Source: Acholeplasma laidlawii PG-8A (GTDB taxonomy: Bacteria; Bacillota_I; Bacilli_A; Acholeplasmatales; Acholeplasmataceae). Taken from it: 32,000 nucleotides of DNA. Position numbers and translations under genes: made by a program. This document shows, one piece after another, positions 1 to 32,000 of the stretch (its first letter is position 1; each line of letters begins with the position of its first letter). The notes below the pieces were generated by a model. The model saw nothing but the letters and a program-made list of their open reading frames with translations. It ran no database searches and was not told the DNA's origin. Where the stretch lies: assembly GCF_000018785.1 (NCBI RefSeq), contig NC_010163.1:810001-842000 (forward strand). The letters run 5' to 3'.

Positions 1-226
1 CATCTAACAAAGTGAATCCCGTCACTGCCCCATAAATGAAGGCAGTCATCATGATGAATACAAGTACGACGATGTTGGCTGCTAGTTCTGATGCATTATC
101 TTTTATGAATGGAACTAACCAAAGAGAAACTAACACCAATATCAAAGGATATAGCATGAAAAACATATACATTTTATCTCTTAAAATACCTTTTAATTCA
201 TGTAATAATATACGTTTAAACATCAT
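1..226 (-). CDS. ABC-2 type transporter permease, second membrane subunit (5' part only; runs off the left edge)
   Basis: Absent from the ORF track because it is truncated. The minus-strand ATG at 226..224 overlaps the TAA stop of the upstream permease (TAATG). The frame stays open to position 1 and translates as MMFKRILLHELKGILRDKMYMFFMLYPLILVLVSLWLVPF..., which is hydrophobic. Confidence 0.6.
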   Translation of the reverse strand, partial: MMFKRILLHELKGILRDKMYMFFMLYPLILVLVSLWLVPFIKDNASELAANIVVLVFIMMTAFIYGAVTGFTLLD

Positions 227-960
227 TACACCCCACTTTGTTTAACGGCATAGTGTTTGTATTTTGGATATATATAGAAGAAATAACCCAATAGTGTTAG
301 TATAATCAATATTACAAATGATAGAATTGCTTCTAATTTTAAACTAGAAATTAATCCCGATTCAATCATAAATGTTGATGCTTGAGTTGGAGATATTAAT
401 AAGATATATTTCCAAAAGTCTGCCTTAAATAAAATACCAAATTGAAATAATGCGGATGGAATCATAAAGATAAAACTATATAACATCACCATCATTAACA
501 TGGAGGTAAAATCCTTTGCATGGTATGAAAATACAAATCCCAGTAAACTATGGCTAAAAATTGAAATTAGTAAGCCTAGTATTAGAAATATAACATTTAC
601 TTCTATACCTCTAACAAAGTAAAACACTAAAACCACCAAAAGAGATGAAAATAGCATATGAATGGTATTGGCAATCGCTTTGGATAAAATTTGTTCATGA
701 TAAGTCGTTGGTGTGACTAAAATTGTTGAGATTGTTTGTTCCGATTTCTCAAAAAACATGATTGAACCAATAAAAAGTACACTCATCATCGTCGCGTCTA
801 CCATTAAGATAAAAGGCAACATTTTATTTAAGATGGCGTCATCTTCAATGAAAAATAAAACTAGAAACCATATGAAAGCAACCAAAATACTGATGGTGGT
901 TACTTTATACTTATTGAGTCTAATCAACTCACCTTTGGTTAGAAATAATAATCTACGCAT
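226..960 (-). CDS. ABC-2 type transporter permease (about 6 TM segments)
   Basis: 244-aa polytopic hydrophobic ORF. Its start overlaps the stop of the ABC ATPase by 8 nt, which suggests translational coupling. Confidence 0.75.
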   Translation of the reverse strand: MRRLLFLTKGELIRLNKYKVTTISILVAFIWFLVLFFIEDDAILNKMLPFILMVDATMMSVLFIGSIMFFEKSEQTISTILVTPTTYHEQILSKAIANTIHMLFSSLLVVLVFYFVRGIEVNVIFLILGLLISIFSHSLLGFVFSYHAKDFTSMLMMVMLYSFIFMIPSALFQFGILFKADFWKYILLISPTQASTFMIESGLISSLKLEAILSFVILIILTLLGYFFYIYPKYKHYAVKQSGV

Positions 961-1810
961 GATTGAGTCCTACACCAGTGACCTTGATGAAAATTTCTTC
1001 CAGGGTGGTTTCACCTGTATGAATAGTCTCTATTTTCTTTTCTTTTAAAAGCTTGAAAAAAGTACCATTCTCATTTAATCCATCCATATCAAAGATTTGT
1101 GATGCGGTATGATTATTTTCATTATATTCAACTTTAATGGTTCTTTTACCATATTTTATTTTTAAGTTTCTTGGGCTATCTATTTCTTTTATTTGTCCAT
1201 CCACAATAAACGCAACCCGATCACAGAGTTGATCGATATCAGCCATGATATGTGATGTGACAAAAACAGTCCCACCTTGTTTTTGATATGCTTTAATGAG
1301 ATTCTTTAAAATCATAGCATTCGCCGGGTCTAAACCATTTGTCGGTTCATCTAGAAATAGCATTTTAGGATTATTTAACATCGCTCTGACGAAATTTAAC
1401 CTAATTTTCATGCCTTTTGAAAATTCACCAACCATCTTGTTTCGATCTTCCCATAAACCAACACTTTTCATCAAGTCTTCAATATCAGCGTGGTTTTTAT
1501 ATAGTTTTAAGAAAAATTCGATGTTTTCCATTGCGGTTAGTTTTGAAAAGTGAATTGGCATTTCGAACGATACCCCAATATCTTCATAAAATGATTCATT
1601 TAATTCACTTAAACTTTTAGAATCATAATAAATACTACCTTGATAGCGATCTAAAAGTTTAATTAAGATCTTTTGTGTTGTGCTCTTCCCTGCGCCAGAT
1701 GGTCCTAAAAACCCGAAAATTTCACCTTTTTTGATTTCAAAGCTGATACCTTTAATGGTTTCTACATGATTCTTTGGATATGTAAATCTTAAGTCTCTTA
1801 CACTAAACAT
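953..1810 (-). CDS. ABC transporter ATP-binding protein (ABC-2/DrrA-like exporter subfamily)
   Basis: Walker A GPSGAGKST, signature-like FSKGMKIRL, Walker B MLFLDEPTNGLD, H-loop VTSH. Overlaps the tetR stop by 8 nt. Confidence 0.9.
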   Translation of the reverse strand: MFSVRDLRFTYPKNHVETIKGISFEIKKGEIFGFLGPSGAGKSTTQKILIKLLDRYQGSIYYDSKSLSELNESFYEDIGVSFEMPIHFSKLTAMENIEFFLKLYKNHADIEDLMKSVGLWEDRNKMVGEFSKGMKIRLNFVRAMLNNPKMLFLDEPTNGLDPANAMILKNLIKAYQKQGGTVFVTSHIMADIDQLCDRVAFIVDGQIKEIDSPRNLKIKYGKRTIKVEYNENNHTASQIFDMDGLNENGTFFKLLKEKKIETIHTGETTLEEIFIKVTGVGLNHA

Positions 1811-2366
1811 GATTTAATATTCCTTTCTTGAATATATCTAATACTGCTTTTATGCTTAGAACCCATTCAGTCTCATCTAATTTGTGGTAAATGAATGAAT
1901 CAATGGTTACCTTGTTTAAAAAATCCATGATTATCTTAGCAAGGATTTTTGAGTTGATATCAGCCCTAATTAAGCCCTTTTCTTGGTCTTTTAGAATCCA
2001 AGACTCATAAATGCCTAAGATTTGCTCAAACCCCTGTTTGACGGCTTCGCTATCTTGATATAAAGGTGATGACATCATAAACTCACCTGCTTTGACAAAT
2101 TTCGGATAGTCTCTTTTGAAATTAAGACCTGCTAAGTATAATGCTTCTACTCTTTCGATAAATGATTGTGTATGATTTGCGAAGATGTCTTTAAAATAAA
2201 TCATCTTGATTTGTCCAATATACGTCATGAAATACTGATACATGTCGTCTTTATCCTTAAAATATTGATAAAAAGACCCTCTTGGAATTGAAGCATCTTT
2301 GATGATGTTTTGAATGTTGATGTTATCATAAGTTTGCTCTTGATAACTCATCAGTAATGGCTTCAA
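1803..2366 (-). CDS. TetR/AcrR-family transcriptional regulator; the 5' end appears disrupted (see finding)
   Basis: HTH segment NIQNIIKDASIPRGSFYQYFKDKDDMY is typical of TetR. The tracked ORF starts at a TTG and lacks helix 1. The expected N-terminus lies in other frames at 2326-2419. Confidence 0.8.
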   Translation of the reverse strand: MKPLLMSYQEQTYDNINIQNIIKDASIPRGSFYQYFKDKDDMYQYFMTYIGQIKMIYFKDIFANHTQSFIERVEALYLAGLNFKRDYPKFVKAGEFMMSSPLYQDSEAVKQGFEQILGIYESWILKDQEKGLIRADINSKILAKIIMDFLNKVTIDSFIYHKLDETEWVLSIKAVLDIFKKGILNHV

Positions 2367-2433
2367 TGTAGTTTCTCTTTTTTAGGTGTTTTGAGATTGT
2401 GAAATGTCTGAGTTGGCATAGTTCCTCCTGTTA

Positions 2434-2484
2434 TGACAAGGTTGTCACATTTATAGAATACACTTAACCTTTTTCCTTGTCAAG
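2434..2484 (-). promoter_or_regulatory. Candidate sigma-A promoter plus palindromic operator of the tetR-ABC operon
   Basis: Read on the minus strand: -35 TTGACA (2483..2478), 17-nt spacer, -10 TATTCT (2460..2455). A perfect 6-2-6 palindrome TGACAA-CC-TTGTCA (2447..2434) lies between the -10 and the AGGAGG SD. Confidence 0.5.
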
Positions 2485-2742
2485 CAAAAAAACTGATATG
2501 TAGTGATAAAAGTTGATGACTTATCTTTTTTCCAAAATATCAATTATACCTTTGTCATCCATAAACGTTTTTATAATCTCTGTTTTTAATTGATTTTGTT
2601 ATTTTAATATATAAATCATTCATCTTTTAAAAATTCAGATAGTTTTTTAGAACAAATGCCTCCTGTATAAAAGGTTATAATCCGGCAAATACAGAATAAA
2701 AAAATCAATAGAACTAATAAAAGATTAATCAAGTTGCTATAG

Positions 2743-2919
2743 GAACATTACAATGGTTATGATTTATACAATCTATATCCTGAAGTGACTGACAATAAAA
2801 AACAAGTGGATTTAGAAGGCAGTAAAAATTTAGATTTCTTAGATAAGCTAATAGAGCAAATTGCAAAGGACACAAGAGATGAAATTTTGATCTTTGGAAG
2901 GACAAAGATAATACCATAA
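2743..2919 (+). pseudogene. Start-less C-terminal fragment of an unidentified gene
   Basis: 58 sense codons directly after a TAG with no start codon: EHYNGYDLYNLYPEVTDNKKQVDLEGSKNLDFLDKLIEQIAKDTRDEILIFGRTKIIP*. The composition is protein-like. The tracked antisense ORF 2729..2923 is probably its shadow. Confidence 0.3.
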
Positions 2920-2974
2920 ACATTTGAAAAATTTTGTTAAGAAATCCTAAATCAAATAGTATTAATAAGTATTT

Positions 2975-3072
2975 AAGGGTGCGATGTTTTTTACGGGCTA
3001 CTAAATTCTAAAAATAGTTGACCTAACACATATTAACAAAACAGTGTTGATACAATTGTATCGACCTAATAG
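2975..3072. repeat. Left arm of a long imperfect inverted repeat (partner at 5521-5668)
   Basis: 3040-3065 aacagtgttgatacaattgtatcgac is the exact reverse complement of 5534-5559. The match extends to 39 bp with 2 mismatches (3027-3065 vs 5534-5572). It contains the palindrome GATACAATTGTATC (3049-3062). Two minus-strand repeats, TTAGTAGCCC (3004..2995) and TCGCACCCTT (2984..2975), start 20 bp apart. Confidence 0.85.
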
Positions 3073-3215
3073 AATATGAAAGTAAGAAGAATTTGCCTCC
3101 ATTCATTTCATTTTACAATGATTTGAATAGAAGCATTCTTTTTTTATTGTGTCCCACTATATTGGGTCAGTTCCATGCGACTAGTAATAGTCGTATTTTT
3201 TTATATCTAAAATAA

Positions 3216-3246
3216 ATAAAAAAGAAGTCACCTTAAATGACTTCTT
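3216..3246 (-). terminator. Intrinsic terminator of trpB
   Basis: Minus strand: AAGAAGTCA-tttaagg-TGACTTCTT followed by a T-run, 9 nt after the trpB stop. Confidence 0.75.
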
Positions 3247-3254
3247 CATATATA

Positions 3255-4430
3255 TCAATCAACGATTTCAAAACCTCTAAACCTAGCAATATGCTTAACA
3301 TCTTTATCGCCACGACCAGATAAGTTAACAACAATAATCTGATCCTTTGGTAAAGTTTTTGCAAGCGATATTGCATAGGCTAGAGCATGAGAGGATTCTA
3401 TTGCAGGTATGATACCTTCTATAAGTGTTAAATACTCAAATGCTTGTACAGCTTCTTCATCTGTTGCACCAAAGTAAGTAACACGTTTAATTTCATCTAA
3501 ATATGCATGTTCTGGACCAACACCAGGGTAGTCAAGTCCGGCAGAAATCGAGTATACTGGTGAAATTTCACCTTTATCATCCAATAAAACTTTAGTCTTC
3601 ATTCCATGAATAACCCCAGTTTGACCAAGTGTCATCGTAGCAGCATGTAAATTTGTATCTAAACCTTTACCTAACGCTTCAACGCCAATAAGTTTTACAG
3701 TAGGATCCGGAATAAAATCAAAGAATGCACCAATTGCATTAGACCCGCCACCAACACAAGCAATGACATAATCTGGTAGTCTATTTTCTAATTTTAGTAT
3801 TTGTTCTTTAATCTCAATACCAATAACTTTTTGGAAATCACGAACCATCATCGGATATGGATGTGGTCCAACTGCTGAACCAATTAAGTAAAACATTGAT
3901 TCATGTTCAGTACTCCATTTTATTAAAGCACTATCAACAGCTTCTTTAAGTGTTCTTAATCCTTCTTGAACACTAACTACAGTTGCACCTAAAAGTTGCA
4001 TCTTATAAACATTAAGTGCTTGTTTTTCAACATCTACTGCACCCATATGAATTTCACATTCTAAACCAAGTAGTGCTGCTACAGTTGCAGTGGCTACACC
4101 ATGTTGTCCAGCACCTGTTTCTGCAATCAACTTCTTTTTACCCATACGTTTAGCAAGTAACGCTTGCCCAATGACATTATTAATTTTGTGAGAACCTGTA
4201 TGATTTAAGTCTTCACGTTTTAAATATACTTTTGCACCACCAAGACATTCTGTTAAGCGTTTAGCAAAATACAAATTAGAAGGTCTACCAGCATATGTAT
4301 TGAGTAAGTCTTTAAATTCTTCAATAAATGCAGGATCATCCTTGAATTTATTATATGCATCCTCTACTTCTTTAATTGCGGTAAGTAAGTACGGTGGTAA
4401 GTATGCCCCACCAAATTGTCCAAATTCCAT
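3255..4430 (-). CDS. trpB: Tryptophan synthase beta chain (TrpB1-type length, 391 aa), stand-alone
   Basis: Motifs [25 protein letters not shown] (PLP lysine), [20 protein letters not shown]. No trpA or other trp genes occur in the window. Confidence 0.93.
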
Positions 4431-4444
4431 TTTCTTTCTCCTTT

Positions 4445-4756
4445 AGTATTATTAATATCTAGATAAAATAAAAACCCCTACATGGTTATCCATGTAAGGG
4501 ACGAATATATCGTGGTGCCACCCTGATTTAGAAATCTAAAAAGATTTCCCTCTTTCACATACGCTAACATTGAAGTTATTAATATGTTAACCCCTATAAC
4601 GTGGGGTATATCGTCATTCGCTACTTACTTTACGTCATTTCACAAATGCTTCTCAGCAATCCCATTCACAAGGTTTCATTTATACCTACCTTTCACCTTT
4701 GGTAAGCTCGCTTATCATAAAGAAATGACTTGTTACTATTTTGCATCTTCGAATTT
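4445..4756 (-). promoter_or_regulatory. T-box leader (tRNA-sensing riboswitch), probable Trp specificity, with terminator/antiterminator
   Basis: Minus strand: T-box sequence AAATCAGGGTGGCACCACG (4529..4511). Terminator CCCTTACATGG-ataa-CCATGTAGGGG plus a T-run (4500..4465). Candidate specifier GAA-UGG-G, with the TGG at 4664..4662. Confidence 0.85.
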
Positions 4757-4761
4757 ATCTC

Positions 4762-4790
4762 ATTATAAGACAAATAAATACTAATTGCAA
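4762..4790 (-). promoter_or_regulatory. Promoter of the T-box-trpB transcript
   Basis: Minus strand: -35 TTGCAA (4790..4785), 17-nt spacer, -10 TATAAT (4767..4762). Confidence 0.6.
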
Positions 4791-4843
4791 CCCTAAAGTT
4801 AAAAAAAGAACCAATAAGTATTTATTGATTCTCAGACCGTTGA

Positions 4844-4887
4844 AAAAGTATTTTACTCAGATGGTTATTGGGTAAAGTACTTTTTTT
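4844..4887. terminator. Long hairpin flanked by A- and T-runs (possible bidirectional terminator or insulator)
   Basis: AAAAGTATTTTAC (4844-4856) pairs with GTAAAGTACTTTT (4872-4884), giving 13 bp with one G-U and a 15-nt loop. T7 follows and A5 precedes. Confidence 0.45.
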
Positions 4888-5083
4888 CTTTCTATTGTAT
4901 AATATTTGTTTGAAGATTGAGTTTGGTCCTTGCGGCGTCGATTGCTAATAACGGTATGACATTGAGATCACTTAATAGACCTACATCTGTTTTGGAATCT
5001 TCCTTTTTAATTTTCCTTGATTAATATTCATAATTACTATATAAAATGTATATAGTAAAACTTATTTATAGGGGTATAAGTAT

Positions 5084-5497
5084 ATGTTTATGAATGAAGA
5101 TAGATTAAAGGATGAATTTATTCTTTCAACTTTAAATGATTTTGTTCCTGAAGAACACTTAGTTAGAAATATAACTAAATGGGTCGATTTTTCTTTTATC
5201 TATGACTTAACCAAACCTTATTATTCAGATAAAGGTCGTCCTGCCATCGATCCTCTTGTCCTTTTTAAAATTCCTATTATTAAAAGTTTGTTTGGTATTT
5301 CATCTATTCAAAGAACTTGTGAGGAAATTCATGTCAATGTGGCTTATCGTTGGTTTATTAATTTGCCATTCTCTGAAAAAATACCTGACCATTCAACTTA
5401 CTCTAAAAATTATACGCAGCGCTTTTATCAAACAGATATTTATCATCAAATTTTTACGAACGTTCTGAATCAAATTATCAAACTGCTCTGCTACTAA
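5084..5497 (+). pseudogene. IS1182/IS5-type transposase, N-terminal fragment only (137 aa)
   Basis: FVPEEHLVRNI...YSDKGRPAIDPLVLFKIPIIKSLFGISSIQRTCEEIHVNVAYRWF...IPDHSTYSKN matches the DUF772-type transposase N-domain. No DDE catalytic part follows. Confidence 0.7.
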
Positions 5498-5520
5498 AAA
5501 AGGGATTATCTCCCTATTTT

Positions 5521-5668
5521 CCTATTCTTTAAAGTCGATACAATTGTATCAACACTGTTATGCTAATATGTGTGATGCTACCTATTTTAATACAAATTAG
5601 CACCCCATGAATTTTTTTAGCACCCTTTGCCTAATTTTAGCACCCCTACTGAAAAGTTGCGCACTCCC
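5521..5668. repeat. Right arm of the inverted repeat, with four 20-bp-phased direct repeats
   Basis: Core 5534-5559 gtcgatacaattgtatcaacactgtt, with the palindrome at 5537-5550. TTAGCACCCC starts at 5597, TTAGCACCCT at 5617, TTAGCACCCC at 5637 and TTGCGCACTCCC at 5657, an exact 20-bp period. Confidence 0.85.
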
Positions 5669-5768
5669 TATGAAGTATATTATTCAAGTTAAGACATTAT
5701 TACTTAAAATGCCCACTATATTGATATGAAGCAGCCTTTACGATCATATTTGTAGAGTCTAGAAATTA

Positions 5769-6015
5769 TCAAAGTTCATATTGTAGTAGTTGATTAACAG
5801 CACTTTCTACATGAAATCTGAAAATTTCCTTAATATCTTTACCTTCGACTAGCGTTTTTAAGATTTCTAATGTAAAATTATTCATGAGGGATCTCCTTTG
5901 TATATTGGTTTTAGACAACTCTATTATACTGAAGTGAGATTCCTTTTTTAATTATATTCAGATTTTCATTTACACAAAATATTTTACACTATGATTTCTA
6001 AACTGTACGTCTTTC
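5769..6015 (-). mobile_element. IS256-family remnant: left end plus the first 38 codons of the transposase
   Basis: Minus strand: AAAGGAG SD, then MNNFTLEILKTLVEGKDIKEIFRFHVESAVNQLLQYEL* (5885..5769), which resembles IS256/Mutator transposase N-termini and then stops. The upstream GAAAGACGTAC...GTGTAAAA resembles the IS256 terminal repeat as I recall it. Confidence 0.55.
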
Positions 6016-6132
6016 AAAATAATGATTTTCAGCTATCTTTGCATAACTTAATTCCTTTAATTTAACATCCAGTTTAAAATTAAATTATTTATAAACACGT
6101 TATATTGCTTCCAATCCATATTACTTATTGTA

Positions 6133-7767
6133 TCATCCTGCACAACAAGATAATTTTGAAACATCTTTATCAAACGCTAGTGCTGCTAATTTTAACCCCT
6201 CGGCCATTGTTAAATATGGAGCAAGACTATCTATAAGATTTTCAATAGTAAGTCCATGTTTTACCGCTAGTAATGCTGCATAAATAACATCTCCTGCATT
6301 TTCAGATACAATATGTGCACCTAGTATTCTATGTGTTCTTGTATCTGCAACCAACTTAAATATGCCGGTTGTTTCACGATTTACTATTGCTCTGGGGACT
6401 AAATTTAAATTGATTACAGAAGTTTTTACTTCATAGCCTATATTTTTAGCTTCTTTCTCTGTTAATCCAACGGTTGCAATTGCTGGGTTTGTAAAAGTAA
6501 CTGCAGGTACAGTCGATAAATCGATTTTTTTATTTAATCCGCCTATAGCATTGTCTGCAACAATTCCACCTTCATATGCTGCCACATAGACAAATTGTGG
6601 TCCTAAAGTAACATCTCCAGCTGCATAGATTTTATTGTTACTCGTTCTTCCATAATCATCTATTATAATTTCATTGCTTTCTCCTACATTAACGTCTGCA
6701 GCACTTAAATTTAAAGTGTCTGTATTAGGTTTTCTTCCTGTTGCAATCAATAATTGTTCTGATTCAATAATCTCATTTTTACCATCAACTGTAATATAAA
6801 CCTTTTTGATATCACCAATTTGTTCTATTCGTTCGTAAGCTACACCTTTAATAAGTTCTATACCTTGTTCAATCAATGATTTTTCGACAGTATCTGAAAT
6901 TTCAGGATCATAGTCTTTCAGAAGTTGTTTTCCCCTTTGGATAATCGTGACTTTTGAACCTAAATTATGAAAAAGTTGCCCCAGTTCTAATCCAATATAT
7001 CCTGATCCAATCACTGTTAATCGTCTTGGTGTTTCTTTTAAATCAAGTAATGTTGTGCTTGTTAAATAATCAACAAATTCAAGTCCATGAATTTTAGGTA
7101 TATAAGACGATGCTCCAGTAGCAATTAAATAATTTTTTGCAATATATCTATTATCATTAACTTCAATTGTTGTTTTATTAATAAATCTCGCTTCACCTTT
7201 AACTAAATCAATACCGTATTCATCGATTAAATTTATATATTTCTGACTACGAAGCTCATTGACTAATTCATCTTTTTGTTTTACTAAAGTTGCTAAATCC
7301 ACTTTTTGAGCATTTGTTTTTAAGCCAATGAATGGATTAGACTTTGCTGCTTGATTGATTTCTCCTGCTCTAAGAAGCGTTTTTGATGGAATGCAACCTA
7401 CATTTACACAAGTCCCTCCAACTTCCCCACGTTCAACAATAGCAACTGTTGCACCGTATTCTATTGCTTTAATTGCCGCAGAAAAAGCAGCAGCCCCAGA
7501 TCCAATTATAATAAGATCATAAATCTTATCCTCACTATCGTTTTTATTAAAGGATACTTCTTCTATCATTCCAGCTTGATACTTAATATTATTTATCGCA
7601 ATTTTTGAAAGTTCGACATCAGTATCTTTTGGAAGTTCAAATATTGCTTCTCCATTGTGAAAACTTGCTTTAACATTTATTGCACCTATTTTTTCAAGTG
7701 CTTCCACTATGTGACCCTCGCAACCTTTACAAGTCATCCCTTGTATTTTCATCTTAAGTTTTTTCAT
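6133..7767 (-). CDS. merA: Mercuric (Hg2+) reductase MerA with N-terminal HMA (NmerA) domain
   Basis: N-terminal GMTCKGC, FAD motif GSGAAAF, redox-active [14 protein letters not shown]-terminal vicinal pair KLSCCAG. 544 aa. Confidence 0.9.
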
Positions 7768-7856
7768 AAGTATTTTTTCTCCATTCTAGGATTTACTCCA
7801 TATCATATCCATTTAAATTTTAAATTTATTTATTACTTTTATTCTTGTTTAATATA

Positions 7857-8126
7857 TCAAAAATATGTTATATTTTCTTGTTCTTTTCTCAGTTGATGCT
7901 CATCTGCCGTTTCTGTTTCTGTTAAAACTTCATAGCCAACAGCTTTTACAGCCTTTTTAACATCTTCGATAGAAACTTTATCCATATCATAATCAAAGGT
8001 TAACTTTTCGGTTGTTAAATTGACATTGACATTTGTTATACCATCTAGTTTAGCTGTTGCTTTTTCAACAGATGCTACACAGGATGCACATGTCATACCT
8101 TTAACACTTAAATTTTCATGTTTCAT
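7857..8126 (-). CDS. Heavy-metal-associated (HMA) domain protein: CopZ-like chaperone or the 5' remnant of a copA P-type ATPase
   Basis: GMTCASCVASVEKA...VNVNLTTEKLTFDYD is CopA/CopZ-like. There is no signal peptide, so it is not MerP. The 20-aa tail ADEHQLRKEQENITYF resembles the linker that precedes TM1 of CopA. Confidence 0.75.
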   Translation of the reverse strand: MKHENLSVKGMTCASCVASVEKATAKLDGITNVNVNLTTEKLTFDYDMDKVSIEDVKKAVKAVGYEVLTETETADEHQLRKEQENITYF

Positions 8127-8146
8127 CTAATCACCTTATCTTTCTC

Positions 8147-8201
8147 ATACCCCTATGTAGGGGGTATATATATCTTACAATAGTAACTACCAATTTGTCA
8201 A
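8147..8201 (-). promoter_or_regulatory. Promoter plus GC-rich dyad resembling a CsoR-type operator
   Basis: Minus strand: -35 TTGACA (8201..8196), 18-nt spacer, -10 TAAGAT (8177..8172), then the dyad ATACCCC-N7-GGGGTAT (8167..8147) just upstream of the SD. Confidence 0.55.
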
Positions 8202-8221
8202 GGAGCTGGCATTATAAATAT

Positions 8222-8245
8222 AAAAAAAAGACCTTTATCAGATCT
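8222..8245 (-). terminator. Intrinsic terminator, probably the original ssrA terminator displaced by the IS3 insertion
   Basis: Minus strand: AGATCT-gataa-AGGTCT followed by T8. It lies 7 nt beyond the left end of the IS. Confidence 0.55.
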
Positions 8246-8252
8246 CATCATT

Positions 8253-9746
8253 TGTAATGCTTTAGTTTTCTTTTCTTGGAGAAGATTCTAATGAACCCTC
8301 ATATTTATTATATATTATTTAAAGAGCGATTTCTATAATCAATAGGATTCGTTTTTAATTTTAGAACGATTCTAGTGTTGTTATAGTATTCAATGTATTC
8401 ATCAATACCTTTAATTAATTCATCAGCTGAATTAAATTCATCTTCATGTCCATACCACATTTCATCTTTGATTCTGCCAAAAAAGTTTTCGGTCGGACTA
8501 TTATCTAAACAGTTTCCTTTTCTACTCATGGATTGAATCATCCCTAATTCAATTAGTCTCTCTTGATATCTCGAATTTTGATATTGTATGCCTTGATCTG
8601 ATTGGATCATCATACCCTCAATTTGATTTCCATGCTTTTGCTTCAATTGAGTCAGCATATGCATCACTTTATCGACCTTGGCATCTTTGGCTGCTACATA
8701 AGACAGAACTTCTCTGGTATTAAAATCAATAACTGGAGATAAATAAACTGCTGCGTTTTTAACTCTAAACATTGTAATGTCTGTACCTGCTTTTTCAAAG
8801 GGTCTTGTTGTTATAAATGTTTGTTTCATATGATTAGGCTTTACATATCCTTTATCCCCTTCATATGATGAGTATTTAAGCCATTTCTTGCTTCTAAACT
8901 TAAGATATCCTTTGGCTCTCATAATCTCTAAAACTTTATTGTTTCCTATCTTATATCCTAAATTCTTTAATTCAATGTAAATCGCGTTGTAATGCTGTCT
9001 TTTTTTATGCTTCTTTAAATATAACTCATCAATTTTATCTTCAATTTCTTGATACTTATTTACCTTGTTTTTAATGACTGATAGATTGTAATCATAAACC
9101 GATGGTGCCATATCTATGATTGCTAGAAGATGTTCTAATTTGTGTTTCTTCCTTAACCCTGCAACAATTAAAACTTTATCCTTATTTGTTGCTCCTTCTA
9201 GCTTTTGGGTTAAGGACTGAGATTTTTTTAAGTATTTTATCTCTGCACGTAGTCGCTCGTTTTCTTCCTTTAATTTTTTATCTACGATATTTCTTGCTCG
9301 CTCATCTTTTAATACATAATTCTTTCTTGGATATGTATCTTGTACGCCTGCTTCACCTTTGTTTTTATAGTTCTTAATCCAGTCTTGTAAAATGGTCGGA
9401 TCTGTTAATCCAAAATCAAGCGCGACACTTCTGATTGATTCATTACCTTCAAGCACTCTTTTTATCGCCAATAGTTTGGTATCTCAATAGTATATCTTGC
9501 CTTCTCGATTCAAAAATACCTCTGAACCGAATTTTTTGTACAAATTGACATTGTACTTAATATTACTGACATCGTAATTATCATATGCTTGTTATATATG
9601 TGATAATGATTTACCTTTCAGTAAATGTTCCTCTACCATTTTTAATTTCATTTCCTGCGTGATTCTCATAAAAAAAGTTCCCCTATCTTTAGATTGGTTA
9701 TATTCATTATAACCTTTCTCCAAGATTTGGAAACTATTTCATTCTA
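8253..9746 (-). mobile_element. IS3-family insertion sequence (IS150-like), about 1.5 kb; ends uncertain by about 5 bp
   Basis: Imperfect terminal inverted repeats. The left end TGTAATGCTTTAGTTTTCTTTTCTTGGAGAA and the reverse complement of the right end TAGAATGAAATAGTTTCCAAATCTTGGAGAA agree at roughly 22 of 32 positions. The element encloses an rve/DDE transposase frame. I found no clear target duplication. Confidence 0.7.
8308..9669 (-). pseudogene. IS3-family transposase (single fused frame) with two in-frame stop codons in the N-terminal HTH region
   Basis: The frame from the ATG at 9669 gives MRITQEMKLKMVEEHLLKGKSLSHI*, with TAA at 9594..9592. It continues ...REGKIYY*, with TGA at 9486..9484, then DTKLLAIKRVLEG..., and runs into the tracked 387-aa ORF (leucine zipper, HTH, DDE core GTDITMF...SDQG...NCLDN). 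Confidence 0.8.
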
Positions 9747-9749
9747 GTA

Positions 9750-10104
9750 TGGTGGAACCGATGGGAGTCGAACCCATGTACGAGACTTTTCTTCTATTAT
9801 AATCTACATGTTTAGTCAATTTAATAATTTAATACCGCTTAGTAAATTAACAAAATTAGCAAGTACGAGGCTAGTTTCGAATTTTCATGCTATACACCTA
9901 GACATATGTATAACCATAACATGCTTTACTGAGGCAAGTCTAAAGTCACATGTAAACTATTAGAGTGCCAAGCAATTTGTCTTAATTAAGCAAATGCTAA
10001 AGTTTGTGTTTGGTTTCCGGTTATTATAACCTCGTGTTTTTAAGCGCACTACCGCTACATGCATATAATAGATTCCAGGCCCCGGCAAATCCATAAACGG
10101 CCCC
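9750..10104 (-). ncRNA. ssrA: tmRNA (transfer-messenger RNA)
   Basis: Minus strand: 5' GGGGCCG pairs with CGGTTCC-ACCA at the 3' end, including a G3:U wobble. T-arm GGGTTCGACTCCC. Internal tag frame GGA AAC CAA ACA CAA ACT TTA GCA TTT GCT TAA (10018..9986) gives (A)GNQTQTLAFA*. Confidence 0.93.
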
Positions 10105-10115
10105 ATTCCATATCT

Positions 10116-10144
10116 ATTTTACCTTTTTATTTAGAACTTAGCAA
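10116..10144 (-). promoter_or_regulatory. Candidate ssrA promoter overlapping the stop codon of the upstream gene
   Basis: Minus strand: -35 TTGCTA (10144..10139), 17-nt spacer, -10 TAAAAT (10121..10116), 11 nt before the mature GGGG 5' end. Confidence 0.5.
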
Positions 10145-10904
10145 GTTTTTGTTGTACTAATGGTACACGTTGTAGTGCTAAATAAATTGGTGTACCAATA
10201 AGTGCAGCAATCACTGCTTCTGTTAAACCATTAAATCCTACAATAAATACGATAACATCCATTACTTGATCTGTTTGAAAGACTTCAAAGAATGCATCAT
10301 ATGAAAATAATGCTACTGAAGCCAATACTAAGAATGTATGGATTAAGGTGCCTATAATGAATATTGAAGGTACAACAAGTGATTTAAAATCATGTTTTAA
10401 ATATAAATAAACATATAGCCCAACAAACACTAGTATGATAGCTCCAGCAATAATATAATTTGCATTATCACTTAAATTACTAAAAACAACAAATGTACCT
10501 TCAAAGATTGCAACACCTGTAATTGCGGCAACTAATGCAATAATAATGAAACTTCCAAATTTAGTATTTTTTAAGATTTTAAATAATCTAAATAAGAAGA
10601 ATACAGCAAATACAAATAAAACTCTTGGTAGTATACTTACTAACGGATTAATAAATGCAATATTAAGCCCTACAGGGTTCATTGCTGCCTGTATTAAACT
10701 TACTACACCAAATGCTAATCCCGGTATCCAAAAGTACTTAAAAGATAGCAAAACAGCTGCAATTAAAACTGGGATATGTAGTATTGTGATTGGATTACCT
10801 GGAACAATTGTGATGAATCCAATTTGTGGTACCATACCCATTAAAAAAATTAGTGCAACAAAAATAGAAGTTAACACTAATTCGAATGTTTGATTTTTTC
10901 TCAT
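10131..10904 (-). CDS. Polytopic membrane protein, ECF-transporter S-component-like (substrate unknown)
   Basis: 257 aa with 7-8 TM segments. N-terminal pattern LTSIFVALIFLMG...ITILHIPVLIAAVLL and C-terminal LTEAVIAALIGTPIY resemble ECF S components. It is longer than typical members. Confidence 0.45.
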   Translation of the reverse strand: MRKNQTFELVLTSIFVALIFLMGMVPQIGFITIVPGNPITILHIPVLIAAVLLSFKYFWIPGLAFGVVSLIQAAMNPVGLNIAFINPLVSILPRVLFVFAVFFLFRLFKILKNTKFGSFIIIALVAAITGVAIFEGTFVVFSNLSDNANYIIAGAIILVFVGLYVYLYLKHDFKSLVVPSIFIIGTLIHTFLVLASVALFSYDAFFEVFQTDQVMDVIVFIVGFNGLTEAVIAALIGTPIYLALQRVPLVQQKLAKF

Positions 10905-11025
10905 ATAATTTTCTCCTTTTTAGGCCACTTTGGGTCCCATAAGTTAAAAATATTATACCACACGTAAAATATATACTTCAAGTATATAACCTAGGTATTT
11001 AAAATATGTAAAAAAATTTTAAAAT

Positions 11026-11532
11026 TTATAGATCTAGTCTCATTAAATTGTTATCAAAGTACTCATTATCTATATTAGTAGAACGTTTATCCACTGCATA
11101 TGTGTAGAATCCAAACTTTTCATAAAGTCCGATTGCTTTATGATTATTAGATAATACTTCAAGGTAAATTGTTTCAGTAATACCGGTAGACTTCGCATAA
11201 TCTATAAGTGTTTTTATTAACATAGAACCAACGCCTTGATTCCAGTAAGCTTTTAAAACAGATATTCCAATACTTGATTTATGCTTTGTTCTATCTTTTG
11301 TATGAAGTTGTATGTGAGCAGTAGCTATGATTTTTGAATCATCTTTAACGACATACATTTTTTTGTAAGGTGTCTTACTAAATGAATCTAACACGTTCAT
11401 TTCTTCTTCTATGCTTAATCCAACACCTTCTGCACCAAATAATAAGAAATTGGTTTCGCTTCCAACTTCTTTTAAGTAGCTTAACATAGCTTGAGCATCT
11501 TCTTTTTGAACTAATTCTACTTTAAATGTCAT
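11026..11532 (-). CDS. GNAT-family N-acetyltransferase
   Basis: Acetyl-CoA binding core WNQGVGSMLIKTLIDYAK and LEVLSNNHKAIGLYEKFGF. 168 aa. Confidence 0.8.
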   Translation of the reverse strand: MTFKVELVQKEDAQAMLSYLKEVGSETNFLLFGAEGVGLSIEEEMNVLDSFSKTPYKKMYVVKDDSKIIATAHIQLHTKDRTKHKSSIGISVLKAYWNQGVGSMLIKTLIDYAKSTGITETIYLEVLSNNHKAIGLYEKFGFYTYAVDKRSTNIDNEYFDNNLMRLDL

Positions 11533-11966
11533 ATTGTATCCTCTTGTTGTCTATCAATGAGTGAAATTTGTCTTAACCTTTCACTTACAACTCGATCAGC
11601 ATCTTTTGTTTGAAATTGTATCATCTTTATCAAATAATCACAACACTTAAGAGCATGTGTCTTAACATGGATTGTAGATACCATATGAGCAAGCGCTCTA
11701 ATATAGAACTGTTTATCATTTTCTAGTGTTCTAGCTAATTCATGTAACTTAAAAGCATACGCCCTAGCCGTGGTTACATTTGGGATACCCAAAAGTGATT
11801 CATCAATTAATGAAAGTGCAGTTTTATTATATAAATCAAACTCATATTTAAAATGCGGTAACATGACATGCTTAATCCAGACTAAAGTAGAGGCTTTAGT
11901 CTGGAGGTTAAATTTATCCATAAAATTGTCATAAACATTAAGTTTATATTGATTGAATAATTTCAT
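11529..11966 (-). CDS. Hypothetical all-helical protein (145 aa)
   Basis: ORF whose stop overlaps the GNAT start by 4 nt (ATGA). The pattern W..HV.P.F...AR.YA..LH..AR...T.HV..HA resembles, from memory, a family often annotated 'putative immunity protein'. I could not verify this. Confidence 0.4.
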   Translation of the reverse strand: MKLFNQYKLNVYDNFMDKFNLQTKASTLVWIKHVMLPHFKYEFDLYNKTALSLIDESLLGIPNVTTARAYAFKLHELARTLENDKQFYIRALAHMVSTIHVKTHALKCCDYLIKMIQFQTKDADRVVSERLRQISLIDRQQEDTI

Positions 11967-12002
11967 AATTTAAAATTGTTAATCACCTTGTTTAAATTGA
12001 TT

Positions 12003-12023
12003 AAAAAGGTGCGTTAAGCACCT
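12003..12023 (-). terminator. Short intrinsic terminator overlapping the dapB stop codon
   Basis: Minus strand: AGGTGC-ttaac-GCACCT followed by TTTT. The 5' arm lies within the last dapB codons (GGT GCT TAA). Confidence 0.45.
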
Positions 12024-12736
12024 AGCAAATCATCCATACCAAATAATCCACTCTTCTTATCTTTAATGAATTTAGCTGCTTTAATAGCACCTTCAGCAAA
12101 AACACTCTTTTCATGAGCAATATGTGTAAATTCTAAAGTCTCACTTAGGTTAGAAAAAATGACAGTATGCTCTCCAACATAGTTTCCTAGTCGAAGGCTA
12201 TGTACGTGAACTCCATTTTCACTGGATTCACCATGAATAAGTGCTCTTTTTTCAGGTAATGCATCATTGACTGCATCATATAGTTTAAACGCTGTGCCAC
12301 TTGGACTATCTTTTTTAAAACGGTGATGTTTATCAATCATTTCTATATCATAACTACTATCTATTTGACTGCTTACAACTTTGAGTGCGTTTGTCAGTAA
12401 GTGTATACCAACAGAATAGTTTGCAGAATAAAAGATAGGTATATGTTGACTATATGATTTTATTAAAAGAAAATCATCTTCACTATAACCTGTGGTTGCA
12501 AGTACTAATGCTTTATGATGTTTTTTGGCAAAGTCTAAAAGTGCAGGTAATATAGTAGGTGTGGAAAAATCAATTAACACATCAAAGCTACCTAAGTCAT
12601 CTAACTTATCTACTATTTGTTCTGACCTTTTACGATCATAACCACCAATGTATTCAAGTGTTTCATCTAATAATATTTGTTTTTTTAAGACCTGGCCCAT
12701 TTTACCAAGTGCACCACTAATTGCTATTTTAATCAT
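12014..12736 (-). CDS. dapB: 4-hydroxy-tetrahydrodipicolinate reductase
   Basis: N-terminal [11 protein letters not shown] and catalytic-region motif [15 protein letters not shown]. Confidence 0.9.
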
Positions 12737-13610
12737 TATCCACCAACTTATAGTCTCTTAAAACTTTTAACAACATACGGTTATGTTTAGCACCAAGTTT
12801 CGTTAAAGGTAATCTTGGTTTACCTACTTCAAATCCTAAATGTTCTAGTGCTCTTTTAACAGGTATAGGATTGGATTCAACAAACATCATATCATGAAGT
12901 TTGTTGAATTTTATAAATGCTTCTTTATTATCTATACCAGCTCTAAAGTTTTGAATAAGTAGTGAAGTAGATAATGGAATAATATTTGCAGTAACAGATA
13001 TGACACCATGACCACCTAAACTTAAAACATCATAGACTTGGTCATCATTGCCACTTAAGACAATAAAATCTTCATGTGTTTGGTCAATAATAGATTTAAC
13101 TTGTTCTAAGTTACCACTTGCTTCTTTAATACCTATAATATTTTTGACTTTACTTAAGCGTTTAACTGTATCTACTTCTAGGTTCACACCGGTTCTAGAT
13201 GGTACATTATAAAGCATAATAGGTAAATTAATTGATTTAGCTACAGCCTTATAGTGCGCTAATAACCCATTTTGAGTTGGTTTATTATAGTAAGGTGTAA
13301 CAATTAATAAAGCATCAGCACCTAATCTTTGTGCAGTTCTTGAAAAAGATATCGTTTGTTTTGTATCATTACTTCCTGTACCTACCATAATAGGTATACG
13401 CTTATTAATGTAATTTACTACAAACGAAATAACTTCTTTTTTCTCACTTGAGGTAAGTGTTGGTGATTCAGCTGTAGTACCTAATATCACTAAAAAATCT
13501 GTTTCATTCTCAATATGAAAATCTAATAATTTTTGTAGTACTGGGTAGTTAATTTTAGACCCCTTAAATGGAGTAACTAGTGCAACCCCTGAACCTGTAA
13601 ATTTTTTCAT
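12729..13610 (-). CDS. dapA: 4-hydroxy-tetrahydrodipicolinate synthase
   Basis: [24 protein letters not shown] and the Schiff-base lysine context IGIKEASG. Confidence 0.92.
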
Positions 13611-14593
13611 TTTATAAACTCCTTATAGATATACTCACCTATTTGTACTGCATTAAGTGCAGCACCTTTTCTAACATTATCAGCTACTGTCCATAATAGT
13701 ACTTTGTTTGGATAGTTTAAGTCTGTTCTGATACGACCGATGTGAACTAAATTCGAGCCACTTGCATCTAAAGGTGTTGGATAATCATTGGATGGATATA
13801 ACTTAACTTCGTCTATTTTTCCGTAAGCATTCTTTAGTTTATCCAAGTCAATATTTTCTTTTGTGGTAGCTTTAATTTGGACACTATGTCCTACTTTTAC
13901 TGGGACTCTGACTGTTGTTGCAGTTATGTTTATCTTTGAAGCTAATATTTTTTGAGTTTCTAAAATCATCTTCATTTCTTCTTTAGTATAACCATTTTCA
14001 AGAAATTGATCTATCTGAGGTATAACATTATTATATATCGTTTTTGGATAAAAATTAGGTTCTAAGCCTTGTGATGTTCTCTCTAAATCCTCTATACCGT
14101 TAACCCCTGAACCACTGACTGCTTGATAGGTTGAATAGTCAACATCTACTAAATTAAATAATTGATGTACTGTATGAAGTGCTACAACACTTTGTATGGT
14201 AGAGCAATTTGGATTTGCAACTATATAGTCACTAGATTTTAGCACATGACTATTCACCTCAGGTACAACTAATGGGATATGTTCTATCATGCGGTGCGCT
14301 GAGGAGTTATCTACAACATATATCTTTTTAGAACTTGCGATTTTAGCGTATTTTAAAGCAAGGTCACTTTCTATTGCAAAAAACACGATATCTAAAGGAT
14401 CATTAAAACTATCTTCGTTCAGTTCTTTGATAATGATAGTTTGACCTTTAAATGCAACTTCTTTACCCTTAGAACGACTGGATGCGTATACATAAAGCGT
14501 ATCTACCGGTAAGGATGATTGTTCAAGTATTTCTAGTAGAGTTTGACCAACCAAACCTGTAATACCTACAATACCAACATTAACTTTTTTCAT
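13607..14593 (-). CDS. asd: Aspartate-semialdehyde dehydrogenase
   Basis: [11 protein letters not shown], active-site [16 protein letters not shown] prefer the ATG at 14593 (SD AAAGGTGGA 5 nt upstream, [10 protein letters not shown]) over the tracked ATG at 14617. Confidence 0.9.
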
Positions 14594-14609
14594 AGATTCC
14601 ACCTTTTGA

Positions 14610-15812
14610 CTAAACATTGAAGTGTTTAGCTAATACTTCAACGACTTTATTCTTATATTTATTATCAAATGTATAGGAAATAGATATTTCAGATGTTGTA
14701 ACTAACTTCACTTCTAAATCATTTTCTGCAAATAATTCAAATACTTCTGCAGCAATACCAGATTGGGAGCGCATCGCACTACCTACAATAGATACCTTTA
14801 CAACTTCATTTACTTTTAATACTTGAATGGTTGGGTTTTTAGCTTCAAATTTATCAAGTACTTCGTTGACTGCATCTAAATCATCAGCATGGGCCGTAAA
14901 TGCAATATTAATGGTACCACCCACACTAGGGTTTTGGTTAATAACGTCAATATTAACTTCGTTTAGTGCTAAATCTTTAAACAGTTCTGCAGTAATCTTA
15001 GTTGAATAAGGTATACGGCGAATTGAAACCATAACTACTTTTTCTGTAACAGCAATACCAGTAATTTTTTTATCTTCCATGTTTTGTTTGTACTCCTTAA
15101 TGTAAGTCCCTTCTAAAGGGTTTTTAAGTGATGTGACATAGACTGTTACACCATAGTTTTGAGCAATATCAATGCTTCTAGGTTCCATGATATTCGCACC
15201 TAAAAATGCCATTTCTTTCATTTCTTCATAATCTATTTGGGTTAATTTTTGAGCATCCGGATAAATCCTAGGATCCACACCATAAATGCCTGAAACATCT
15301 GTATAAATTTCACAAATAGCACCAAGTTTAGCTGCTAGAGCAATTGCTGTTGTATCTGATCCACCACGACCTAAAGTAGTGACTTCACCTGCTTCATTAA
15401 AACCTTGAAAACCTGCGACAATGACAATATTACCTGCCTGAATATGCGCTTCAACACGTCTTGTATCAATACTTGATATTTTATTTTTAGTATGAGTACC
15501 CTTGGTTAAAATCCCTGCTTTTTCTCCAGTTAAAGCAATCGATTTATAACCCATATCATTTAACATAATAGAAAGTAACGCGATTGATACAACCTCACCA
15601 GTTGATATGAGTAAATCCACATCACGCTTATTTGGATATTTTGTAATATCTTTGGCCATTTTAATTAAACTATTTGTAGTTTTTCCCATGGCTGATAATA
15701 CAACAACGAGTTCATTATAGGTGTTTTTCTTTTCAATAATCGTTTGGGCAACTTCTTTCATTAAATCTAGGTTTTGAACACTAGAACCACCAAACTTTAA
15801 AACTGCTCTCAT
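14610..15812 (-). CDS. lysC: Aspartate kinase
   Basis: VLKFGGSSV, GRGGSDTTA, and a C-terminal ACT-domain pair. Confidence 0.92.
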   Translation of the reverse strand: MRAVLKFGGSSVQNLDLMKEVAQTIIEKKNTYNELVVVLSAMGKTTNSLIKMAKDITKYPNKRDVDLLISTGEVVSIALLSIMLNDMGYKSIALTGEKAGILTKGTHTKNKISSIDTRRVEAHIQAGNIVIVAGFQGFNEAGEVTTLGRGGSDTTAIALAAKLGAICEIYTDVSGIYGVDPRIYPDAQKLTQIDYEEMKEMAFLGANIMEPRSIDIAQNYGVTVYVTSLKNPLEGTYIKEYKQNMEDKKITGIAVTEKVVMVSIRRIPYSTKITAELFKDLALNEVNIDVINQNPSVGGTINIAFTAHADDLDAVNEVLDKFEAKNPTIQVLKVNEVVKVSIVGSAMRSQSGIAAEVFELFAENDLEVKLVTTSEISISYTFDNKYKNKVVEVLAKHFNV

Positions 15813-15813
15813 A

Positions 15814-17076
15814 TTATACTAATGCCTCATCATGACTTAGAAGGTCCATGAAACTTTCTTTTCTTACAACCACTTTAGATTGACCATCTTTTACAAATAT
15901 AACCGGTGGGATAGTTAATCTATTATAATGGGATGCCATAGAATAATGATATGCTCCTGTAGTTCTTACAACTAATAAATCATCTGGTTTTGCATCAGGT
16001 AGTAAAATATCTTCAATAATGATATCCCCACTTTCACAAGCTTTTCCTGCTACTGTGTAGGTTGTATCATGAACCATATCTTCCTTACCTACTATAAATG
16101 CGTCATATTTAGCCTGATAAAGTGCAGTACGCATATGATCATTCATTGCACCATCAATAAACAAGTATTTCTTTTTATTAATGGTTTCTTTAATTTGATT
16201 GACTGTATAAAGTGTATAGCCTGCTTCAGCAACAATACTCCTACCTGGTTCAATATAGACGTGTGGTACCGAAATCTCTAAACTGTTTGCTGTTTGATAT
16301 ACAATTTCCAATAGTTCTGGTAATACTTTATTTAAGTCTAATCTAGTGTCTGATTTAATGTATTTCACACCAAATCCACCACCTAAATTGACTGCCTTCA
16401 AGTCAATTTGGTAAAGCTCTTTAATTTCTTTATAAAATTTTAATATGGTAATTGCATGATCATAAAATGAATGTTCTTCTAGAATTTGAGAACCAATATG
16501 AGAGTGTGTACCTAAAAAATTAATATTTGGGTTGTCATTTAACGACTTAATTGTCTCTTTAGTTCTAGGATCTAATATCGACATACCAAATTTAGAATCT
16601 AAGGTTGAAGTTTTAATATATTTATGCGTATGTGCATCAATACCAGGATTAACTCTTAACATGACACTGACTTTATATTTATCATTAACAATCTCGTTTA
16701 AAATACTTGCTTCATAATCATTATCAACTATAATTGTACCCACTCTAAAATTAAGTGCCATAAGCAGTTCATCTTTGGTCTTATTATTACCGTGTAACAC
16801 GATCTTTTCAACAGGAAACCCTGCTTTAAGCGCTGTATATAACTCACCTTGAGATACACAGTCTAAGTGAAGTCCTTCACTCATAATAAGTTGTGCCATA
16901 GCTATCGTTAAAAATGCTTTAGAAGCATAGATAACATTACTTGACACTTTAGGATGTCTAAACTTATTTATAAACACCTTACATTGTTTGCGAATAGCTG
17001 CTTCATCATAAATATAGAGTGGTGTTTGATACTTACTTTTTAAATCTTCGAAACTGATATGTTGAATTGTTGTCAT
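15814..17076 (-). CDS. lysA: Diaminopimelate decarboxylase
   Basis: TPLYIYDE, YASKAF (PLP lysine), HSHIGSQ, GGGFG, EPGRS, CESGD. The ATG at 17076 has SD AAAGGAAG 7 nt upstream. The tracked start at 17094 is a TTG inside that SD region. Confidence 0.92.
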   Translation of the reverse strand: MTTIQHISFEDLKSKYQTPLYIYDEAAIRKQCKVFINKFRHPKVSSNVIYASKAFLTIAMAQLIMSEGLHLDCVSQGELYTALKAGFPVEKIVLHGNNKTKDELLMALNFRVGTIIVDNDYEASILNEIVNDKYKVSVMLRVNPGIDAHTHKYIKTSTLDSKFGMSILDPRTKETIKSLNDNPNINFLGTHSHIGSQILEEHSFYDHAITILKFYKEIKELYQIDLKAVNLGGGFGVKYIKSDTRLDLNKVLPELLEIVYQTANSLEISVPHVYIEPGRSIVAEAGYTLYTVNQIKETINKKKYLFIDGAMNDHMRTALYQAKYDAFIVGKEDMVHDTTYTVAGKACESGDIIIEDILLPDAKPDDLLVVRTTGAYHYSMASHYNRLTIPPVIFVKDGQSKVVVRKESFMDLLSHDEALV

Positions 17077-17095
17077 ATTAGGTCTTCCTTTCAAT

Positions 17096-17315
17096 TAAAA
17101 ATAAAAATCACTAGCAAAAGCTAGTGATTTAATAAATTAACTAAAACTTCTGCCTATTCCCTTAATAATGCGCAATTCTTTATAACTTTAGGCGAGTTAT
17201 AAGAAACAGTTGTAAATTTATTCAATTTACACCCAGCAAATGTTTATGCTTCGGCGAATGACACCTTTCCGTGATGTACTATTTGTATTCGCAGCCTCAT
17301 TATTCGAGATTGATT
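17096..17315 (-). promoter_or_regulatory. Lysine riboswitch (L-box) with intrinsic terminator
   Basis: Minus strand: GAGGCTGCGAA..AGTA..GGAAAGG..TTCGCCGAAGCA..TTTGCTGG..ATTGAATAAATTTACAACTGT match L-box core blocks as I recall them from B. subtilis lysC. Terminator AAATCACTAGC-tttt-GCTAGTGATTT plus a T-run (17130..17096). Confidence 0.85.
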
Positions 17316-17359
17316 TAATTTTGTCTACATTATAACATGTAATAAAAATAAATGTTGAA

Positions 17360-19084
17360 TTATATATGAATTTGTGAAGAATATGTAATTAAGTGAGCAA
17401 ACAAACTTACATTTTGATTAAACATAATAGGCAGTGTAGATGTCCATGTTTCATATACGCTACTTTGATTTTCTACAGTTTCTACAAATAGATCAAGTAC
17501 AGTCACACCAGTAAATACAGCTGGTTTATCACGTAAGAACCATTTTGAACCAAATATATAGTCATTTAATGCTAATTTATAAGTACTTTGCATTTGGATA
17601 TCATTCATAGATAAACCCGTTCTAAAATATGCATTTTCACCACCGATTGCATCCCATAGTTCTTCACCTGTAACATCGATTAAAACAACTGTATTATCAA
17701 ACGGTGATATGGCATGAAGTTTTGCATAACTTAGGCTTTCACCATTACTAATGCTATCTCTTGTGCCACCGGTATTATGAAGCCCAACATCTGCACCAAA
17801 CTTTGATTGCATGAGTTTCCCAATATAATTTGATAATGAACTTCTTTCTATATTTTCACCAGAAATCATGATTGGGTCATATAGTCCTGAAATTTCATTA
17901 TAGAAGTTATCAATTTTAAATTTAATACTTGACTGTTCCACATTTAGTCTTTCTTCAGTGAACTGAGTTAAGTTTGCTTGAGTGAAGTTATAAACTCCTT
18001 GTTTTGAGTCATAATTCAGTGTAACGTGTCCTACATGTGATCCGTTTGCACCGGATTGCATAACAGGTACGTTATTAATTGTTCTTGTATAGTATCTATG
18101 GGTATGACCATTAAAGATAGCATCTACTTTATAGTCACCTTTGAGATTTGCAATAGAATTATTAAATCCATCATCATCCGCATGATTAATTACAACGACA
18201 ATATCTGCATCATCTTCTGTTCTTGCTTTATGAGCAAAATACATGACTCGTTCTACAGGATCAATAAACTTGTAGTCTTTAATTCTTGCATATGCAATAG
18301 AAGATTCTAAACCAAAGCCCACTGTACCAATCACTGCAACATTAATACCTGATTTTTCTATGATAGTATAAGGTTCGAAACCCTCTACCATCTCATTGGA
18401 TGATTTTTCATAAACGTTTGCACCAAGTAATGGAAAATTAGCTTGTAAATCGTTTTGGCCATTAAAATACTGTGTTAATACATCAACACCCCAATCGAAT
18501 TCATGGTTACCTGCAACAAATGCGTCTAACTCCATATCATTTAACAGTTCTATTGTTGAAGCACCATCATACCAATTGCTGATTAATTGTCCTTGTAAAA
18601 TATCTCCACCCGCTAAAAATAAGGTGGTATCTGGATTGTTATTTTTTTCATCCATAATTAAATTACCGATGCGGCTTAACCCAATTTGTTCTTCATTATT
18701 TAAAACAGCCCCATGAAAATCGTTTATATAAAAAATGTTTAAATCTAAATTTACAGTTGTTGATGTTGAAACCACACGGACATCCACTGTAATTGCTTTA
18801 TGATAATCTTCATAGTCTAGTTCGAATGTAACTTGGTATTCACCTTCAACTTCATAATTAACCAAACTGTCATCATAAGTCACAAAATGAATAAAAGTGA
18901 TGTTATTTATGTCTTTAGCTGTTACATATTCTAAATAAATTGGTCGTTCTTCACCAATAACATATTCAATATCATCAGCCACTTCAAAAATAATTGTATC
19001 CTCACCTGGTGAATCTCCAAGTGTTTGGCAACTAATTAATATAAGTACTAAACTTAATACAATGAAACTCATTATTTTTTTCAT
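17360..19084 (-). CDS. Lipoprotein, bifunctional metallophosphatase/5'-nucleotidase (UshA-like) with an N-terminal Ig-like domain
   Basis: Signal peptide plus lipobox LILISC. Metallophosphatase motifs NDFHG, GGD, GNHEFD, NGHTH. Confidence 0.85.
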   Translation of the reverse strand: MKKIMSFIVLSLVLILISCQTLGDSPGEDTIIFEVADDIEYVIGEERPIYLEYVTAKDINNITFIHFVTYDDSLVNYEVEGEYQVTFELDYEDYHKAITVDVRVVSTSTTVNLDLNIFYINDFHGAVLNNEEQIGLSRIGNLIMDEKNNNPDTTLFLAGGDILQGQLISNWYDGASTIELLNDMELDAFVAGNHEFDWGVDVLTQYFNGQNDLQANFPLLGANVYEKSSNEMVEGFEPYTIIEKSGINVAVIGTVGFGLESSIAYARIKDYKFIDPVERVMYFAHKARTEDDADIVVVINHADDDGFNNSIANLKGDYKVDAIFNGHTHRYYTRTINNVPVMQSGANGSHVGHVTLNYDSKQGVYNFTQANLTQFTEERLNVEQSSIKFKIDNFYNEISGLYDPIMISGENIERSSLSNYIGKLMQSKFGADVGLHNTGGTRDSISNGESLSYAKLHAISPFDNTVVLIDVTGEELWDAIGGENAYFRTGLSMNDIQMQSTYKLALNDYIFGSKWFLRDKPAVFTGVTVLDLFVETVENQSSVYETWTSTLPIMFNQNVSLFAHLITYSSQIHI

Positions 19085-19152
19085 AAATGTCTACTTTCTT
19101 CATAATATCGTAAGCATATTATTATAACACTGATTTTGTGTATTTTAAAGTG

Positions 19153-19189
19153 AAAAAAAGATGCAAATCGTCTTAAGATTTGCATCTTT
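19153..19189 (-). terminator. Intrinsic terminator after the GGDEF gene
   Basis: Minus strand: AAAGATGCAAAT-cttaagacg-ATTTGCATCTTT followed by T-rich sequence. Confidence 0.7.
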
Positions 19190-19203
19190 ATGTTTGTATT
19201 GCA

Positions 19204-20700
19204 TTAATTATTTAGACCCCTTGACTTGACCATACGTTTTATACGATACATTTCAGTATCCGCTTGTCTTAAAAGATCATTAAGTGTTAATCCGTGGAGT
19301 GGATATTCAGATAAACCGATAGAAGCTTTAAGGTTAAACACTTTATTATCCAAGTATATTTGACTTTCTATGGCATCTATTATGTTATCGATTTTATGTT
19401 CTAGTGTATGTGAATTATTTTCTAAACTTAGAATAATGATAAACTCATCTCCAGCATAGCGTGCAACAAAATCTTCTTCGTGTATAGTTTTTAATAATCT
19501 TTTAGCCAGTTGATGTAACACCTCATCACCAACTGTATGACCATGGTTATCATTAATATGTTTAAAATTATCTAAATCTATACACATAAGTGCGAACCGT
19601 TTATTATCTGTAATTTTACTATCAATTAATCTAGACAAGTAACGTCTATTAGGTAATGTCGTTAAATCATCATAATATGCATAATCTGTTAGTTGTTCAT
19701 TCATTTGATGTAGATTAGATATATCCGTAAATGTAATAATAGAATGTTTTTGATCGACATAATTAATAACTGATATAGAAGTAAGTGTTCGTATGATACT
19801 TCCATCTGATTTAAGTATACTGTATTCCACATTATGATACGGGTTATTTGACTGCATCATGTGTTTGAACTCAGATAAATGACAAATTTCTTTAAACATT
19901 TTAAGATCACAAACCTGACTGCCAAGTAGTTCTTCTACCTTATAACCTAAAAAATCAGTAAACCGTGTATTGACATCTACTACTTTTTTATCTTCATCAA
20001 GCATCAACATTGAAACTGGTGAATGATGAAAACCACTGTTAATTTTCTTTATTTCAACACGTGCTCGAGTATAAATTAGATTAGATACAATAAACGTTAA
20101 GAGTATCTGTAGTAAGAAGGTAAAGATTACTGTGATTGCTTGATTATCTTTAAGTTCTAGATATGTAATTAGATCTTGAAGTGTCATCCACGAGTGTAGT
20201 ACTCTAAATAAGTAAAGTCCACTAAATAGTGTCATTGTTAATGTAAGTAAATGTGTTTTATCCTCAATAGCATCTCTTCTTAAATATACAGTAATAACCG
20301 CTCTAGCATACATATAGATTAAGACTGTATACAAGGTTACTATCTGAAAATTCAACTTTTCATCTATGTATAAAAAATAATTATAGATGATAAAAGATAC
20401 AGGTAAGATGACGTATAGATCGATTGGTTTTACATCTGATTTAGAAAATTTACTTATTGACCTACTAAAGACAAAAACACCACTTAATATCACAATACCA
20501 ATCATTGGGGTCAAATAAAATCTTAAAGTTTCATTTAGAAACCATATTAATGCAAAACGTACTGAAATAAGGACTTGACCATAGATAAAATGCCTCATCC
20601 CTCTATAAGGAATTCTTAATTTTGTATAAGAAAAATATAGACTTGCAGTAATTAAAAGCGACATTAAAAACGCAATCCAAATAATTAAATTAAAAACCAT
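19204..20700 (-). CDS. Membrane-anchored PAS-GGDEF protein (putative diguanylate cyclase; motif variant AGDEF)
   Basis: About 7 N-terminal TM helices, a PAS segment (SPVSMLMLDEDKKVVDVNTRFTDFLGY), and GGDEF-domain blocks DDLTTLPNRR, IDLDNFKHINDNHGHTVGD, ARYAGDEF. The ATG at 20700 has SD AGGGGAG 5 nt upstream. The tracked ATG at 20724 has none. Confidence 0.85.
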   Translation of the reverse strand: MVFNLIIWIAFLMSLLITASLYFSYTKLRIPYRGMRHFIYGQVLISVRFALIWFLNETLRFYLTPMIGIVILSGVFVFSRSISKFSKSDVKPIDLYVILPVSFIIYNYFLYIDEKLNFQIVTLYTVLIYMYARAVITVYLRRDAIEDKTHLLTLTMTLFSGLYLFRVLHSWMTLQDLITYLELKDNQAITVIFTFLLQILLTFIVSNLIYTRARVEIKKINSGFHHSPVSMLMLDEDKKVVDVNTRFTDFLGYKVEELLGSQVCDLKMFKEICHLSEFKHMMQSNNPYHNVEYSILKSDGSIIRTLTSISVINYVDQKHSIITFTDISNLHQMNEQLTDYAYYDDLTTLPNRRYLSRLIDSKITDNKRFALMCIDLDNFKHINDNHGHTVGDEVLHQLAKRLLKTIHEEDFVARYAGDEFIIILSLENNSHTLEHKIDNIIDAIESQIYLDNKVFNLKASIGLSEYPLHGLTLNDLLRQADTEMYRIKRMVKSRGLNN

Positions 20701-20782
20701 ACTATCTCCCCTAGATGATTTCATGTAACTATATTATATCAACATTATGAAAAAAGTGCGTAAAATGATATAAAAAGTGTAC

Positions 20783-20812
20783 AAAAAAAGCAGTTTTTAT
20801 TCAAAACTGCTT
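20783..20812 (-). terminator. Intrinsic terminator after guaC
   Basis: Minus strand: AAGCAGTTTT-gaata-AAAACTGCTT followed by T7. Confidence 0.75.
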
Positions 20813-20828
20813 CATTAAGGTCTTTTAG

Positions 20829-21806
20829 TTAAATCCAATCTCCATTAAAAATAGAGTTTTTAACAATTACATAGTCCACTTTTGTAATTGCCTCAATATC
20901 TTTACCACCTGCATAGGATATAGATGATTGTAAATCTTCTGTCATTTCTTTTAAGGTATCTTCAATTTTACCTTTGTAAGAAATTAAGATGCGCTTACCT
21001 TCAACATTGGTCTTTTCACCCTTTTGATACTCTGATGCGGAACCAAAATATTCTTTAAGTACTTGACCATCTGCTTCAATTGTTTGTCCAGGTGATTCTT
21101 CATGTCCTGCAAATAAAAAGCCAATCATAATCATGGATGCACCAAATCTAATAGATTTTGCAATGTCACCATGGGTACGAATGCCACCATCTGCGATCAT
21201 TGGTTTTCTAGCAACTTTACTGCAACGAGAAAGTGCTGCGAGTTGCCATCCACCTGTACCAAAACCGGTTTTGATTTTAGTGATACAAACCTTACCTGGA
21301 CCAACCCCTACTTTTGTAGCATCTGCGCCTGCATTTTCAAGCTCTCTTACAGCTTCAGGAGTTGCAACATTACCCGCAATTAAAAATGATGTAGGTAAAT
21401 GTTTTTTAATATGAGTAATCATGTCAATGACTAGTTGACTATGACCATGAGCTATATCTATTGTAATATAGTCAGGAACTAAATTAAGTCTTGAAAGTTC
21501 TTCAACAAAATCATATTCTTGTGGTTTCACACCAACAGAAATTGATGTATATAAGTTAAGTTCTTTCATCTTTATCATAAAAGGTATACGTGATGCTTCA
21601 TCAAATCGATGCATGATATAAAAATAATCATGACTTGCTAACCAGATTGCTAACTTTTCATCAATAATGGTTGCCATGTTTGCTGGAACCACCGGAAGAT
21701 TAAATCTTCTAGGTCCAAATTGAACAGATGTATCACATTCACTTCTAGATTTTACAATACTTTTAGAAGGAATAAGTTGAATATCTTCGTAGTCAAAAAC
21801 TTTCAT
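20829..21806 (-). CDS. guaC: GMP reductase
   Basis: IMPDH/GMPR TIM-barrel: [26 protein letters not shown] (catalytic Cys), ADGGIR. At 325 aa with no CBS insert it fits GuaC rather than GuaB. Confidence 0.88.
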
Positions 21807-21873
21807 AAATACGCTCCTTAAATTTTATTGCCAACTCATATTATCATATTTTTAGGACAAACGCCTAATTTAG

Positions 21874-22581
21874 TTATTTAAATTCAATTATTGAATAAAG
21901 TGTTTCTGACTCATCAAAGAACTGTACTAAGAACCCTTCTTCAGTTTGATATAGTTTTAAAACCATTTTTTGAAATAATTGAAAATCTTTTTTATACTCA
22001 CAAACTAAAGTGCTAAATTGAAAATCTAGAGGAAGCATGTTATATGCAAAATCAACGTATACTGCATTATTTAGATGTTGATAGTAATCTAGATGAGATG
22101 GTAATACTACTTGATCAAAGGACTTAATAAAGACTAATTTTCTATTTAAACTAATCTTTCTGCCCATATAAGTCATCTCATGTTTTTTTCTATTACCAAG
22201 TGTTCTTAATACTTCATTACTTAATCTATGTGGTGCTTTACTGTCCATGTGTATAAATGAACCTAAACAATACGATTCTACTAATAAGTTACCCATAAGA
22301 TCATGTATTAAAGTATTACGATATCCTAAAAATTGTTTTGTTTCATAAGGATATGTTGTAAGTTCTAACATATCTTTATATTTTGGCCAATATTTAATAT
22401 GTACATAACGAAAATTTAAGACAATTGCAAATTTCTGTTCTCTACTTTCTTTTGCAAGTGCACTTAATGATTCAATATGTGCACCTTCCACATCTTGAAT
22501 CATATCAATAAGATCTGTGATTCTAACCCTATTGTTGTAACCAATTTCAGATGCTTGTATGATTCTTGTTTCTTTATACAT
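21874..22581 (-). CDS. Acyl-ACP thioesterase family protein
   Basis: 235 aa with a double hot-dog layout. The N-terminal pattern (Y..R..I..SE.G....V.I..L...Q) is typical of bacterial FatA/B-like thioesterases. Called by eye only. Confidence 0.6.
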   Translation of the reverse strand: MYKETRIIQASEIGYNNRVRITDLIDMIQDVEGAHIESLSALAKESREQKFAIVLNFRYVHIKYWPKYKDMLELTTYPYETKQFLGYRNTLIHDLMGNLLVESYCLGSFIHMDSKAPHRLSNEVLRTLGNRKKHEMTYMGRKISLNRKLVFIKSFDQVVLPSHLDYYQHLNNAVYVDFAYNMLPLDFQFSTLVCEYKKDFQLFQKMVLKLYQTEEGFLVQFFDESETLYSIIEFK

Positions 22582-22686
22582 ATTTATTCATCCTCTCTAT
22601 TAATTTTGATGCTTTAAACTACAATCATTATACTATTTATATGATACAATAATTATAGTATAAATTTAGAATTAAATGGTGGAATT

Positions 22687-23061
22687 ATGAAACTTTTACT
22701 TAAACTTATTTTGAATCGCTTTATGCTTTCAATATTAATCATCTTCTTTTTTGCTTTAGACTATAAATTTGTAAGATTAAATCCTGTGGAACTTTATACA
22801 GTTAAACGACCACCTGAGACTACTCTAGCTGATAGTTACTATGTTATAGAATTTGGTGAGACTGATATATTTATTGAAATCACCTACTTAGATGGTAAAA
22901 TTCACTTAGTACCTAAAAGTGAATTATCTAATCCTTTAACTGAAGAAAATAAACCATTAATTGCTTGGTATTACTACGCTTTAGGTCTTGCTCTTGCAAA
23001 TACTATTCCATTTGGATGGTTTACTAAATCAAAAAAAGTATCTAAAAAACATAAAAAATAG
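22687..23061 (+). CDS. Hypothetical membrane protein (N- and C-terminal TM segments, Lys-rich tail)
   Basis: 124-aa ORF with SD GGTGGA. I recognise no family. Confidence 0.5.
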   Translation: MKLLLKLILNRFMLSILIIFFFALDYKFVRLNPVELYTVKRPPETTLADSYYVIEFGETDIFIEITYLDGKIHLVPKSELSNPLTEENKPLIAWYYYALGLALANTIPFGWFTKSKKVSKKHKK

Positions 23062-23165
23062 TTTATAAAGAGTGTTATTATGCATTTATGACACTTTTTT
23101 ATTTGGTTTTTATTAAAATAATAATAGACAAATGTATAAAAATACATTAAAGGAGGATTTATAGT

Positions 23166-23870
23166 ATGAAGGCATTATTAACGGCCTTAAAGAGTTTTGC
23201 AGTTTCAATTGGTGGTTTAATCGTAGTCATTTTTGCAGTCTTCTGGCATGCAGACATTCTAAATATTATAGAAAATATCGGAACATTTAACTTAGTAACA
23301 TTCGGTGTTTATCTTGGTATTATGATTTTAATGTTTGCTGTCATTTGGGCACAATCAAAATCTAATGCACTCTTATCACATGGTATTTTATTCTTTCTAT
23401 TTGCATCATCACTTAGTGGTTTTTTAGGCGATTTATTCAGTAATAATCCATCAAATGCATTTAGTGGAGATCAAATTGTAAGTGTACTTATTATGTTATA
23501 TACACTGGGTGTAGTTGTTGCCTATTTACTTTATGACAGACCAAAACCTGCTAAAGTTAATGAGCTTATCACACTACCGATGATTATCTTCTTTGCAGCA
23601 TATTATGTTGTATTTGGATTTAGTTCAACTCTGTTGGTATTCCTAATTGTACTTGTAGCATTTTTATTAGGTTCTGGTACAGTGGGTATTGCATACGCAA
23701 TGTATGCAATCACTTCATCCATTTTCTTAAGATTAAACAGCATATTTACATCATTTTCAAATAATTTAGATCAATCTGTTAATGTTTGGTTTACTACTAT
23801 GTTATTAATTGCAGCATTTGTATTCCTTATCATGAGTTTAGTTAAGAAGATACAAGCAAACGAAGCTTAA
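23166..23870 (+). CDS. Hypothetical polytopic membrane protein (6-7 TM segments)
   Basis: 234-aa ORF with strong SD AAAGGAGGA. I recognise no family. Confidence 0.55.
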   Translation: MKALLTALKSFAVSIGGLIVVIFAVFWHADILNIIENIGTFNLVTFGVYLGIMILMFAVIWAQSKSNALLSHGILFFLFASSLSGFLGDLFSNNPSNAFSGDQIVSVLIMLYTLGVVVAYLLYDRPKPAKVNELITLPMIIFFAAYYVVFGFSSTLLVFLIVLVAFLLGSGTVGIAYAMYAITSSIFLRLNSIFTSFSNNLDQSVNVWFTTMLLIAAFVFLIMSLVKKIQANEA

Positions 23871-23889
23871 TTAAAGTCAATTCTTAAAG

Positions 23890-23923
23890 AAAACCATCAC
23901 TTTTAAAGGTGATGGTTTTTCAT
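23890..23923. terminator. Bidirectional intrinsic terminator between convergent genes
   Basis: AAAACCATCAC-ttttaaag-GTGATGGTTTT, flanked by A- and T-runs. Confidence 0.75.
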
Positions 23924-24895
23924 TTACACTATGTTGTATGTGACTTGTTTTAAATCTTTAAGACTAGAAACGCCAAGAATCAACATGATTTTTTTAAGAT
24001 CTTCAATGAATTCCTCGACCTTTTTAACTGCGGCAGCAAATTCTAAATCCGTTAAGTCTAAGAACCATTTAGATAGTCCACAAGCTTTAGCACCCAAGAT
24101 GAGCGATTTAATAACATCTAGTGGATGACGTATACCACCTGATGCATATATTTCTAAATCTTTTTCATTTTTAAGATTGATTAAGGCTTGAGCAGTATCA
24201 ATTGAAAAATCATTTAAGTAACTATAGTCCTTAGCACTTCTAGTGGATTCGATATCAATAAATGATGTACCACCACTACCTGAAACATCAATATATTTTA
24301 CACCTAGTGTTTTTATCTTTTGGATTGTCTTTAGCGATAAACCTAGTCCAACTTGTTTAACAATAACCGGTTTATTCAAATGCTTAACGACAGATTCAAT
24401 GTGGTTAGACCACAATCTAAAATCTCTGTCACCTTCATTCATAACCAGTTCTTGAATCACATTTAAGTGAATTGATAAAGCATTAGCTTGGATTGTAGAA
24501 ACTGCTACTTGTGCTTGTTCTAGTGTCATATTAGGGTTTATATTACCGACTATAATGCCTTTATGATTATTTCTTATCACTTTAAATGAATCAATTGAAG
24601 ATGGATCTTTAAACATAATCGATTGACTTCCAGTCACCATCGGTAAATTAAAATGATCTGCAATCTTTGATAAAAATTCATTAATCTTATGTGCTTTTTC
24701 ACTACCGCCAGTCATTGCATTAATATAGAACGGATACGGAACCTTCATACCTAAAAATTCTGTAGATAAATCAATATCGTCCATAGATAAATCAGGTAAA
24801 TCTGTACCCTCTAAAAGTATCTTATCAAACATATTTGATTTTTTCTTGAATGACTTTGCAATATTAATATGATCGTCTTTTCTATTTTTACTCAT
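23924..24895 (-). CDS. fni: Isopentenyl-diphosphate delta-isomerase, type 2 (FMN-dependent)
   Basis: N-terminal RKDDHINIA, TIM-barrel FMN-binding blocks, and a glycine-rich ASGGIR near the C-terminus. Confidence 0.88.
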   Translation of the reverse strand: MSKNRKDDHINIAKSFKKKSNMFDKILLEGTDLPDLSMDDIDLSTEFLGMKVPYPFYINAMTGGSEKAHKINEFLSKIADHFNLPMVTGSQSIMFKDPSSIDSFKVIRNNHKGIIVGNINPNMTLEQAQVAVSTIQANALSIHLNVIQELVMNEGDRDFRLWSNHIESVVKHLNKPVIVKQVGLGLSLKTIQKIKTLGVKYIDVSGSGGTSFIDIESTRSAKDYSYLNDFSIDTAQALINLKNEKDLEIYASGGIRHPLDVIKSLILGAKACGLSKWFLDLTDLEFAAAVKKVEEFIEDLKKIMLILGVSSLKDLKQVTYNIV

Positions 24896-25928
24896 CGTAA
24901 TCCCATACCTTTATGTCAAGTGCAATTAATCCATTTTTAATCCATGCATCTTGAAGCGTTCTTTTATCTGTTTCATTTTTTGTAAGTGCTATACCACAGT
25001 CTCCATACCCTGCACCACTAGTTTTAGCTGAATAGCCATAATCACTAGCAATTTGAATCATCTTTTTAAATGGTTCTGATTCAATAATAATACCTGCATT
25101 TTCTTCTAATTCATTCAGTTTTTGACGGTATAAATCAATCATGTACTTTATTGTATAATAATCTGACCTTATAAACGCTTCTTTAAATTGATTGACAATG
25201 ATTTTAGTTTTTGTTAAAAAGTTTGCATACCAATTACTCCCACTAAAATTTGTCATTTTATCAGTGTATGCTTTGGTAGATTGTGATACACCTGAAAAGC
25301 AGACAGCCAACTTGATAGATCCTTTTCGTAGTTTTTCTATTTTAAGCAGTGGCCAAGTCATCTCCATGACTTCTGAAATATGACCTTTTCTATTTAATAT
25401 CCAAATAAGATCATATCTTTGGTAAAATACCCAACCACCATAAATGGATGCAGCTAATTCTCCACCAGATGTAATATCAGAAATTTCTATTTGAGCTAGT
25501 ACACTTAATTTAAATAAGTCCAATTTTGAGATTTCAATACCATGGAAATTTAAAATACCCTTAATAACAGCGACTATAACGGCACCTGATGAACCTAAAC
25601 CATATTTAATGTTATCCTTGCTTGTAAGTTCGGAAAACAGTTGAATACTATAACTTTTAGGTGTGATATGTTTATATTTCATATATTTATGAGCAATGTA
25701 AACAGCGGCTTTTGCATGTGTTAATGTATCATAAACAAAGACAGGCAATTGATCTGATAACATCCATCTAAAATGCCCCATTTCAGATGAAAATTGGTAA
25801 TCAGAATCTTCTTTAACCCGAACGTGTATAAACTTATCAACAGCTACTATCACTGCTTCATTACCAGGTTTAATAACTGAATATTCCCCAATAATGAATA
25901 GTTTTCCAGGTATTTTTAGTGATATCAT
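24888..25928 (-). CDS. mvaK2: Phosphomevalonate kinase (GHMP family, Gram-positive type)
   Basis: PGKLFIIGEYSV and GHMP motif GLGSSGA. Sits between mvaD and fni. Confidence 0.85.
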   Translation of the reverse strand: MISLKIPGKLFIIGEYSVIKPGNEAVIVAVDKFIHVRVKEDSDYQFSSEMGHFRWMLSDQLPVFVYDTLTHAKAAVYIAHKYMKYKHITPKSYSIQLFSELTSKDNIKYGLGSSGAVIVAVIKGILNFHGIEISKLDLFKLSVLAQIEISDITSGGELAASIYGGWVFYQRYDLIWILNRKGHISEVMEMTWPLLKIEKLRKGSIKLAVCFSGVSQSTKAYTDKMTNFSGSNWYANFLTKTKIIVNQFKEAFIRSDYYTIKYMIDLYRQKLNELEENAGIIIESEPFKKMIQIASDYGYSAKTSGAGYGDCGIALTKNETDKRTLQDAWIKNGLIALDIKVWDYDE

Positions 25929-26872
25929 AAGGAACTTACCCCCATTCCTGTATAACTTACTATAACCTTAGATAATTTTTCATATCTAGCTTTTATGGTT
26001 TCTACATACTCTTTTTTTGTTAAAATTTTTACATTTGCACCTGCATCCATTGTGTAGTATACAGGTATACCTTCATTACGTATTTTTTCAGTTAAATCCA
26101 TGACTTTAAATGATTGATCTGTTAGATAAGAAACACCAGTTTCTTGGATAATATAATGCATTAAACTTGCGTGAGATTCTGCAATAGACCCCATCTTGTC
26201 AAAATCATTTTCTATTATGGCTTCTTTCATATCATTTAATGCATCTTGTGTGCTTAATATCCATAACTCTTTTAAGTCTGGATATTCGTTTAATCTGTTC
26301 ATTGCATCGGTACTATTAACTTTTTTAGGAGTTTCATCAATTAAGCATACAATTACTGCTAAATCATCCATGTGAGTTAAATGTTCTGCATAAGAAGACA
26401 TATGATCATGGCCTTCATGCCATAAAACTAGACCACCATAGATAGAACGTGATGCAGAGCCACTGCCTAATCTTGCGAGTGATGAAAGTTCTTTAGAATC
26501 TAAATTTAGTCCATATGCTTTAGTTGCAGCATATGCAAGTGCTGCAAATGCTGATGAAGAGGATGCTAATCCTGCTTTTTTAGGTACAAAGTTATAAGAG
26601 GTTATCTTTGCATAAAAAGGAATACTATATAACTTTCTTAATTTATCCATATATTTAGTGACTCTTAAATACTCTCCACCAGTTATGATTTCATCATCTA
26701 TGAGTAAAATATCCGCTGTAAGTGTTGGATCATATGTAACTGTGGTTTTTGTATAAAAGGCATCTAAAGTTAGACTTATAGAGGATGTTAGTGGTAAATT
26801 CCATTCTATGTCCTTTTTTCCCCAGTATTTAATAAGTGCTATATTTACGTTTGCTATTGCTGTGTGTGTCAT
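25925..26872 (-). CDS. mvaD: Diphosphomevalonate decarboxylase
   Basis: NIALIKYWGKKD, AGLASSSSAFAAL, GSGSASRS. Confidence 0.9.
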   Translation of the reverse strand: MTHTAIANVNIALIKYWGKKDIEWNLPLTSSISLTLDAFYTKTTVTYDPTLTADILLIDDEIITGGEYLRVTKYMDKLRKLYSIPFYAKITSYNFVPKKAGLASSSSAFAALAYAATKAYGLNLDSKELSSLARLGSGSASRSIYGGLVLWHEGHDHMSSYAEHLTHMDDLAVIVCLIDETPKKVNSTDAMNRLNEYPDLKELWILSTQDALNDMKEAIIENDFDKMGSIAESHASLMHYIIQETGVSYLTDQSFKVMDLTEKIRNEGIPVYYTMDAGANVKILTKKEYVETIKARYEKLSKVIVSYTGMGVSSL

Positions 26873-27825
26873 AATACGATTTCCTTTAAGTCATAAAGCC
26901 AAGTGTTTACTGCCCCTGCATTCTTTAGTGCATCTGCAATACGTATACCTTGATCTTCATTTTGTGCGAGTGCAATCATGCAACCACCCTTACCACCACC
27001 GGTAAGTTTAGCACCTAAAGCACCGTTTAATAGTGATACTTCTACTAATTTTTCAAGTAAGTCATCTGATACTTTAATACTTCTAAGCAACTGATGAGCC
27101 TCAGTCATAGCAAGACCAAGTCGAATAATTTCATTAGTCTCTAAATATGTTCTAACTTCATTTGTAAGTTCTTCTAATCTATCCATAATTGGAGATACAA
27201 TCGTTGGGTTATCCGTCCATAGTTGTTTTACTTCTTGTACTGCTTCTTTAGTTAAACCTTTTTTACCGGTATCAGCAACTACTATAACTGCATCCATTTT
27301 TAGTGGAATTAACGTCTTACCTAAATCCTTTTGATAAAATACAGCTTGTCCAAATGCAATCGTAATCGCGTCTAATCCAGATGGATTAACGTGATGTATT
27401 TGTTCGGCTACATCGACAAAATAATTTAGACGTTCTTGGCTTAATTCTACTTTGAAAGCATCAAAAAGCGATCTAACAATCGCTATCGAAACAGATGCGG
27501 ATGAACCTAAACCACGTTGTGGTGGTAATGAGGATTCAATTTGAATATGTATACCATGAAATGGTTGTTTTAAATATACTAAGACAATATATATAAGTTG
27601 TTTTATACCGTAAAGTGTGTCCGGAGCATCATCTAAATAACCTTTATGATAAAAAGAATCGATTGTAATTTTATCATTTGTTTTAAAGACTTTTGAGCTA
27701 ATTTGTGCTTGTTTAAAGGGTAGTGCAATTGCGGGTTTTCCATAAACTACTGAGTGTTCACCCATTAATATGATCTTTCCGCTTGCGACACCATGTCCAA
27801 AATCTATCATAAATTTATCGCTCAC
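26869..27825 (-). CDS. mvaK1: Mevalonate kinase
   Basis: GKIILMGEHSVVYG, GLGSSASV, KLTGGGKGGC. GTG start at 27825 with SD GGAGA 6 nt upstream. Confidence 0.88.
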   Translation of the reverse strand: MSDKFMIDFGHGVASGKIILMGEHSVVYGKPAIALPFKQAQISSKVFKTNDKITIDSFYHKGYLDDAPDTLYGIKQLIYIVLVYLKQPFHGIHIQIESSLPPQRGLGSSASVSIAIVRSLFDAFKVELSQERLNYFVDVAEQIHHVNPSGLDAITIAFGQAVFYQKDLGKTLIPLKMDAVIVVADTGKKGLTKEAVQEVKQLWTDNPTIVSPIMDRLEELTNEVRTYLETNEIIRLGLAMTEAHQLLRSIKVSDDLLEKLVEVSLLNGALGAKLTGGGKGGCMIALAQNEDQGIRIADALKNAGAVNTWLYDLKEIVL

Positions 27826-27892
27826 TTTCTATCTCCATTATATCATGATATGATAAAATGAAATTAATAATATTTGAAAGGACTCAAAAAAT

Positions 27893-28399
27893 ATGTCAGA
27901 AATTCTATTATCAATGGAGATTGAAGAATTTGGTACTTTAAAGGTAGAACTCTATCCAAATATCGCACCAAACACAGTCTCTAATTTTATGAACTATGTG
28001 AATAAAAACTTCTATGATGGTCTAATTTTCCATCGTATCATCAAAGGTTTTATGATTCAAGGAGGCGCAAATCCTAAAGCTAGAGAAATGCCAATTAAAG
28101 GTGAATTTGCATCTAACGGATTTAAAAATGATTTAAAACATGCGAGAGGTGTTTTATCTATGGCAAGAACAATGGATAAAAACTCTGCAACTTCACAATT
28201 CTTTATAATGCACCAAGATTCACCACACTTAGATGGTCAATATGCATCATTTGGTAAAGTTATTGAAGGGATTGAAATTGTTGATAAAATCGCTTCAGTT
28301 AAAACAGATGGTTATGATCAACCTTTAAAGGATGTCAAGATTAAACATATTACTGTATTAAAAAATGAGGCAAATTTAGAACCTGTAAAATACGTATAA
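27893..28399 (+). CDS. Peptidyl-prolyl cis-trans isomerase, cyclophilin type
   Basis: [22 protein letters not shown]. Confidence 0.9.
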
Positions 28400-28412
28400 A
28401 GAAGGTAAATTT

Positions 28413-29324
28413 ATGAACCAATTCATTGATATTCATCCAAAAGTGTTAGATGCCCTAAGATCAGGTAAGCCTGTTGTTGCGTTAGAATCTACGATTATTG
28501 CACATGGTATGCCTTATCCTAAAAATGTAGAAACGGCACTCAATGTTGAAAAAATAGTTGAACAAAATGGTGCTATACCTGCGACAATTGCGATTATAGA
28601 TGGTCGTATTAAAGTGGGCTTAAATCCAAATGAACTTACATCGTTAGGAAAACTTTCTAATGTACTCAAAGTATCCAAACGCGATATACCTTATTGTGTT
28701 ATTAAAAAATACAGTGGTGCTACTACCGTTTCAGCCACCATCCTTATTGCTGATATGGTAGGTATCAAAGTATTTGCAACAGGTGGTATCGGTGGTGTAC
28801 ATAAGGATGCTGCTGCTACATTTGATATTTCAAGAGATCTTGAAGAAATTTCTGAAAAACAGGTCGCAGTTGTCTCAGCTGGGGCTAAAGCCATACTAGA
28901 CTTAGATCTTACACTAGAATATCTTGAGACCAAGGGTGTTGAAGTAATCGGATATAAAACAAGTGAATTTCCTGCATTCTTTTCAAATGCATCTGGTTTA
29001 AATACTACTTTTCAATTAGATGAGGCAAGTCAAATTGCACAACTCATGTATACAAAATGGAATATGGGTTTAAGTGGTGGTATCGTCGTTGCAAATCCAA
29101 TACCTCAAAATTACGCAATAGATAAAGACAGTTTAGATAAAGCAATTTCAAGTGCTATATTATCAGCTAAAGATAATAAAATTACTGGTAAAGAATTAAC
29201 ACCATACTTGCTTAAAATGCTACATAGTAACAAGGATATAACAAGTCTTGAATCTAATATTGGTCTTATCTACAATAATGCGAAAATTGCAGCATTGATT
29301 GCTGTTGAATTTTCTAAACTTTAG
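28413..29324 (+). CDS. psuG: Pseudouridine-5'-phosphate glycosidase
   Basis: IndA-like family: [33 protein letters not shown]. Confidence 0.88.
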
Positions 29325-29326
29325 GT

Positions 29327-29355
29327 TTGAATTATTACCCACTATGTGATAAAAT
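29327..29355 (+). promoter_or_regulatory. Promoter of the riboswitch-ATPase transcript
   Basis: -35 TTGAAT (29327-29332), 17-nt spacer, -10 TAAAAT (29350-29355). Confidence 0.55.
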
Positions 29356-29361
29356 ATTCAC

Positions 29362-29487
29362 TGAGAAGGGGAGTAGTTCCCAAAAATTAATCGTCAATAC
29401 GGCTAGTATCAGCCCGGTTAATTTTCAAGTAAAACTTGTAAACGAGACCTTCAAGACCAGTTTCTGGTTTTGATGGTCTTTATTTAT
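29362..29487 (+). promoter_or_regulatory. yybP-ykoY (Mn2+) riboswitch with terminator expression platform
   Basis: GAAGGGGAGTAG (GGGGAGTAG at 29368-29376), CGTCAAT (29392-29398), ACGAGACCTTC (29442-29452). P1 is GAAGG/CCTTC. The terminator arms 29446-29460 and 29464-29478 form 13 Watson-Crick pairs, one G-U and one mismatch, followed by TTTATTT. The 5' arm reuses the P1 3' strand. Confidence 0.85.
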
Positions 29488-29505
29488 ATAGAAAGGAAAG
29501 AAAAT

Positions 29506-32000
29506 ATGAAAGAAAAAACCGTATTTCAAATGAATGTTGAAGAGGTGCTTGAAAAGCATCAGACATCATTAAAAGGCTTAAGTTCCGCTGAAGCTAAAAA
29601 AAGATTAGAGGAAAATGGTCCAAATGCACTAGCCGAGGGGAAAAAACGTAGTTTATTTGCTAGACTTTTAGATCAGTTTAAAGATTTCATGGTTATAGTA
29701 CTAATCCTTGCTGCTGTTGTTGCATTCGCTGGTGCTATTATTCAAAATAAACCTGAAGAATTAACAGAAGGTCTGCTTATCATAGCAATCGTTATTATTA
29801 ATGCTATTTTAGGTGTTGCACAAGAATCTAAAGCTGAACAGGCTTTAGAATCTATTAAGAAAATGTCTAACCCACACACGACTGTCTTACGAGATGGTCA
29901 AGAAATCATCATCGATGTAGCTGATGTTGTAGTTGGTGACATTGTTGTATTACATGCAGGTGATTATATCCCAGCAGATATTAGAATTATTGAATCCATC
30001 AACCTAAAAACAGATGAATCTGCATTAACAGGTGAACCAATTCCAGTTGAGAAAAACATTGATTCAATTTCTCAAGATGAGGTTGCATTAGGTGATAGAT
30101 TTAACATCGGTTACATGAGTACAGTTGTCACTTATGGTCGTGGTTTAGCAGTTGTTACATCTACTGGTATGCAAACTGAGATTGGTAAAATTGCTACAAT
30201 GTTATCTACAACCGAAACAGAATTAACACCACTTCAAAAAACTATTTCTAAACTTGGTAAAACACTAGCTATTATTGCTTTATTTGTTGTTACAATCATC
30301 TTTATTATCCAAATATTAAGAGGTTGGTTTACTGTTGGTGTAGAAAATATTGCTTGGATTGAAATATTTATGTCATCCATTGCTTTAGCAGTTGCAGCTA
30401 TCCCAGAAGGTTTACCAGCAATTATTACCATTGTTCTAGCAATCGGTATGCAAAACTTAGTTAAACAACGTGCTATCATGCGTACCCTACCTGCAGTTGA
30501 AACATTAGGTTCTACTTCGATTATTTGTTCTGATAAGACTGGTACATTAACTCAAAACGTCATGACGATTACTGAAACTTATCTATATGATAGTACAACT
30601 AAAGTCACAGACATTGTAAATCCTACTAAAGAACTAAAAATGTTAATTGATTATGGTGTCCTATGTAATGATACTAAAGTTCAATTATCTGATGAAAAAA
30701 AGTATATCAAGATTGGTGATCCAACAGAAATTGCATTAACCGATTTATCTATAGCAACACATGATAACCCAATCAAAGTACTTGAAACATATCCGAGAGT
30801 ACATGAACTTCCATTTGACTCTGAACGTAAGTTAATGACTACTGTCCATGAAATTGATGGTAAATACGTATCTATTACAAAAGGTGCTCCAGATGTTTTA
30901 TTTGCTAAGGCTACTCATGTGAATAACCATGGTTCCATCGAAAAAGTTACACCTGCAATCATTGATACATTTACTCAACAAAATCAAGACTTCGCAGACC
31001 AAGCATTACGTGTATTAGCTATTGCTTATAAAGTATATGAACAAAAACCTGAAGTCTTACAATTAACGCATGATGATTTAGAAAATGATTTAACTATTCT
31101 AGGTTTAGTCGGTATGATTGACCCAGCAAGACCTGAAGTTAAAGATGCAATTATTGAAACTAAAAATGCTGGTATTATAACTATCATGATTACTGGTGAT
31201 CATAAGAATACAGCGGTTGCTATTGCAACTGATCTAGGGATTCTAGAACAAGGTCACTTAGCAATCACAGGTAAAGAACTAGACCGTATGTCTGATGAAG
31301 AATTCCTCGAAAAACTTCCTCAAATTAGAGTATATGCACGTGTTTCTCCTGAAAATAAAGTACGTATCGTTACAGCTTGGAAAACAACAGGTAAGATTGT
31401 TGCCATGACTGGTGACGGTGTCAATGACGCGCCAAGTATCAAACGCGCTGATATTGGTATTGCAATGGGTATTACTGGTACAGAAGTTGCTAAAGGTGCC
31501 GCAGACATGATTTTAACTGATGATAATTTTGCTACTATCGTTTCAGCAGTCAAAGAAGGTCGTACAATTCTTTCCAACATTAAAAAAGCAATTCACTTCT
31601 TACTATCTTGTAACATTGGTGAAATCATTACTATCTTCTTAGGCGTTACAATAGGTATTCTATTATTCCCAAATGAACCACAATTACAAATATTAACAGC
31701 TGCCCAAATCTTATGGGTTAACTTGGTAACTGACTCATTTATGGCGATTGCACTTGGTTTAGAACCTAAAGAACCAGATGTCATGAACCAACCACCAAGA
31801 GATAATTCAAAAGGTGTATTTGCAGATGGATTAGGTAAAAAAGTTGCTTGGCAAGGTGTTTTAATTGGTTTCATCACATTCTTAGCATTCTATATTGGTT
31901 ATTTAATTGGTGATGAAGGCAATAAACTACAACATGCACAAACTATTGGGTTCATGGTCTTAGCAATTTCACAATTATTCCATGCGTTTAATGTTAGAAG
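29506..32000 (+). CDS. P-type ATPase, type IIA (SERCA/PMR1-like Ca2+/Mn2+ transporter); 3' end outside the window
   Basis: Absent from the ORF track because no stop lies in the window. The ATG at 29506 has SD GAAAGGAAAG upstream. Motifs: TGE (ALTGEP), AIPEGLP (TM4), CSDKTGTLT, KGAPD, TGD, GDGVNDAP, ILWVNLVTD (TM6). Confidence 0.92.
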   Translation, partial: MKEKTVFQMNVEEVLEKHQTSLKGLSSAEAKKRLEENGPNALAEGKKRSLFARLLDQFKDFMVIVLILAAVVAFAGAIIQNKPEELTEGLLIIAIVIINAILGVAQESKAEQALESIKKMSNPHTTVLRDGQEIIIDVADVVVGDIVVLHAGDYIPADIRIIESINLKTDESALTGEPIPVEKNIDSISQDEVALGDRFNIGYMSTVVTYGRGLAVVTSTGMQTEIGKIATMLSTTETELTPLQKTISKLGKTLAIIALFVVTIIFIIQILRGWFTVGVENIAWIEIFMSSIALAVAAIPEGLPAIITIVLAIGMQNLVKQRAIMRTLPAVETLGSTSIICSDKTGTLTQNVMTITETYLYDSTTKVTDIVNPTKELKMLIDYGVLCNDTKVQLSDEKKYIKIGDPTEIALTDLSIATHDNPIKVLETYPRVHELPFDSERKLMTTVHEIDGKYVSITKGAPDVLFAKATHVNNHGSIEKVTPAIIDTFTQQNQDFADQALRVLAIAYKVYEQKPEVLQLTHDDLENDLTILGLVGMIDPARPEVKDAIIETKNAGIITIMITGDHKNTAVAIATDLGILEQGHLAITGKELDRMSDEEFLEKLPQIRVYARVSPENKVRIVTAWKTTGKIVAMTGDGVNDAPSIKRADIGIAMGITGTEVAKGAADMILTDDNFATIVSAVKEGRTILSNIKKAIHFLLSCNIGEIITIFLGVTIGILLFPNEPQLQILTAAQILWVNLVTDSFMAIALGLEPKEPDVMNQPPRDNSKGVFADGLGKKVAWQGVLIGFITFLAFYIGYLIGDEGNKLQHAQTIGFMVLAISQLFHAFNVR

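Follow-up and report, generated by a model that had tools for sequence, protein, structure and literature searches.

The window analysed here, a 32,000-nucleotide stretch of Acholeplasma laidlawii PG-8A DNA, contains trpB (3255-4430, minus strand; Pfam PALP) bracketed by two inverted sequence arms. The gene is preceded by a T-box leader (4494-4758, minus strand; Rfam T-box, 108.5 bits) and followed by a terminator found in a terminator scan (3247-3221, minus strand). The truncated 5' part of an IS1182-family element (4832-5496, plus strand), with an open reading frame at 5084-5497 that matches DUF772 (Pfam PF05598), fills the space from the trpB promoter to the right arm. Both arms are copies of a composite module, in which an H-end containing terminator hairpins is joined to an I-end. 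The I-end starts with TGTGT, which is followed by ACCTATTTTRATACAA and three to five iterons (..YACCCC) in a 20-21-bp phase.

The arms share a perfect core of 26 bp, in which 3040-3065 is the exact reverse complement of 5534-5559, as the original prediction stated. The core has only these two matches in the window when up to three mismatches are allowed, and none was expected from 100 shuffles. The 14-bp palindrome GATACAATTGTATC described within the core is present at 3049-3062 and 5537-5550. The outward continuation of the similarity is also real, since a gapped alignment reaches approximately 2967-2975 on the left and 5668 on the right with a mean column identity of 76%. The abrupt inner stop proposed at a CTATT (3072 and 5521) was not borne out, and the true inner edges lie at about 3110 and 5496. 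Ungapped arms found by repeat search stretch over 80 nt (3011-3090 and 5509-5588) at 83% identity, right-arm BLAST matches in eight related loci begin exactly at 5496, and a terminator-like hairpin with a T-run (5515-5501, minus strand) is located within sequence previously taken as unique.

The H-end of the right arm (5496-5568, minus strand) was delimited by terminator scan, folding, and BLAST match starts. Read on the minus strand, it is composed of 20 nt, hairpin 1 containing the palindrome (5534-5553), and hairpin 2 (GGGAGATAATCCC) with a T-run (5515-5496). It is the intrinsic-terminator-like end of the unit to its left. The fold z-score of this H-end is -2.9 on the minus strand, and that of the left H-end is only -1.2. 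H-ends of the right-arm subtype, 89-92% identical, abut a tRNA-Leu (locus L129), a tRNA-Gly (L055), and another tRNA (L088). The I-end of the right arm (5569-5670, plus strand) is intact; it is detected by nhmmer, and the matches of about 30 loci begin at 5565-5570. It has the core dinucleotide TG at 5569-5570, TGTGTG, the outer motif ACCTATTTTAATACAA at 5580-5595, three iterons TTAGCACCC (5597, 5617, and 5637), and one degenerate iteron (5657-5668). Farther out, at 5697-5737 on the plus strand, remnants of an inverted outer motif (..CCCACTAT) and of the 3' flank of a pseudo-tRNA may mark the far end, now decayed, of the minimal unit starting at 5569, a weak assignment made by eye against the far-end consensus TTGTGTCAAAATAGGTTATTCCACTA/TCTACTTATTGTTGGGTATCGAACCC derived from 16 loci.

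The left arm has the opposite orientation. Its H-end (3031-3110, plus strand) retains hairpin 1 with the palindrome, and hairpin 2 and the T-run are degenerate. The left I-end, identified by BLAST and nhmmer (2967-3030, minus strand), is decayed: on the minus strand it contains TGTGTTAGG, an outer motif with a 2-nt deletion (CAACTATTTTTAGAA), and the degenerate iterons TTAGTAGCCC and ATCGCACCC. It belongs to the GTACCC subtype, as do the I-ends of L055, L181, and L008, and the left arm is 82% identical over 128 nt to L055 and 80% identical to L181. The inner blocks of the two arms are of the same subtype and 75% identical overall, perfect core included. The outer, iteron-bearing blocks are of different subtypes and 62% identical, and the similarity of the arms therefore decays outward. 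A second remnant of an inverted outer motif and pseudo-tRNA flank (TTATTGTGTC..CCCACTATATTGGGTCAGTTCC; 3145-3178, plus strand), again a weak by-eye match to the consensus, was identified by repeat search as a direct repeat of 5712-5723. An nhmmer profile built from 76 family members detects two module copies only in the window and the 6.7 kb beyond it, the right arm with 76.7 bits (E = 4e-23) and the left arm with 23.6 bits (E = 1e-6). Only the right copy is intact; the left one is a decayed relic.

The original prediction considered that the arms might occur only here, which is not the case: among GTDB species representatives, the pattern CTATTTTRATACAANNNNNNACCC has at least 120 matching genome loci, in addition to 17 viral contigs. 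The hosts of this widespread, non-coding module are Acholeplasmataceae, Mariniplasma, Izemoplasmatales, and related Bacilli, and modules are also found near the ends of provirus contigs. In 13 of the 17 viral contigs, for which closeness to contig ends alone was interpreted, the module lies within 830 nt of a contig end. An offset of about 138 nt from the starts of genome loci, considered as a sign of physical genome ends, was an artefact of 8-kb blocks. Two other search patterns were discarded: iterons alone matched mostly unrelated coding repeats on viral contigs, and the core palindrome gave a single chance match inside a gene. The cargo of the modules includes toxin-antitoxin, Fic, Abi-like, and other accessory genes, and no conserved neighbouring gene, rep included, was found beside 107 modules. 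Hairpins, a TG-centred dyad, and phased ..YACCCC iterons together form a sequence signature of element boundaries.

As originally noted, the arms match no known insertion sequence or transposon family. BLAST searches of plasmids and phages with the whole region and with the arm returned one plasmid, MO-XQ (CP017949), and no phage. Rfam searches of the window and 15 loci detected only the T-box and one tRNA, and the module had no match. A search of the literature on Acholeplasma iterons, repeats, and serine recombinases found no description of the module.

The module is built from two separable blocks with a sharp joint, since right-arm BLAST matches either stop at 5570 or start at 5565-5570. 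L128 and L181 have common iterons and a further 3 kb at 95% identity, and different H-ends. A segment common to L049 (77-918) and L092 (40-881), 99.9% identical, ends with ..CAGA/TG; beyond it lie the CCA end of tRNA-Leu in L092 and, in L049, the I-end that comes next. For each of three H subtypes, the joint to tRNA 3' ends and that to I-ends fall on one and the same base, and the H-end type of the window is found after three different tRNAs. Comparison of H-tRNA with H-I junctions reveals TG alone in common, with no duplication beyond this 2-nt core. Arrays of tandem units occur in L003, L049/L092, L120, L121, L123, and L146, with H-ends flush with the CCA ends of tRNAs. The tRNAs are co-oriented with the cargo in 21 of 22 tRNA-bearing loci. 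A leading-strand bias could be part of the reason why the cargo shares the orientation of tRNAs and flanking genes. The tRNA-like flanks were rejected as real tRNAs, as ARAGORN finds none at most of them; mimicry of the tRNA T-loop is partial, with TYGA in register and no stem. The loci examined yielded no excised circle, empty site, or complete two-ended element.

The original prediction favoured element interiors that point outward, and near-identical segments elsewhere indeed start at TGTGT and run 0.5-3 kb to the iteron side. Viral DNA on the iteron side in 11 of the 13 provirus contigs with a module near the contig end supports the same direction. The suggestion of two copies or an inversion of one element needs revision: each arm instead joins two different units, one contributing a terminator-bearing end and the other an iteron-bearing end.

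Around the joint, the sequence forms an imperfect dyad of 52 bp, TTGTATCAAA-N15-TG-N15-TTTGATACAA, the axis of which falls in the common TG. The TG lies exactly 13 nt before CTATTTT in 90 modules, in which TTGTATCAAA occupies -25 to -16, outside the search pattern, and TTTGATACAA occupies +18 to +27, in the right half that is partly fixed by the pattern through ascertainment. Complementarity of the two sides is 7.66 of 15 positions at a single register, compared with about 4.5 at other shifts and a maximum of 5.49 in shuffled controls. The TG-centred dyad fits a candidate crossover site of a serine recombinase.

The iterons repeat with a period of 20 bp in 124 cases and 21 bp in 65. Within a module, the 10-nt iteron word is 71-100% identical, and the spacers are only 26-41% identical. 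Examples of iteron array sequences are TTAGCACCC and TTCGTACCCC. On the other side of the joint, a hairpin with a T-run is present on the strand reading out of the I-end in 68 of 85 modules, with variable stem sequences.

The only recombinases that recur in the units are pairs of large serine recombinases (LSRs; Resolvase, Recombinase, and Zn_ribbon_recom domains), found in 16 of some 135 loci that were searched; the search yielded no tyrosine recombinase. The window encodes no LSR pair, and the earlier statement that there is no recombinase near its arms holds. About 88% of modules have no LSR within the examined locus. More distant LSR relatives were rejected as a general marker of the module, as it is absent from 53 of 56 loci with LSRs at most 60% identical to the L169 enzyme. 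The best NCBIfam match of the LSRs is CcrB, scoring 130-173 bits where the cut-off is 900. Different iteron words accompany LSR1 proteins of 96% identity, and LSR1 therefore does not read the iterons; we know of no precedent for iterons at LSR attachment sites. A '<' motif upstream of LSR2, considered as an attachment site, was a chance match in a conserved open reading frame.

We propose that each arm is the junction of two tandemly integrated mobile units of one family, formed at an attP-like site of a serine recombinase, and that the bracketing of trpB stems from rearrangement associated with IS1182; based on the sequence comparisons, we assign this reading a probability of roughly 0.6. The units would range from empty ones of 150 bp to prophage-sized elements. 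The H-end would adjoin the tRNA, its terminator hairpins stopping read-through from the tRNA or neighbouring unit, and the cargo genes would be co-oriented with the tRNA. The distal I-end would consist of three to five phased iterons, followed by TTGTATCAAAATAGG and ..ACACA. Insertion would take place exactly at the terminal CA of the CCA of a tRNA or at an existing I-end, the last 27 nt of which partly mimic a tRNA 3' end; units would therefore pile up in arrays. The junction would represent the attP-like crossover site, the likeliest enzyme being the LSR pair of autonomous members, which may move small cassettes in trans. A separate specificity protein may bind the iterons, which would form an array of its sites. 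Our best guess is that this protein initiates replication of the excised circle; alternatively, it may be an accessory recombination factor. The opposite orientation of the left arm counts against the proposed explanation.

The doubt expressed earlier about a simple transposon with trpB as its cargo is upheld. The segment is not the same in all relatives. In L244, a 98.8% identical relative, the left arm is present, and a YhaM-like gene with its terminator replaces the IS1182 fragment and the right arm, so that trpB follows the YhaM-like gene; the homology of L244 with the window breaks at 4831/4832. The trpB gene and its T-box are ancestral chromosomal DNA and no cargo of the arms. Since only the left arm, and neither the right arm nor the IS1182 fragment, is found in L244, the bracketing of trpB is an incidental, lineage-specific juxtaposition and no functional unit. 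The positions of the arms on both sides of trpB would result from an IS1182-associated rearrangement.

Alternatively, the arms could be relics of iteron-type replication origins of a plasmid, phage, or satellite, with Rep bound at the iterons and the palindrome serving as the operator of a rep promoter that faces inward, in the manner of lactococcal pCI305-type theta replicons or SaPI origins. The phased 20-21-bp iterons with conserved words and free spacers are compatible with such origins, as are the two iteron sets flanking an AT-rich stretch of 60-80 bp in plasmid MO-XQ, and the replication initiator that we favour as the iteron-binding protein. The inward-facing sequences TTGATA-17-TAGAAT and TTGATA-17-AAGAAT overlap the palindrome, but promoter-like matches occur at chance frequency (19 versus 20.6 expected), for which the promoter and operator reading of the palindrome was rejected, and such a promoter would fire into a terminator 25 nt away. 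Neither rep nor another conserved gene adjoins the 107 modules, and an origin would leave unexplained why the TG joint is sharp, why tRNA CCA ends are abutted, and why there are arrays; we consider this origin of the arms unlikely. Quite improbable, too, is a DDE transposon or MITE, like Tn7, Mu, or Tn402, that homes downstream of tRNAs and has the module as its end, with a TG start and multiple subterminal transposase-binding sites. The right end of Tn7 contains multiple TnsB sites, which the three to five contiguous repeats of about 20 bp resemble; the 5'-TGTGT terminus and the imperfect inverted ends of about 26 nt on minimal units of 150-250 bp also agree with a transposon. However, no TnsA/B/C, TniA/B, or other conserved transposase was found, and the IS3-type rve genes near seven modules are ordinary IS copies, the IS3 element of the window having no copies of the motif at its ends. 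Units in L130, L183, and L049/L092 lack a target-site duplication, insertion is flush with CCA rather than 20-60 bp downstream, and the dyad is centred on a dinucleotide common to both partners.

A role of the module as structured RNA, small RNA, or 3'-UTR element, for instance as a C-rich anti-Shine-Dalgarno sRNA transcribed from the extended -10 TGATACAAT or as a repeat-bearing 3' UTR, is very unlikely. The outer motif does contain the extended -10-like TGATACAAT, the last iteron can form a hairpin (ACCCCTAAA...TTTAGGGGT) with a T-run in a subset of modules, and the module sits between stop codons and terminators. An sRNA with its own terminator was rejected, as a terminator-like hairpin in that orientation is present in only 43 of 138 modules, at scattered positions, and in neither arm of the window. 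Furthermore, no Rfam family matches, the iteron words vary while the phasing is kept, as in DNA-binding sites, and the tRNA-end junctions would be unaccounted for. An inverted repeat with a 26-bp perfect core 2.4 kb apart, at a locus fixed in near-identical strains, would also be explained by a relic of local duplication and inversion or by a DNA switch that inverts around trpB. This explanation is extremely unlikely, as the iteron subtypes differ and each arm resembles copies from other genera more than it resembles its partner; the left arm is 82% identical to L055, compared with 62% between the two I-ends. In addition, L244 has a left arm and lacks a right arm beside trpB, no invertase was found, and five assemblies contain a single orientation.

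The proposed junctions of integrated units resemble several known systems in part. The staphylococcal and enterococcal cassette chromosome elements (SCC and ECC) are moved by the large serine recombinases CcrAB or CcrC. They have in common with the module paired large serine recombinases in some of the loci, insertion directly at the 3' terminus of a conserved gene, tandem accretion, many recombinase-less cassettes with the same junction sequences, and accessory and defence cargo. However, SCC and ECC target rlmH, whereas the module units target tRNA genes of many kinds, Leu and Gly among them, at the CCA end, or else the end of a pseudo-tRNA. The module units also bring a terminator next to the target and an iteron array beside the crossover site, their host range is Acholeplasmatales and Izemoplasmatales, and they have no CcrA, CcrB, or CcrC orthologues, their LSRs being distant relatives only. 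The attP sites of the large serine integrases of A118, phiC31, and Bxb1 are imperfect dyads, roughly 50 bp long, that have a crossover dinucleotide at their centre. The module has a similar dyad and central dinucleotide and no duplication beyond 2 nt, and a further common feature is an integrase operon near one prophage end. In contrast to the known attP sites, it has adjacent iterons, its junctions persist as arrays, and its target is a generic tRNA 3' end rather than one specific gene.

Tandem arrays anchored at tRNAs, non-autonomous members, and cargo co-oriented with the tRNA are also features of tRNA islands, including tyrosine-integrase islands, CIME/ICE accretion, and tycheposons. In these islands the crossover occurs inside the tRNA and leaves a duplicated 3' fragment identical to the target, whereas the module shares TG/CA only, has the same ends beside different tRNAs, and is accompanied by no recurring tyrosine recombinase. 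The short iterons, the word of which differs per element and which adjoin or flank an AT-rich stretch, are similar to those of SaPI/PICI and iteron plasmid origins, but the module has no adjacent initiator gene and its array is fused to a recombination junction. As in integron attC arrays, small co-oriented cassettes of accessory genes have a conserved 150-250-bp site between them. Unlike integrons, the module has no IntI-type tyrosine recombinase, its site is not a folded attC hairpin and has direct repeats in its centre, and its cassettes carry their own terminator and promoter.

We tentatively speculate, with less confidence than for the junctions themselves, that the modules belong to an undescribed cassette-accretion system of Acholeplasmatales, Izemoplasmatales, and related Bacilli, the site of which mimics two facing tRNA 3' ends. 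T-loop-like TTTGA/TCAAA sequences would be positioned 17-23 nt from the central CA/TG. Units from 150 bp to prophage size would insert after essentially any tRNA gene or earlier unit, and the terminator of each unit would restore formation of the tRNA 3' end. The iteron array may provide a second, element-specific layer of recognition, for example in replication or directionality.

For the window, the proposed reading turns a puzzling inverted repeat into two scars of mobile elements, with trpB not being mobile cargo. The signature marks element boundaries in poorly studied wall-less bacteria and their phages. If the accretion system is real, its serine recombinases would act on a target that is generic and structure-like, the 3' end of tRNAs. 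Such a system may be of practical use as a multi-site integration tool, and it would explain the build-up of accessory genes beside tRNAs in these small genomes.

The inverted repeat that brackets trpB and the IS1182 fragment has a core at 5534-5559 in the right arm, which is the exact reverse complement of 3040-3065 in the left arm. The core has only these two matches in the window at ≤3 mismatches, with 0 expected by chance. A repeat search of the window aligned the arms without gaps over 80 nt at 83% identity (3011-3090 and 5509-5588). The outward similarity described in the original prediction is confirmed by a gapped alignment that reaches ~2970 and 5668. The abrupt inner stop proposed at 3072 and 5521 is not seen, as similarity persists inward at lower identity. 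In eight related loci, the match to the right arm starts exactly at 5496, and a terminator-like hairpin (AGGGAGATAATCCCT followed by a T-run) is predicted at 5515-5501 on the minus strand.

Each arm is a module of two separable blocks, an I-end and an H-end. The I-end starts sharply at TG(T/G)(G/C)T, at 5569 in the window, contains CTATTTTRATACAA exactly 13 nt after its start in 90/90 modules, and continues into three to five iterons with a period of 20 or 21 bp. The 10-nt iteron word is 71-100% conserved within a module, compared to only 26-41% for the spacer, and varies among modules (GCACCC, n=87; GTACCC, n=9; ACACCC, n=5; ATACCC, n=5). The H-end (5496-5568 in the right arm, 3031-3110 in the left) is composed of one or two hairpins and a T-run on the strand reading out of the I-end. 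A terminator-like hairpin with a variable stem sequence is present in 68 of 85 modules. BLAST matches to the window end at 5570 or begin at 5565-5570, and the H and I blocks therefore recombine independently at this position. Additional iteron classes lack ACCCC (TAATCGTGT(A) and TAATCGTTAAA; comparison loci L008 606-660, L166, L164, L159 and L074) and are at times interleaved with ..ACCC words. The iteron unit of L169 reads AATCACGCACCC, a sequence that suggests a bipartite iteron. Three I-ends are arranged head to tail, with no H-ends between them, in L008 822-1080 and identically in L189 16426-16713, at the end of a 49.5-kb viral contig; their iteron words differ (TTCGTACCCC, TTAGCACCC and TACGC(A)CCC).

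The sole match among annotated plasmids covers 88 bp of the Tenericutes MO-XQ plasmid (CP017949) and disclosed TTAGCACCC repeats at 20-bp spacing. The pattern CTATTTTRATACAANNNNNNACCC, a single motif from the conserved part of the module on which the whole ascertainment of the family is based, occurs in at least 120 loci of GTDB species representatives and in 17 IMG/VR contigs, a few obvious chance matches included. Among the matches listed, the hosts are mostly Acholeplasmataceae, Mariniplasma, Izemoplasmatales, Anaeroplasmataceae and unclassified Bacilli. The module lies ≤830 nt from the contig end in 13 of the 17 viral contigs, with the viral DNA on the iteron side in 11 of these 13.

Near-identical segments common to different genomes were used to define units. 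Positions 40-881 of L092 and 77-918 of L049 are 99.9% identical, from an I-end to '..CAGA|TG', after which the next base belongs to the CCA end of tRNA-Leu(cag) in L092 and to the next I-end in L049. The pairs L050/L077, L100/L133 and L125/L157 are 97.8-99.3% identical from TGTGT toward the iteron side, and their sequences on the other side of TGTGT are unrelated. Three H subtypes each have, depending on the genome, a tRNA CCA end or an I-end as their immediate neighbor, and the joint falls at the same base in every case. The H subtype of the window (89-92% identical) is found after three different tRNAs, namely tRNA-Leu in A. granularum (L129), tRNA-Gly in L055 and another one in L088; the H-end is thus a mobile feature rather than the tRNA's own terminator. 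As read from these sequences, a unit would thus be ordered as an H-end beside the tRNA, a promoter, cargo in the same orientation as the tRNA, iterons and an I-end, and an arm would be the junction between two units. The tRNAs have the cargo orientation in 21 of the 22 tRNA-containing loci.

The cargo is varied (AbrB/RelE-like pairs, Fic, an HTH pair, GmrSD, AAA ATPases, lipoproteins), and no constant neighbor gene of the module was found among the loci examined. Minimal units of 150-250 bp contain the two ends and iterons, nothing more. Among the loci compared, none showed an excised circle, an empty site or a complete element bounded by its two ends. A 1.36-kb cassette bordered by module ends encodes a 215-residue protein without a Pfam match and a 179-residue protein with a C-terminal HTH_3 domain (L146 3133-4309), and is common to five genomes of different genera (L146, L052, L077, L102, L139) at 81-91% DNA identity. 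A conserved non-coding sequence of ~250 nt with repeated AAGTAACATAT words (L066 ~6580-6895, reverse strand; L152; L122 ~230-520; L130 ~5500-5765; L177 880-950) terminates in a tRNA-like T-arm and acceptor (..AATAGGGTTCAAATCCCCTTTACTGGAC), flush against I-ends. It has no Rfam or ARAGORN match, and could be a tRNA-like RNA gene of a new type that serves as a target.

The window sequence matches chromosome LS483439.1 (1.50 Mb; 32% G+C), and the locus is 99.5-99.97% identical in four further assemblies. The TetR regulator and ABC-transporter genes (226-2366, minus strand) precede the left arm. Positions 2486-2558 are 85% identical to MO-XQ plasmid sequence beside an IS1595-like gene (L003 34941-35014), and are probably an IS-end remnant truncating the unit left of the left arm. 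Between the arms are trpB (3255-4430, minus strand), its T-box leader (4494-4758, minus strand) and the 5' fragment of an IS1182-family element (4832-5496, plus strand; ORF 5084-5497). The trpB gene is solitary under the T-box leader (3255-4758), other trp genes being absent nearby, an organization that resembles indole salvage. Immediately beyond the right arm, positions 5769-5998 (minus strand; ORF 5769-5918) encode the N-terminal part of an IS256-family transposase, ~75% identical in DNA to Enterococcus ISEf1. It is followed, all on the minus strand, by a merA-like reductase (6133-7767), an HMA-domain gene (7857-8126) and an IS3-family transposase (8308-9471); lysine-biosynthesis genes lie farther along. 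A tRNA 3' half with T-arm, acceptor and CCA is located at 9750-9790 on the minus strand (TGGTGGAACCGATGGGAGTCGAACCCAT on the plus strand), and no full tRNA is present anywhere in the window. Because all genes from this tRNA half down to 3255 are on the minus strand, it may mark the anchor point, or an att remnant, of an island that comprises the right arm, merA and the IS3 element.

The two arms differ in preservation. The right junction is intact (76.7 bits) and leads into an apparent empty minimal unit, from 5569 to ~5737. The left junction is reversed relative to the right and decayed (23.6 bits): its outer motif has lost 2 nt, and its two iterons and second hairpin are degenerate. Remnants at 3145-3178 and 5697-5737 were assigned by eye. 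The left I-end belongs to the GTACCC subtype and is 82% identical to that of L055, versus 62% to the right I-end. The perfect core reflects a common H subtype, and not a duplication. The metagenomic relative L244 is 98.8% identical to the window over 2370-4831 and includes the left arm, which differs there by 3 SNPs. The homology ends at 4831/4832, where the IS1182 fragment starts. In L244 (1-560, opposite window positions 4783-4831), the trpB T-box promoter is preceded by an HD-domain (YhaM-like) gene with its terminator. From this comparison, trpB belongs to the ancestral chromosome, and the right arm appears to have been placed next to it by an IS1182-associated rearrangement. Neither the window nor the 6.7 kb past it contains the YhaM-like gene, and its absence points to a larger rearrangement in the PG-8A-type lineage.

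Large serine integrases use crossover sites with an imperfect dyad of ~50 bp, a 2-nt core and no duplication past the core. Alignment of 90 modules on the TG shows TTGTATCAAA, which lies outside the search pattern, at -25..-16 and TTTGATACAA at +18..+27. Dyad complementarity peaks in a single register at 7.66 of 15 positions, whereas other registers give ~4.5 and shuffled controls do not exceed 5.49. The axis lies inside the TG common to I-ends and reverse-complemented tRNAs (TGG...). By analogy, the junction has the form of a serine-recombinase crossover site, with a 52-bp dyad, a 2-nt core and no further duplication. The only recurring recombinase is a pair of large serine recombinases (LSR1 and LSR2), found in 16 of ~135 loci searched within a conserved operon of HTH-Zn-ribbon, SHOCT-like, LSR2 and LSR1 genes (products of ~135, ~119, ~431 and ~535 residues), with an I-end 0-5 kb downstream. 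The operon is positioned at the end of phage-like elements (L171 305-3809; L169 3953-7451; L003 10337-13226; L173 7384-10255), and two LSR pairs flank a prophage-like block in the MO-XQ plasmid. We infer that the LSR pair acts at module junctions. Most modules have no LSR nearby, and more distant LSRs occur in loci without a module. In the I-end, TYGA is retained at +19..+22 from the core, in register with a tRNA T-loop, which may explain why tRNA ends and I-ends are both targets, although the resemblance is suggestive only.

LSR1 proteins that are 96% identical accompany different iteron words, so a protein other than LSR1 must read the iterons. We hypothesize that the iterons are a binding array for a separate, putative specificity protein. 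Since the iterons adjoin AT-rich DNA, and two iteron sets surround an AT-rich gap in the MO-XQ plasmid, our first guess is a protein that initiates replication of the excised circle, and our second an accessory recombination factor. Literature searches on Acholeplasma iterons, repeats and serine recombinases found no published description of the module system. The nearest known systems are the SCC/ECC cassette chromosomes, to whose Ccr proteins the recombinases here are only distantly related, and LSR prophage att sites. In contrast to both, the units described here occur in a different host group, target tRNA-CCA ends generically, bring their own terminator and contain an iteron array.
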